DNA from: a virus
Lineage: Duplodnaviria; Heunggongvirae; Uroviricota; Caudoviricetes
IMG/VR virus record: IMGVR_UViG_2802429247_000008
Location: 1 to 12,156 of that record
Strand: one strand, 5' to 3'
Length of the DNA stretch: 12,156 nucleotides
Shown here: positions 1-12,156 of the stretch, piece after piece
Position numbering within the stretch: position 1 is the first letter of the stretch
How the letters are laid out: each line of letters begins with the position of its first letter
The notes under the pieces: model-generated
The model's input: only the letters and a program-made list of their open reading frames with translations
What the model was told of the DNA's origin: nothing
Database searches by the model: none
Made by a program: the position numbers and the translations under genes

Positions 1-531
1 TGAGGTGAGCATATCACCTCTGTTCAGGTGGCCAAATTCAGTGTGCCACTTCAGATTGAACGCAGCAGCAAGACGGCTGGCGGTATAGTTAATCCCCTCG
101 TTGCGTGCTTCCGCACGTACTTCAGCCAGGAAAGCATCGGTGGCTGGGGTTTGCGGCATCCTTCCGTCTATTGCGCAGATATACGCATCAGATAGTTCAT
201 CCTGCTCGCCATCAAACACGTAGCAACTCTGTACGATAAATTTATTCAGCCCCGCATTCTCCGCCGCAAGCGCAGCAAGATTAGTCTCCAGCTCTGCAAT
301 GCGTTTGCTTTGGGCTTCCCGTTCATCCAGCAGTGCCAGCACGGTAGCCGGATTGGCTGCTGCTATGAATCGCTTATTGGCGCGATTATCTGGTCCTGAG
401 CATGATGCTATGTAGTAATTTGCGTTCAGTCCGGCATCAGCAATTACCCCATAGTAATCATCAGAACACCATTCGCCAGGGGTTGCATTTTCTGCCGCCA
501 TTCGCAGTGCCTGGTAATTAATGTTGCTCAC
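1..531 (-). CDS. Phage protein, tentatively ead/Ea22-like; first 177 codons only, gene continues past the window start
   Basis: Minus-strand frame is open from 531 down to position 1. GTG at 529-531 is preceded by AGGAGG (revcomp of 538-543) with a 6-nt spacer; an in-frame ATG at 499-501 is an alternative start. Product begins VSNINYQALRMAAENATPGEW and has a coiled-coil-like stretch (DEREAQSKRIAELETNLAALAAENAGL). Family assignment is from memory and unverified. Confidence 0.55.
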   Translation of the reverse strand, partial: MSNINYQALRMAAENATPGEWCSDDYYGVIADAGLNANYYIASCSGPDNRANKRFIAAANPATVLALLDEREAQSKRIAELETNLAALAAENAGLNKFIVQSCYVFDGEQDELSDAYICAIDGRMPQTPATDAFLAEVRAEARNEGINYTASRLAAAFNLKWHTEFGHLNRGDMLTS

Positions 532-823
532 TGGTTGCCTCCTGAAAAATAACTGCATGCCCCAGCTTCTCCGCCAGTGCCAGTTCTGCCTTAGCGCCTG
601 CTGACCGCTGCCAGCCTTTCAGCATGTAAATCGCATCCACACAACGAATCATTGCCATGCAAATATCCATGTAGTGTGGCTGTGTCAGTCCGTCCGGAAG
701 TACTGCCGGACTTAAGACGGTATGCCCTTCCCGTTTCAGTTCCTCTTCCGCCTTGTGGAACGCCTCACGGTTGAAATTTTTATACCCGGTCATCGGACCA
801 GCGATATAAACCCTCACCCTCAC
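518..823 (-). CDS. DUF4406-family protein (nucleoside 2-deoxyribosyltransferase-like fold)
   Basis: 101-aa ORF. N-terminal YIAGPMTG motif followed by EGHTVLSP and a C-terminal LKGWQRSAGAKAELALA segment, the pattern I associate with DUF4406/Rcl-like proteins of lambdoid prophages. GTG start at 821-823 with AGGAGG 7 nt upstream; overlaps the stop of the upstream gene (GTGA). Confidence 0.78.
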   Translation of the reverse strand: MRVRVYIAGPMTGYKNFNREAFHKAEEELKREGHTVLSPAVLPDGLTQPHYMDICMAMIRCVDAIYMLKGWQRSAGAKAELALAEKLGHAVIFQEATSEQH

Positions 824-1236
824 GCCATCACCTCCTGAAAATTACCCTGATAAAACGCCAGCACACGCTGCATAACCTTGCTTTTCCGGCACTCGCGACA
901 GATTATGTTCTGACGTCTGTCGTAGCGGCGTATCTCTCCATCTGGTAATGAATAAATCAGGTCAGGATCGCTCTTTTTCTTCACCGCCGCTTTCGACATC
1001 TTTTCGATGGCTTTTATCCAGTCCTTACGCGCCTGCGCTGAAGGGAATATTCCATACCCTGAACCATATACAACACCACTGGCTACCAGCTCTTTCGTCA
1101 GAACTTCTATCAGATGTCTCGTCGCCCCAATTTCATTTTCCAGTTGTTTACGCGTTTTCCGACCATCTCTGCGTACCAGTTCCACAATGCGCGCCTTCAC
1201 TTCTTCCCGCTGTTCGGAAGTAAAAACTTTTGCCAC
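820..1236 (-). CDS. Hypothetical phage protein, 138 aa, possible winged-helix N-terminus
   Basis: Clean 138-aa ORF with GTG start at 1234-1236 and AGGAGG 4 nt upstream (revcomp of 1241-1246). Its stop overlaps the start of the DUF4406 gene. I recognise no family; the basic N-terminal third and a single CRECR motif are the only features. Confidence 0.7.
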   Translation of the reverse strand: MAKVFTSEQREEVKARIVELVRRDGRKTRKQLENEIGATRHLIEVLTKELVASGVVYGSGYGIFPSAQARKDWIKAIEKMSKAAVKKKSDPDLIYSLPDGEIRRYDRRQNIICRECRKSKVMQRVLAFYQGNFQEVMA

Positions 1237-1276
1237 AAGTCCTCCTGAAAATTACCTCATGATCTGAAATAAACAC

Positions 1277-2224
1277 TTACCCCCTGAAGCCCGGCGGAAT
1301 TTCGGTATCCGGTTCAGAAATGTGATTCACGCAACGCTGTACAGGCGAACGCCCCAGACGAATAACCAGCTCATCCCATTTTTCGCGAAGCTTTGACGGG
1401 CTCATGACGTTTTTTACCCAGAATGGATCCCGCTGTACCCGACCAAACATTTCGCAAATTTGTCTGTGAGTTCTGCCATCCAGCATCCGCATTGTGCGCA
1501 CATCATTGGCCCATGCAGTCCAGTTGGGTTCTTTCGGTCGCATGATTTCGCCATCATCGCTGGCAGCCTGCTCGTAAAGACTCACGATTCGTCCCCAGAT
1601 CCACTGCGCACACGCTAAATCTTCCTGGCTACCCCACTGGCGTTTTTTCGCACTGAACACAACCGCGTCAGGGTGTCGGGTTAAAAAATCCTGTTCAGCC
1701 GTCTGCGAGTCCGGTTGCGAAGCTTCCGGACGAAAAGATCTTTTATCTGACGGATCAGGTTTTAATACTGACGGATCGGGGCCAACCATCGCCCCCCTAT
1801 CCGGCTGTTTTTTATCAATGGTTGATCCATCAAAATTTGAGGGGTCAACCGTTGAGGGGGCAATATTTGACGGGTCATTTTTTGCCTGGCTAATTTTTCT
1901 TTTCGGTTTATATGCCTCACGCGCCGCCGCTGCTGCTGCTTCTAGTTTTTCCACATTAAGACGGTAGATATTGCTTACATTACGCCCACCGACCTTACGT
2001 TCCTCCTTCGTCAGCCAGCCGTTCTTTTCCAGTTCCGCTATCGCAGCTTTAACCGTTGATTCACTCTTTGCCCCAATCTGACGACGAATGGTCTCCACTG
2101 CAGGCCATGACACACCTTCGTCATTGCTGTAATCTGCAAGGCGAGCCATTACTGCCACCCTGGATAAGATCATGCCGGTGAAGGCGCACCCTTCCCAGAC
2201 AAGACCATGAAGCTTGCTGCTCAT
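1277..2224 (-). CDS. Phage replication initiator (HTH N-terminal domain, low-complexity linker, DnaT-like C-terminal region)
   Basis: 315-aa ORF with ATG at 2222-2224 and GGAG 7 nt upstream. N-terminus (GMILSRVAVMARLADYSNDEGVSWPAVETIRRQIGAKSESTVKAAIAELEKNGWL) resembles HTH replication/replisome-organiser proteins. An Ala-run and Pro/Ser/Asp-rich linker is encoded by the iteron-like DNA repeats. Position after the cro-like and ydaT genes matches an O-like role. Confidence 0.8.
   Translation of the reverse strand: MSSKLHGLVWEGCAFTGMILSRVAVMARLADYSNDEGVSWPAVETIRRQIGAKSESTVKAAIAELEKNGWLTKEERKVGGRNVSNIYRLNVEKLEAAAAAAREAYKPKRKISQAKNDPSNIAPSTVDPSNFDGSTIDKKQPDRGAMVGPDPSVLKPDPSDKRSFRPEASQPDSQTAEQDFLTRHPDAVVFSAKKRQWGSQEDLACAQWIWGRIVSLYEQAASDDGEIMRPKEPNWTAWANDVRTMRMLDGRTHRQICEMFGRVQRDPFWVKNVMSPSKLREKWDELVIRLGRSPVQRCVNHISEPDTEIPPGFRG
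1757..1886. repeat. Iteron-like repeats inside the replication gene (candidate origin of replication)
   Basis: Five direct copies of a 10-bp motif: TGACGGATCA 1757-1766, TGACGGATCG 1778-1787, TGAGGGGTCA 1847-1856, TGAGGGGGCA 1862-1871, TGACGGGTCA 1877-1886, at spacings of 21, 69, 15 and 15 bp. One inverted copy (TGATCCATCA, 1832-1841). An AT-rich stretch follows at 1887-1920. The layout is analogous to lambda ori inside gene O. Confidence 0.55.
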
Positions 2225-2247
2225 AAAAAACTCCGAACACCGTGCTT

Positions 2248-2673
2248 TTAGTGCATCACCAGGGCATTTCCCGCCGGACCACCACGATTCATCTGATTGA
2301 AACCAGCGATCGCCACTGCGACAAAATCATCAGCGTCTCTCACCAGTCGTTCCCGCGTCTCCACCAGCTCCCGAAAATAGGCTGAACTGTGGCTGCGCAT
2401 TCGGGCCACCAGCAGAGGTGGCATTGCTTTTTCGATCGCTGGTAACAACGCCTGAATTTTTTTAACCGCATCAGGGGTGTCTTTCTCCACCCAGCGGAAA
2501 ATCTTCTGAGTATTGCGAGCCAGGGCTTCTGGGTGTGAATCGTCGTACAGTTCCGGAAACGTCATACCCAGTTCAAAATAAGCCCGGGTTATTTCAGCTG
2601 CCGGAACTTTTTCTCCGTCCGGATGCGCCCAGGCATTCATCGCCATGCGGATGTGCTCATGCTTGATTTTCAT
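2248..2673 (-). CDS. ydaT: YdaT-family protein (CII-like regulator, historically annotated as a toxin)
   Basis: 141-aa ORF starting MKIKHEHI, directly downstream of and overlapping (ATGA at 2670-2673) the cro-like gene. Size, N-terminus and position match Rac YdaT. Confidence 0.72.
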   Translation of the reverse strand: MKIKHEHIRMAMNAWAHPDGEKVPAAEITRAYFELGMTFPELYDDSHPEALARNTQKIFRWVEKDTPDAVKKIQALLPAIEKAMPPLLVARMRSHSSAYFRELVETRERLVRDADDFVAVAIAGFNQMNRGGPAGNALVMH

Positions 2674-2897
2674 GAATCACTCTTCCTTTCGCTCTGAGTG
2701 GTATCCTTCTTTTTGTAAAGCTCTGGGTTCAAAGATAATTTTCCCTTGGAGTATGCAGCAGCTTCCGCAGCTCTCCCTTTCGGAACTATTTCACCGGGGC
2801 GCTTACGCCACATGTAAATAGCTTCGCGGGTTATCCCATAAAAATCAGCGACCCTCTGAACAGAGCCAAAAAACTGAACAAGTTCATCAACTCGCAT
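2670..2897 (-). CDS. Cro-like HTH regulator (YdaS family)
   Basis: 75-aa ORF transcribed divergently from the repressor. HTH-like segment VADFYGITREAIYMWRKRPGEIVP. ATG at 2895-2897 with AGGAGG 6 nt upstream (revcomp of 2904-2909). Confidence 0.7.
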   Translation of the reverse strand: MRVDELVQFFGSVQRVADFYGITREAIYMWRKRPGEIVPKGRAAEAAAYSKGKLSLNPELYKKKDTTQSERKSDS

Positions 2898-2993
2898 TTC
2901 ACCCTCCTAAAATCTAAGTATTTTTAGATTACAGGATAATTTTTTTTAGGTCAATGCGATCTAAAATAATTTATATTCAACTCGCGGGAGAAA
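2898..2993. promoter_or_regulatory. Divergent promoter/operator region between the cro-like and repressor genes (OR-like)
   Basis: 20-bp near-palindrome AATCTAAGTATTTTTAGATT at 2911-2930 and a further ATCTAAAAT half-site at 2959-2967. Candidate minus-strand promoter: -35 TTGACC (revcomp of 2949-2954), 17-bp spacer, -10 TAATCT (revcomp of 2926-2931) overlapping the palindrome. Candidate plus-strand -10 TATATT at 2972-2977 for the repressor. Confidence 0.55.
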
Positions 2994-3641
2994 ATGATGG
3001 AAAGCCTTGGCATCAGGCTTAAGAAACTCAGAAAAGATAAGGGACTCACCCAAGTAGAACTGGGTAAGCTTTCAGGCGTGACTGGGGTTACTATAGGGTA
3101 CTGGGAGAAAGATCTAAACGAACCCGGCAGCAAAGCTCTAAGTAAGTTAGCCCAAGCATTAGGAACTACTGAGTCCTATCTCCTGTATGGAGTATCGTCT
3201 CCTGAACTATCTTTTGTGCAGAGCAATCCAGGCACCAAGATCCCCTACTTTTCGTGGGGTGACGCGATTTCTTTCCTAATCTTAGAAGGAGAGAAAACAA
3301 TGGGAAATGTCGATAGGATCACCACATTCTTTGATGTAGTGGAAGGTGATTTTGCCGTTTCAATGCCTGATGACACTATGCATAACCCCTCAGGGTCGCC
3401 AAGTATCCCAGTTGGTGCCACTGTGATCCTAAGACCAGGAGAAAGTTATAAAAATGGCAGTATCGTCGCTGTAATAGTTCCAGATCCTCTTACAAATGAA
3501 CCGTCTATGACTATAAAAAAATTAGTTATTGATGGAAAACTTGTGTATTTAAGCCCTCTCAATCCGCGCTATCAATCATCCTTGCTTACGCCAGAGTGTA
3601 AAATTGTTGCCGTAGCAAAAGGTGTACAGTTCAACCTATAA
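2994..3641 (+). CDS. cI/LexA-like prophage repressor (N-terminal XRE HTH, C-terminal S24 peptidase domain)
   Basis: 215 aa. HTH at LTQVELGKLSGVTGVTIGYWEKDLNEP. C-terminal VEGDFAVSMPDD (Ser of the catalytic dyad) and MTIKKLVIDGKLVYLSPLNPRY (Lys of the dyad), closely resembling lambda cI [22 protein letters not shown]. Two tandem ATGs at 2994 and 2997. Confidence 0.85.
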   Translation: MMESLGIRLKKLRKDKGLTQVELGKLSGVTGVTIGYWEKDLNEPGSKALSKLAQALGTTESYLLYGVSSPELSFVQSNPGTKIPYFSWGDAISFLILEGEKTMGNVDRITTFFDVVEGDFAVSMPDDTMHNPSGSPSIPVGATVILRPGESYKNGSIVAVIVPDPLTNEPSMTIKKLVIDGKLVYLSPLNPRYQSSLLTPECKIVAVAKGVQFNL

Positions 3642-3663
3642 CCCTGCCATGTTCTTGAACTTA

Positions 3664-3690
3664 AGGTCGGTTATGCCGACCTTTTTTTTA
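3664..3690 (+). terminator. Rho-independent terminator downstream of the repressor gene
   Basis: Stem GGTCGG (3665-3670) and CCGACC (3676-3681) around a 5-nt loop, followed immediately by an 8-T run (3682-3689). Confidence 0.7.
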
Positions 3691-3708
3691 AATTAATTTA
3701 GATTCCTC

Positions 3709-3737
3709 TTGACTATAAAACTAAATACTTTTAGATT
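3709..3737 (+). promoter_or_regulatory. pL-like promoter with overlapping operator-like site (OL-like)
   Basis: -35 TTGACT (3709-3714), 17-bp spacer, -10 TAGATT (3732-3737). The 20-mer AAACTAAATACTTTTAGATT (3718-3737) matches the OR palindrome at 17 of 20 positions. An extra TTAGATT at 3698-3704. Confidence 0.45.
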
Positions 3738-3908
3738 TATTGCATGCCAACCCATCCCGTCCCCACAGAATGCAGGGCAATACTTCGAGTTACCAGGCAG
3801 TGGTCAGGGGTTAAGTAGCCAGCCCGAGGCGTATGAACATGACGGCGGGATTCAAATTTTGCAGTGCAGCAGTTAGTTCCGCCACCCGGCGTTAAGGGGA
3901 GAGATAAG

Positions 3909-4043
3909 ATGGTGCATTACGAAGTAGTTCAGTATTTGATGGATTGTTGCGGTATCACTTACAACCAGGCTGTGCAGGCTTTACGCAGCAACGACTGGGA
4001 TCTCTGGCAGGCAGAAGTCGCTATACGTAGCAACAAGATGTGA
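3909..4043 (+). CDS. ydaG: YdaG-like small protein (44 aa)
   Basis: ATG at 3909 preceded by GGGGAGAG. Product MVHYEVVQYLMDCCGITYNQAVQALRSNDWDLWQAEVAIRSNKM. Size and position (between repressor and ydaF/sieB) match Rac ydaG. Below the length cutoff of the supplied ORF track. Confidence 0.62.
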   Translation: MVHYEVVQYLMDCCGITYNQAVQALRSNDWDLWQAEVAIRSNKM

Positions 4044-4053
4044 GATTCGCAAA

Positions 4054-4209
4054 ATGCAAAAAATCGACCTCGGCAACAACGAATCCCTGGTGTGCGGCGT
4101 GTTCCCCAACCAGGATGGAACGTTCACTGCCATGACGTATACCAAAAGCAAAACATTTAAAACCGAAACTGGTGCGCGCCGATGGTTGGAGAAGCACACA
4201 GTAAGCTAA
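4054..4209 (+). CDS. ydaF: YdaF-like small protein (DUF1391, 51 aa)
   Basis: ATG at 4054. Product MQKIDLGNNESLVCGVFPNQDGTFTAMTYTKSKTFKTETGARRWLEKHTVS. Matches my recollection of Rac YdaF in size and position. Its stop overlaps the sieB stop convergently. Confidence 0.65.
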   Translation: MQKIDLGNNESLVCGVFPNQDGTFTAMTYTKSKTFKTETGARRWLEKHTVS

Positions 4210-4694
4210 CGATTAAAACGTCTACTCCTGCTGTTCCAGAATAACTTCATAAAATGGGAGTATTTTTCGGTGACGAGATAATAAGAACAGTTTGCGCTAT
4301 CACTCTGATGTTGAATGATGCCCTTCCGTTCTAATTTTTTCATAACCGGGTTACGGCAAGGAGAAGTGATAATAAGATTTCCTGTTTTAAGGAAATCTTT
4401 AAATACAGCGATTTCTTTCTCAGATAAACGAAGCAATACTCGTTGCTCTGGTAGTAATGAATAATGCTTTTGAATATGTGCTCGCAATCTTGAGAAGGAA
4501 ATGGCGACCACGAAAGAAAAGGCAAAAACGATAATCTGAAAGAGCCAAGATATTTCAGTATAAGCATTGAATGCGACAGTAAACTCTTTCGGTATCAGCC
4601 AGAGAGTGAGACCAAAAATGATAATCGTATACATAAGTCTTTCGAGTGGCTCGTTAGCAAAAAGTTTCAACAATGGAGTAAATACATCCAACAT
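4206..4694 (-). CDS. sieB: Superinfection exclusion protein B
   Basis: 162-aa product from ATG at 4692-4694 (MLDVFTPLLKLFANEPLERLMYTIIIFGLTLWLIP...), with hydrophobic membrane segments. The supplied ORF extends 41 codons further upstream to 4817, but that extension looks non-coding. Confidence 0.8.
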   Translation of the reverse strand: MLDVFTPLLKLFANEPLERLMYTIIIFGLTLWLIPKEFTVAFNAYTEISWLFQIIVFAFSFVVAISFSRLRAHIQKHYSLLPEQRVLLRLSEKEIAVFKDFLKTGNLIITSPCRNPVMKKLERKGIIQHQSDSANCSYYLVTEKYSHFMKLFWNSRSRRFNR

Positions 4695-4912
4695 ATCAAT
4701 AACTCTCAACTGTAAGGGTATTGAAATGTTAACACAAGCTCTCGCTGTAGGGGTATAGCCGAGACCACCGAAGCCCGGAGGTGGTGAAATAAAACCGGGC
4801 ACAACACGAAGGCGCATTTCCGATATCCATAAAGAGTCGGTCTTGTCTGTTAAATTTAAATGGTGGGAGTGCGCCTCCGGTTGTAAATAACGACATTGCT
4901 GTGTGTAGTCCT

Positions 4913-4960
4913 GGCGGCATCAGTTTTTTTCTTGAAGTTCGGCTGATGTCCGCCCTTTTT
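4913..4960 (+). terminator. Terminator-like hairpin plus T-run in the sieB/kilR divergent intergenic region
   Basis: Stem GGCGGCATCAG (4913-4923) pairs with CTGATG(T)CCGCC (4943-4954) with one bulge, followed by CTTTTT (4955-4960). The 19-nt loop is large for an intrinsic terminator, so confidence is low. Confidence 0.3.
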
Positions 4961-5135
4961 AAAGTGAATTTTGTGATGCGGTGAATGCGGCTAAGCGCAC
5001 GTGGCACAGTTAAAAGTCATGTTAGTCCTTATTGGTTTGGGTGGGAAAGCCGACTGTAATTGTTAACTGGTTGCAGTCACCTGGAGGCACCAGGCACCGC
5101 ATCAACAAAGTTCATTTGTAAAAATGGAGATAATT

Positions 5136-5357
5136 ATGATTGCACATCACTTCGGAACTGATGAAATACCACGTCAGTGTGTGACTCCTGGCGATTATGT
5201 TCTTCATGAAGGCCGGACATATATTGCCTCGGCAAACAATATTAAAAAGCGAAAACTATATATTCGTAACCTGACCACAAAAACATGCATTACTGACTGC
5301 ATGATTAAAGTTTTCCTCGGTCGTGATGGTTTACCTGTAAAGGCGGAATCATGGTGA
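5136..5357 (+). CDS. kilR: KilR-like killing / cell-division inhibitor protein (73 aa)
   Basis: ATG at 5136 with GGAG 6 nt upstream; the supplied ORF starts 4 codons earlier at 5124 with no SD. Product [35 protein letters not shown].... Position between sieB and ydaE matches Rac kilR. Sequence identity is from memory only. Confidence 0.6.
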
Positions 5358-5527
5358 TGACTAAGAAAATAAAATGTGCTTACCACCTTTGCAATAAAGG
5401 GGTTGAAGAAAGCAAAAGCATTAAAAGACCACTTCATTTCATGCGTGGAGTTATACCAACGACGGAAATGAAAAAATATTGTAGTGAAATCTGTGCCGAA
5501 AAAGACAAGATGGCACACGAACTTTAA
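5357..5527 (+). CDS. ydaE: YdaE-like small Cys-rich (zinc-binding) protein, 56 aa
   Basis: ATG at 5357 overlaps the kilR stop (ATGA). Product [56 protein letters not shown] carries C-x4-C ... C-x3-C. Below the ORF-track length cutoff. Confidence 0.62.
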   Translation: MTKKIKCAYHLCNKGVEESKSIKRPLHFMRGVIPTTEMKKYCSEICAEKDKMAHEL

Positions 5528-5601
5528 TTAACTGACTATGCGAAACTGAATTCATGCCAGCAATGGCAGGGATTCGCTCAACCTTAATTAAGGAGAAAAA
5601 C

Positions 5602-5877
5602 ATGATTACTAATTATGAAACCACTATTGTAACTACTGATGACATTGTTCACGAGGTTAATCTGGAAGGAAAGCGTATTGGCTACGTGATTAAAACAGAA
5701 AATAAAGAAACCCCATTCACTGTAGTTGATATCGACGGTCCATCAGGCAACGTTAAAACACTTCACGAAGGTGTCAAAAAAATGAGCCTGGTGCATATCG
5801 GAAAGAATCTGCCCACAGAAAAAAAAGCCGAATTTCTGGCAACTCTGATTGCAATGAAATTAAAAGGTGAAATCTGA
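5602..5877 (+). CDS. racC: RacC-like protein (91 aa)
   Basis: ATG at 5602 with AGGAG 6 nt upstream; the supplied ORF starts at 5554 with no SD. Product MITNYETTIVTTDDIVHEVNLEGKRIGYVIKTENKETPF.... Lies immediately upstream of recE, as in Rac. Confidence 0.6.
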   Translation: MITNYETTIVTTDDIVHEVNLEGKRIGYVIKTENKETPFTVVDIDGPSGNVKTLHEGVKKMSLVHIGKNLPTEKKAEFLATLIAMKLKGEI

Positions 5878-5882
5878 AAGAA

Positions 5883-5907
5883 ATAGCCTGCGTATGGCGC
5901 AGGCTAT
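5883..5907. repeat. Perfect 10-bp inverted repeat between racC and recE
   Basis: ATAGCCTGCG (5883-5892) and CGCAGGCTAT (5898-5907) around a 5-nt loop. No downstream T-run on the plus strand, so not a canonical intrinsic terminator. Confidence 0.5.
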
Positions 5908-5978
5908 GAACAGTGTGTATCCGGCAAGATCATTCACTGAACAAAACGAATTTTAATCTGAGTTGAGGTTAAAAAACA

Positions 5979-8900
5979 ATGAGCACAAAACCACTCTTCC
6001 TGTTACGGAAAGCGAAAAAATCATCCGGTGAACCTGACGTCGTCCTGTGGGCAAGCGACGATTTTGAATCGACCTGTGCCACTCTGGACTACCTGATCGT
6101 TAAGTCAGGTAAAAAACTGAGCAGCTATTTTAAAGCTGTTGCCACGAATTTTCCTGTCGTTAATGACCTGCCCCCTGAAGGTGAGATCGATTTTACCTGG
6201 AGTGAACGCTATCAACTCAGCAAAGACTCCATGACCTGGGAACTAAAATCGGGAGCAGCGCCAGACGACGTTCACCATCAGGAGAATGCTCAGGAAACCG
6301 AAGAACTGACGGGAGGGCAGGAAGAAAACACACTGGCAGACGCTCACGGGGATTGCCAGGATTGCGAAGTTTCTGTATCTACTTTGCGGTTCACACAGCG
6401 TCTTCTGCACATTTTTACCTATGCGGCCGGGGATCGGAAATACCTGCATCATGCCACCCGAGAACAACGCGAACACATTACTGCTCTTGAGATGGATCAG
6501 GAAAACAGCTATGTCCAGAATCTGCTGTTGGCCATACGCGGCATGGCAGAACCGACAACTCTGGATAATGCCGCCCTGCTCCGCCTGACTGATGCAATTA
6601 AGGGGGTTTTCTCTATCACGAAAAAACATCAGCCCTATGAATTTAAGAATTTCATTTCAGCCTGGCTGGATACCGAACACATTGATCGCGGTCTTCTGAC
6701 AAAAGAATGGCGAAAAGGGAATCGTGTTTCACGCATCACTCGCACGGCTTCCGGTGCTAATGCTGGCGGCGGGAACCTCACCGATCGCGGCGAAGGTTTC
6801 GTCCACGATCTGACGTCACTGGCGCGCGATGTAGCCACTGGCGTACTGGCCCGTTCAATGGACGTGGACATCTATAACCTTCATCCGGCACACGCTAAAC
6901 GCATTGAGGAAATTATCGCTGAAAATAAACCGCCCTTTTCTGTTTTCCGCGACAAATTCATCACCATGCCTGGCGGGCTGGATTATTCACGCGCCATCGT
7001 GGTTGCGTCCGTGAAAGAAGCACCAATTGGGATCGAGGTCATCCCCGCGCACGTCACTGAATATCTGAACAAAGTACTGACTGAAACCGATCATGCCAAC
7101 CCTGATCCGGAAATCGTGGATATTGCCTGCGGTCGCTCCTCTGCCCCGATGCCGCAGCGTGTAACAGAAGAAGGAAAACAGGATGATGAAGAAAAACCGC
7201 AACCATCTGAAACAACGGCAGATGAACAGGGAGAGGCTGAAACAATGGAACCGGACGCAACTGAACATCATCAGGACACGCAGCCGCTGGATGCTCAGTC
7301 ACAGGTAAATTCTGTTGATGCGAAATATCAGGAACTGCGGGCAGAACTCCATGAAGCCCGGAAAAACATTCCATCAAAAAATCCTGTCGATGCCGATAAA
7401 TTGCTTGCTGCATCACGTGGTGAATTTGTTGACGGAATTAGCGACCCGAACGATCCGAAATGGGTTAAGGGGATCCAGACTCGCGATTCTGTGTACCAGA
7501 ACCAGCCAGAAACGGAAAAAACCAGCCCGGATGTGAAACAACCTGAGGCAGTAGTGCAACAGGAACCGGAAATAGTCTGCAATGCCTGCGGTCAGACTGG
7601 CGGAGATAACTGCCCTGACTGTGGGGCGGTGACGGGCGACGCAACATACCAGGAAACATTCGATGAAGAGAATCAGGTTGAAGCTAAGGAAAAAGATCCG
7701 GTGGAAATGGAAGGCGCTGAACATCCGCACAATGAGAATGCTGGCAGCGATCCGCATCGTGATTGCAGTGATGAAACTGGTGAAGCGTCAGCTCCTGTAG
7801 CAACTGAAATCATGTGGCCGTCATATTTCGAGCCTGGCCGCTATGAAAACCTCCCGAACGAGGTTTATCACTCCGCCAACGGAATAAGCAGCACGATGCT
7901 GAAGGATGCCCGTATCAGCCTGATGTATTACCACGGACGGCACATTGCCGGAACTATTCCGAACGAGGAAAGTGATGCACTGCTGCGTGGGCGGATCATT
8001 CACAGCTATGTTCTGGAAACGGATAAATTCGCTGATGAATATGCCATTCCGGTACCGGTTCCTGAATATGTGGTTACTACTTCTAGCGAACTGATCGCCA
8101 TCATTAAAAAACACAATGCCAGTCTGCCAGCACTGATGACACCAGAGCAGATGAAAGAGTGGATCGAAAGCTACAACAGCACTCTTATACAGCCACTGTC
8201 TGTAAGTGCCGGGGCCGAAGAAACAGGCATCCTTTACGGTTCGCTTCCGGTGGAATTTCGGCGTATTCCTGAGGGGGAAAAACACACAGCATCAGCAATG
8301 AAAGCCTGTATTAAAGAATACAACGCAAGCCTCCCTCCTCTGTTGAAAACCAGTGGAGCACGGGAGCAGCTTCTGGATCAAATTGAAACTGTAGACCCAG
8401 AACTGGCAAAAAAAGAACGTGCTAAATCTTTGCCTTACAACATCAGTGGCACAAAAGAGCAATTAACCGAAATCGCACGGAAAATTCGCCCGGAACTGGT
8501 GACACTGGAGGACTGGCAAAAACGCCAGCAAGAAGAAAATGCCGGGAAAACGTTTATCAGTCCGGAGATGTATGAACAGGCAAAAAATATTCACGCGGCA
8601 CTGCAAAACAATACCGATGCAGCAAGGCTACTCAACCACCCGGATCGCAAATCTGAAATCAGCTATTTCGGGTTTGATGAAGAAACCGGGCTGGAAATCA
8701 GGGTCCGTCCTGATATCGAAATCCGGCTGCCATACGAAAGCATTTGCGCTGACGTGAAGTCAGTCAGCCTCGGTTATGTGCGACAGGAACGACTTAAAGA
8801 TCGCCTGCACCGTGAAATTATTGAGCGTGATTATCACCTCAGCGCCGCAATGTATTGCGATGTGGCAAACCTGGACAAATTTTTCTGGATCTTCGTCAAC

Positions 8901-9101
8901 AAAGATGCTGGCTATCACTGGGTGGCAGTCGTGGAAGCCTCGCAGGAACTCCTGGAACTTGGTCGACAGGAATATCGCCGGACGCTACGCCAGATAAACG
9001 AAGCCCTGGAGACAAACAACTGGCCAGCACCGATTACCGAAAGTTATACCGACGAATTAAACGACTTTGATCTTCGTCGTCTTGAAGCACTGAGCATCTG
9101 A
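5979..9101 (+). CDS. recE: Exodeoxyribonuclease VIII (RecE-family 5'-3' dsDNA exonuclease), 1040 aa
   Basis: N-terminus [65 protein letters not shown] is the RecE start as I recall it. Long acidic linker. C-terminal PD-(D/E)xK-type motifs ([22 protein letters not shown]). SD GAGG upstream of ATG 5979. Confidence 0.88.
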
Positions 9102-9112
9102 GGAAGGACACA

Positions 9113-10165
9113 ATGAACGAATTAACTCAACAAGAAAATATTAACTCTAATGTTGCGGTTTTCAGCCCTCAGTCCCTGGCTGCAATTCAGACATTTTCCC
9201 AGGTAATGGCTTCCGGCATGGCTACTGTACCGGAACACCTCCGGGGAAATCCATCAGACTGCATGGCCATCACCATGCAGGCGATGCAGTGGCAAATGAA
9301 CCCTTACGCAGTAGCTCAGAAAACTTTCGTTGTGAATGGTGTGCTCGGATATGAAGCGCAACTGGTTAATGCCGTAATCAGTACTCGTGGGCCGCTAACC
9401 GGGCGTATTGAATATGACTGGTTCGGGCCGTGGGAAAAAATTATCGGGAAATTTGAAATCAGGAAGAGCGACAAAGGGAAAGAATATCGTGTACCTGGCT
9501 GGAAGCTGGCCGATGAAAACGGGATCGGTGTTCGTGTCCAGGCAACACTACGCGGCGAAAGTAAACCACGCGTACTGGAATTACTTCTGGCGCAGGCCAG
9601 AACACGTAACTCAACGCTATGGGCCGACGATCCTCGCCAGCAGCTTGCCTATCTAGCGCTGAAACGCTGGGCGCGCCTTTATTGCCCCGAAGTGATTCTT
9701 GGAGTGTACACCAGGGACGAACTGGACGAGCCACAGGAAAAAATCATTAATCCGGTTCAGGAACATAAAAACACTTCCGCTTGCCGCGCGGAACGTGAAA
9801 CAACAATTATTGAGCAGGATGCCGGGGAAAACTGGATCGATGCTTTCCGTGAACGTATTGAGCAGGCACAAAGCACCGGGGAAACAACAGCACTTCGCCA
9901 GGAAGTGGAAGATCATAAAAATACACTTGGCGCTCTCTATACGGAACTTAAAGGAAAAGTGGTTCAGCGTCATCACCGTCTCAATGCTATTGCCCGTATC
10001 GAGAAGATGATAAATGACCTACCTTCTTCAGGTGATCCAGAAGCAGAACAAAAATTTACTGCTCTGGAAAATACGCTGAATGCTGCCCGGCCACATCTGG
10101 GTGAATTATATGAGGCGTATAAAACGACACTGACAGATATGAAACCAGAATATATCGGCTCCTGA
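9113..10165 (+). CDS. Single-strand annealing protein of the RecT/Red-beta superfamily (Red-beta-like), 350 aa
   Basis: Immediately downstream of recE (11-nt gap, SD GAGGAAGGA). The segment WADDPRQQLAYLALKRWARLYCPEVILGVYTRDELDE resembles lambda Red-beta WQSHPKRMLRHKAMIQCARLAFGFAGIYDKDEAE. It does not resemble K-12 RecT as I remember it. Confidence 0.7.
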   Translation: MNELTQQENINSNVAVFSPQSLAAIQTFSQVMASGMATVPEHLRGNPSDCMAITMQAMQWQMNPYAVAQKTFVVNGVLGYEAQLVNAVISTRGPLTGRIEYDWFGPWEKIIGKFEIRKSDKGKEYRVPGWKLADENGIGVRVQATLRGESKPRVLELLLAQARTRNSTLWADDPRQQLAYLALKRWARLYCPEVILGVYTRDELDEPQEKIINPVQEHKNTSACRAERETTIIEQDAGENWIDAFRERIEQAQSTGETTALRQEVEDHKNTLGALYTELKGKVVQRHHRLNAIARIEKMINDLPSSGDPEAEQKFTALENTLNAARPHLGELYEAYKTTLTDMKPEYIGS

Positions 10166-10175
10166 TATTGACTTT

Positions 10176-10213
10176 GGCGGTGTAGCCTCACCGCCATCAC
10201 AAAATTTTATTTT
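10176..10213 (+). terminator. Hairpin with distal T-rich tract after the annealase gene (weak terminator or attenuator candidate)
   Basis: Stem GGCGGTG (10176-10182) and CACCGCC (10189-10195) around a 6-nt loop. The T-rich tract AAAATTTTATTTT starts 5 nt later, so it is not a textbook terminator. Confidence 0.3.
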
Positions 10214-10228
10214 ATGAGAGAAAAGACA

Positions 10229-10423
10229 ATGCGGTATGAAAAAGTCAAACCATGCCCTTTTTGTGGTTGTCCATCAGTAACGGTGAAAGCCATTTCAGGA
10301 TATTACCGCGCGAAGTGTAACGGATGCGAATCCCGAACCGGCTATGGTGGAAGTGAAAAAGAAGCACTCGAACGATGGAATAAACGAACCACTGGAAATA
10401 ATAATGGAGGTGTTCATGTATAA
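10229..10423 (+). CDS. ralR: Restriction alleviation protein (Lar/RalR family), 64 aa
   Basis: Product MRYEKVKPCPFCGCPSVTVKAISGYYRAKCNGCESRTGYGGSEKEALERWNKRT has the CPFCG ... CNGC zinc-ribbon typical of Lar. The supplied ORF starts 5 codons upstream at 10214; the ATG at 10229 is chosen by homology. Confidence 0.8.
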   Translation: MRYEKVKPCPFCGCPSVTVKAISGYYRAKCNGCESRTGYGGSEKEALERWNKRTTGNNNGGVHV

Positions 10424-10604
10424 AATTACCGCCACTATTGAAAAGGAAGGTGGCACTCCTACTAACTGGACAAGGTACTCAAAAACAAAATTAACCAAAT
10501 CAGAATGCGAAAAAATGCTCTCAGGTAAAAAAGAAGCAGGCGTTTCCAGAGAGCAGAAAGTAAAACTGATAAATTTTAATTGCGAGCAACTTCAGTCCTC
10601 GTGA
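10416..10604 (+). CDS. ydaC: YdaC-like protein (DUF1187), 62 aa
   Basis: ATG at 10416 with GGAGG 5 nt upstream; overlaps the ralR 3' end by 8 nt. Product MYKITATIEKEGGTPTNWTRYSKTKLTKSECEKMLSGKKEAGVSREQKVKLINFNCEQLQSS. The supplied ORF 10344-10604 carries an N-terminal extension I consider spurious. Confidence 0.62.
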   Translation: MYKITATIEKEGGTPTNWTRYSKTKLTKSECEKMLSGKKEAGVSREQKVKLINFNCEQLQSS

Positions 10605-10703
10605 ATTGCATTGTATTCAAATTAAAACTTCATAGCTGATTATTAATAATCAACATCGGGCGTCAATTTCAGTCTAACATTGGCGCCTGCCAGAGGTGAT
10701 GCG

Positions 10704-10919
10704 ATGGCACAAGTAATCTTTAATGAAGAGTGGATGGTTGAATACGGCCTGATGCTTCGCACTGGTCTGGGGGCCAGACAAATTGAAGCATACCGCCAGA
10801 ACTGTTGGGTGGAAGGCTTCCACTTCAAACGAGTATCTCCTTTAGGGAAGCCAGACAGTAAGCGAGGGATTATCTGGTACAACTATCCAAAGATAAATCA
10901 GTTTATCAAAGACTCATGA
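10704..10919 (+). CDS. xis: Excisionase-like protein (Rac YdaQ/XisR type), 71 aa
   Basis: ATG at 10704 with GAGGTG 4 nt upstream. Product [49 protein letters not shown].... Ends 1 nt before the integrase start. Confidence 0.72.
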
Positions 10920-10920
10920 T

Positions 10921-12156
10921 ATGTCTAAATTACCAACAGGTGTCGAGATTCGAGGTAAATACATTCGCATCTGGTTCATGTTTCGAGGAAAACGATGTCG
11001 GGAAACATTGAAAGGCTGGGAGGTTACTAACAGTAACATTAAAAAAGCCGGGAATTTAAGAGCGTTGATAGTTCATGAAATCAATTCCGGTGAATTTGAG
11101 TATTTAAGACGTTTCCCCCAGTCCAGCACTGGGGCAAAAATGGTGACAACGAGGGTCATAAAAACGTTCGGGGAGCTTTGTGATATCTGGACAAAAATTA
11201 AAGAGACAGAGTTAACAACAAACACAATGAAGAAAACGAAATCACAATTAAAAACACTCAGGATAATAATTTGTGAGAGTACCCCAATATCACATATTCG
11301 TTATAGCGATATCTTAAACTACCGGAATGAACTGCTGCATGGAGAAACGCTTTACCTGGATAATCCAAGATCCAACAAAAAAGGAAGAACCGTGCGCACA
11401 GTTGATAACTATATCGCCCTGCTCTGTTCGTTGTTACGTTTTGCGTATCAGTCGGGATTTATATCAACCAAACCATTTGAAGGAGTAAAAAAATTACAGC
11501 GAAACAGAATAAAGCCTGATCCGTTATCTAAAACAGAATTCAATGCATTAATGGAAAGTGAAAAAGGACAGAGCCAGAACTTGTGGAAATTTGCCGTTTA
11601 CTCCGGGCTTCGTCACGGGGAACTGGCTGCTCTGGCGTGGGAGGATGTGGATTTCGAGAAGGGAATTGTGAATGTCAGAAGAAACCTGACGATACTTGAT
11701 ATGTTCGGTCCCCCAAAAACAAATGCGGGGATTCGGACGGTAACACTACTGCGGCCTGCTATTGAAGCACTGAAGGAGCAATACAAACTAACCGGGCATC
11801 ATCGCAAAAGCGAAATCACTTTTTATCATCGGGAGTACGGCAGAACCGAAAAGCAAAAACTGCATTTTGTTTTCATGCCCAGGGTGTGTAACGGAAAACA
11901 GAAACCTTATTACTCGGTAAGCAGTCTGGGGGCGAGATGGAATGCAGCAGTAAAACGTGCTGGTATTCGCCGCCGTAATCCGTACCATACGCGGCATACT
12001 TTTGCCTGCTGGTTGTTGACGGCAGGAGCGAACCCGGCATTTATAGCCAGCCAGATGGGGCATGAAACTGCGCAGATGGTGTATGAAATTTACGGTATGT
12101 GGATTGATGACATGAACGACGAACAGGTAGCTATGTTGAATGCGCGGTTATCGTAG
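10921..12156 (+). CDS. intR: Tyrosine-family site-specific integrase (Rac IntR-like), 411 aa, complete
   Basis: C-terminal catalytic-domain motifs (LRHGELAALAWEDVDF; NPYHTRHTFACWLLTAGANPAFIASQMGHETAQMVYEIYGMW). ATG at 10921 sits 1 nt after the xis stop. The TAG stop is the final triplet of the window. Confidence 0.9.
   Translation: MSKLPTGVEIRGKYIRIWFMFRGKRCRETLKGWEVTNSNIKKAGNLRALIVHEINSGEFEYLRRFPQSSTGAKMVTTRVIKTFGELCDIWTKIKETELTTNTMKKTKSQLKTLRIIICESTPISHIRYSDILNYRNELLHGETLYLDNPRSNKKGRTVRTVDNYIALLCSLLRFAYQSGFISTKPFEGVKKLQRNRIKPDPLSKTEFNALMESEKGQSQNLWKFAVYSGLRHGELAALAWEDVDFEKGIVNVRRNLTILDMFGPPKTNAGIRTVTLLRPAIEALKEQYKLTGHHRKSEITFYHREYGRTEKQKLHFVFMPRVCNGKQKPYYSVSSLGARWNAAVKRAGIRRRNPYHTRHTFACWLLTAGANPAFIASQMGHETAQMVYEIYGMWIDDMNDEQVAMLNARLS

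Follow-up and report, generated by a model that had tools for sequence, protein, structure and literature searches.

Several described origins provide a framework for the locus analysed here. In phage lambda, the origin lies inside the initiator gene O, where the lambda record places four iterons at O nt 349–433, with 18-bp sites spaced at roughly 20–24 bp. These iterons are bound by the N-terminal domain of O, and an AT-rich region follows them. Phage phi80 (JX871397) has four annotated gp15-binding sites in the linker just upstream of the gp15 C-domain (L163 8664–8740). For the Salmonella phages P22 and L, repeats within gene 18, which encodes the initiator, formed the basis on which origins were predicted or shown. 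Plasmid iterons (P1, pSC101, R6K and RK2) are direct repeats for a winged-helix initiator and are located beside an AT-rich region. They lie outside the rep gene, measure 17–22 bp at about 22-bp spacing and are accompanied by DnaA boxes; P1 oriR also contains GATC sites. Among the non-lambdoid 'Eru' replication regions of Shiga-toxin phages, Eru5, Eru6, Eru8, Eru11 and Eru13 encode HTH_36 proteins, accompanied in Eru8 and Eru11 by a YdaT-like gene (PMC8951638). The 2022 survey that classes the gene content of these regions says that nothing is known on their replication and describes no origin (PMC8951638).

We analysed a 12,156-bp stretch of DNA (hereafter the window) that contains a replication-initiator gene located in a Rac-like lambdoid prophage of Escherichia coli. 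Comparison with related loci indicates that a repeat cluster at 1748–1877 is probably the replication origin of this prophage, located within its own initiator gene. We found no description of an origin for this family in the literature on iterons and lambdoid phages, on PF13730/HTH_36 or on SfII, SfIV and phiP27.

The initial annotation had likened the locus to lambda ori inside gene O, and the lambda record confirms this architecture. As in lambda, the part of the initiator ORF that bears the repeats falls between the DNA-binding N-domain and the C-domain; the repeats have dyad-symmetric arms and also encode a repetitive peptide, and the gene follows cro and cII. A candidate easily melted segment adjoins the repeats. 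Unlike in lambda, the N-domain is HTH_36 instead of Phage_rep_O, the unit is 10–12 bp long with a 15-bp period, one unit is inverted and two further conserved sites, each with a GATC, form an additional pair. The AT-rich block is also weaker than that of lambda, and no P-like gene follows the initiator. Similarity to phi80 comprises the homologous C-domain, the placement of the sites in the linker that precedes it and the DNA at the start of this domain (AAAAGATCTTCGTCCG); in phi80, the least stable 30 bp follow the sites. By contrast, the N-domain of phi80 gp15 is of the lambda O type (PF04492), the phi80 sites have another sequence and a 21-bp spacing, the C-terminal tail is another one, and the P-like gene 14 is located downstream. 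P22 and L likewise have short repeat units (11 bp) but differ in their initiator and repeat sequences and possess a phage-encoded helicase of the DnaB type (gene 12). Unlike plasmid iteron origins, the repeats here are inside the initiator gene and no conserved DnaA box is present, while the GATC sites in the candidate origin recall P1 oriR. The Eru regions resemble our locus in gene content, with a YdaT-like protein and then an HTH_36 protein beside cI (PMC8951638).

The initiator gene and its product

The initiator gene spans 1277–2224 on the minus strand and encodes 315 aa, as given by the ORF list and its translation. The gene order cI, cro, cII-like (YdaT) and initiator corresponds to the lambdoid position of the replication gene. 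The gene was matched at ≥80% coverage in 1,515 of 5,426 complete E. coli genomes, yet its RefSeq name is merely 'helix-turn-helix domain-containing protein'. The protein matches PHROG 391, 'replication initiation O-like', with an E value of 4e-113. Its only Pfam match in the N-domain is HTH_36 (PF13730; aa 25–71, E 5e-8), and Phage_rep_O (PF04492) is absent from this domain. The initiator is thus O-like in role and layout, but falls outside the O N-domain family.

The protein consists of an HTH_36 winged-helix N-domain, a disordered linker, a phi80-gp15-type C-domain and a DnaT-like tail, all encoded on the minus strand. In the AlphaFold model, the N-domain (aa 1–104; 1913–2224) is built of four helices plus a beta wing and has pLDDT values of 72–88. 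This domain is the presumed reader of the repeats. A Foldseek search returned PadR/ArsR/MarR-type wHTH regulators as best matches; these are generic and all weak (E about 4e-3, above 0.001), and we therefore claim no specific structural relative. The linker (aa 109–173; 1706–1900) has pLDDT values below 50 throughout. Its repetitive peptide, quoted in the initial annotation as NDPSNIAPSTVDPSNFDGS...PDPSVLKPDPSD, agrees with the translation of the ORF. The C-domain (aa 175–292; 1349–1702) is helical in the AlphaFold model and shares 36% identity with phi80 gp15 over 122 residues (BLASTP, E 2e-26, aa 180–299).

The C-terminal tail, VQRCVNHISEPDTEIPPGFRG (1280–1342), is similar to the very end of the host DnaT protein, with 2ru8, 6aep and 9zbt as matches (E values of 0.013–0.035 over 21 residues). 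The final residues of DnaT are not discussed in a preprimosome paper and a review, both from 2026, and we regard a role for the DnaT-like tail as a lead. Pfam and PHROG identified no P-, DnaC- or DnaB-like gene among the next genes after the initiator; the genes next to it encode DUF977 ('Ren-like', 820–1236) and DUF4406 (518–823).

A repeat cluster in the linker-coding region

The initial annotation had described a 10-bp motif, present in five direct copies and an inverted one, within 130 bp of the linker-coding part of this gene. We find all six at 1748–1877; the range originally given, 1757–1920, cut off the first copy at 1748–1757. The motif TGASGGRKCA has four exact matches in the window, at 1748, 1838, 1853 and 1868, all on the plus strand. 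Dinucleotide shuffles yield 0.17 exact matches on average, and four or more occurred in none of 200 shuffles. Allowing one mismatch adds the copies at 1769 (plus strand) and 1823 (minus strand, inverted), together with six further matches scattered through the window, where 4.3 are expected. In its coding-strand form, TGAYCCSTCA, the motif has six copies at 1748–1877 and none elsewhere in the window. The repeats correspond to nt 348–477 of the initiator gene, and the whole array falls within the linker (aa 109–173).

From one copy to the next, the start distances are 21 bp (1748 to 1769), 54 bp (1769 to 1823) and then 15, 15 and 15 bp. The 15- and 21-bp spacings reported previously are both present, alongside one 54-bp step. 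Tandem Repeats Finder (TRF) detected a 15-bp period with 3.2 copies at 1830–1877. The array, at 15 bp, departs from a spacing of two helical turns (20–24 bp), and within the cluster only the distal pair is spaced at 21 bp (24 bp in subfamily B).

Read along the coding (minus) strand, the array begins with unit 1 (1868–1877), TGACCCGTCA, whose codons GAC CCG TCA encode DPS. Unit 2 (1853–1862), TGCCCCCTCA, encodes APS, and unit 3 (1838–1847), TGACCCCTCA, encodes DPS. Unit 4 (1823–1832) is inverted, with the motif on the plus strand; it reads TGATGGATCA on the coding strand and encodes DGS. Units 3 and 4 form an inverted repeat at 1815–1855 with 20-nt arms that are 85% complementary. Direct reading of the sequence reveals a possible degenerate fifth unit in register, TGATAAAAAA, at 1808–1817 (minus strand). 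A G+C-rich spacer, CAGCCGGATAGGGGGGCGATGGTTGGCCC on the coding strand (1779–1807), separates the array from the distal pair. Distal repeat 1 (1769–1778, CGATCCGTCA) and distal repeat 2 (1748–1757, TGATCCGTCA), both on the minus strand and 21 bp apart, each hold a GATC site.

Other signals were also sought in and around the gene. The single match to the DnaA box TTWTNCACA, at 1947, was rejected: roughly 0.7 such matches are expected by chance, and subfamily B has other codons there. A search of 1200–2400 for promoter-like sites gave none, and Rfam returned nothing in the initiator gene. One weak terminator-like site at 1871–1888 is no more than shuffles give. The DNA fold of 1740–1885 has a z score of −2.75, which derives wholly from the adjacent direct and inverted units. 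The junction motif TCAAAWTTTGA is present in only 31 of 60 linkers, and we therefore do not claim a conserved hairpin.

Easily melted segments

The initial annotation had placed an AT-rich stretch after the repeats. This stretch (1878–1915) is real, at 68% AT compared with 53% for the whole window. In gene orientation, however, it lies upstream of the array, on the opposite side of the repeats from that of lambda, and it is missing from subfamily B. We therefore rejected it as the unwinding element and preferred a downstream segment.

In a nearest-neighbour profile, stability across the gene is lowest in the 30 bp at 1809–1838 (77% AT), a segment that includes the possible fifth unit. Of the four 30-bp windows with the lowest stability in this gene, three overlap the cluster or flank it, at 70–77% AT. 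Family-wide, the easily melted segment is located downstream, around the two copies of GATCCGTCAG, at 1738–1778. Here, an easily melted 30-bp segment at 1738–1767 (70% AT) spans distal repeat 2 and reaches toward distal repeat 1; we take it as the candidate unwinding element, and its position is conserved across the family. In homologue L089, no window of the gene is less stable than the equivalent segment. In lambda, phi80, mEp460 and L089 alike, the 30 bp of lowest stability immediately follow the repeats. The easily melted segments of the window are short, at 66–77% AT, and weaker than the 83% block of lambda.

Constraint at the DNA level

In 5,000 draws, we recoded the unchanged protein with synonymous codons sampled according to the codon usage of the window. 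Four or more exact copies arose in 3 of the 5,000 (p about 0.0006); with up to one mismatch allowed, six or more copies arose in 7 (p about 0.0014). We also surveyed codons in 60 non-identical homologues from many enterobacterial genera, including Escherichia, Salmonella, Edwardsiella, Erwinia, Pantoea, Providencia, Proteus and Yersinia. The homologues share descent and the units arise by duplication, so the codon counts that follow are not independent observations: the first Ser of the unit is TCT in 87% of cases in the repeats versus 13% elsewhere in the genes, the second Ser is TCA in 75% versus 15%, and Lys is AAA in 99% versus 64%. With the same reading of the counts, the array Asp is GAC in 80% versus 46% elsewhere in the genes, while the Asp of the distal pair is GAT in 95% versus 54%. 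The distal-repeat codons GAT CCR TCA are almost fixed family-wide. At invariant N-domain residues of the same genes, synonymous codons are scrambled, with 1.9–2.4 bits in Ser columns and a 50/50 split for Asp.

Units that encode DGS, EGS or EGL represent the DPS motif as its in-frame reverse complement. Such in-frame inverted units follow from selection on the DNA, and a merely repetitive peptide gives no explanation for them. The repeats exceed what the peptide demands and are constrained as DNA, not merely as peptide.

Inheritance of the array with the N-domain

Comparing repeat number and spacing across homologues, a check suggested in the initial annotation, revealed that the repeats are kept and that their number varies in 15-bp steps. 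Copy number shifts by whole 15-bp units, with 4 or 5 in close relatives and 2 to 10 family-wide, and in variants P0004 and P0016 precisely one distal period of 21 bp is missing. Homologues in which the linker peptide is kept and the DNA repeats are lost would, according to the initial annotation, argue against an origin; we found none among those compared.

About 60 HTH_36 homologues keep TGA-N4-TCA units though their C-terminal halves differ; single-linkage BLAST clustering merged all of these halves, and their distinct types were recognized by eye. The two subfamilies of the HTH_36 N-domain differ in the flanks of the motif, rTTGA...TCAA versus TCTGAC...TCAAAA. Similarity of other phages to the C-domain of the window ends at about 1744–1777, the edge of the cluster. 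At 15 loci with the same C-domain or DnaT-like tail and other N-domains, we found 4–6 repeats of their own at the same position, for example GGTCAAAATG, TCGCGGAACC, AGATTCACCA and GTCACG. The repeat spacing is 21–24 bp in every other N-domain type examined. The neighbouring ORFs of repeat-keeping homologues fall into 9–10 unrelated groups, so that no flanking gene is a consistent companion of the array; the N-domain is always present. Judged by these comparisons, the array is co-inherited with the N-terminal HTH_36 domain. In sequenced phage isolates, N-domain identity to that of the window never exceeds 57%, and many carriers may be defective prophages.

Discussion

All comparative tests that we ran are in line with the proposal of a candidate lambda-style phage origin in the initiator gene: the site in the linker, codon constraint, co-segregation with the N-domain and the precedents. 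We weighed this reading against three others. The repeats could be a passive DNA by-product of a Pro/Ser/Asp-rich flexible tether that varies by replication slippage. We consider this very unlikely, even though the units are in frame and exactly 5 codons long, the linker is predicted to be disordered and the copy-number variation fits slippage. Against it, the peptide itself varies (DPS, DAS, DTS, DGS, EGS, EGL, PPT, VPS, VAS), whereas the TGA...TCA arms and specific synonymous codons are fixed across genera, and synonymous positions in the remainder of these genes are scrambled. Codon resampling rarely regenerates the array, slippage leaves the inverted units unexplained, and where the N-domain is an unrelated one, unrelated repeats occupy this position.

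The cluster could also consist of binding sites that serve autoregulation or copy-number control by the initiator (through titration or handcuffing), exclusion of related phages or another protein of the module, with the true origin elsewhere. Plasmid iterons have control functions as well as initiation, and the conserved pair of GATC sites might act in regulation as a methylation switch. The AT-rich elements are modest, and the window stops short of the late genes, which leaves room for an origin elsewhere in the prophage. Yet the 12-kb window contains no second motif cluster, the position matches the one at which origin sites are annotated in lambda and phi80, and the constant companion of the array is the N-domain of the initiator, not any flanking gene; we judge this explanation improbable. 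Least credible, to the point of being extremely unlikely, is a recombination hotspot or module junction whose repeats are kept for mosaic exchange of N- and C-modules and play no part in initiation. The end of similarity to other phages at the cluster edge (about 1744–1777) would fit such a junction, as would the sequence AAAAGATCTT(TT)CGTCCG just downstream, which phi80 and mEp460 also have. This shared junction sequence, however, is outside the repeats, at about 1722–1740. Repeats differ completely between N-domain types and thus offer no homology for exchange between them, and exchange needs neither strict phasing nor codon fixation.

On the preferred reading of the cluster as an origin, we infer that the initiator would bind at these sites, that unwinding would occur there and that the origin would fire. 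The HTH_36 N-domain of the 315-aa protein would bind the four 15-bp-phased units and the downstream GATCCGTCAG pair. The array units thus bound have the core TGA-N4-TCA, here rTTGAyCCsTCAA, with one inverted, and the GATCCGTCAG sites are 21 bp apart. A multi-protein complex may then distort the DNA and open adjacent A+T-rich segments, the family-conserved one being at about 1738–1778, after which the C-domain and tail would recruit the host helicase. The 15-bp period (about 1.4 turns) contrasts with 21–24 bp in the other N-domain types and in the lambda and phi80 records, and the nucleoprotein geometry of lambda is therefore not simply transferable.

A more specific proposal, which we consider possible but doubtful, is that this is a distinct build of lambdoid origin, in which an HTH_36 initiator acts on 2–10 dyad units at 15 bp, with a Dam-site gate and helicase capture by the DnaT-like tail. 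The units of 10–12 bp would occur in both orientations, their 15-bp phasing would place neighbouring proteins on different helix faces, and the conserved GATC (Dam-site) repeat pair would gate opening. The tail would copy the last 17 or so residues of DnaT in a system without a loader gene of its own. If so, the origin would fire via the replication-restart route and not through a P- or DnaC-type loader.

Lambda and phi80 long ago established the principle of an origin inside its initiator gene; our findings thus extend that work and overturn nothing. The origin prediction yields a short fragment comprising the array (1823–1877), the distal pair (1748–1778) and the candidate unwinding segments. 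It would also provide an annotation rule for origins throughout the family, as well as for some five sister types of N-domain. The linker is a natural example of two codes on one DNA, in which the peptide is free to vary while the DNA is frozen.

A repeat cluster in the initiator gene of a Rac-like prophage

The window spans the early region of an E. coli prophage that is lambdoid and Rac-like. Its minus strand encodes a DUF4406 protein (518–823), a DUF977 protein (820–1236), a 315-residue protein (1277–2224), a YdaT/cII-like protein (2248–2673), a Cro-like protein (2670–2897) and SieB (4206–4817). The plus strand encodes a cI-type repressor (2994–3641), a 1,040-residue RecE-like exonuclease VIII with Exonuc_VIII and PDDEXK-like domains (5979–9101), RecT (350 residues, 9113–10165) and an integrase (10921–12156) that extends past the window end. 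The RecE-like and RecT genes (together 5979–10165) and the integrase confirm the Rac-like identity. A full-length Rfam match to RalA, the antitoxin sRNA of the RalR/RalA type I toxin–antitoxin pair of Rac, lies at 10422–10600 on the minus strand (215 bits, E = 8e-52), and the adjoining ORF at 10214–10423 (+) could be ralR. The 315-residue protein matches Pfam HTH_36 (residues 25–71) and PHROG 391, 'replication initiation O-like' (E = 4e-113), and thus has the position and annotation of a lambdoid replication initiator.

The initial annotation had proposed iteron-like repeats of the motif TGASGGRKCA at 1757–1920, in the linker-coding part of this gene. The copies are real: four exact matches occur in the window, at 1748, 1838, 1853 and 1868 (0.17 expected by chance; at least four in 0 of 200 shuffles), and a copy at 1769 and an inverted copy at 1823 join the set when one mismatch is allowed. 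All remaining one-mismatch matches in the window are scattered and at chance level. The proposed range cuts into the first copy; the linker peptide was given correctly. Start-to-start spacings are 21, 54, 15, 15 and 15 bp, with the 15- and 21-bp steps described earlier among them. Tandem Repeats Finder (TRF) reports a 15-bp period. In the array (1823–1877), the unit on the coding strand, rTTGAyCCsTCAA-nnn, corresponds to five codons (xDPSN). The two downstream copies, hereafter the distal pair (1748–1757 and 1769–1778), read (C/T)GATCCGTCAG on the coding strand.

The repeats are constrained as DNA

Four independent lines of evidence say that the repeats are constrained as DNA and not as peptide alone. 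With the protein held fixed and synonymous codons redrawn from the usage of the window itself, at least four exact copies arose in 3 of 5,000 trials and at least six near-copies in 7 of 5,000.

Codon choice was then compared among homologues, taking one genome per species: 61, with 60 different linkers between them, have the HTH_36 N-domain; they come from Escherichia, Shigella, Salmonella-like bacteria, Edwardsiella, Erwinia, Pantoea, Morganella, Providencia, Proteus, Yersinia, Kluyvera, Tatumella and other genera. All 61 linkers consist of five-codon units followed by a conserved ...DPSV...DPS... pair, and the codons of the repeat units are almost fixed. The second Ser of the unit is TCA in 75% of cases (15% elsewhere in the genes), the first Ser is TCT in 87% (13%), Asp is GAC in 80% within the array (46%) and GAT in 95% within the distal pair (54%), and Lys is AAA in 99% (64%). 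At invariant N-domain residues of the same genes, used as a control, codons are scrambled (Ser columns 1.9–2.4 bits, Asp 50/50, Pro 1.55 bits), indicating that the set has diverged enough for unconstrained synonymous sites to randomize.

The unit peptides themselves are diverse (DPS, DAS, DTS, DGS, EGS, EGL, PPT, VPS), with the DNA arms TGA...TCA kept throughout; the DGS, EGS and EGL units are the reverse complement of the motif in the same frame. Copy number changes by whole units. Relatives at 91–95% identity have one additional 15-bp unit (320 residues), other homologues differ by whole array units (303, 305, 308, 310, 315 and 320 residues), and members of the family have between 2 and about 10 units. 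Two homologous proteins, P0004 and P0016, are natural variants that lack exactly VLKPDPS; these seven residues, or 21 bp, make up one period of the distal pair. One distal site and two array units appear to be tolerated.

Repeats co-vary with the N-terminal domain

Other phages match the C-domain DNA of the window, and this similarity ends at about 1744–1777, at the border of the cluster. Phage mEp460 combines this C-domain with a different N-domain and carries five GGTCAAAATG copies in its linker; in 689R5, a third N-domain goes with GTCACG repeats; 720R4, with a diverged HTH_36 domain, keeps TGAC-N3-TCA units at a 15-bp period and the GATCCGTCAG pair. We scanned 16 genes for repeated 10-mers. 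Fifteen have other N-domains; the sixteenth, from phi80, served to check the method, which recovered three of its four annotated sites. In each non-HTH_36 gene, the top 10-mer has four to six copies directly upstream of the C-domain, mostly at 21–24-bp spacing and with a sequence that differs by N-domain type. The reverse also holds: C-terminal halves and tails of visibly different kinds accompany the HTH_36 domain and its repeats. The motif flanks also differ between the two HTH_36 N-domain subfamilies, rTTGA(S3n)TCAA versus TCTGAC-nCg-TCAAAA. Immediate neighbour ORFs of the homologues fall into 9–10 unrelated groups, so that no flanking gene is consistently paired with the array.

At least five other N-domain types, joined to this C-domain or, in 689R5, linked to the window protein by the tail alone, have private repeats, for example GGTCAAAATG, TCGCGGAACC, AGATTCACCA, CCAGAATGCG, CGGCTCTTAA and GTCACG, in the linker-coding parts of the initiator genes at loci L081 (mEp460), L082, L101, L105, L107–L109, L112, L113, L115, L118, L151, L158 and L159. 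After several of these arrays, an A+T-rich stretch codes for TE(N/I)TTE peptide repeats. Judged by sequence, they look like further unannotated origins. Where the C-domain begins, the DNA sequence AAAAGATCTT(TT)CGTCCG is near-identical in the window (1722–1740), phi80 (L163, 8765–8790) and mEp460 despite differing upstream modules; it marks where similarity to other phages starts and may be a preferred crossover site.

Comparison with characterized origins

In the lambda record, four iterons are annotated at nucleotides 349–433 of O; that of phi80 marks four gp15-binding sites, spaced by 21 bp, within the gp15 linker. The C-domain of phi80 gp15 is homologous to that of the window protein (36% identity, E = 2e-26), whereas its N-domain is of the lambda O type (PF04492) rather than HTH_36; the window protein thus joins another DNA-reading head to a phi80-type body. 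Its repeat array is located where the phi80 initiator binds. The repeats of phage L gene 18 were judged a likely origin by the same reasoning (PMC8022706). Unlike in the lambda plan, the array has a 15-bp period rather than one of about 21 bp and includes units of either orientation, copy number in the family is very variable, an additional conserved site pair is present, and the initiator is not followed by a P-, DnaC- or DnaB-like gene.

In nearest-neighbour stability profiles (30-bp windows), the least stable segment of lambda O lies directly downstream of iteron 4 and is the known AT-rich region. The least stable segments of phi80 gene 15 and of the mEp460 gene likewise lie directly downstream of their binding sites and repeats, respectively, and that of the HTH_36 homologue L089 covers the distal pair. 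Three of the four least stable segments of the window gene touch the cluster: 1809–1838 at the 3′ end of the array (77% AT), 1738–1767 at the distal pair (70% AT) and 1890–1919 (70% AT). The last is the AT-rich stretch noted initially; it is present, but only the distal-pair segment keeps its position across both subfamilies.

Four GATC sites (1737, 1753, 1774 and 1824) fall within 91 bp (1737–1827), whereas the window as a whole averages one per about 253 bp. In the distal repeats, both sites depend on a GAT codon for Asp whose fixation across genera is 95%. These observations hint at a role for Dam methylation, and the element may be controlled by methylation or SeqA. Some 70 bp away from the array, TTTTCCACA (1947–1955, +) is the sole match in the window to the relaxed DnaA box TTWTNCACA. 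It is probably a chance match, with roughly 0.7 expected by calculation and codons (NVEKL) that differ in the sister subfamily.

Initiator architecture and distribution

Modelled by AlphaFold from an alignment of 20 sequences, the protein is predicted to have a winged-helix domain (residues 1–104), a disordered linker (109–173, window 1706–1900; pLDDT <50), a helical C-domain (175–292) and a disordered tail (293–315). The whole repeat cluster is predicted to fall in the disordered linker. For the N-domain, Foldseek matches were confined to winged-helix regulators and were weak and generic. The last 21 residues, VQRCVNHISEPDTEIPPGFRG (window 1280–1342, −), resemble the extreme C terminus of the host primosomal protein DnaT (...VNTVSEPDSQIPPGFRG; PDB 2ru8, 6aep and 9zbt, E = 0.013–0.035). 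Our literature search gave no function for this terminus of DnaT. The tail VQRCVNHISEPDTEIPPGFRG also ends the otherwise unrelated 689R5 initiator, which shares only this tail, and not the C-domain, with the window protein. Many family members end in the variants IPAGFRG, IPEGFRG or SGFRT, others in W-rich tails. The tail may be a DnaT mimic that recruits a host partner.

The initiator gene is matched at 80% coverage or more in 1,515 of 5,426 complete E. coli genomes, where it is annotated only as 'helix-turn-helix domain-containing protein'. Among 50,697 sequenced phage records, none has an N-domain and linker more than 57% identical; the N-domain subtype is so far seen in prophages only.

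A probable origin of replication

A role for the repeats as peptide only is contradicted, since resampling, codon fixation, constant DNA arms and whole-unit copy number all point to DNA. Binding sites with a control function instead of an origin function are less likely: the cluster matches the lambda and phi80 origins in position, and no second cluster occurs in the 12,156-nt window. A recombination junction does not fit either, as the module types have wholly different repeats. Explanations by a promoter, a terminator, an RNA family or a DnaA box were likewise examined and rejected.

The comparative evidence supports the lambda-like origin inside the initiator gene that was first proposed. 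The comparison of repeat number and spacing across homologous prophages, suggested at that stage, agrees: five-codon units followed by the conserved pair are present in all 61 HTH_36 homologues. On these sequence grounds, the cluster is probably the initiator-binding array of the prophage origin. Our literature search found no published origin for HTH_36-type initiators. Although the principle is already known, a lambdoid origin with an HTH_36 initiator would be of use for annotation and provide a defined experimental target.

What the first reader, a model, noticed from the sequence alone, without database searches (positions are those of the whole stretch)
2248..2897. Cro-like plus YdaT pair at the lytic promoter, once annotated as toxin-antitoxin
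A YdaS-family HTH protein followed by an overlapping YdaT-family gene sits where lambda carries cro and cII. Rac YdaS and YdaT have been reinterpreted as Cro and CII analogues, and YdaT is toxic when overexpressed. Here they pair with a cI/S24-type repressor rather than RacR, so the immunity region is mosaic.
Basis: partly seen in the sequence, partly recalled or inferred. Interest (0 to 1): 0.35.

Follow-up and report, generated by a model that had tools for sequence, protein, structure and literature searches.

The report
Known Cro and CII-like prophage switch genes
These two overlapping genes are the ordinary Cro-like and CII-like (YdaT) regulators of a Rac-type E. coli prophage, near-identical to proteins that already have crystal structures and mapped binding sites, so the finding is real but already explained.

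Summary
The two minus-strand genes exist as described: a 75-aa HTH protein (2670-2897) and a 141-aa protein (2248-2673) that overlap by ATGA. They sit between a divergent cI-like repressor (2994-3641) and an O-like replication gene.

The 141-aa protein is a clear YdaT. It passes the Pfam YdaT threshold and is about 95% identical to PDB 3C4R. It is 85% identical to CP-933P YdaT (PDB 8BT1) and 31% to Rac YdaT.

Its published operator, TTGATT-N6-AATCAA, sits with one mismatch on its own start codon (2663-2680). This matches CP-933P and Rac, where YdaT binding turns on a reverse, PRE-like promoter for the repressor.

The 75-aa protein is Cro-like but not YdaS-family. It passes Pfam P22_Cro, fails YdaS_toxin, and has no BLASTP match to Rac or CP-933P YdaS.

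The mosaic claim holds. An immunity cassette (about 2296-3741, with its own OR and OL operators and PL) is set into a 94-97% Rac backbone.

The toxicity premise applies to Rac YdaT. The much closer CP-933P protein was reported non-toxic.

The same trio occurs in about 470 of 5,426 complete E. coli genomes and in sequenced phages annotated cro/cII. Verdict: already known, low interest.

Side notes: the repressor appears to lack the S24 catalytic Ser and the Ala-Gly site, and a second YdaT-box lies upstream of xisR.

The parts
2670..2897 (-). Cro-like HTH regulator, 75 aa (P22_Cro / DicC-like, not YdaS family). It is the first gene of the rightward (PR-type) operon.
   Evidence: ORF. Pfam P22_Cro 38.3 bits (cut-off 30.2) and YdaS_toxin 16.2 (cut-off 30). 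PHROG 409 and 35 are transcriptional regulators. Weak PDB match to 2HIN/6ON0, deposited as 'Repressor protein | Gp39'. 96% identical to the cro of an O157:H7 prophage and of phage vB_EcoM-606R7. SD GGAGG lies 5-9 nt upstream.
2248..2673 (-). YdaT, 141 aa: the CII-analogous tetrameric DNA-binding activator. Its start overlaps the cro stop (ATGA).
   Evidence: Pfam YdaT_toxin 39.1 bits (cut-off 21). PHROG 163 CII-like 1e-45. PDB 3C4R E=1e-89 and 8BT1 E=7e-81. 85% identical to CP-933P YdaT and 31% to Rac YdaT. DNA-contact residues E21, R53 and R60, and residues 50-61 of the recognition helix ALARNTQKIFRW, are identical to CP-933P.
2663..2680 (.). YdaT-box (OM equivalent), TTGATTTTCATGAATCAC. It is an inverted repeat spanning the cro stop and the ydaT start codon.
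   Evidence: One mismatch to the footprinted TTGATT-N6-AATCAA. Only 0.07 such sites are expected in the window. It matches the CP-933P OM oligo. The core TTGATTTTCATGAATC is invariant in six diverged loci, including Rac K-12, and marks the homology breakpoint.
2619..2644 (.). Equivalent of the weaker CP-933P YdaT site OL, inside the ydaT 5' coding region.
   Evidence: 25 of 26 bases match the published OL oligo CCGGATGCGCCCAGACATTCATCGCC. Binding here is inferred from that homology only.
2712..2739 (+). Candidate PRE-like reverse promoter inside cro (TTTGTA-16-GATAAT). Speculative.
   Evidence: Found only in a lenient scan, 8 of 12 matches. The standard scan finds no promoter in 2200-3100, as expected for an activator-dependent promoter. 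Its position is inferred from CP-933P PRE933P and Rac PracR4.
2912..2976 (.). OR region. Operators ATCTAA-N6-TTAGAT at 2912-2929 (perfect) and 2959-2976 (1 mismatch), plus a weak middle site at about 2934-2951. Putative PR (TTGACC 2954-2949, TAATCT 2931-2926, minus strand) and PRM (-10 TATATT 2972-2977).
   Evidence: Four sites with 2 or fewer mismatches lie in the window, all in the immunity region, against 0.42 expected. The region is 96% conserved in two homologous loci. Promoter hexamers were read from the sequence and are inferred.
2994..3641 (+). cI-like repressor, 215 aa (214 aa from the second ATG at 2997). It has an HTH_3 N-domain and an S24-fold C-domain with Thr at the Ser-nucleophile position.
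   Evidence: Pfam HTH_3 47.8 bits and Peptidase_S24 41.2 bits. PDB matches to the P22 C2 N-domain and the lambda CI C-domain. 100% identical to the phage vB_EcoM-606R7 repressor.
3663..3737 (+). Left edge of the immunity cassette: the cI terminator (3663-3683 plus T-run), OL operators (3686-3703 and 3719-3736), and PL (TTGACT-17-TAGATT, 3709-3737).
   Evidence: Terminator and promoter scan. Operator matches. Rac K-12 homology begins at 3742, immediately after PL.

Best explanation
This is the rightward early regulatory pair of a Rac-type lambdoid prophage.

When the cI-like repressor leaves the OR operators, a PR-type promoter transcribes cro, then ydaT, then the O-like replication gene. The Cro-like protein is inferred to bind the same ATCTAA-N6-TTAGAT operators and shut off repressor synthesis from PRM.

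YdaT is a tetramer of POU-like HTH domains held together by a C-terminal four-helix bundle. It binds the inverted repeat that spans its own start codon (2663-2680), plus a weaker flanking site. From there it activates an otherwise silent promoter that reads back through cro towards the repressor gene. This gives a burst of repressor to establish or re-establish lysogeny, as lambda CII does at PRE.

Shown here: the genes, their families, near-identity to structurally solved YdaT, the conserved operator, the operator set, PL, and the cassette boundaries.

Taken from published experiments on homologues: DNA binding, tetramerisation and promoter activation.

Inferred: the exact position of the reverse promoter, and Cro's operator preference.
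For: - Gene order and overlap.
- Family matches.
- 3C4R and 8BT1 matches at E=1e-89 and 7e-81.
- Recognition helix and contact residues identical to CP-933P YdaT.
- YdaT-box at the cro/ydaT junction, with 0.07 expected by chance. It is identical in sequence context to the footprinted CP-933P OL-OM region and invariant across six diverged loci, including Rac.
- Published activation of PRE933P by CP-933P YdaT, and 29-fold box-dependent activation of the reverse racR promoter by Rac YdaT, with both homologues cross-activating.
- Four matching repressor operators confined to OR and OL, and PL with a terminator.
- Sequenced phages with the same module annotate it as cro / activator cII.
Against: - No sigma-70 consensus promoter was found on the plus strand near the box, so the PRE equivalent is not located.
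- The two experimental systems place the activated promoter differently. In CP-933P the start site is at the box. In Rac the promoter is about 190 bp away.
- The CP-933P OR flanking site is absent here because the cro allele differs.
- Nothing in this window was tested experimentally.
- This prophage may be defective, so the circuit may not operate as a full lysis-lysogeny switch.
Confidence: 0.85

Rival explanations
1. The pair is a type II toxin-antitoxin module, with YdaT as toxin and the upstream HTH protein as antitoxin. This is what the Pfam names and the RefSeq 'toxin YdaT family protein' label imply.
For: Pfam names PF06254 'Bacterial toxin ydaT' and PF15943 'toxin YdaS'. The RefSeq product name is 'toxin YdaT family protein'. 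The two genes are small and overlap. Rac YdaT overexpression causes filamentation and death.
Against: - The TA call came from a prediction program and was not borne out experimentally.
- YdaT is a DNA-binding POU/HTH tetramer with a mapped operator.
- CP-933P YdaT, 85% identical, showed no toxicity.
- The upstream protein here is not even in the YdaS family.
- There are no PADLOC hits.
- The position between the repressor and the replication gene is the cro-cII slot.
Confidence: 0.03
2. YdaT here acts mainly on the host, as Rac YdaT does. Rac YdaT activates rcsA and the Rcs regulon, which makes it toxic when expressed.
For: Rac YdaT binds and activates the host rcsA promoter and is toxic when expressed. 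The window prophage has a Rac backbone.
Against: The window protein is only 31% identical to Rac YdaT but 85% to CP-933P YdaT. CP-933P YdaT was shown not to activate rcsA and not to be toxic.
Confidence: 0.07
3. YdaT works chiefly as a repressor or roadblock at its own start codon. In this reading it damps ydaT and downstream replication-gene expression instead of activating repressor synthesis.
For: The box covers the ydaT ribosome-binding region and ATG. The structural paper calls YdaT a 'CII repressor' and places OM over or downstream of the PRE start.
Against: In Rac, ydaT reporter expression did not change with YdaT level or with box mutation, while the reverse promoter rose up to 29-fold. 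In CP-933P, YdaT switched on PRE933P.
Confidence: 0.1

Closest known systems
YdaT of cryptic prophage CP-933P / Sp12, E. coli O157:H7 (PDB 8BT1), and the unpublished structural-genomics entry 3C4R
   Same: 85% (CP-933P) and about 95% (3C4R) amino-acid identity over the full 141 residues. Residues 50-61 of the recognition helix, the alpha2-alpha3 loop, and E21/R53/R60 are identical. The OL-OM operator sequence sits at the same place on the start codon. The ATGA overlap with the upstream gene is the same. The downstream O-like gene is 90.6% identical.
   Different: In CP-933P the upstream partner is a true YdaS-family protein of 100 aa, and the repressor is PaaR2 with a paaA2-parE2 toxin-antitoxin pair behind it. 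Here the partner is a P22_Cro-type protein and the repressor is a 215-aa HTH plus S24-fold protein. The CP-933P OR flanking site is absent.
RacR-YdaS-YdaT immunity region of Rac, E. coli K-12
   Same: Same gene order and the same YdaT-box on the ydaT start codon. The surrounding prophage backbone is the same at 94-97% identity: ydaG, ydaF, sieB, kilR, recE 5' part, ralR/RalA, xisR, intR.
   Different: YdaT is only 31% identical. Cro versus YdaS and cI versus RacR show no detectable similarity. No YdaT-box-like site (3 or fewer mismatches) lies in the cI-cro intergenic region here, whereas Rac YdaT also binds there. Rac YdaT is toxic and targets rcsA.
Lambda Cro / CII / PRE circuit
   Same: Position between cI and O, co-transcription from PR, a tetrameric HTH activator, and a binding site at the cro-cII junction that drives an antisense promoter for repressor establishment.
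   Different: No sequence homology to lambda CII (no Phage_CII Pfam hit). YdaT recognises an inverted repeat with a 6-bp spacer, whereas lambda CII recognises TTGC-N6-TTGC direct repeats (my own knowledge). The Cro here is placed in the P22_Cro family, not the lambda Cro family.
Immunity modules of induced E. coli phages vB_EcoM-606R7 / vB_EcoS-689R5 and an O157:H7 tccP/espJ-carrying prophage
   Same: The same cI-cro-ydaT trio: repressor 100% / 96%, Cro 96% / 96%, YdaT 95% / 82% identical. The operators are the same. The phage records annotate the genes as cro and activator cII.
   Different: They sit in different prophage backbones, with different integrases, replication genes and left arms.

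Membership tests
YdaT family (Pfam PF06254; CII-analogous prophage regulators) | Sequence match above the curated family threshold | tested here: met
   39.1 bits against a cut-off of 21. PHROG 163 gives 1e-45. Rac YdaT itself scores 44.7 bits.
YdaT family (Pfam PF06254; CII-analogous prophage regulators) | POU-like HTH domain with a long alpha2-alpha3 loop, recognition helix with Arg60, and a C-terminal helix for tetramerisation | tested here: met
   Full-length alignment to the crystal-structure sequences 3C4R and 8BT1 without gaps. E21, R53 and R60, and the loop GMTFPELYDDSHPE, are identical. No structure was predicted here. The conclusion rests on 85-95% identity.
YdaT family (Pfam PF06254; CII-analogous prophage regulators) | Cognate TTGATT-N6-AATCAA box overlapping its own start codon | tested here: met
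   2663-2680, one mismatch, 0.07 expected by chance. The core is invariant across six loci.
YdaT family (Pfam PF06254; CII-analogous prophage regulators) | Box-dependent activation of a reverse promoter for the repressor | not testable with these tools
   Published for the CP-933P and Rac homologues. It needs reporter assays here.
YdaS family (Pfam PF15943 / COG4197) | Sequence match above the curated family threshold | tested here: not met
   16.2 bits against a cut-off of 30. Rac YdaS scores 107.7 and CP-933P YdaS 46.5 on the same model. NCBIfam gives no YdaS hit.
YdaS family (Pfam PF15943 / COG4197) | Detectable pairwise similarity to characterised YdaS proteins | tested here: not met
   BLASTP finds no alignment to Rac YdaS or CP-933P YdaS. 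Those two align with each other at 39.7% identity.
P22_Cro family (Pfam PF14549) | Sequence match above the curated threshold, small single-domain HTH, first gene of the operon divergent from the repressor | tested here: met
   38.3 bits against a cut-off of 30.2, covering residues 5-64. Weak matches to PDB 2HIN/6ON0 (E=3e-4), 5W8Y and 3BD1 'Cro protein'. Position.
Lambda CI / LexA-type self-cleaving S24 repressors | N-terminal HTH plus C-terminal Peptidase_S24 fold | tested here: met
   HTH_3 47.8 bits and Peptidase_S24 41.2 bits. Aligns to the lambda CI C-domain.
Lambda CI / LexA-type self-cleaving S24 repressors | Ser nucleophile (G-[DN]-S-M) and Lys general base | tested here: not met
   The Lys is present (TIKKL). 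The Ser position holds Thr (DDTM) in the ungapped alignment to lambda CI GNSM. 67 of the 90 aligned sequences (88 relatives at 50% or less mutual identity, plus the window protein and lambda CI) have Ser there, and 7 have Thr.
Lambda CI / LexA-type self-cleaving S24 repressors | Ala-Gly (or Cys-Gly) cleavage site in the linker | tested here: not met
   The aligned position reads Ala-Ile. Among relatives, AG/CG is present in 40 of 66 with Ser and in 1 of 19 without Ser (Fisher p=1e-5; the sequences are not independent and the linker alignment is uncertain).
Type II toxin-antitoxin systems | A growth-arresting toxin neutralised by direct binding of the co-encoded antitoxin | not testable with these tools
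   The literature on the closest homologue found no toxicity. YdaT is a DNA-binding regulator. No PADLOC hit.
Lambda CII family (Pfam Phage_CII) | Sequence homology to lambda CII | tested here: not met
   There is no Phage_CII hit at E<=0.01. YdaT_toxin is the only Pfam match. The relationship is one of function and position only.

The most novel reading that the evidence does not exclude
The near-perfect YdaT-box CTGATTATTAATAATCAA at 10636-10653 may be a genuine second YdaT target. It lies between the RalA sRNA start and the xisR-intR operon and is identical in Rac K-12. If real, it would give Rac-type prophages the missing PI-like arm of the CII-analogous circuit, that is, YdaT control of integration/excision or of the RalR/RalA module. 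The papers I read on YdaT binding sites do not mention it. In combination, the repressor of this immunity type may be a non-self-cleaving S24 derivative, so induction would need something other than RecA-stimulated autocleavage.
Probability: 0.2. Interest if true: 0.4.

Novelty: already known. Interest (0 to 1): 0.1.

Why it matters
It matters little beyond correct annotation. The module shows that the database labels 'toxin YdaT' and 'toxin YdaS' still mislead. It also shows that the YdaT gene travels with several unrelated Cro and repressor alleles, with the YdaT-box acting as the module boundary.

It is a clean example of lambdoid immunity-cassette exchange. OR, cI, OL and PL are swapped as one block into a Rac backbone.

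The only points that could repay bench work are the two side observations. One is a possible YdaT site in front of xisR-intR in all Rac-type prophages. The other is a repressor subfamily that seems to have lost both the S24 nucleophile and the cleavage site.

Tried and rejected
- I looked for a consensus sigma-70 promoter for the PRE equivalent and for PR/PRM in 2200-3100. The standard scan found none. A lenient scan gave only 8-of-12 candidates, so I do not claim a PRE position.
- I tested whether the xisR-upstream box is conserved beyond its flanks. The region is 99% or more identical in 1,617 genomes, so conservation carries no information.
- I looked for an independent replicate in other YdaT phages. 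Phage Tritos has a perfect box only at ydaT and none upstream of xis. A Klebsiella phage with a 56%-identical YdaT has no box at all within 2 mismatches at the ydaT start. Phage 606R7 has none near int. The PI-like idea therefore stays unreplicated.
- I checked whether XisR or other published work explains that palindrome. The papers I read do not address it.
- I considered an OOP-like antisense RNA because of a plus-strand terminator-like hairpin at 2405-2422. There is no promoter and no Rfam hit, so I dropped it.
- I searched for the whole window in complete E. coli genomes. None holds 80% or more of it in one place, so I could not identify the source strain.
- My first blastn parsing mixed several loci in one file. 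I redid it.
- I did not predict structures, because crystal structures of 85-95% identical proteins exist.

Full report
**What is there.** The window holds two intact minus-strand ORFs at exactly the reported coordinates: 2670-2897 (75 aa) and 2248-2673 (141 aa). [quoted passage not shown] Upstream and divergent lies a 215-aa ORF at 2994-3641. Downstream on the same strand is a 315-aa ORF at 1277-2224, which matches PHROG 391 'replication initiation O-like' at 4e-113. This is the lambda order cI / cro-cII-O.

**The 141-aa protein.** It passes the Pfam YdaT_toxin threshold (39.1 bits against 21) and matches PHROG 163 'CII-like transcriptional activator' at 1e-45.
- Against solved structures it aligns end to end with 3C4R (E=1e-89). 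By my count of that alignment there are seven differences in 141 positions.
- It also aligns end to end with 8BT1, YdaT of prophage CP-933P (E=7e-81). BLASTP gives 85% identity to CP-933P YdaT, 95% to the phage vB_EcoM-606R7 protein and 31% to Rac K-12 YdaT.
- The structural paper (PMC9986795) describes a POU-like HTH domain with a long alpha2-alpha3 loop, a recognition helix at Ala50-Asp63, and a C-terminal helix that builds a tetramer.
- In the window protein the loop, residues 50-61 of the helix, and the highlighted residues E21, R53 and R60 are identical to CP-933P.

**Its operator.** CP-933P YdaT footprints a TTGATT-N6-AATCAA inverted repeat (OM) at the ydaS/ydaT junction, with weaker flanking sites OL and OR.
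- The window carries TTGATTTTCATGAATCAC at 2663-2680, one mismatch from that consensus, spanning the cro stop and the ydaT ATG. Only two sites with one mismatch or fewer exist in the window, against 0.07 expected.
- The published OL and OM oligonucleotides (supplementary Table S5) match window 2619-2680 almost base for base.
- I aligned this junction from six loci: the window, phage 606R7, an O157:H7 tccP/espJ prophage, CP-933P, a Rac-like prophage of strain 135, and Rac K-12. The core TTGATTTTCATGAATC is invariant in all six, while everything on the cro side diverges completely.
- Half of the repeat is outside the ydaT coding sequence and lies in unrelated upstream genes. Its invariance therefore argues for selection on the site itself.

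**Function from the literature.**
- In CP-933P, YdaT switched on an otherwise silent promoter, PRE933P, between ydaS and ydaT that reads towards the repressor. [quoted passage not shown]
- In Rac, YdaT binds the same box (ATGATTCATGAAAATCAA) and raises a reverse promoter inside ydaS up to 29-fold. This depends on the box, and the Rac and CP-933P proteins cross-activate.
- I therefore assign the same mechanism here.
- I could not locate the promoter. The standard scan finds none, and a lenient scan offers only TTTGTA-16-GATAAT at 2712-2739.

**The 75-aa protein.** It is Cro-like but the 'YdaS family' label fails.
- It passes Pfam P22_Cro (38.3 bits against 30.2) and falls well short of YdaS_toxin (16.2 against 30).
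- Rac YdaS and CP-933P YdaS score 107.7 and 46.5 bits on the YdaS model.
- BLASTP finds no alignment between the window protein and either YdaS, although those two align with each other at 39.7% identity.
- RefSeq calls its near-identical homologues 'Cro/CI family transcriptional regulator'.
- It is the positional and presumably functional equivalent of YdaS, from a sister HTH family.

**The repressor and its operators.** The 215-aa protein has HTH_3 and Peptidase_S24 domains and no similarity to RacR.
- A perfect palindrome ATCTAAGTATTTTTAGAT lies at 2912-2929.
- Related sites lie at 2959-2976, 3686-3703 and 3719-3736. That makes four sites with two mismatches or fewer against 0.42 expected, all within the immunity region.
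- The last two flank a PL-type promoter, TTGACT-17-TAGATT at 3709-3737, which follows the cI terminator at 3663-3683.

**Mosaic structure.** blastn against fetched loci gives this map:

| Window segment | Closest match | Identity |
|---|---|---|
| 3742-7799 and 10175-12156 (except a 403-bp gap at 6281-6683 inside recE) | Rac K-12 (ydaG, ydaF, sieB, kilR, recE 5' part, ralR/RalA, xisR, intR) | 94-97% |
| about 2296-3741 | phage 606R7 type | about 95% |
| 1279-2295 | CP-933P type (O-like protein 90.6% identical) | about 87% |

The immunity cassette is bounded on one side just after PL and on the other inside or next to ydaT.

It is not rare, however. The cro-ydaT-intergenic block is found at 80% coverage or more in 469 of 5,426 complete E. 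coli genomes, and some ydaT similarity in 2,868 of them. Other Rac-like prophages carry yet other Cro and repressor alleles next to ydaT. Only 16 sequenced phage records hold a YdaT homologue. The annotated ones label it variously: 'activator protein cII' or 'repressor CII' in five, and other names such as 'Rha family transcriptional regulator', 'ydaT' or 'hypothetical protein' in the rest.

**Toxicity.** For the far closer CP-933P protein, no toxic effect was detected, and it could not activate rcsA. I expect the proposed overexpression test to be negative.

**Side observation: the repressor's catalytic residues.** In the ungapped alignment to the lambda CI C-domain, the GNSM nucleophile aligns with DDTM, so Thr replaces Ser. 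The Lys is kept.
- I aligned 88 relatives at 50% or less mutual identity, taken from a full HMMER search, together with the window protein and lambda CI. Of these 90 sequences, 67 have Ser and 7 have Thr at that column. The window's Ala-Ile stands where most have Ala-Gly.
- An AG or CG site occurs in 40 of 66 Ser-bearing relatives but in only 1 of 19 without Ser.
- These sequences are not independent, and the linker alignment is uncertain.
- This suggests a non-self-cleaving subfamily. It needs a biochemical test.

**Side observation: a second YdaT-box.** CTGATTATTAATAATCAA at 10636-10653 lies between the RalA sRNA (10422-10600, minus strand, Rfam 215 bits) and the xisR start at 10704.
- It is identical in Rac K-12.
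- The YdaT papers I read do not mention it.
- Local sequence conservation is uninformative.
- Other YdaT phages lack such a site near their integrases.
- I rate a regulatory role at about 0.2.

**Verdict.** The feature is real, correctly placed and mostly correctly interpreted. It is a well-characterised module with solved structures and mapped operators for near-identical proteins. Novelty: already known. Interest: low.

Noticed in passing
window 2994-3641 (+): The cI-like repressor has Thr where lambda CI has the catalytic Ser149 (DDTM versus GNSM), and Ala-Ile where the Ala-Gly cleavage site aligns. The Lys is kept. Among diverse relatives, loss of Ser and loss of AG go together (40 of 66 versus 1 of 19). 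It may be a non-self-cleaving repressor.
   Followed up: partly
window 10636-10653: A second near-perfect YdaT-box, CTGATTATTAATAATCAA, lies about 36-53 nt upstream of the RalA sRNA 5' end (minus strand) and 51 nt upstream of the xisR ATG (plus strand). It overlaps consensus-like -10 hexamers on both strands. It is identical in Rac K-12 (L005 2504-2521). The YdaT binding-site papers I read do not mention it. Phage Tritos and phage 606R7 have no such site near their integrases.
   Followed up: partly
window 3663-3741: The left edge of the immunity cassette holds the cI terminator, two OL operators and a PL promoter (TTGACT-17-TAGATT). Homology to Rac K-12 starts at 3742, right after the -10 hexamer. 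This is a very clean module boundary.
   Followed up: yes
window 2248-2295 versus 2296-2680: ydaT is itself a patchwork. The last 16 or so codons, together with the O-like gene, follow the CP-933P lineage (85% versus 75% identity to 606R7). The body of the gene follows the phage 606R7 lineage (92-100% versus 58-90% in 2296-2535).
   Followed up: yes
window 10422-10600 (-) and about 10224-10418 (+): A RalA antitoxin sRNA (Rfam RF02694, 215 bits) lies antisense to a RalR/Lar-family gene. This is the Rac type I toxin-antitoxin pair, and it is intact here.
   Followed up: partly
window 7800-10174: The 3' half of the 1040-aa recE-like gene and the 350-aa recT-like gene have no nucleotide match to Rac K-12 recE/recT, although the flanks are 94-97% identical. 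This is a second replaced module inside the Rac backbone.
   Followed up: no
whole window: No complete E. coli genome in the collection holds 80% or more of the window in one place (best 77% at 98.3%). Each module is common, but this particular combination was not found.
   Followed up: partly
window 2405-2422 (+): A terminator-like hairpin (GCCACCAGCAGAGGTGGC followed by a T-run) lies on the strand antisense to ydaT, which recalls lambda oop. No promoter or Rfam match was found. It may simply reflect the PPLLVA coding sequence.
   Followed up: no
L009 (Klebsiella phage ST405-OXA48phi1.2) 5426-5851: A YdaT homologue, 56% identical and annotated 'repressor CII', has no TTGATT-N6-AATCAA box (2 or fewer mismatches) at its start codon. 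Box specificity may therefore differ in more distant family members.
   Followed up: no
window 518-1236 (-): Downstream of the O-like gene lie a DUF977 / 'Ren-like exclusion' protein (820-1236) and a DUF4406 nucleoside 2-deoxyribosyltransferase-like protein (518-823). No P/DnaC-type helicase loader lies between the O-like gene and them.
   Followed up: no

Follow-up and report, generated by a model that had tools for sequence, protein, structure and literature searches.

In phage lambda, the CI repressor cleaves itself at Ala111–Gly112 by means of Ser149 and Lys192. The operators of phage P22 are 18 bp long, with contacts at positions 2–7 and 12–17 and a non-contacted, A/T-rich centre at positions 8–11 (PMC5175364, PMC4267663). 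Their published consensus is ATTTAAGATATCTTAAAT (PMC5175364), and to an operator with C at position 3 (3C) the P22 repressor binds only non-specifically (PMC4267663). Other repressors are lifted by partner proteins: DicA, which has no Ala-Gly bond, is relieved by an antirepressor (PMC10448788), and the non-cleavable repressors of the Gifsy type are controlled by LexA-regulated antirepressors (PMC3121763).

The window, the whole stretch of 12,156 bases that we analysed, represents the early-left arm, together with the immunity region, of a lambdoid E. coli prophage resembling Rac and Qin. It shares the Rac backbone, comprising ydaG, ydaF, sieB, a kil-like gene, racC, recE, recT, RalA and an integrase gene. 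On the minus strand, a cro-like gene (2670–2897, 75 aa; Pfam P22_Cro, E 1.2e-9), whose product has N15 Cro (2hin) as its best solved relative (E 2.8e-4), opens the early-right operon; a YdaT-family gene in the cII position (2248–2673) comes after it, and an O-like replication gene with an HTH_36 domain (1277–2224; open reading frame list and domain search) and a DUF977 gene lie on the same strand. Divergent from the cro-like gene across a gap of 96 bp, the plus strand carries the gene for a CI-like repressor of 215 aa (2994–3641; RefSeq start at 2997, giving 214 aa), with a Pfam HTH_3 N-terminal domain and a Peptidase_S24 C-terminal domain; it is 100% identical to protein P0001, labelled as a LexA family regulator from E. 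coli. An intrinsic terminator (3663–3690, plus strand; 9-bp stem with 5 GC pairs, then a T-run) lies 3′ of the repressor gene. Farther along the plus strand are small ydaG/ydaF-like open reading frames, RecE (1040 aa), RecT and the integrase; the early-left arm behind the promoter PL holds ydaG/ydaF, a kilR-like gene, racC, recE and recT, and SieB is encoded on the strand opposite to the repressor, RecE and RecT. Rfam places RalA at 10422–10600 on the minus strand and gives sub-threshold DicF-like and STnc100-like matches. The immunity module (2600–3900) is 96–98% identical to prophages of other E. coli genomes, in which it is joined to dicB-type left arms, and within the phage collection searched an identical repressor occurs in two records only.

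Two near-identical 20-mers that bracket the repressor gene had been singled out in a sequence-only reading, and their coordinates are right: AATCTAAGTATTTTTAGATT at 2911–2930 and AAACTAAATACTTTTAGATT at 3718–3737 agree at 17 of 20 positions and differ at positions 3, 8 and 11. When up to three mismatches were allowed on both strands of the 12,156 bases, the sole matches were the two 20-mers themselves (0.01 expected by chance), and none of 200 dinucleotide-preserving shuffles held two such matches. Both are inverted repeats of the form AATCTAA-N6-TTAGATT. The bare 7-mer TTAGATT is not significantly enriched, with four occurrences against 1.82 expected and 19 of 200 shuffles reaching four; these occurrences (2911–2917 on the minus strand, 2924–2930, 3698–3704 and 3731–3737) are confined to the two intergenic regions.

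The same reading took the 20-mers to define the likely recognition sequence of the repressor. That they are operator-like sites stands, but the conserved unit is their inner 18 bp. We rejected the 20-mer as the unit: its outer A and T are weakly conserved in relatives, except for the T at 3737, with which the PL −10 element ends. The predicted recognition unit is a P22-like site of 18 bp, built as 7+4+7 bp with the consensus AWCTAAR-N4-YTTAGWT. Scanning the window with ATCTAAR-N4-YTTAGAT (14 scored positions) returned four sites matching at 12 or more positions, namely OR1, OR3, OL2 and OL1, all in the intergenic regions that flank the repressor gene, against 0.17 expected per random window. 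Because both the motif and the intergenic DNA around it are A/T-rich, low thresholds yield inflated numbers of matches: 13 sites scoring at least 10/14 are expected per random window. Shuffles rule out a chance origin of both the 20-mer pair and the 18-bp sites. The extra half-sites reported at 2959–2967 (where ATCTAAAAT is indeed found) and 3698–3704 are present, but they are not stand-alone halves: they belong to the complete sites OR3 and OL2. With a weaker fifth site, OR2, the 4-bp centres in the window are TATT, TTTT, ATAA, TTAA and TACT.

The right operator OR is tripartite, with centres 22 and 25 bp apart and sites that overlap the cro promoter PR and the repressor maintenance promoter PRM. 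OR1 (2912–2929; ATCTAAG and TTTAGAT about TATT) is the best site in the window, at 14/14; it takes in the final 4 bases of the PR −10 element together with the region where the cro transcript would start, and 3 nt separate its end from the Shine-Dalgarno sequence of cro. OR2 (2934–2951; GGATAAT and TTTAGGT about TTTT) is weak, at 9/14 with a right half of 6/7, and is called in the window on positional conservation only; it lies over the PR spacer, takes in the final 3 bases of the PR −35 element and sits where P22 has its OR2. Its counterparts in relatives score 10–12/14 (for example, AGCTAATTTATTTTAGAT in locus L040 and TTCTAAGTTTATTTTGAT in locus L009). OR3 (2959–2976; ATCTAAA and TTTATAT about ATAA) scores 13/14 and contains TAAAAT (2962–2967), the putative PRM −10 element. 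The putative PR (2926–2954, minus strand) consists of TTGACC (2954–2949), a 17-nt spacer and TAATCT (2931–2926), which overlaps the first 20-mer by 4–5 bases. The consensus promoter scan did not call PR, whose −10 element matches the consensus at 3/6 positions; a TTGAYC-17-TAnnnT arrangement is kept at its place in 59 of 68 distinct relatives.

On the other side of the repressor gene, the early-left promoter PL (3709–3737, plus strand) reads TTGACT-17-TAGATT, scores 9/12 in the consensus scan and is conserved in relatives. OL2 (3686–3703; TTTTAAA and TTTAGAT about TTAA; 12/14), into which the T-tract of the terminator at 3663–3690 extends, ends 5 bp upstream of the PL −35 element. OL1 (3719–3736; AACTAAA and TTTAGAT about TACT) scores 13/14 against ATCTAAR and its partner half, and 14/14 if the first half is relaxed to AWCTAAR; it lies over the PL spacer and over 5 bases of the PL −10 hexamer, TAGATT, which also overlaps the second 20-mer. 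The centres of OL2 and OL1 are 33 bp apart (33–36 bp in relatives). The predicted left operator OL is at least bipartite, with OL1 and OL2 placed around TTGACT-17-TAGATT. A third OL site was sought and rejected; the terminator stem fills the place of OL3 in P22, and no site of at least 10/14 is found there. The overlap of each 20-mer with a −10 element, proposed earlier, thus holds for PL by consensus scan and for PR by eye and by conservation, and the proposed OR/OL arrangement is supported by the order of the genes, the protein families, the promoter overlaps and the conservation across relatives.

For the comparative analysis, related loci were collected from species-representative genomes, from a protein search with subsequent contig look-ups and from IMG/VR, and phage mEp460 was added, giving 68 distinct regulatory-region variants with repressors 42–100% identical to that of the window. 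Besides mEp460, the relatives come from E. coli, Salmonella, Yersinia, Xenorhabdus, Arsenophonus and Symbiopectobacterium. The surrounding intergenic DNA of these loci is not alignable, yet the sites recur at the same offsets from the repressor start (OR1 at −82 to −100, OR2 at −60 to −76 and OR3 at −35 to −51), and two more sites, 33–36 bp apart, flank a TTGxxx −35 element downstream of the repressor gene. Across the 68 variants, the OR zone holds 19.7 sites of at least 12/14 per kb versus 0.026 per kb elsewhere, an approximately 770-fold enrichment that overstates the count of independent observations, since related loci share descent and are not phylogenetically independent.

Within the sites, conservation follows the predicted half-sites. 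Pooling 146 half-sites gives the logo A (135), W, C (116), T (142), A (145), A (146), R, W, W, in which positions 1 and 3–6 are conserved and positions 8–9 are A or T in all but 6 or fewer of the 146; palindromes from Xenorhabdus are near-perfect (for example, ATCTAAGTAAACTTAGAT). A set of 27 close OR variants shows variation in 9 of 54 operator columns, versus 19 of 42 other intergenic columns, and in this set all 18 columns of OR3 are invariant. The left half-site of OL1, AACTAAA, is also invariant, while the central 4 bp drift (TACT, TATT, TAGA, TTAT). On the protein side, the recognition-helix stretch GV[TS][GD]V[TAS][IV]GYWEKD is nearly invariant among the repressors of relatives. Fixed half-sites, free centres and flanks, and offsets kept across genera form, as read from these alignments, the pattern that is given by selection on binding sites.

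The closest parallel is with P22. The N-terminal domain of the repressor matches the P22 C2 structures 1adr, 2r1j and 3jxb (phmmer E 3e-7 to 6e-7); the two proteins are alike in length (215 aa here, 216 aa in P22) and domain plan, and as in P22 the partner protein is of the P22_Cro family. The sites of both systems are 18 bp long, with 7-bp half-sites and a 4-bp A/T-rich centre. Their half-sites differ systematically at position 3 only (ATCTAAG here, ATTTAAG in P22): position 3 is C in 116 of the 146 half-sites, where the TTAA core that the P22 repressor requires for binding has T. In the recognition helix, P22 has S31-N32-V33-A34-I35-S36-Q37 and the window's repressor T-G-V-T-I-G-Y, with the V aligned to P22 Val33 of the ‘valine cleft’. 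Given that the P22 repressor binds 3C operators only non-specifically, the prophage in the window should be heteroimmune to P22; its operator architecture appears to be related to that of P22 and its specificity different.

The geometry of the regulatory region also closely resembles that of P22. The gaps between OR sites are 5 and 7 bp in P22 and 4 and 7 bp here, and the centres of OR1 and OR3 lie 48 bp apart in P22 and 47 bp apart here; for OL1 and OL2, the corresponding distances are 35 and 33 bp. In both systems, the PR −35 element is formed by the last three bases of OR2 plus CAA (TTGACT in P22, TTGACC here), the PR −10 element reaches into OR1, the PL −10 element is the right half of OL1 plus one T (TAAATT in P22, TAGATT here), and the PRM −10 element occupies positions 4–9 of OR3 (TAAGAT in P22, TAAAAT here). 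The PRM −35 position falls, again in both, in the centre of OR2 and has almost no match to the consensus. The systems differ in that P22 has an OL3, whereas none is evident here because the terminator occupies its place; that the predicted PRM transcript would carry a leader of approximately 20 nt with a Shine-Dalgarno sequence, whereas that of P22 starts 4 nt before the ATG; and that the window, unlike P22, lacks a gene 24/N homologue and a boxA in its PL leader.

Likeness to lambda is one of logic. Both systems have divergent repressor and cro genes, a tripartite OR lying over two promoters and, downstream of the repressor gene and in its orientation, an OL/PL cluster. The lambda operators, however, are 17 bp long and unrelated in sequence to the sites in the window, and lambda CI is a distant relative in its N-terminal domain, the match between the two proteins (E about 4e-5) being confined to the C-terminal domains.

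The 20-mers are very probably OR1 and OL1, the strongest of five predicted 18-bp operators in a P22-type lysis/lysogeny switch of a Rac/Qin-like prophage. From the sites, statistics, conservation, geometry and protein homologies that we computed, we infer the binder, its cooperativity, the activation step and the transcription starts. Homology with P22 and lambda suggests that the 215-aa repressor would bind, as dimers, OR1 and, cooperatively, the weak OR2. Their occupancy would hide the −10/+1 region and the −35 element and spacer of PR, switching off the operon of cro, ydaT and the replication genes, while the dimer at OR2, which would adjoin the almost absent PRM −35 element, probably activates repressor synthesis. 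OR3 may be bound at a high repressor level, or by the Cro-like protein, to turn PRM off. Dimers at OL1 and OL2 would flank the PL −35 element and cover the −10 element, keeping the ydaG/kil/recET arm silent.

The palindromes could instead be operators of another protein, either the Cro-like protein only or another regulator of the module, such as the YdaT-family protein in the cII position, with the 215-aa protein binding elsewhere. The gene adjacent to OR1 encodes a P22_Cro-like HTH protein, Cro binds the same sites in lambda-type switches, and the assignment of the sites to a particular protein is indirect. We nevertheless consider another binder unlikely: the 18-bp, 7+4+7 layout with a TAA core and an A/T centre is that of the operator of P22 C2, the repressor's nearest homologue of solved structure (PMC5175364), the sites stay with the repressor gene where cro and the downstream genes differ, and the OL sites lie downstream of that gene even in loci with unrelated early-left genes.

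Two further explanations dispense with a repressor and appear more improbable still. The likeness of the 20-mers might follow from the presence of two A/T-rich sigma-70 promoters, or from an ancient duplication of a promoter region. Dyad symmetry is no property of promoters, however, and although both 20-mers overlap −10 elements and bare TTAGATT is not significantly enriched, the expected numbers are 0.01 for the 20-mer pair and 0.17 for sites of at least 12/14. Over 32 nt, the OR3 side and OL show 72% complementarity, which a common ancestry of PR and PL would predict; against this, the half-site positions stay fixed where the central 4 bp and the flanks change, and the motif stands at fixed offsets in distant genera. 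We regard a promoter-based origin of the likeness as highly unlikely. Equally improbable is that the inverted repeats act as RNA hairpins in the cro and early-left leaders, affecting translation or stability, and not as DNA operators. A hairpin at OR1, 3 nt from the cro Shine-Dalgarno sequence, could affect ribosome access, but the predicted transcription starts lie inside OR1 and just downstream of OL1, so that neither full palindrome would be transcribed; OR3, OR2 and OL2, moreover, are upstream of the promoters that they flank, and the stems would consist of seven A/U-rich pairs.

As a set of predicted operators for the 215-aa repressor, the module is an ordinary, uncharacterised case of a textbook mechanism, and in concept it adds nothing to the lambda/P22 paradigm. 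Within the literature that could be searched, there was no experimental work on this repressor or operator, and the sole match in a text search for AACTAAG was an unrelated oligonucleotide linker. What the module offers is a testable operator consensus, AWCTAAR-N4-YTTAGWT, and a promoter map, both predicted, for an E. coli prophage immunity module with repressor relatives of the same site layout in several other genera. It is predicted to control recET, kil and sieB and, in sister prophages, also dicB and DicF. It would also be a natural specificity variant of the P22 repressor-operator pair (3C in place of 3T, with a T-G-V-T-I-G-Y helix), usable for studies of specificity shifts in HTH proteins.

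How the repressor is inactivated may set this switch apart from lambda and P22. In an alignment with LexA, lambda CI and P22 C2, the G[DNM]SM motif is replaced by DDTM, with Thr for the catalytic Ser, and the xAGx cleavage site by DAIS; the Lys is kept (TIKKL). In terms of lambda CI, Ala111, Gly112 and Ser149 are not conserved and the equivalent of Lys192 is, and the Ser nucleophile and Ala-Gly site present in P22 C2 are likewise absent. In every examined relative that is 49–100% identical to the window's repressor, Thr likewise replaces Ser and the Ala-Gly bond is missing, with the Lys and the remainder of the S24 domain retained, whereas relatives of 208 aa (about 42% identical) have the canonical cleavage residues. 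A lambda-like label for the locus therefore fits its OR/OL layout but is not to be extended to SOS induction by self-cleavage, as the Ser nucleophile and the Ala-Gly site needed for it are absent. We tentatively entertain a repressor that does not undergo RecA-stimulated self-cleavage, whose S24 domain might be only a dimerization and cooperativity module, with induction requiring an antirepressor or other input, or might cleave at a non-canonical site by means of a Thr/Lys dyad. Control through an antirepressor has precedents in DicA and Gifsy, and Gifsy provides a possible analogy for induction in that the canonical self-cleavage residues are also missing here. Unlike the Gifsy case, the window's repressor has a full S24 domain with the Lys kept, and neither an antirepressor gene nor a LexA box was found in the window; LexA boxes there score no better than chance, and no antirepressor is annotated in a phage record with the identical repressor.

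Despite the shared backbone, the immunity regions of Rac (RacR/YdaS) and Qin (DicA/DicC/dicBp) in E. coli K-12 are of another kind. RacR and DicA are short HTH proteins (about 135–160 aa) without an S24 domain, and a short repressor of this type is ruled out here by the 215-aa length and the Peptidase_S24 domain. The operators of Rac/Qin are also unrelated to those in the window; in Tritos and 666R9, for example, AAAGTACTTTAC-type sites stand before the same leader. DNA similarity to Rac-type and DicA-type phages begins at 3747, downstream of OL.

The leader downstream of PL contains a C-rich tract followed by a block of roughly 45 nt, TAAGTAGCCAGCCYGAGGCRYAYGAACATGAMGGC (3811–3847). We set aside a known RNA as its identity: the block had no match in Rfam even at E ≤ 1, no similarity to the putL region of HK022 and no covarying structure in RNAalifold. 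Its single-sequence fold is no more stable than those of shuffles (z = −0.38), and the short open reading frames in it, on either strand, are not conserved by eye in length or third-position pattern. The block is absent from Qin of K-12. Elsewhere, prophages with repressors of three unrelated types, ranging from E. coli to Arsenophonus, Phlomobacter and Symbiopectobacterium, carry it almost unchanged, and in some of these prophages it is followed by a boxA-like sequence, CGCTCTTTAACA.

The early-left promoter PL (3709-3737, + strand) is followed by a leader (window positions 3745-3860, core 3811-3847) that carries a C-rich, G-poor tract and, after it, a block of about 45 nt that hardly varies, TAAGTAGCCAGCCYGAGGCRYAYGAACATGAMGGC. 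We find this block at several of the loci compared from other genomes and phages (L007:1124 and 2960, L006:3320, L045:3353, L047:3332 and L050:2552, and also in L003, L004 and L051), and it occurs in several genera and in prophages whose repressors belong to three unrelated families. Within the block lies an ATG that does not vary, with GAGG ahead of it, but the open reading frame that follows is variable, at 4-18 codons. In Arsenophonus and Symbiopectobacterium, a boxA-like sequence follows the block. A search of the block against Rfam returned no match, comparison with put revealed no similarity and a search for a covarying fold within it found none; the block is also absent from K-12 Qin. 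The PL leader block is a putative cis element.

Mosaic joints are seen at window 3747-3900. Relatives with the same repressor match window 2600-3900 up to about position 3900, beyond which they carry a dicB-type arm instead; in phages with RacR-like or DicA-like repressors, a 96-99% match starts at 3747 (compared span 3747-4300). The leader is thus a segment held in common, lying between immunity and left-arm modules that can be exchanged.

Within the immunity region, the 215-aa repressor (2994-3641, + strand) is altered at two sites of its S24 domain, around residues 88-92 and 126-130. Aligned with LexA, lambda CI and P22 C2, it places the Thr of a DDTM motif opposite their catalytic Ser and the Ala-Ile of a DAIS motif opposite their Ala-Gly cleavage site; the catalytic Lys is retained (TIKKL). 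All examined relatives that are 49-100% identical to this repressor share this pattern, whereas in the 208-aa relatives the two motifs are canonical, GDSM and VQAG. Judged from these two replacements, the repressor may not be SOS-cleavable. A protein 100% identical to it is encoded on a contig of 1.8 kb that was assigned to a Collinsella metagenome-assembled genome (L005, JAIHTM010000357.1); this contig almost certainly comes from an enterobacterial prophage and was placed in the wrong bin of a gut metagenome.

The region of the predicted operator OR1 (2905-2940) recurs as an ungapped 36-nt direct repeat at 4247-4282, TCATAAAATGGGAGTATTTTTCGGTGACGAGATAAT, with 75% identity, inside the 3′ part of sieB. 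The two copies agree in their flanks and centre but not at the half-site positions, and the sieB copy is without dyad symmetry; it is probably a chance resemblance or a relic.

Farther along the left arm, RecE (5979-9101, 1,040 aa) and RecT (9113-10165, 350 aa) are longer than their K-12 Rac counterparts (866 and 269 aa), suggesting that the recET module is intact rather than truncated. Between sieB and the kil-like gene, Rfam gives two sub-threshold matches on the + strand, one DicF-like (4900-4955, 39.1 bits against a gathering score of 48) and one STnc100-like (4957-5143, 35.5 bits against 47), in a place analogous to that of dicF in Qin. The antitoxin small RNA RalA is matched at full length on the − strand (10422-10600, 215 bits, E = 8e-52); as in Rac, it lies between recT and xis/int, antisense to the ralR position.

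Follow-up and report, generated by a model that had tools for sequence, protein, structure and literature searches.

Self-cleaving repressors of the LexA/lambda cI/UmuD family combine an S24 peptidase fold, placed C-terminal to a DNA-binding domain, with an Ala-Gly or Cys-Gly scissile bond, a serine nucleophile in a G-x-S-M motif and a lysine general base. LexA K156A and the corresponding Ind- mutants of lambda cI are non-cleavable. The LexA alleles G85D (lexA3) and S119A are likewise mentioned as non-cleavable in PMC3121763 and PMC4980697. Among phage immunity repressors, this architecture and fold are represented by lambda cI (MEROPS S24), as well as by P22 C2, 434 cI and phage 21 cI. A second set of repressors from lambdoid contexts, namely Gifsy GfoR/GtgR, DicA/RacR, 186 CI and N15 CB, is expected to be insensitive to RecA*; these proteins have no S24 domain, measure ~136–158 aa (PMC3121763) and, where studied, need LexA-controlled antirepressors. 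RacR is the repressor that usually occupies, in Rac, the position considered here. Further, the cellular winged-helix LexA of Synechocystis sp. PCC 6803 belongs to the S24 family but has neither the Ala-Gly site nor the dyad serine, and its role is that of a transcription factor outside the SOS response (PMC7567884).

The stretch of DNA analysed here, 12,156 nucleotides long and referred to as the window, encodes a phage repressor that keeps the S24 fold and is likely to be a catalytically degenerate, SOS-blind immunity repressor of the cI type. The ORF is the cI-type repressor of a lambdoid immunity module, recombined here into a Rac-like prophage at ttcA, and the module contains the following features.

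2248 to 2673, minus strand: CII-like/YdaT-family protein of 141 aa (PHROG 163 CII-like activator, E 7e-45)
2670 to 2897, minus strand: Cro-like regulator of 75 aa, divergent from cI (PHROG 409/35 transcriptional regulator)
2912 to 2976, no strand assigned: tripartite right operator OR between cI and the cro-like gene (repeat search, pattern scan)
2994 to 3641, stop included, plus strand: cI-like immunity repressor ORF of 215 aa (ORF list)
3018 to 3182, plus strand: N-terminal HTH DNA-binding domain, residues 9–63 (Pfam HTH_3, E 1.5e-12)
3336 to 3614, plus strand: C-terminal domain of Peptidase_S24 fold, residues 115–207 (Pfam PF00717, E 1.5e-10, above the gathering score)
3663 to 3691, plus strand: intrinsic terminator downstream of cI (9-bp stem with 5 GC pairs, then a T-run)
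3686 to 3737, plus strand: left operator OL, with sites at 3686–3703 (10/12) and 3719–3736 (11/12)

The ORF and its length are those given in an earlier note on this DNA, and the presence of both HTH_3 and Peptidase_S24 bears out its description of the product as a cI-like repressor with an S24 domain. An alternative start at ATG 2997 yields 214 aa, the same length as in the NCBI records, and is the likelier one because a Shine-Dalgarno sequence (GGGAG, 2986–2990) lies 6 nt upstream. The window repressor is identical to an NCBI protein cluster (P0001, 506 members), named there 'LexA family transcriptional regulator', and also matches the PHROG 4 transcriptional repressor family (E 3e-32). The HTH resembles the N-terminal domain of P22 C2 in sequence (phmmer E 3e-7) and in structure (Foldseek TM 0.96–0.98). 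The AF2 model (pLDDT 82) matches lambda cI and LexA structures in Foldseek, with lambda cI 3bdn_A at the top (E 2e-10), and the modelled C-terminal domain superposes on lambda cI 1kca/1f39 with a TM of 0.80–0.82 and an rmsd of 2.1–2.4 Å. The fold thus lies C-terminal to the DNA-binding domain as in the self-cleaving repressors, the PF00717 match covering profile positions 31–114 only. In contrast to lambda cI, with which it shares only 24% identity, the window repressor has an insertion of 4–6 residues before the Lys strand.

The genetic surroundings are also lambda-like, with a divergent cro, a tripartite OR and an OL/PL arrangement. Scored against ATCTAA-N6-TTAGAT, the OR sites match at 12/12 (2912–2929), 8/12 (2934–2951) and 11/12 (2959–2976) positions. 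A PR-like promoter read from the sequence (TTGACC-17-TAATCT, minus strand) overlaps the first two of them, and a PL-like promoter (TTGACT-17-TAGATT, 3709–3737) overlaps OL and faces the ydaG/ydaF-kilR-recET-xis-int operon. In a pattern scan of the 12-kb window, sites of at least 10/12 were confined to the intergenic regions on either side of cI. The five predicted operator sites on both sides of cI, the HTH_3 domain and the divergent cro-like gene, which E. coli genome annotations call 'Cro/CI family', are what would be expected of lambdoid immunity. Comparison by blastn with loci L001, L003 and L004 delimits a shared immunity module at ~2266–3900, of which the CII-like/YdaT gene is the last gene; the whole window in one piece was found in no complete E. 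coli genome.

Residue equivalences were established by phmmer against structures of the lambda cI C-terminal domain, by BLASTP and by MAFFT with 120, 28 and ~100 sequences. The positions that matter for self-cleavage are placed as follows.

3243 to 3275, plus strand: homologue of the cleavage-site strand, residues 84–94 PYFSWGDAISF (ungapped alignment to lambda PVFSHVQAGMF and to SWVQAG of the sister clade)
3369 to 3380, plus strand: D126-D127-T128-M129 at the position of the catalytic G-x-S-M (phmmer, BLASTP, MAFFT)
3516 to 3518, plus strand: Lys175 (AAA), equivalent to lambda K192 and LexA K156, retained in an invariant column (phmmer, BLASTP, MAFFT)

In the BLASTP and MAFFT alignments, Ala111-Gly112 of lambda pairs with Ala91-Ile92 (GCG ATT, 3264–3269), so that the family alignment, which according to the earlier note might have revealed a small-residue/Gly pair at the scissile position, places Ala-Ile there. 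The lambda motif GNSM aligns without gaps to DDTM, which sets Thr128 (ACT, 3375–3377) in the column of the Ser nucleophile (lambda Ser149, LexA S119) and Asp126 in place of the Gly at -2. Hence the window repressor has neither the Ala-Gly or Cys-Gly scissile bond nor the serine nucleophile in G-x-S-M, while the general base is present as Lys175, the first Lys of the IKKL pair. Three of the four self-cleavage positions are degenerate (Ile92, Thr128 and Asp126) and Lys175 alone is kept. With Ala-Gly changed to Ala-Ile, Ser149 to Thr and the Gly of G-x-S-M to Asp relative to lambda cI, RecA-dependent induction would not be expected. The losses in Synechocystis LexA are similar in kind, but that protein is a cellular winged-helix regulator whereas the window repressor is an HTH_3 phage immunity repressor, and the losses are independent.

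A check of the full-length protein confirmed the earlier remark that it contains no AG or CG dipeptide. As both dipeptides are also missing from 37% of composition-preserving shuffles of the repressor, their absence is not remarkable alone; its weight, as we read the alignments, comes from the pairing of residues and from the clade-wide fixation of the substitutions. The helix that the AF2 model draws over Ala91-Ile92 was weighed as evidence that this pair is kept away from the active site and was rejected, because a control AF2 model of the canonical representative P0015 also has a short helix over its Ala-Gly.

The window repressor belongs to a clade of 13 cluster representatives (P0001–P0013, at least 49% identity to the window repressor) from Escherichia, Salmonella, Yersinia, Sodalis and Symbiopectobacterium. 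Losses of the scissile Gly, the Ser and the turn Gly are common to 13/13 members in the MAFFT alignment, and none departs from DDTM. Position P1' is occupied by I, M, T or V (K in representative P0122) and P1 by Ala or, in one member, Ser, and the strand at the cleavage-site position is conserved as P-x-[FL]-[ST]-[WL]-x-[DE]-[AS]. Across ~50% sequence divergence, Lys175 and Thr128 are invariant or nearly so. The conserved Thr128 hydroxyl, Lys175 and small P1 could point to residual or altered catalysis rather than to structure alone. The sister clade (P0014–P0120, ~42% identity) comprises the cI proteins of mEp460 type, also found in vB_EcoM-689R6, Kati and LLS, which are 40–45% identical to the window repressor over the full length, fall in the same length class and have the strands IPxxSW..., TVKKLVIDG and PLNPRY in common with it. 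However, the sister clade is canonical (SWVQAG, KGDSM with GDSM intact, TVKKL) and occurs in isolated phages such as mEp460. In the clade of the window repressor, the motifs are instead A-[IMTVK] and DDTM, and this clade does not occur in isolated phages. A search of 50,697 phage records found it in two only, ON470580 and ON470583, both assembled in silico from clinical genomes. These two records, whose cI is identical, were rejected as evidence of an inducible phage because they are prophages whose limits were set in silico and which take in host genes (mtfA and ybt, for example).

The gene is present in 474 of 5426 complete E. coli genomes (~9%), mostly O157:H7, with the full-length ORF intact; the carriers fall into four allele classes, in all of which the operator sites are conserved. 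In O157:H7 Sakai, the copy is ECs_2766, the CI of prophage Sp14, which is identical at 205/214 positions (96%). It shares the motifs with their three substitutions, the operators and the cro/ydaT neighbours, and belongs to the same family and immunity type. The backbones differ, Sp14 being a CP-933U-type element with espJ/tccP at serU and the window a Rac-like element with recET at ttcA. Between the window and Sakai alleles, dN/dS is 0.07 overall, 0.024 in the C-terminal domain and highest (0.29) in the linker 66–80, which is predicted to be disordered (AF2 pLDDT 47). Such strong purifying selection on the C-terminal domain implies that it is functional and not decaying.

The behaviour of Sp14/CP-933U, whose cargo includes the regulator PchC and the T3SS effectors TccP and EspJ, has been described. 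Asadulghani et al. 2009 scored the Sp14 repressor as an intact SOS-type protein (PMC2669165). In the same study, Sp14 was not selectively amplified after mitomycin C and its transcription was not significantly changed, on an array that was without probes for many near-identical lambdoid genes. No spontaneous Sp14 circles were found, the mitomycin C-dependent ones being ascribed to regional replication of the neighbouring Sp15, and no packaging was seen (PMC2669165). It should be noted that the failure to excise and to be packaged is not specific evidence, because Sp14 is also defective in other respects (Xis is doubtful, and morphogenesis genes are affected). In O157 strain PA20, 20–23 of 60 Sp14 genes were up after 12 h of high-dose sulfamethoxazole-trimethoprim, an increase that is confounded with gene dosage and read cross-mapping, and Sp14 excision was not seen (PMC5931665). 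A degenerate CI offers a simple molecular explanation for the lack of a mitomycin C response of its own in Sp14/CP-933U. Literature searches for ECs2766 by name and for S24 cI proteins with a substituted nucleophile returned nothing specific and, as far as they show, the degenerate active site of the Sp14 CI has apparently not been pointed out before.

According to the mechanism proposed here, the repressor would use its retained C-terminal domain to assemble into a cooperative oligomer on its operators and would be incapable of RecA*-stimulated autoproteolysis, so that the prophage would not sense the SOS signal in cis. As the cut site and the catalytic serine are lost, DNA damage would probably fail to induce the prophage; derepression, if any, would come about through stochastic loss of the repressor or through a factor supplied from elsewhere. 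We infer non-cleavability and SOS-blindness from the sequence, and the published Sp14 data lend indirect support. Of the two options offered by the earlier note, a repressor not directly inducible by RecA is the one favoured by the evidence, since the scissile Gly, the Ser nucleophile and the turn Gly are all gone clade-wide and the 96%-identical Sp14 CI resides in a prophage without its own mitomycin C response (PMC2669165).

The other option, non-canonical self-cleavage, is disfavoured in both forms considered. In the form that the earlier note had in mind, an intact dyad of Ser123 (AVSM) and the Lys of IKKL cuts Tyr-Gly or Ser-Asn in the SPEL linker, which is scarcely credible. The lysine holds, as it aligns with lambda K192, but the nucleophile column is occupied by Thr128, and all computed alignments set Ser123 five residues upstream of that column, at a position that is not conserved, reading S/E/K/T/I in close relatives. 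The proposal drew on likeness by eye, of AVSM to GNSM and of VSSPELSF to MFSPELRTF. The cleavage-site strand is, however, 84-PYFSWGDAISF-94, while the disordered linker with its high dN/dS varies among E. coli alleles (SPELSF, SPESSL, STEPTL), and its likeness to lambda MFSPEL is apparently coincidental. It is also quite unlikely that a Thr128/Lys175 dyad still cuts Ala91-Ile92, or the equivalent Ala-Met, Ala-Thr or Ala-Val bond in relatives, perhaps at a low rate or upon stimulation by RecA*, which would make the prophage weakly SOS-inducible. Thr128, Lys175, the small P1 and the surrounding strand are conserved across the clade, the signal peptidases of clan SF, which are related, accept a wide range of P1' residues, and some Sp14 genes rise late in PA20 under SOS-inducing antibiotics. 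Such cleavage would nevertheless have to withstand three motif departures at once, including the change of Gly at -2 to Asp, and in serine hydrolases a Ser to Thr exchange generally leaves the enzyme near-inactive. Further, loss of the Ser among related repressors is nearly confined to proteins without AG (14/15; Fisher p 8e-5), LexA G85D is a classic non-cleavable allele (PMC3121763) and the early transcriptional response of Sp14 to mitomycin C was nil (PMC2669165). That the gene is a decaying, non-functional relic is very improbable. Rac-like and Sp14 prophages are partly defective and key catalytic residues are gone, but against this stand the low dN/dS values (0.07 overall, 0.024 in the C-terminal domain), the full-length ORF in 474 genomes and four allele classes, the conserved operators and the occurrence of the clade in five genera.

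Induction through an antirepressor, as in Gifsy, 186 and N15, where a RecA-inert repressor is inactivated by a small antirepressor, was implied by the earlier note and is unlikely here. Such a gene, possibly under LexA control, would sit in the unseen part of the prophage or in another prophage of the same host. This is the usual solution for non-cleavable repressors (PMC3121763, PMC10432266), and one could speculate that the acidic cleavage-site strand and the 4–6-residue insertion before the Lys strand dock a partner. The window and 13 related loci were scanned for SOS boxes (CTGT-N8-ACAG with 1 mismatch; CTG-N10-CAG scored on the 20-nt consensus). The best site in the window reached 10/20 and those inside other clade-carrying prophages at most 12/20, nothing above chance, with the host lexA boxes as positive control at 14/20. 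A PHROG scan placed none of ten window ORFs in an antirepressor family; the window stops ~500 bp past the Ren-like gene, and the nin/Q region of its prophage lies outside. ANT, Tum or KilA-type genes were likewise absent from the annotations of the complete Sp14 (44 kb) and of four other E. coli prophages with this cI, and from the Salmonella prophage of the clade. In the parts of the prophages scanned, a LexA-box-controlled antirepressor of the Gifsy/186 Tum/N15 AntC type was therefore not found, which, together with the retained and conserved S24 domain, sets this locus apart from the non-cleavable repressors described above. Prophages of the clade in Yersinia and Symbiopectobacterium do carry pRha/ANT-domain genes (L009 4335–5006; L012 15399–16148), which speaks for the idea, but these are found within early operons that are under cI repression and have no SOS boxes. 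Sakai, moreover, has several prophages with short repressors, yet mitomycin C left Sp14 repressed.

Apart from the SOS-blind repressor preferred here, there is a doubtful but more far-reaching reading, in which the degenerate S24 domain is a repurposed sensor and more than a dead oligomerisation module. The Thr/Lys variant may cut Ala-Ile on a signal other or weaker than RecA*, or the acidic former cleavage strand ([DE]-[DE]-A beside DDTM and Lys175) may receive a partner. If this were true, a widespread class of lambdoid repressors would tie induction to a non-SOS cue, and the mobilisation of Sp14 with its effectors TccP and EspJ would be under the control of this class.

It is routine to predict the inducibility of a prophage from the domains of its repressor, with S24 equated to SOS-inducible, and the window repressor, whose catalytically degenerate sequence PGAP names 'LexA family protein', shows that such a call can mislead. 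In a survey of 80 related cluster representatives, the nucleophile Ser was lost in 15, of which 14 had already lost AG. The pattern fits decay after loss of function, and suggests that decay is frequent and ordered, in that the cleavage site goes first and the nucleophile later; genome-wide estimates of SOS-inducible prophages would be affected. The replacements of the Ser include Ala, Val, Phe and Ile, and similar decay appears in many other lineages.

The repressor ORF sits in an immunity region with the following features:

2994-3641, + strand: repressor ORF, 215 aa in the ORF list
2670-2897, - strand: cro-like gene, upstream of and divergent from cI
2248-2673, - strand: CII/YdaT-like gene, then an O-like replication gene
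2912-2929, 2934-2951 and 2959-2976: candidate OR sites, ATCTAA-N6-TTAGAT, between cI and cro
3663-3683: cI terminator, downstream of cI
3686-3703 and 3719-3736: candidate OL sites, ATCTAA-N6-TTAGAT, just past the cI terminator

An alternative start, ATG 2997, lies 6 nt from the Shine-Dalgarno sequence GGGAG and is used by NCBI records (214 aa); residues are numbered in the 215-aa form throughout. Pfam places HTH_3 at residues 9-63 (E 1.5e-12) and Peptidase_S24 at residues 115-207 (E 1.5e-10), the latter matching only profile positions 31-114 and leaving unmatched the N-terminal part of the profile that holds the cleavage site. In PHROGs the protein is assigned to phrog_4, a large transcriptional-repressor family. 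In the AlphaFold2 model (mean pLDDT 82), five helices at the N-terminus are followed by a disordered linker (66-80) and a beta-domain. Among PDB structures the model best matches full-length lambda repressor (3bdn_A, E 2e-10), and its C-terminal domain superposes on lambda cI structures 1kca and 1f39 at TM 0.80-0.82 (rmsd 2.1-2.4 A). In its DNA binding and its layout the repressor appears to work as lambda cI does.

The self-cleavage residues were located with five mutually consistent alignments: phmmer against lambda cI C-terminal-domain structures, BLASTP against lambda cI, and three MAFFT sets (120 homologues plus lambda cI and LexA; 28 selected sequences; about 100 cluster representatives). 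In all five, lambda P-V-F-S-H-V-Q-A111-G112-M-F corresponds to P-Y-F-S-W-G-D-A91-I92-S-F, lambda G-N-S149-M to D-D-T128-M, and lambda F-K192-K-L to I-K175-K-L. As aligned, the repressor lacks the cut-site Gly and the catalytic Ser, has Asp for the Gly of G-x-S-M, and retains the Lys alone; of the features that define self-cleaving S24 repressors, it departs at both the Ser and the Ala-Gly pair. An earlier note had proposed that the Ser/Lys dyad is kept. This is correct for the Lys, but the nucleophile column holds Thr128, and the residue taken for the catalytic Ser, Ser123 (AVSM), lies five residues upstream of it at a position occupied by S, E, K, T or I in close relatives. The SPEL stretch that had been likened to lambda MFSPEL falls in the variable linker and reads SPELSF, SPESSL or STEPTL across E. 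coli alleles. Against the O157 Sakai allele, dN/dS peaks in the linker/cleavage-strand segment, at 0.29, and model confidence is lowest in the linker itself. The whole protein does lack AG and CG dipeptides, as claimed, and alignment to the LexA/cI family places no small-residue/Gly pair at the scissile position, which is Ala91-Ile92. Both dipeptides are also absent from 37% of composition-preserving shuffles, so their absence alone is weak evidence. AlphaFold2 places a helix over the cleavage-site residues in both the degenerate repressor (model mdb8b0df2cf8c, 88-97) and a canonical Ala-Gly relative (mb4aedf6214db, 84-89); the secondary-structure call therefore cannot separate cleavable from non-cleavable forms.

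The same three changes recur in every match of at least 49% identity in a search of 5.8 billion proteins (P0001-P0013, including the fragments P0006 and P0011); the matches come from Escherichia, Salmonella, Yersinia, Sodalis and Symbiopectobacterium. Clade members have Ala at P1, apart from one with Ser, and Ile, Met, Thr or Val at P1'; DDTM is invariant, and 4-6 residues are inserted directly before the Lys strand. The next clade (~42% identity), to which the cI of mEp460 and similar phages belongs, has canonical motifs throughout (SWVQAG, KGDSM, TVKKLVIDG). The window and Sakai alleles differ by 33 synonymous and 9 non-synonymous changes. Their dN/dS is 0.07 over the whole gene and 0.024 over the C-terminal domain, so purifying selection on the degenerate domain is strong. 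A search of 50,697 deposited phage genomes found the clade in two records only, both cut in silico from clinical assemblies. One of them, ON470580.1 ('phage' vB_EcoM-606R7), carries host genes beyond the integrase at 26457-33024, namely mtfA, tRNA-Asn and yersiniabactin genes including a salicylate synthetase gene and ybtQ, and is therefore an in-silico prophage excerpt rather than a packaged genome.

Of 5426 complete E. coli genomes, 474 carry the repressor gene. In 346 of them the allele falls in the 90-95% nucleotide-identity band (about 93.5%, and mostly O157:H7, among the matches listed). Prophage Sp14, integrated at serU in O157:H7 Sakai, has the gene as ECs_2766 ('phage repressor protein CI') and also carries espJ, tccP and pchC; ECs_2766 is identical to the window protein at 205/214 residues, including the A-I, DDTM and IKKL motifs. 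Asadulghani et al. scored the Sp14 repressor as conserved and those of Sp4, Sp6, Sp9 and Sp10 as short; with mitomycin C, selective amplification and transcriptional induction were seen in Sp5, Sp13 and Sp15 only (PMC2669165). Sp14 lies inside a region co-amplified through 'regional replication' of neighbouring Sp15, formed circles at a low level after mitomycin C only and none spontaneously, and was not packaged (PMC2669165). In strain PA20, 20-23 of 60 Sp14 genes were up after 12 h of high-dose sulfamethoxazole-trimethoprim, with no excision and with dosage and cross-mapping unseparated (PMC5931665). The mitomycin C results for Sp14 are what a non-cleavable repressor predicts, in a prophage that has other defects and on an array without probes for many near-identical lambdoid genes.

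These data establish a lambda-cI-type repressor with candidate operator sites on both sides and a conserved S24-fold domain that is substituted at three of the four self-cleavage positions. The repressor would repress PR and PL cooperatively and would not undergo RecA*-stimulated autoproteolysis, leaving the immunity module blind to SOS; we regard this reading as likely. Residual catalysis by Thr and the retained Lys at Ala-Ile seems improbable; serine hydrolases in which Thr replaces the Ser are generally near-inactive. LexA G85D (lexA3), S119A and K156A, and the matching lambda cI mutants, are Ind-. The lexA3 and S119A mutations are cited in PMC3121763 and PMC4980697. Because of these Ind- phenotypes, the general near-inactivity of such Thr replacements and the Sp14 data, we infer that the protein is non-cleavable; the suggestion that it is not directly RecA-inducible agrees with both the substitutions and Sp14.

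An antirepressor, in cis or in trans, would be compatible with non-cleavability and is rather unlikely, if somewhat less so than residual catalysis. The one implied by the earlier note was not found: window ORFs (the prophage's right-hand end lies beyond the window) match no antirepressor family, the annotations of complete Sp14 and of the four other E. coli prophages with this cI list no antirepressor, and a Salmonella prophage of the clade likewise showed none. Genes with pRha/ANT domains ('antirepressor') are present in Yersinia (L009, 4335-5006) and Symbiopectobacterium (L012, 15399-16148 and 1-625) prophages carrying 50%-identical clade members, inside early operons and without SOS boxes. 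Further, the window has no SOS box (best match to the 20-nt consensus, 10/20), nor was one found inside any prophage carrying the clade (best at most 12/20); in the same scan the two boxes of host lexA, included by chance in Yersinia loci, score 14/20.

Unlike this repressor, which keeps its S24 domain, the non-cleavable lambdoid repressors Gifsy GfoR/GtgR, DicA, RacR, 186 CI and N15 CB lack one, and where studied they are served by LexA-controlled antirepressors (PMC3121763, PMC10432266). A literature search returned no paper on the degenerate active site of this clade and none naming ECs2766. The prediction of prophage inducibility from domain annotation is affected.

Self-cleavage decay was surveyed in the 80 nearest HTH-plus-S24 proteins (within P0121-P0269) from 1.84 billion 50%-identity cluster representatives, a sample biased by ranking on similarity to a degenerate query and with less certain cleavage-strand alignment at ~30% identity. 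Ala/Cys-Gly and Ser are both present in 41; 24 have lost the dipeptide and kept Ser, 14 have lost both (nucleophile column Thr in 5, Ala in 5, Val in 2, Phe in 1, Ile in 1), and one has lost Ser alone, to Ala. Ser loss is almost confined to proteins without the cut site (14/15; Fisher's exact p = 8e-5), as are losses of the -2 Gly, the first residue of G-x-S-M (15/16 without the dipeptide). This biased sample indicates that decay is recurrent in cI-like repressors and suggests that loss of the cut site usually precedes that of the nucleophile. Among cellular proteins, Synechocystis LexA offers a precedent, having neither Ala-Gly nor the Ser (PMC7567884).

The candidate operators mirror lambda OR1-3 and OL in layout, and this lambda-like arrangement would explain the retention of a cooperative C-terminal domain. 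All sites scoring at least 10/12 in the 12-kb window fall within the two cI-flanking regions, and the palindromic sites are kept in four allele classes. A predicted promoter, TTGACT-17-TAGATT, overlaps the two downstream sites and faces the leftward early operon. Window 3753-12156 (ydaG, ydaF, sieB, kilR, recE, recT, ralR, xisR, intR) shares 99.9% identity with a Rac-like prophage integrated at ttcA in E. coli strain 135, which has a different immunity region with a truncated 112-aa 'LexA family' repressor, whereas the immunity module (~2266-3900) is 95% identical to modules of unrelated lambdoid prophages at serU, ompW and other sites. This makes the window a mosaic, joined by recombination in the PL leader around 3753-3900.

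The Rac-like part also holds a full-length RalA antitoxin sRNA (10422-10600, - strand; Rfam RF02694, 215 bits), antisense to and adjoining the ralR toxin ORF (10214-10423, + strand), a type I toxin-antitoxin pair of Rac-like prophages. The SieB-like ORF (4206-4817, - strand) encodes 203 aa from its first ATG; the PHROG SieB profile match begins at residue 38 and the strain 135 homologue is annotated as 162 aa, and the true start is probably internal. The RecE (exonuclease VIII) ORF (5979-9101, + strand) encodes 1040 aa, among them a long central stretch that is acidic and of low complexity; other prophages with the same immunity module have a split RecE or a shorter 'exonuclease' instead.

Follow-up and report, generated by a model that had tools for sequence, protein, structure and literature searches.

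A predicted structured RNA domain opens the early-left leader of Rac-like lambdoid prophages

The first ~105 nt of the untranslated leader that precedes the early-left genes of a Rac-like lambdoid prophage are, on comparative grounds, very probably a conserved structured RNA, and this RNA, termed the core below, apparently belongs to a widespread and undescribed cis-RNA family. The domain is predicted to comprise an irregular hairpin, P1, with a fixed apical stem, a closing helix, P0, whose sequence varies between lineages, and ~35 invariant junction nucleotides between the two. The window referred to throughout is the whole stretch of DNA that was analysed, 12,156 nt in length, and it is a Rac-like lambdoid prophage. 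An earlier note on this DNA had suggested that the leader might hold an RNA structure, and the hairpin-plus-junction domain, with its many compensatory base changes, bears the suggestion out. Literature searches on the spacer between racR and ydaG, on the leader of the dicB operon, and on put-like RNAs in Rac turned up no account of the element; King et al. 2011, on new put RNAs, lay outside that coverage.

The leader is situated between an immunity region and the early-left operon, in the following setting.

2994-3641: cI-like repressor gene, with HTH_3 and Peptidase_S24 domains (Pfam)
3663-3690, + strand: intrinsic terminator of the cI-like gene (terminator scan; 9-bp stem, then a T-run)
3689-3737, + strand: pL-type sigma-70 promoter (promoter scan; TTGACT-17-TAGATT at 3709-3737)
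3909-4043, + strand: ydaG-like gene, 44 aa (Pfam UBA_4), 97% identical to K-12 Rac
4054-4209, + strand: ydaF-like gene, DUF1391 (Pfam), 97% identical to K-12 Rac
4863-4960, + strand: KilS sRNA homologue (K-12 kilS annotation mapped by alignment)
4913-4954 (stem) and 4956-4960 (U-run), + strand: KilS intrinsic terminator, between sieB and kilR

The early-left control region is bounded upstream by the terminator at 3663-3690, directly after which comes the promoter, with a -35 element TTGACT at 3709-3714 and a -10 element TAGATT at 3732-3737. Two operator-like palindromes lie over the promoter (3689-3705 and 3718-3737), and related palindromes are found in the cro/cI intergenic region (2911-2930 and 2959-2977). 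All four are of the ATCTAAA..TTTAGAT type and are probably repressor operators at pR/pRM and at pL. Since the pL palindromes recur in the cro/cI region, we take the promoter at 3709-3737 to be a repressor-controlled, early-left promoter of the pL type.

Transcription is predicted to start near A3744, 7 nt past the -10 hexamer, and the ATG of the ydaG-like gene is at 3909, giving a leader of ~165 nt (3744-3908). The ~170-nt untranslated leader proposed earlier, running from a pL-like promoter to the first early-left gene at 3738-3908, was thus right to within a few bases. The leader is also GC-rich relative to its surroundings, as had been remarked, with a GC content of 0.50-0.52 compared to 0.37-0.39 on both flanks (200-nt windows), and that of the conserved core is 0.58. 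We likewise found no convincing ORF in the leader: a 24-codon frame does run from ATG 3744 to TAG 3813-3815, as noted before, but it is not conserved, because other copies start with AUA or AUC. The sole plus-strand ORF of at least 40 aa across the leader (3709-3876) starts inside the -35 box, and no minus-strand ORF of at least 40 aa overlaps the leader.

Conservation of the leader was one point on which the earlier reading could have fallen. The leader is kept as a unit across genera and has matches in 3767 of 5426 complete E. coli genomes (~70%; 3528 by megablast). These matches begin at window positions 3742-3762 and end at ~3900 irrespective of what flanks them. The repressors encoded upstream of leader copies vary (RacR, DicA-like, LexA-like, and others, with a RelE module inserted in some), as do the genes downstream (ydaG, DUF1391/ydfA-ydfB-ydfC-dicF-dicB, and others). 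Window positions 3742-6280 are 97% identical to Rac of K-12, with identity beginning exactly at the 5' end of the leader; upstream of 3742 the immunity region is another module, encoding the cI-like S24 repressor and not RacR. This places a mosaic joint at the transcription start. The mosaic boundaries, at 3742-3747 and at ~3900 (at the RBS of the first gene), define the leader, as far as sequence comparison goes, as a separate mosaic module that is independent of both flanks. Rac of K-12 has a copy of the core, and the K-12 reference annotation is empty between racR and ydaG.

More distant copies were recovered with an 18-nt leader pattern followed by covariance-model searches. The first ~105 nt were also found in Serratia, Pectobacterium, Superficieibacter, Escherichia ruysiae, and Shigella, and many core copies are present in the genomes of Symbiopectobacterium, Arsenophonus, and Phlomobacter, as well as in more than 100 IMG/VR contigs. 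In every lineage conservation starts at the CAT start motif, directly past promoter sequence that is not homologous. The core model, R1, gave 65 matches in 60 loci from at least seven genera, and a single match in the window (3744-3848, 113.8 bits). The core is also kept in inducible phages, namely Tritos, Evi, and the vB_Eco isolates.

Three further records deserve mention as to their origin. Phage vB_Apl-pPE4 encodes a DicA-like repressor, YdaT, Kil, and exonuclease VIII, and carries the core at 77% identity; its early region resembles that of an enterobacterial Rac-type prophage, and its stated host, Actinobacillus pleuropneumoniae, seems odd. A Nanosynbacter MAG and a Collinsella MAG contain Rac-type leaders scoring as high as genuine E. 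coli copies, which are most likely the result of bin contamination.

The elements of the leader, as positioned in the window, are these.

3744-3852, + strand: conserved structured RNA core, from the inferred +1 through the 3' strand of P0
3749-3753, + strand: 5' strand of P0, AACCC, pairing with GGAUU 3848-3852; four of the five pairs form here
3754-3811, + strand: P1, a long three-tier hairpin drawn from comparative covariation
3754-3758 with 3807-3811, + strand: P1a
3763-3766 with 3800-3803, + strand: P1b
3771-3777 with 3793-3799, + strand: P1c
3779-3781 with 3789-3791, + strand: apical stem, AAU/GUU
3778-3792, + strand: invariant cap, CAAUAC-NNN-GAGUUA
3812-3830, + strand: junction block UAAGUAGCCAGCCCGAGGC, invariant or nearly so in 64 distinct sequences
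3818-3820 with 3828-3830, + strand: candidate 3-bp hairpin P2, GCC with GGC, inside the junction block
3826-3829, + strand: GAGG, a possible Shine-Dalgarno sequence
3835-3846, + strand: invariant block GAACAUGACGGC with a conserved AUG at 3839-3841
3853-3908, + strand: 3' half of the leader, with GCAGCAG, GUUCCGCC (3876-3883), P4, and the RBS
3885-3887 with 3896-3898, + strand: hairpin P4, CCC with GGG, loop GGCGUUAA
3896-3903, + strand: RBS of the first gene, GGGGAGAG

Across lineages, the consensus of the junction block is UAAGUAGCCAGCCYGAGGC, and that of the block at 3835-3846 is GAACAUGAMGGC. The bases of these blocks almost never vary, so P2 and the other small pairings within them lie beyond verification by covariation.

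The evidence for the fold is comparative. Minimum free energy (MFE) folds of 32 diverse copies gave the same three-tier hairpin from differing sequences, with stem variants such as CCAC/GUGG, GCAU/AUGC, GGCAGAA/UUCUGCC, GGCAAU/AUUGCC, and GGCAAA/UUUGCC. The proposed pairs were then scored on three alignments, each compared to controls in which the structure was slid along the sequence.

Alignment A3 (MAFFT only, co-linear, 14 sequences): paired 82%, slid controls 27-43%, 11 pairs changed on both sides
Alignment A8 (MAFFT only, 18 sequences from four lineages, P0 included): paired 81.6%, slid controls 26-42%, 18 of 29 pairs changed on both sides
Alignment A5 (fitted to R1, 64 distinct sequences): paired 87.4%, slid controls 24-43%, 16 of 22 pairs changed on both sides

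The covariation score on A5 was 0.372 compared to 0.123 in shuffles, and none of 500 shuffles reached the observed value. G-U pairs are confined to the + strand, indicative of an RNA in the sense of the operon. The earlier note had advised structure prediction together with covariation analysis, and the two parts fared differently. Covariation across related prophages supported the structure, but the single-sequence fold of the window copy was no better than those of shuffled sequences (z = -0.89 and +0.81), so that the structural evidence is comparative only. When the window, Tritos, and Pectobacterium copies were folded singly, only that of Pectobacterium reached the consensus, marginally beyond shuffles (z = -1.8). 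P1 and P0 contain several mismatches in the E. coli copies, whose MFE fold departs from the consensus. In a plain MAFFT alignment of all lineages the arms of P1 were misaligned, so that RNAalifold overlooked this hairpin and yielded invariant pairings alone (GUUAC with GUAGC, for example); the scoring therefore relied on structures defined by hand, applied to co-linear alignments, and on alignment to a covariance model.

P0 would join nucleotides 6-10 of the transcript to the bases directly past GACGGC-N. Other lineages offer clearly compensatory pairs at this place, namely AACCC/GGGUU, CAGCAAC/GUUGCUG or GUUGUUG, AACAAC/GUUGUU, CCAACC/GGUUGG, and UCACU/AGUGA. On A8, double changes occur in six of the seven P0 pairs, with only 57% of cells paired, and the helix is weak in the subtype of the window and in Serratia. 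We consider it probable that this closing helix is real.

The 3' half of the leader is a module of its own, common to leaders of the Enterobacteriaceae type. Its hairpin P4 has compensatory variants (CCGC/GCGG, GCCG/CGGC, GCC/GGC, and GCCAG/CUGGC). RNAalifold predicted in addition a long-range helix of GGCG..GAAC in the core with GUUCCGCC, for which the support consists of invariant positions or one-sided changes. We regard this helix as tentative, since its changes are one-sided only and GUUCCGCY persists without a partner in Qin. The dicBF leader of K-12 Qin, in the dicA-ydfA spacer (L185 2434-2508), shares with the window the promoter type, the 5' AUCAAC start, and the 3' half CAG..GUUCCGCUACCCC.GCGUUAAGGGG before ydfA. 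In contrast to the window, it is a natural deletion or replacement variant of the core, as it is without the ~100-nt core and has instead a small hairpin, ACACCGCACGGUGU. This core-less form was found in 1030 of the 5426 E. coli genomes (at least 80% coverage).

No match to known RNA families was detected for the element. The + strand of the leader matched nothing in Rfam 15 at E values up to 10, nor did four core copies (L151, L135, L137, and L160) at E values up to 1, and a tRNA/tmRNA scan gave none. The sole match at gathering score in the window is the RalA antitoxin sRNA (RF02694, 215 bits), on the - strand at 10422-10600; it abuts the downstream end of a ralR-like ORF at 10214-10423 on the + strand, and together they make up the type I toxin-antitoxin system of Rac.

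The put RNAs of HK022 and HK639 offer a close parallel. They are cis-acting structured RNAs at the very start of the pL transcript in an N-less lambdoid phage, and they bring about terminator read-through unaided by phage proteins, an activity blocked by mutations in the beta' zinc-binding domain; the core, a putative cis-acting RNA, occupies the same position, starting at the inferred +1 just downstream of pL. Both have covarying stems and conserved loop or bulge nucleotides, both have motifs of the GAAC...CGGCA type (put has GAACGGC twice), and both stand where processive read-through is needed over many kb downstream. Residues C59-A64 of put contact the zinc-binding domain of the polymerase (PMC9378689). 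The two differ in architecture, since put consists of two adjacent stem-loops of ~70 nt in all, whereas the core is one ~22-bp hairpin with a closed junction, ~105 nt. HK022 also has putR behind pR, whereas the core is a single copy in the 12-kb window, including the operon on the cro/cII side. A further difference is that some phages have the core alongside nut and N.

We then compared the two families directly. A put model, R2, was built from six sequences (HK022 putL and putR, HK639, phiEt88, CobraSix, and S9-5), and scored 94 bits on HK022 putL, 54 on putR, and 92 on HK639. It found no match in the leader of the window or in those of 14 further loci that carry the core; an unfiltered search of window positions 3600-4100 reached at most 2.3 bits, on the wrong strand. 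Conversely, the core model R1 had no match in HK022. With R2 blank on 15 core-bearing loci and R1 blank on HK022, we rejected the core as a put homologue.

The nutL sites of lambda and P22 have the same place in the genome as the core, between pL and the first early-left gene. Nut-like elements had not been recognized in the leader before, and in agreement with this no boxA (CGCTCTTA / YGCTCTTWA, up to one mismatch) was found within 3738-3908; elsewhere in the window matches were at chance level. P4 sits at the position of boxB. A boxB hairpin has a 5-bp stem and a purine-rich, GNRA-like pentaloop, whereas P4 of the window, CCC[GGCGUUAA]GGG, has a 3-bp stem and an 8-nt loop; the Serratia version, GCCG[GAAAGA]CGGC, is more boxB-like. 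No N-like protein is encoded downstream in the window, where the first products are YdaG (UBA-like) and a DUF1391 protein. A nut site in the window leader was rejected, as neither a boxA nor a following N-like protein is present. For its part, lambda has no counterpart of the core.

In prophages of Arsenophonus (L160 4370-5007 and 7054-7706) and Symbiopectobacterium (L137 3861-4755), a canonical boxA, boxB, and boxC take the place of the 3' half, in the form of CGCTCTTTAAC, a hairpin of the CGCUGAAAAAGCG type, and GGGGUGUG past the core. The 5' end (AUCAAC.. or AUCAAG..) and the AUGAAGG before boxA are similar to those of the lambda pL leader. An N-like protein with an arginine-rich motif was found past the core only in the Arsenophonus locus L160. 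In the Symbiopectobacterium locus L137 the lambda cIII thermoregulator (RF01804) lies further downstream, and in some Symbiopectobacterium copies a gene follows directly 3' of the core. It is common for an Arsenophonus contig to have two core-bearing immunity regions, at a distance of 1.8-2.7 kb from each other. The core thus stands before a nut site, a 3' half of the E. coli type, or a gene, in keeping with a general 5' module of pL leaders and not simply a substitute for nut.

Transcription from pL meets several obstacles downstream. Past the ydaF-like gene, the order is sieB (on the opposite strand), the KilS homologue, kilR (5124-5357), recE, and later RalA/ralR. Some 600 nt of the operon transcript are antisense to sieB before KilS is reached. 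Because sieB is on the other strand, ~900 nt of the + strand (4206-5123) are without a sense ORF, an obvious place for Rho action. Published work places the end of KilS at a terminator within the leader of kilR (PMC8175672); a simple terminator scan of the window missed this terminator, which was recovered by way of the K-12 annotation. The KilS homologue is the first barrier to a transcript begun at 3744. Relatives of the Qin type have the DicF terminator in the operon.

In our favored reading, which we hold as a possibility short of an even chance, the core would work in cis as an RNA that renders the polymerase transcribing it refractory to termination, put-like in action and not a put homologue. 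Somewhat more tentatively still, it may constitute a second, structurally unrelated class of polymerase-modifying RNA, either a processive antiterminator or an anti-Rho element. The core would fold on leaving RNA polymerase and influence in cis the very elongation complex that made it, by way of a host component that all Enterobacterales share, be it RNA polymerase itself, a Nus factor, or Rho. Polymerase from pL could then cross the sieB-antisense stretch and the KilS terminator (DicF in the Qin type) and proceed into kilR-recET-xis-int. Both the logic and the position would be those of the put RNAs of HK022.

Several observations count in favor of antitermination. From E. coli to Arsenophonus, and in front of unrelated gene sets, the bases of the loop and junction do not vary, which points to a conserved host machine and not to a phage protein as the partner. 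Conservation runs from the predicted +1 independently of the flanks, and the prophage, which has neither N nor nut, must contend with ~900 nt free of sense ORFs and with the KilS terminator. In Rac, transcription extends to kilR only upon weakening of NusG-dependent termination (PMC5793797), and in K-12 Qin, which lacks the core, no transcript beyond ydfABC-dicF was detected (bioRxiv 10.1101/2023.04.14.536235); both fit this reading. Retention of the core by inducible phages counts in the same direction.

Other observations count against antitermination. There is no homology to put, and the single copy leaves the rightward operon with none. Where the core precedes a nut site in Arsenophonus and Symbiopectobacterium, with an N-like protein in L160, there would seem to be little need for another antiterminator. 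Several mismatches interrupt P1 and P0 in the E. coli copies, whose MFE folds do not reach the consensus. Finally, K-12 Rac has the core, yet its kilR is silenced by Rho/NusG, an argument weakened by the uncertain origin of those transcripts.

The core might alternatively govern processing or stability, with P1 as an RNase III site, or with the domain shielding the 5' end, and thereby set mRNA half-life and translation; we think this unlikely. An RNase III site in the N leader of lambda sets the half-life and translation of the early-left mRNA. Like P1, that site is a long interrupted hairpin in an untranslated early-left leader, but its position is 3' of nutL and the helix alone defines it, whereas the core has invariant loop and junction sequences. 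P1, with ~22 interrupted base pairs, is long and coaxial with internal loops, and of the size of known RNase III substrates; RNase III recognition, however, needs none of the ~50 invariant loop and junction bases. In K-12 dicBF, ydfA-containing transcripts vanish in an rnc mutant (bioRxiv 10.1101/2023.04.14.536235), but the Qin leader showing this effect is without the core. As for shielding, the ~10 unpaired nucleotides before P1a (~5 if P0 forms) would give poor 5'-end protection.

A riboswitch-like or protein- or tRNA-binding sensor appears improbable, and we give the same low standing to its particular alternative pairings, P0 versus a downstream hairpin and P2 versus GUUCCGCC. In such a domain the closed junction would bind a ligand or factor and switch between these pairings, thereby controlling how Rho loads or how the first gene is translated when induction is decided. 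A multi-helix structure with an invariant junction would suit such a domain, as would the capacity of the 3' strand of P0 to pair downstream instead (GUUGUU with AACAA in L030) and the competing long-range helix predicted by RNAalifold. The lineages as a whole share neither a terminator nor an SD-sequestering helix, however, and the sequences past the core are wholly different (a nut site, a gene directly, or the E. coli-type 3' half); nor does any Rfam riboswitch score on the leader. The apical NNN was considered as a specifier or anticodon-like triplet and rejected, as it varies freely among near-identical E. coli copies. A search within the window for trans targets complementary to the apical loop or junction returned only the element itself.

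We also consider it very doubtful that the element serves as a leader ORF, in which GAGG-N9-AUG starts a short frame and the act of translation, and not the peptide, couples ribosomes or remodels the leader. The GAGG and AUG are kept at fixed spacing in 62 of 65 copies, though the AUG is lost in the other three. In the window the frame from AUG 3839 has 18 codons and ends at UAA 3893-3895; across the copies the ORF has anything between 4 and 78 codons, and indels put the subtypes out of frame with one another. Conservation of the peptide is limited to MTA or MKA, from codons within the 12-nt invariant RNA block, and the recurrent Val-Val is the GUUGUU of the 3' strand of P0. One E. coli subtype has the conserved AUG in frame with ydfA, and some records annotate a 78-aa protein, as in L002 2602-2838 (Tritos TRITO_32) and L004 2699-2935 (vB_EcoS-689R5), one of them named 'head-DNA stabilization protein D'. 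Such 78-aa proteins, drawn across the structured RNA, are probably mis-annotations.

That the leader is a conserved linker devoid of RNA function, maintained by recombination that swaps immunity and early-gene modules between lambdoid prophages, is hardly credible: mosaic boundaries do fall exactly at both leader ends, but compensatory changes preserve the helices while the sequence changes, for which a linker would not select, and G-U pairs are strand-specific.

Prophages of the Rac and Qin types are among the commonest passengers of E. coli and carry toxic or useful genes such as kilR, dicB/dicF, recET, and ralR. To our knowledge, no antitermination mechanism is known for the expression of these genes after derepression. 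The core sits exactly where lambda has nutL and HK022 has putL, and its presence in K-12 makes it directly testable. Should RNA polymerase prove to be its target, the core would be only the second class of phage RNA known to act in this way, carried by most E. coli strains, K-12 Rac included, and by prophages of insect and plant symbionts, and it would explain how kilR, recET, dicB, and xis-int are expressed in Rac- and Qin-type prophages that have no N. If it does not act on polymerase, it is still a widespread new cis-RNA family, one that merits an Rfam entry and that accounts for the spurious 78-aa 'proteins' in some records of this region.

Follow-up and report, generated by a model that had tools for sequence, protein, structure and literature searches.

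A palindrome between racC and recE as the probable terminator of a short antisense RNA in Rac-type prophages of Escherichia coli

The spacer that separates racC from recE in Rac-type prophages of E. coli contains a perfect palindrome, and the question raised by this locus is what role such an element plays just upstream of a recombination gene. The stretch of DNA analysed, hereafter the window, comprises 12,156 nucleotides of the IMG/VR virus record IMGVR_UViG_2802429247_000008 and corresponds to the immunity-to-integrase part of a Rac-type E. coli prophage, with the plus-strand order kilR, ydaE, racC, recE, a RecT-family gene (9113-10165), ralR/RalA, xisR and intR. A 547-nt query showed 100% identity to strain 135 and 96.7% to K-12 MG1655. 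A first, sequence-only reading had considered the palindrome to be a protein-binding site, an RNA processing or stability hairpin, or a termination signal devoid of a U-tract, and had held a barrier at this place to be plausible because recE of K-12 is activated by sbcA mutations just upstream of it. The evidence gathered here indicates, with good confidence, that the palindrome serves as Rho-independent terminator to a short minus-strand RNA, convergent with the racC-recE-recT early-left operon of the prophage.

The surroundings of the spacer present several features of their own. The repressor-like ORF at 2994-3641 is directly followed by a textbook terminator on the plus strand (3663-3683, 9-bp stem and T7), downstream of which the best sigma-70 match of the window is found (TTGACT-17-TAGATT, 3709-3737, plus strand), a predicted promoter which is probably the early-left promoter. 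Upstream of kilR, a DicF-like Rfam match (4900-4955, plus strand) reaches 39.1 bits, under the gathering score of 48, and an STnc100 match (4957-5143, plus strand) reaches 35.5 bits. K-12 annotates the small RNA KilS in about this region, so that KilS may be a DicF relative in Rac. Further downstream, the recombination module differs from that of K-12, since recE and the RecT-family gene of the window encode 1040 and 350 aa and lie 11 nt apart, whereas those of K-12 encode 866 and 269 aa and overlap; the racC-recE spacer is nonetheless identical.

The palindrome is formed by two arms, 5883-5892 (ATAGCCTGCG) and 5898-5907 (CGCAGGCTAT), complementary at 10 of 10 bases and separated by the 5-nt loop TATGG, as had been correctly described from the letters. 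It begins 5 nt downstream of the racC stop codon (TGA, 5875-5877), and its last base and the A of the recE ATG (5979) are 72 nt apart, with 71 nt between them (Table 1). In dinucleotide shuffles, perfect hairpins with 10 bp or more and a loop of 3-8 nt occur 0.14 times per 12-kb window, some 11% of the shuffled windows holding at least one, and two are present in the real window; given that expectation, the palindrome alone is mildly unusual, which leaves room for a palindrome arisen by chance, or for a repeated extragenic element of the REP kind, without any specific role. This reading is effectively refuted: the REP consensus is absent at the palindrome, the element is single-copy in most genomes (median 1, maximum 2 places per genome), its stem is conserved with covariation and it coincides with a strong mapped RNA 3' end. 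It is this conservation, together with the experimental 3'-end data, that marks the palindrome as non-random. The second perfect 10-bp hairpin of the window (4374-4399, AAGATTTCCT-n6-AGGAAATCTT) is AT-rich, lies within the sieB ORF and is probably of no consequence.

Table 1. Features of the racC-recE spacer and its flanks in window coordinates, and hairpin types of related loci
Feature	Position	Strand	Basis or sequence
racC, upstream gene of the early-left operon	5602..5877	+	RefSeq annotation of identical or near-identical loci
recE, exonuclease VIII, 1040 aa	5979..9101	+	Pfam Exonuc_VIII, E = 1.8e-66
Probable terminator hairpin of the antisense RNA (the palindrome)	5883..5907	-	10-bp perfect stem, 6 G-C pairs, loop CCAUA
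U-rich tract after the stem (UUCUUUC)	5876..5882	-	mapped RNA 3' end at 5879
-35 hexamer TTGTTT, predicted	5974..5979	-	18-nt spacer; overlaps the A of the recE ATG
-10 hexamer TAAAAT, predicted	5950..5955	-	PWM scan
Putative 64-nt antisense small RNA, GUUCAGUGAAUGAUCUUGCCGGAUACACACUGUUCAUAGCCUGCGCCAUACGCAGGCUAUUUCU	5879..5942	-	Term-seq 3' end and predicted 5' end
5' stem-loop of the antisense RNA, stem CAGUG/CACUG	5911..5939	-	predicted fold
Hairpin type T1			ATAGCCTGCG-n5-CGCAGGCTAT
Hairpin type T2			GCCTGCAC-n3-GTGCAGGC
Hairpin type T3			AGGCCTGCAC-n3-GTGCAGGCCT

The two strands differ in what follows the stem. On the plus strand the sequence beyond it is GAACAGTGTG, without a U-tract, and in this respect the earlier statement that the palindrome lacks such a tract stands. 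It does not hold for the minus strand, where the reading is ATAGCCTGCG-CCATA-CGCAGGCTAT-TTCTTTC and the tail beyond the stem is TTCTTTCAGA; the tract had been overlooked because only the plus strand was read. The minus-strand structure has the stem of an intrinsic terminator (10 bp, 6 G-C, loop of 5 nt, dG of about -16 to -18 kcal/mol), and a terminator scan called the palindrome on this strand only, ranking it first among the terminator-like sites of the window. Related loci fall into three sequence types, T1 (that of the window), T2 and T3, all of which carry a T-rich tract on the minus strand: TTCTTTC in T1, short and interrupted in the RNA (UUCUUUC), TTTCTTTTTTT in T2 and TTTTTCCC in T3. 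On the recE strand the tails are GAACAGTG and GAGTGAAG. Over 134 related loci, the 8 nt past the stem contain on average 5.6 T on the minus strand versus 1.0 on the plus strand, the latter figure applying to all types, and in every type the T-run after the stem on the minus strand appears as an A-run 5' of the stem on the plus strand.

The hairpin would also form in the sense mRNA, where, without a U-tract, it should not terminate. An alternative, in essence that of the sequence-only reading, is that the palindrome acts as a sense-strand RNA element at the 3' side of racC, either as a U-less terminator or pause site, or as a block to 3' exonucleases or a processing site by which racC mRNA would be stabilised and recE limited. 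The hairpin folds equally well in sense RNA (dG of -18.4 kcal/mol, z = -5.9 as plus-strand RNA), and a position 5 nt after a stop codon is the typical place of a 3' stabiliser. Against it, no type has a plus-strand T-tract and the scan never calls that strand. Such a sense-strand role, which could coexist with the antisense terminator, is considered unlikely in view of these data and of the variants and expression reports discussed below.

Published data from K-12 provide the minus-strand terminator with an RNA end. Across the element, the window and K-12 are 100% identical, the sole difference in the aligned 151 nt being position 5847, within racC; since racC and recE are located on the K-12 minus strand, the K-12 plus strand corresponds to the minus strand of the window. 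By Term-seq, Adams et al. (2021, eLife, PMC7815308, supplementary file 1) located a 3' end at NC_000913.3 1417486 (+), which is listed there as antisense to racC. This position is 5879 in the window, within the U-tract, 4 nt past the stem and 2 nt outside the racC stop codon; the mapped RNA end reads ...GGCUAUUUCU-3' and the sequence listed with the Term-seq entry ends ...CGCAGGCTATTTCT. Mean reads at the site are 185,664 and 146,140 in two entries, the coordinate prefix occurs 3 times in the file, which has three condition sheets, and for comparison the LB OD 0.4 sheet gives 66,698 reads for SokC and 6,222 for SgrS (PMC7815308). The minus-strand intrinsic terminator yields an abundant RNA 3' end in K-12. 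Thus, the 3'-end mapping that had been proposed as a check does place an end at the U-tract of the hairpin, but on the minus strand and not in the direction of recE. Equally, the idea of a functional hairpin linked to termination was sound, while its strand and target were not: the element is a conventional U-tract terminator opposite recE. The K-12 Term-seq tables hold no sense 3' end at 14174xx, a weak point against the sense-strand element as the operon is repressed there.

The 5' end of the RNA has been approached by promoter prediction. A sigma-70 PWM scan found TTGTTT-18-TAAAAT, from 5979 to 5950 on the minus strand, with a score of 12.0. Within 5860-6400 no match on that strand scores higher, and in the entire window, counting both strands, only two do so; these flank the repressor gene, where early promoters are expected. 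A stricter consensus scan made no call in 5000-6500, the antisense -35 matching at 3 of 6 positions only. The Shine-Dalgarno sequence of recE (GAGG, 5965-5968) falls within the spacer of the predicted promoter, whose start, G5942, is K-12 1417423 (+); in an Hfq RIL-seq chimera named recE.racC.IGR, this same base (1417423 +) is the lowest coordinate given for RNA1. Among the rows listed in the SMRT-Cappable-seq and Cappable-seq supplements, the latter possibly incomplete, no entry was present for the site. The promoter match and the RIL-seq coordinate point strongly to transcription starting at G5942 from a sigma-70 promoter placed over the ribosome-binding site and start codon of recE, and, with the same strength, to a discrete 64-nt product with its own promoter, a 5' stem-loop followed by the terminator hairpin, and association with Hfq. 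The RNA is predicted to fold with the 5' stem-loop stacked on the terminator (dG of -24.9 kcal/mol, z = -4.9). Its full complement in the recE leader runs from -100 to -37 and comprises the racC-recE spacer minus the ribosome-binding region, the recE Shine-Dalgarno being left uncovered. On the opposite strand, a 9-bp hairpin is predicted in the sense RNA (UUUUAAUCU/AGGUUAAAA, 5951-5974, plus strand), in which the recE GAGG is divided between the loop and the 3' arm and which could limit recE translation; the same DNA doubles as the spacer of the antisense promoter.

The same 3' end could also arise if the hairpin ended long, pervasive antisense transcription coming from inside recE, rather than a discrete small RNA with its own promoter. 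The start site is placed by a promoter prediction and one RIL-seq coordinate, and antisense 3' ends are described in the literature as common in E. coli; nevertheless, this origin is judged very unlikely, given that the read count exceeds those of known abundant small RNAs, that the best promoter match of the strand lies 64 nt upstream with RIL-seq fragments beginning at the predicted +1, and that pervasive antisense RNAs are, according to the literature, typically Rho-ended and unstable. As a possible source of such a transcript, a minus-strand ORF inside recE (6243-6629) was discarded, being unannotated in all the RefSeq records inspected.

The antisense RNA has so far escaped description. 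It is unannotated in NC_000913.3, where KilS and RalA are annotated, and the element is unannotated in every listed record. Searches against Rfam, at E <= 1 for the whole window and E <= 10 for the local 161 nt, gave no family at the site but chance matches only, the best of which were attenuator-leader models on the minus strand. In the searchable literature on a racC/recE antisense RNA, sbcA, the terminator or recE.racC.IGR, no paper describes the element, so that the RNA is known solely as unnamed rows in three high-throughput tables (Term-seq, RIL-seq and CRAC). A coding role was also considered and rejected: a 9-codon ORF in the T1 RNA (AUGAUCUUGCCGGAUACACACUGUUCAUAG) is not retained in T2, and for this reason the RNA is treated as non-coding.

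The physical association with Hfq comes from literature tables. The RIL-seq library Hfq_t4rnl1_1 (PMC12262471, supplementary file 7) lists the chimera recE.racC.IGR at 1417423-1417444 (+), the RNA having 5,021 further chimeric fragments. Furthermore, by Hfq CRAC in E. coli O157 the region (given as 'recC...racC', sic) is number 64 in the table of recovered regions, with all reads in every second column, which may represent one strand; Hfq CLASH data contained nothing relevant to the element. The single listed RIL-seq partner is the yncE 3'UTR, with 6 chimeras in one library, and its sequence GUAUCCGGCA (at about 220-229 of the segment K-12 1524200-1524800) is perfectly complementary over 10 nt to UGCCGGAUAC in the first stem-loop of the antisense RNA. 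An RNAduplex prediction for the two RNAs was discarded as an unrealistic long-loop duplex, and only the 10-nt perfect complement was kept. The 3' tail of the T1 RNA is just UAUUUCU. A trans role of the antisense RNA is possible.

Comparison across related loci was based on 134 loci from viral contigs, fetched by means of the conserved recE ribosome-binding block, so that this block is conserved by construction in the set; further loci were fetched independently, by megablast, with the variable segment alone and with the RecE N-terminus. A stem of 9-11 bp is kept in all three types, which bears out the expectation that the palindrome would be conserved among Rac-like prophages. In 18 distinct sequences, 91% of the stem cells are paired, versus 18-43% when the 3' partner columns are slid, and changes on both sides affect two stem pairs (AU/UA, AU/GC) as well as one cell at the loop-closing pair. 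Compensatory changes alone cannot separate the strands, because a DNA palindrome is strand-symmetric. A modest strand-specific signal is provided by three variants in which a substitution on one side of the stem weakens the plus-strand fold by more than 2 kcal/mol: all three stay stabler as minus-strand RNA, where the altered pair is G·U, than as plus-strand RNA, where it is an A·C mismatch (e.g. -13.5 versus -7.5 kcal/mol). They weigh against the sense-strand element, but the signal is weakened by the commonest T1 variant, which is slightly stabler as plus-strand hairpin (-17.6 versus -16.2 kcal/mol) and marginally favours that element.

The same comparison bears on the suggestion of a protein-binding site, in its explicit form a DNA operator to which a dimeric protein, for instance a Rac regulator, would bind. 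A perfect 10-n5-10 dyad upstream of recE would suit an operator; its arms, however, have no repeat elsewhere in the window (the sole other match, with 1 mismatch, is inside recE), they vary between types by compensatory and G·U substitutions with pairing kept, their spacing is 5 nt in some loci and 3 nt in others, the loop is found in both orientations, and the mapped RNA 3' end already accounts for the palindrome. An operator is thus most improbable. As for the loop (5893-5897), it occurs as TATGG or CCATA in T1 and as AGT or ACT in T2 between unchanged arms, which looks like inversion between inverted arms, for instance by template switching. A loop that may be turned round in this way is compatible with a terminator.

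Returning to the antisense terminator and its RNA, the predicted promoter is conserved. The -10, read as ATTTTA on the plus strand, is present in 134/134 pattern-fetched loci, only its first base being fixed by the fetch pattern, and the TAAAAT -10 together with the -35 block is invariant in every racC-linked locus, including independently fetched ones with a different hairpin type or recE N-terminus. Moreover, the RNAs of T1, T2 and T3 are all predicted to fold as a 5' stem-loop plus terminator (z from -4.5 to -5.4). The 5' parts of the T1 and T2 RNAs share no significant sequence similarity and their loop sequences are unrelated, yet the stem core AGUG/CACU is common to both, the outer pair being C-G in T1 and G-C in T2. 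Between T1 and T2 loci the divergence of the region is greatest in the RNA body (5908-5949), which is unalignable and flanked by the near-invariant racC 3' end and a 37-nt promoter/ribosome-binding block; it may represent a replaced or rapidly diversifying cassette.

In 5,426 complete E. coli genomes, T1 was found in 1,594 (about 30%) and T2 in 263 (about 5%). With one genome searched per species, RacC homologues were restricted to Escherichia and Shigella, besides two metagenome-assembled genomes otherwise named, and on account of this confinement no deep phylogeny is available. Among the records retrieved, PP818812.1 ('Actinobacillus phage vB_Apl-pPE4') has a kilR-ydaE-racC-recE block with some 90% identity to Rac-type prophages of E. 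coli, and its assignment to an Actinobacillus host looks doubtful. Finally, two viral contigs (L157 and L158, at ~1370-1506) have recE behind a different gene, with no racC, hairpin or TAAAAT -10, and what they share is confined to the ~27 nt that precede the recE ATG (from GAGTTGAGG). These two natural loci, which carry recE without the antisense module, show that the module is dispensable for recE.

Several known systems resemble the arrangement described. Like the putative Rac unit, pO-oop-to of lambda produces a short lambdoid-phage RNA opposite an early operon (77 nt for OOP, a predicted 64 nt in Rac). The gene downstream, O in lambda and recE in Rac, has its ribosome-binding region and start codon covered by the promoter; in both cases the RNA runs back over the spacer toward the upstream gene, cII or racC respectively, and its 5' stem-loop passes directly into an intrinsic terminator, so that two hairpins at a gene junction are found in either phage. 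OOP, which lambda lysogens produce, reduces cII expression via RNase III cleavage of the duplex. There are differences as well: no sequence similarity was detected between the two RNAs (144 of 500 shuffles score as well), OOP covers about 55 nt of cII coding sequence whereas the Rac RNA is wholly intergenic and stops 2 nt outside racC, and OOP belongs to the rightward (replication) operon, in contrast to the leftward (recombination) operon of the Rac RNA. The two layouts nevertheless agree in nearly every point. The Rac RNA is regarded here as an OOP-like antisense RNA that a lambdoid prophage encodes and that ends in a terminator, and its closest analogue is lambda pO-oop-to.

Other comparisons are more distant in one respect or another. 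The Sar RNA of P22 and the c4 RNAs of P1 and P7 are also small antisense RNAs placed in a phage operon spacer and convergent with the regulated transcript, but the Rac RNA gives no Rfam match to any such family, and while Sar covers the ant ribosome-binding site, the Rac RNA leaves that of recE free. The immunity type of P1 and P7 is set by recognition sequences that are specific to the allele; the 5' stem-loop of the Rac RNA, with its shared stem and unrelated loops in T1 and T2, may be compared with this situation. Like the prophage small RNAs that bind Hfq (DicF, AsxR/AgvB and RalA), the Rac RNA is about 60 nt long, has an intrinsic terminator and is recovered with Hfq; unlike them, to which it is unrelated in sequence, it has its main complementarity to its own locus in cis. 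Bidirectional terminators between convergent genes likewise consist of a single hairpin a few nt past a stop codon with an A-run on one side. Here, however, the U-tract is on the minus side only, the plus tail being GAACAGUG, and the next plus-strand gene, recE, is co-directional and must be read through.

From the layout and the lambda analogy, a mode of action may be proposed. The antisense promoter faces the early-left promoter, and its RNA, produced constitutively in the lysogen, would most likely act in the manner of lambda OOP. It would pair with any operon transcript crossing the spacer and lead to its cleavage or decay, probably by RNase III, and the promoter itself would interfere or collide with read-through into recE. 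Such action would determine at what threshold RacC and RecE/RecT are expressed, and in what ratio. By analogy, the RNA probably exerts antisense control over racC/recE expression. It has been reported that silencing of racR induces racC, recE, recT and neighbours together, a result that also argues against the sense-strand element and according to which the element is a modulator at most and not an absolute barrier. The barrier upstream of recE invoked to explain sbcA is unsupported in its sense-strand form, on account of this co-derepression and of the missing T-tract on the recE strand. In a changed form the notion of a negative element upstream of recE survives, as the antisense RNA and its promoter could dampen recE.

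A wider proposal can be advanced only tentatively, being more doubtful than probable. The RNA might be an allele-specific, Hfq-associated antisense regulator with a hypervariable T1/T2 loop, balancing RacC as blocker against RecE as trigger; it may in addition provide the resident Rac with an RNA immunity against superinfecting Rac-like phages of the same allele, and may have host targets in trans, such as the yncE 3'UTR. In this context, the literature describes racC and recE as a linked pair, blocker and trigger respectively, of retron toxin-antitoxin systems, and control of the RacC/RecE ratio would, speculatively, have a clear biological use. The recE and recT genes of Rac are the basis of RecET recombineering, and an abundant RNA produced between racC and recE is an obvious candidate for their regulator, one that is missing from both the K-12 annotation and Rfam. 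If it acts as such, the design of lambda OOP would be extended to the recombination operon of another lambdoid lineage.

Follow-up and report, generated by a model that had tools for sequence, protein, structure and literature searches.

The locus at positions 5979-10165 of a Caudoviricetes record (IMGVR_UViG_2802429247_000008; all 12,156 nucleotides that were analysed are called the window below) raises the question of whether a RecE-family exonuclease can exchange its nuclease domain and its annealing partner together, as a single unit. As will be argued below, the locus very probably encodes a phage recombinase with two components, of the RecET kind, and belongs to the early-left operon of an E. 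coli prophage of the Rac type; its working half, made up of RecE residues 608-1040 and the entire annealase gene, is the Gifsy-type allele and not that of K-12.

The Locus and the Limits of the Exchange

Both open reading frames, recE and the annealase gene, are real and intact according to the ORF listing (Table 1), and they lie 11 nt apart. Because of this short gap, the Shine-Dalgarno-like sequence in front of the second gene, and the lack of any promoter-like or terminator-like site between the two (a scan of the + strand over 5400-10165 found none), recE and the annealase gene are likely to be co-transcribed. The hairpin at the right junction was considered as an intrinsic terminator and rejected, having failed the terminator scan. 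K-12 Rac is a cryptic prophage, and recET is silent in the K-12 lysogen; by analogy, the recET genes of the window may be silent in the lysogen as well.

The N-terminus of the large protein is that of RecE, as had been stated in an original prediction made from the letters of the DNA: the Pfam family Exonuc_VIII (PF06630) matches residues 2-182 with an E-value of 1.8e-66, and the whole protein scores above the cutoff of 1269 bits of the NCBIfam RecE equivalog NF007259. The prediction was also right that the protein is larger than K-12 RecE (866 aa), the difference being 174 aa. Several RefSeq E. coli genomes have a recE of 100% identity to this gene.

Comparison with K-12 Rac by blastn gave flanks of 97.2%, 96.2% and 96.0% DNA identity, and over 7800-10174 similarity to K-12 Rac DNA is undetectable. 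This block extends from RecE codon 608 to 9 nt beyond the annealase stop codon. Its left junction falls between RecE residues 607 and 608 (nt 7799/7800), which is where the crystallised nuclease domain of RecE begins, and not at residue 741, where the module boundary had originally been drawn. The identity is lost abruptly over the block, and a cassette of nuclease domain plus annealase has therefore been exchanged; the predicted swap of the two as one module is strongly supported. The derived allele could be either that of the window or that of K-12. The swap itself is ordinary lambdoid mosaicism of a known kind.

A second divergent stretch, independent of the C-terminal cassette, is the mosaic patch nearer to the N-terminus of RecE. 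It occurs in 282 of 5426 E. coli genomes, which is not the count obtained for the cassette, and a Pfam search at E ≤ 10 gave nothing credible for it. The middle region of RecE that follows is matched over its full length in some 1900 E. coli genomes, and pieces of it turn up in other prophage "exonuclease" genes.

Table 1. Features of the recE-annealase locus, in window coordinates.
Feature	Position (nt)	Strand	Basis or remarks
recE (exodeoxyribonuclease VIII), 1040 aa	5979..9101	+	ORF list; PF06630 + PF12684; NF007259, 1377.9 bits
RecE N-terminal segment common to K-12 Rac	5979..6280	+	inside blastn block 3742-6280, 97.2% identity to K-12
First mosaic patch in RecE, aa ~101-235	6281..6683	+	no blastn match to K-12; poor protein alignment
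RecE middle region common to K-12 Rac, aa ~236-607	6684..7799	+	96.2% DNA identity (blastn)
Exchanged RecE-type PD-(D/E)XK nuclease domain, aa 608-1040	7800..9101	+	
Catalytic residues	8001..8759 (span)	+	H675 8001-8003; D912 8712-8714; D925 8751-8753; K927 8757-8759
Repeat-built helical insertion, aa ~697-850	8067..8528	+	~141 aa extra vs K-12
Shine-Dalgarno-like sequence GAGGAAGG	9100..9107	+	5 nt 5' of annealase ATG; overlaps recE stop codon; by eye
Single-strand annealing protein, 350 aa	9113..10165	+	PF03837, 147.5 bits; phrog_561, E 1e-145
Annealase core domain, aa 1-193	9113..9691	+	Pfam RecT residues 30-209; AF2 core 20-193
Predicted disordered linker, aa 194-237	9692..9823	+	pLDDT <50 for residues 194-238
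Annealase C-terminal helical domain, aa 238-350	9824..10162	+	pLDDT 85-90, all-helical; proposed partner-binding domain
Hairpin GGCGGTG-tagcct-CACCGCC	10176..10195	+	at right junction; K-12 similarity resumes at 10175 (blastn)

The Exchanged Nuclease Domain and Its Insertion

The exchanged part of RecE is a PD-(D/E)XK domain that has the fold of RecE and its catalytic His/Asp/Asp/Lys set. H675, D912, D925 and K927 align with H652, D748, D759 and K761 of K-12 RecE, and D312, D325 and K327 (domain numbering) do not vary among 17 homologues, where H75 is nearly invariant. Further hallmarks of RecE (exodeoxyribonuclease VIII) are 5'-3' dsDNA exonuclease activity and a toroidal tetramer. That this region would look different from its K-12 counterpart was correctly foreseen: the two cores share about 29% of their residues, and the window domain holds a large insertion, with a His-to-Asp spacing of 237 aa as compared to 96 aa in K-12-type domains.

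The insertion has internal repeats (hhalign P 2.5e-10 and 4.8e-6) and is predicted to be all-helical with a pLDDT of 80-92; the AF2 models of the nuclease domain and the annealase are moderately confident overall (pLDDT ~70). The insertion is matched by only 60 of 1.84 billion cluster representatives. Judged by length and match position, most of these look RecE-like, and in the representatives found the insertion is almost confined to one position in large RecE-like proteins. The 141-aa helical repeat insertion is a lineage-specific addition to the nuclease domain, and our best guess is that it may contact DNA or support oligomerization. One possibility is that of a SAP/HeH-like dsDNA clamp altering end-binding, processivity or substrate choice. 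Pfam offered no credible match to the insertion, even at E ≤ 10, so that this idea derives from a resemblance of motifs; the repeat motifs of the insertion are I-K-E-Y-N-A-S-L-P and S-G-T/A-K/R-E-Q-L. A bolder reading would make the insertion a previously undescribed accessory module of tandem helix-turn-helix-like repeats, and the pair a recombinase independent of K-12 RecET and lambda Red; we consider it unlikely.

Distribution and Pairing

The cassette is found in 193 of 5426 complete E. coli genomes, and in this species both alleles sit behind the same N-terminal RecE region (1750 vs 193 genomes). PGAP labels the cassette as recE plus "RecT family recombinase", and the phage Rac-SA53, deposited as a complete phage genome, has the same one. 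As these counts and labels and its Gifsy recET type show, there is nothing unusual about the pair. The cassette is a common, already annotated variant, and its family, its pairing and the Gifsy recombination function are all on record.

The set of loci used to look at pairing was kept at 80 at the species level; 323 encode a relative. At 62 of these 80 loci, a full-length homologue is immediately preceded by an intact RecE-like ORF of 574-1326 aa with the same nuclease type; 56 loci have a His-to-Asp spacing of 237-238 aa. The genes are adjacent, co-oriented and conserved in their pairing, which is the arrangement of cognate pairs of the SynExo / EATR type. A truncated or split recE was seen at several related loci (L008, L012, L017, L022 and L056). 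The annealase family also adjoins lambda-Exo-type nucleases in Pseudomonas. The premise that RecE pairs only with RecT proved too strict, since in many phages and genomes this annealase family lies beside a RecE-type nuclease or is fused to one.

Across the 80 loci the type of the annealase C-terminal domain largely tracks the type of the neighboring nuclease, with distinct tails beside the standalone K-12-type nuclease, the lambda-Exo-type nuclease and the insertion-type RecE. From this covariation we infer that annealase and nuclease may interact physically. In two exceptions, L060 and L062, a C-terminal domain of the window type goes with a standalone nuclease of the K-12 type and no insertion, and five loci have a shorter insertion with the C-terminal domain type unchanged; the partner code is therefore not simple. 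Because the insertion and the type of the C-terminal domain do not strictly co-occur, the insertion is apparently dispensable for pairing with an annealase C-terminal domain of the window type. The insertion was also considered as a dock for this domain, a role judged unlikely, with the domain type kept at loci where the insertion is shorter or absent.

The Annealase and the Alternative Readings

At the level of the superfamily, the annealase is well above the Pfam gathering threshold of 24 bits for PF03837, on which K-12 RecT scores 188.9 bits and lambda Bet 115.6 bits. The best Foldseek match of its core is 7UJL, the N-terminal domain of Red-beta (E 0.049), and for its C-terminal domain Pfam at E ≤ 10 offered nothing credible.

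It could be argued that nothing was swapped, and that the window holds the RecET of K-12 after gradual divergence, with an ordinary RecT as its annealase. RecE is collinear with its K-12 counterpart in domain order, the RecE equivalog is passed, and the annealase is called "RecT family" by Pfam as well as by PGAP. Gradual divergence is, however, refuted by a DNA identity that falls from 96% to undetectable at one point and is back at 96% only 2.4 kb further on, and the coexistence of both alleles behind one N-terminal region likewise speaks against it. BLASTP shows no similarity between the annealase and K-12 RecT (E 0.36), and the strict RecT models TIGR00616 and NF007351, on which K-12 RecT reaches 415.7 and 464.5 bits, respectively, give no match to it even at E ≤ 10. 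This makes the absence of a swap hardly credible. The original prediction had named an ordinary RecT beside a co-linear RecE as the outcome that would overturn it, and only the collinear domain order was found; its view that the annealase is not RecT-like holds for the strict models, although the protein is still a member of the Pfam RecT family. The other extreme, a true Red-beta (Bet) orthologue captured beside RecE, is very unlikely too. The best pairwise motif match is indeed to lambda Bet, a single 34-residue motif at a BLASTP E-value of 0.02; as many as 79 of 81 annealase family members score better against Bet than against RecT; some of them have the PERD(I/V)TP linker motif of Bet; secondary matches to phrog_10056 and phrog_4171 are common to the annealase and Bet and absent for RecT; and 7UJL is itself a Red-beta structure. 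However, the Bet equivalog TIGR01913, on which lambda Bet scores 169.5 bits, gives no match to the annealase even at E ≤ 10, and the annealase belongs to PHROG 561, as opposed to 252 for Bet and 148 for RecT. Profile-profile comparison by hhalign gave a P of only ~0.002 and a probability of 7-13% against an 83-member Bet alignment, and a P of 0.11-0.31 against a 9-member RecT alignment; the Bet profile came from a protein search and the RecT profile included eight phage RecT loci, and viral-contig searches with K-12 RecT and lambda Bet returned near-identical copies only, unusable for profiles. A PDB sequence search with a profile of 29 close annealase homologues reached neither the Red-beta nor the Listeria RecT structure, and the single sequence found nothing in the PDB. 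The C-terminal domain is moreover unrelated to that of Bet and ~60 aa longer. EHAP1-like proteins have been set apart from Red-beta and RecT as a subgroup occurring in E. coli and Salmonella (PMC8093625). The annealase appears to belong to this third, EHAP1/enterohemolysin-like branch, where it is placed by naming and taxonomic match rather than by alignment with an EHAP1 sequence. It is nearer to Red-beta than to RecT only marginally, and what is left of the predicted Red-beta likeness is this proximity and the weak motif match, and not membership in the Bet family.

Homologues at 57-70% identity are named "enterohemolysin" in NCBI and UniRef, and the name is also borne in Klebsiella phage records; it stems from the cloning, in the 1990s, of phage fragments with a haemolytic phenotype. 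Taken literally, it would make the 350-aa protein a virulence or cytolytic factor without a role in recombination, a reading to which we attach next to no weight given the strong Pfam RecT match, the constant position of the gene beside, or fused to, a recombination nuclease, the absence of any toxin-like family match in Pfam, PHROGs or NCBIfam, and the genetic evidence that ties the Gifsy recET to recombination (PMC3121763). The annealase belongs to a cluster (P0001) of 855 member sequences named "RecT family recombinase". It is highly improbable, as well, that the cassette is a decaying, functionless remnant in a cryptic prophage. The cryptic state of K-12 Rac with its silent recET, and the truncated or split recE genes of related loci, would fit such decay; but both ORFs of the window are intact with catalytic residues that are invariant or nearly so, protein lengths and the 237-aa spacing are kept across genera at ~50% identity, the annealase cluster is large, and Rac-SA53 carries the same cassette. 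The reading that we retain is that of an exchanged, Gifsy-type recombinase.

Relation to Known Recombination Systems

This recombinase has its closest likeness in the Salmonella prophages Gifsy-1 and Gifsy-2, which have a large RecE with an Exonuc_VIII-like N-terminal region and an insertion-bearing nuclease domain, followed by an annealase of 350-370 aa with the same type of C-terminal domain, and then by xis and int. Gifsy-2 STM1009 is 51.5% identical to the window RecE in the nuclease domain and 44% in the N-terminal part, STM1008 is 48.6% identical to the annealase, and a "Gifsy-1 prophage RecE" shows 52% identity. The recET orthologues of Gifsy-1 and Gifsy-2, when mutationally activated, suppress recombination (recB) defects (PMC3121763). 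The difference from Gifsy is that the N-terminal 600 residues of the window RecE are the K-12 Rac version, at ~96% DNA identity, and the window recE is therefore a Rac/Gifsy-type chimera. K-12 Rac, in turn, is a prophage of the same type, with the same integrase and the same gene order racC-recE-annealase-ralR-xis-int; RecE residues 1-100 and 236-607 are ~95% identical, and the nuclease fold and catalytic residues are alike. In contrast to K-12, the nuclease domain of the window has the 141-aa insertion and is only ~25-29% identical, its two genes are separated where those of K-12 overlap, and its annealase is of another family than RecT, 81 aa longer and equipped with a structured C-terminal domain.

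With lambda Exo/Red-beta the locus shares the two-component plan of exonuclease and annealase; Red-beta, too, consists of a core, a linker and a helical C-terminal domain, and its core is marginally the nearest solved relative (7UJL). The nuclease, however, is RecE-type (DUF3799) and not YqaJ/lambda-Exo-type, and it precedes the annealase, whereas lambda transcribes bet and then exo. The fused RecET of phiV10/epsilon15-like phages (PhiV10p37) has an annealase core of the same family (61% identity over 208 aa), joined to a RecE-type nuclease in one polypeptide of 586 aa; this fusion shows a functional coupling of the annealase core with a RecE-type nuclease. PhiV10p37 differs in that its nuclease is K-12-type (48% identical) and without the insertion, in the lack of the large N-terminal RecE region, and in its C-terminal tail.

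A Possible Mechanism

Judging from what is known of these families, the C-terminal PD-(D/E)XK domain of RecE would digest the 5' strand at a dsDNA end, and the N-terminal core of the annealase would coat the resulting 3' tail and anneal it to complementary ssDNA. The C-terminal helical domain of the annealase may bind the cognate nuclease, and possibly SSB too, in the way that the C-terminal domain of Red-beta docks on lambda Exo. The cassette probably arose through recombination between related prophages, with one crossover in the conserved linker immediately ahead of the nuclease domain and the other within the intergenic hairpin that precedes ralR/lar, so that nuclease and annealase travel together as a matched pair.

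Significance

Current understanding is not overturned by this cassette. It is a clean natural example of lambdoid prophages exchanging "nuclease domain plus annealase" as their functional unit: the cut falls exactly at a domain boundary within one ORF, and the large N-terminal part of RecE acts as an interchangeable carrier. The rule of RecE with RecT and Exo with Bet is corrected as well: one annealase core family has several nuclease partners, namely two RecE-type kinds, a lambda-Exo-type and a fused nuclease, and its tail changes with the partner. The window pair with its insertion-bearing nuclease is a candidate for recombineering in E. coli, and if the insertion were truly a new accessory module, the pair could be an E. 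coli-native recombinase with recombineering properties unlike those of K-12 RecET and lambda Red.

Gene content and the exchanged block

The window comes from a Rac-type prophage of E. coli and corresponds to its early region; the coordinates originally predicted for recE and the annealase gene match both ORFs exactly. When compared with K-12 Rac by blastn, it is 97.2% identical at 3742-6280, 96.2% at 6684-7799 and 96.0% at 10175-12156, and gives no match at 6281-6683 or 7800-10174. The larger unmatched block starts at RecE codon 608, ends 9 nt past the annealase stop, and measures 2375 bp in the window vs 1640 bp in K-12. Thus a nuclease-domain plus annealase module has indeed been swapped, as the original prediction had proposed, and the exchanged block is sharply bordered; the border itself had been placed at residue 741, about 134 residues too far downstream, since the unmatched block already starts at codon 608. 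On the left, the junction falls where the crystallised RecE nuclease domain starts (residue 5 of the 3H4R chain aligns with K-12 residue ~610); on the right, it sits at the base of a hairpin between the genes, GGCGGTG...CACCGCC (10176-10195).

Genes of the window
Feature	Position	Strand
CI-like repressor with S24 peptidase domain	2994-3641	+
recE, 1040 aa	5979-9101	+
Annealase gene, 350 aa	9113-10165	+
Lar/RalR-like gene, then DUF1187 gene	downstream of annealase gene, before integrase	+
IntR-type integrase	10921-12156	+
sieB, YdaT/CII-like gene, O-like replication gene		-

This hairpin has a perfect 7-bp stem and a 6-nt loop; it lies upstream of the Lar/RalR-like gene and marks the exact point at which the match to K-12 starts again. 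Our scan did not call it as a terminator, and it may serve as a hotspot of recombination or have a regulatory role. At the other end of the window, the DNA of the immunity and replication region (1-3741) is unrelated to K-12 Rac except for a 30-nt match at 2650-2679, and the repressor is a CI-like HTH and S24 peptidase protein, not RacR.

Several RefSeq E. coli chromosomes carry the stretch holding the nuclease domain and the annealase gene (7780-10165) at 100% identity, under the PGAP names "recE: exodeoxyribonuclease VIII" and "RecT family recombinase". Among 5426 complete E. coli genomes, the K-12 allele of the module is found in 1750 and that of the window in 193, while about 1900 carry the shared middle part of recE at full length.

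RecE as a mosaic protein

That the N-terminus is RecE is borne out by Pfam Exonuc_VIII (E 1.8e-66) and by the NCBIfam equivalog NF007259 (1377.9 bits vs a cutoff of 1269). In an alignment with K-12 RecE taken from NC_000913, identity is ~95% over residues 1 to ~100 and 236-605, with divergence over residues ~101-235. To our knowledge, no function is known for the N-terminal ~560 residues of K-12 RecE. The nuclease region does differ from K-12 as had been suspected: beyond residue ~606 only the catalytic core aligns, at ~29%, around a large insertion. The divergent patch (6281-6683) is present in 282 of the 5426 genomes, vs 193 for the C-terminal cassette, and is a second, independent mosaic segment within the gene; since the two counts differ, recE is multiply mosaic, with at least four exchangeable segments. 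Pieces of the middle region, from window ~7390-7780, reappear with 83-92% identity within other E. coli prophage genes named "exonuclease" or "3'-5' exonuclease", which suggests a linker region common to different nuclease genes.

The nuclease domain and its insertion

A sequence search with RecE residues 601-1040 finds the RecE crystal structure 3H4R (E 1.9e-7). H675, D912, D925 and K927 align with H652, D748, D759 and K761 of K-12 RecE and are invariant or nearly so among 17 homologues; we take their equivalents to be the active-site residues described for that structure. His and Asp are 237 aa apart in the window vs 96 aa in K-12. The additional segment (~aa 697-850) has an all-helical predicted structure (pLDDT 80-92) and consists of internal repeats, as hhalign pairs 697-736 with 768-807 (P 2.5e-10) and 768-807 with 808-850 (P 4.8e-6). 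It matches no Pfam family, and among 1.84 billion cluster representatives searched, only 60 proteins matched. Most of these are 780-1341 aa long and matched at residues ~430-1080; the library is without annotation, and by length and match position they are as expected of RecE-like proteins. The motifs of the segment may resemble SAP/HeH DNA-binding motifs.

Relatives of the annealase were collected by a locus scan with one genome per species, which gave 323 loci. Of the best 80 of these, 56 have a His-to-Asp distance of 237-238 aa, five have 139 aa and one has 288 aa. The six loci of differing length were seen in five genera (139 aa) and one genus (288 aa), and the variation is consistent with the gain or loss of whole repeat units. 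This conserved, repeat-built insertion is the sole feature here for which we could not find a description.

Placement of the annealase

The original prediction called the annealase Red-beta-like rather than RecT-like. Pfam PF03837 ("RecT") scores it at 147.5 bits, but the model delimits the superfamily and not RecT proper, because lambda Bet (115.6) and K-12 RecT (188.9) match it as well. NCBIfam splits the classical families (K-12 RecT, 415.7 bits with TIGR00616 and 464.5 with NF007351; lambda Bet, 169.5 with TIGR01913), and the window protein matches none of the three models, even at E<=10. By BLASTP it has no significant similarity to K-12 RecT (E 0.36), and to lambda Bet only one weak motif match (E 0.02). 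PHROGs likewise keeps three families, 561 for the window annealase, 148 for RecT and 252 for Bet.

Several weak measures all lean slightly to Red-beta. Secondary matches to PHROGs 10056 and 4171 are held in common with Bet only, Bet outscores RecT for 79 of 81 family members, and a PERD(I/V)TP linker motif is common to Bet and some family members. The top Foldseek match of the predicted structure is the Red-beta N-terminal domain, 7UJL (E 0.049, probability 0.87), with no RecT structure in the top 50. Profile-profile comparison gives P ~0.002 against the Bet alignment vs 0.11-0.31 against that of RecT, and 0.008-0.02 between RecT and Bet themselves. None of these measures is enough to call the protein a Bet orthologue, and "Red-beta-like rather than RecT-like" was an overstatement of what is a marginal affinity. 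The annealase probably represents a third branch of the superfamily, one that had been described before; some of its homologues carry the database name "enterohemolysin", which fits the "EHAP1-like" branch, a placement by naming.

In the AF2 model, a core (20-193) is joined by a disordered linker (194-238) to a confidently predicted C-terminal domain of helices (238-347, pLDDT 85-90), an overall layout matching that of Red-beta. For the C-terminal domain of Red-beta there is a published crystal structure in complex with the lambda Exo trimer, and an SSB interaction is also reported there (PMC6393309).

Relatives and their partners

In the same best 80 of 323 loci, a full-length homologue (350-373 aa, with the window-type C-terminal domain) is nearly always preceded by a large RecE-like ORF with an insertion-bearing C-terminal domain, ~50% identical over ~430 aa; core-only homologues have other C-terminal tails and other partners. 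In four loci the core-only homologue lies beside a standalone nuclease of 273-291 aa, whose identity to the nuclease domain of K-12 RecE is 52%. The Pseudomonas core relatives have short, unrelated tails; three have a lambda-Exo-type nuclease downstream, and at six, the + strand ORFs of 80 aa or more in the 6-kb flanks included no nuclease recognised by comparison with the reference set. In two exceptional loci, a standalone nuclease of the K-12 type accompanies an annealase with the window-type C-terminal domain.

Relatives are also encoded in 84 phage records, including HK225, mEp237, SPN3UB, Gifsy-2 and phiV10. One 586-aa fusion in phiV10, annotated "putative recET", unites a nuclease of K-12 type (48% identical) with a window-family annealase core (61%). 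Rac-SA53, deposited as a complete phage genome, has a nuclease domain 98.9% identical to that of the window and an annealase only 64% identical; its DNA is ~94% identical on both sides of a stretch without match (window 9380-9637, Rac-SA53 7625-7906), and the mosaicism thus reaches into the annealase core.

Two records call for caution. PP818812.1 (Actinobacillus phage vB_Apl-pPE4, host recorded as Actinobacillus pleuropneumoniae) carries the window cassette at 793-3178 with 98.1% DNA identity and an annealase 100% identical; it looks like E. coli prophage sequence whose host was doubtfully assigned. A 1270-bp contig of Actinomadura rugatobispora encodes an enterobacterial-type annealase, 57% identical, which is probably assembly contamination.

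Function of the pair

The two genes are adjacent and intact, the catalytic residues are present, and the pair is conserved across genera. The 11-nt gap between them contains a Shine-Dalgarno sequence, and no promoter-like or terminator-like site was found by the scan on the + strand between the genes. From what is known of the families, the PD-(D/E)XK domain would resect the 5' strand of a DNA end, the core of the annealase would coat the 3' tail and anneal it to the complementary strand, and the annealase C-terminal domain would dock on its own nuclease.

The closest characterised relatives are in Salmonella. Gifsy-2 STM1009/STM1008 have the architecture of the window pair (51.5% and 48.6% identical), and a "Gifsy-1 prophage RecE" is 52% identical. 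The recET orthologues of Gifsy-1 and of Gifsy-2 are repressed in the lysogen and can be activated by mutation, upon which recombination defects are suppressed (PMC3121763). This suppression is genetic evidence of function for the window's type of cassette, and the pairing of an annealase of this probable third branch with a RecE-type nuclease is common, annotated and, in Salmonella, genetically characterised.
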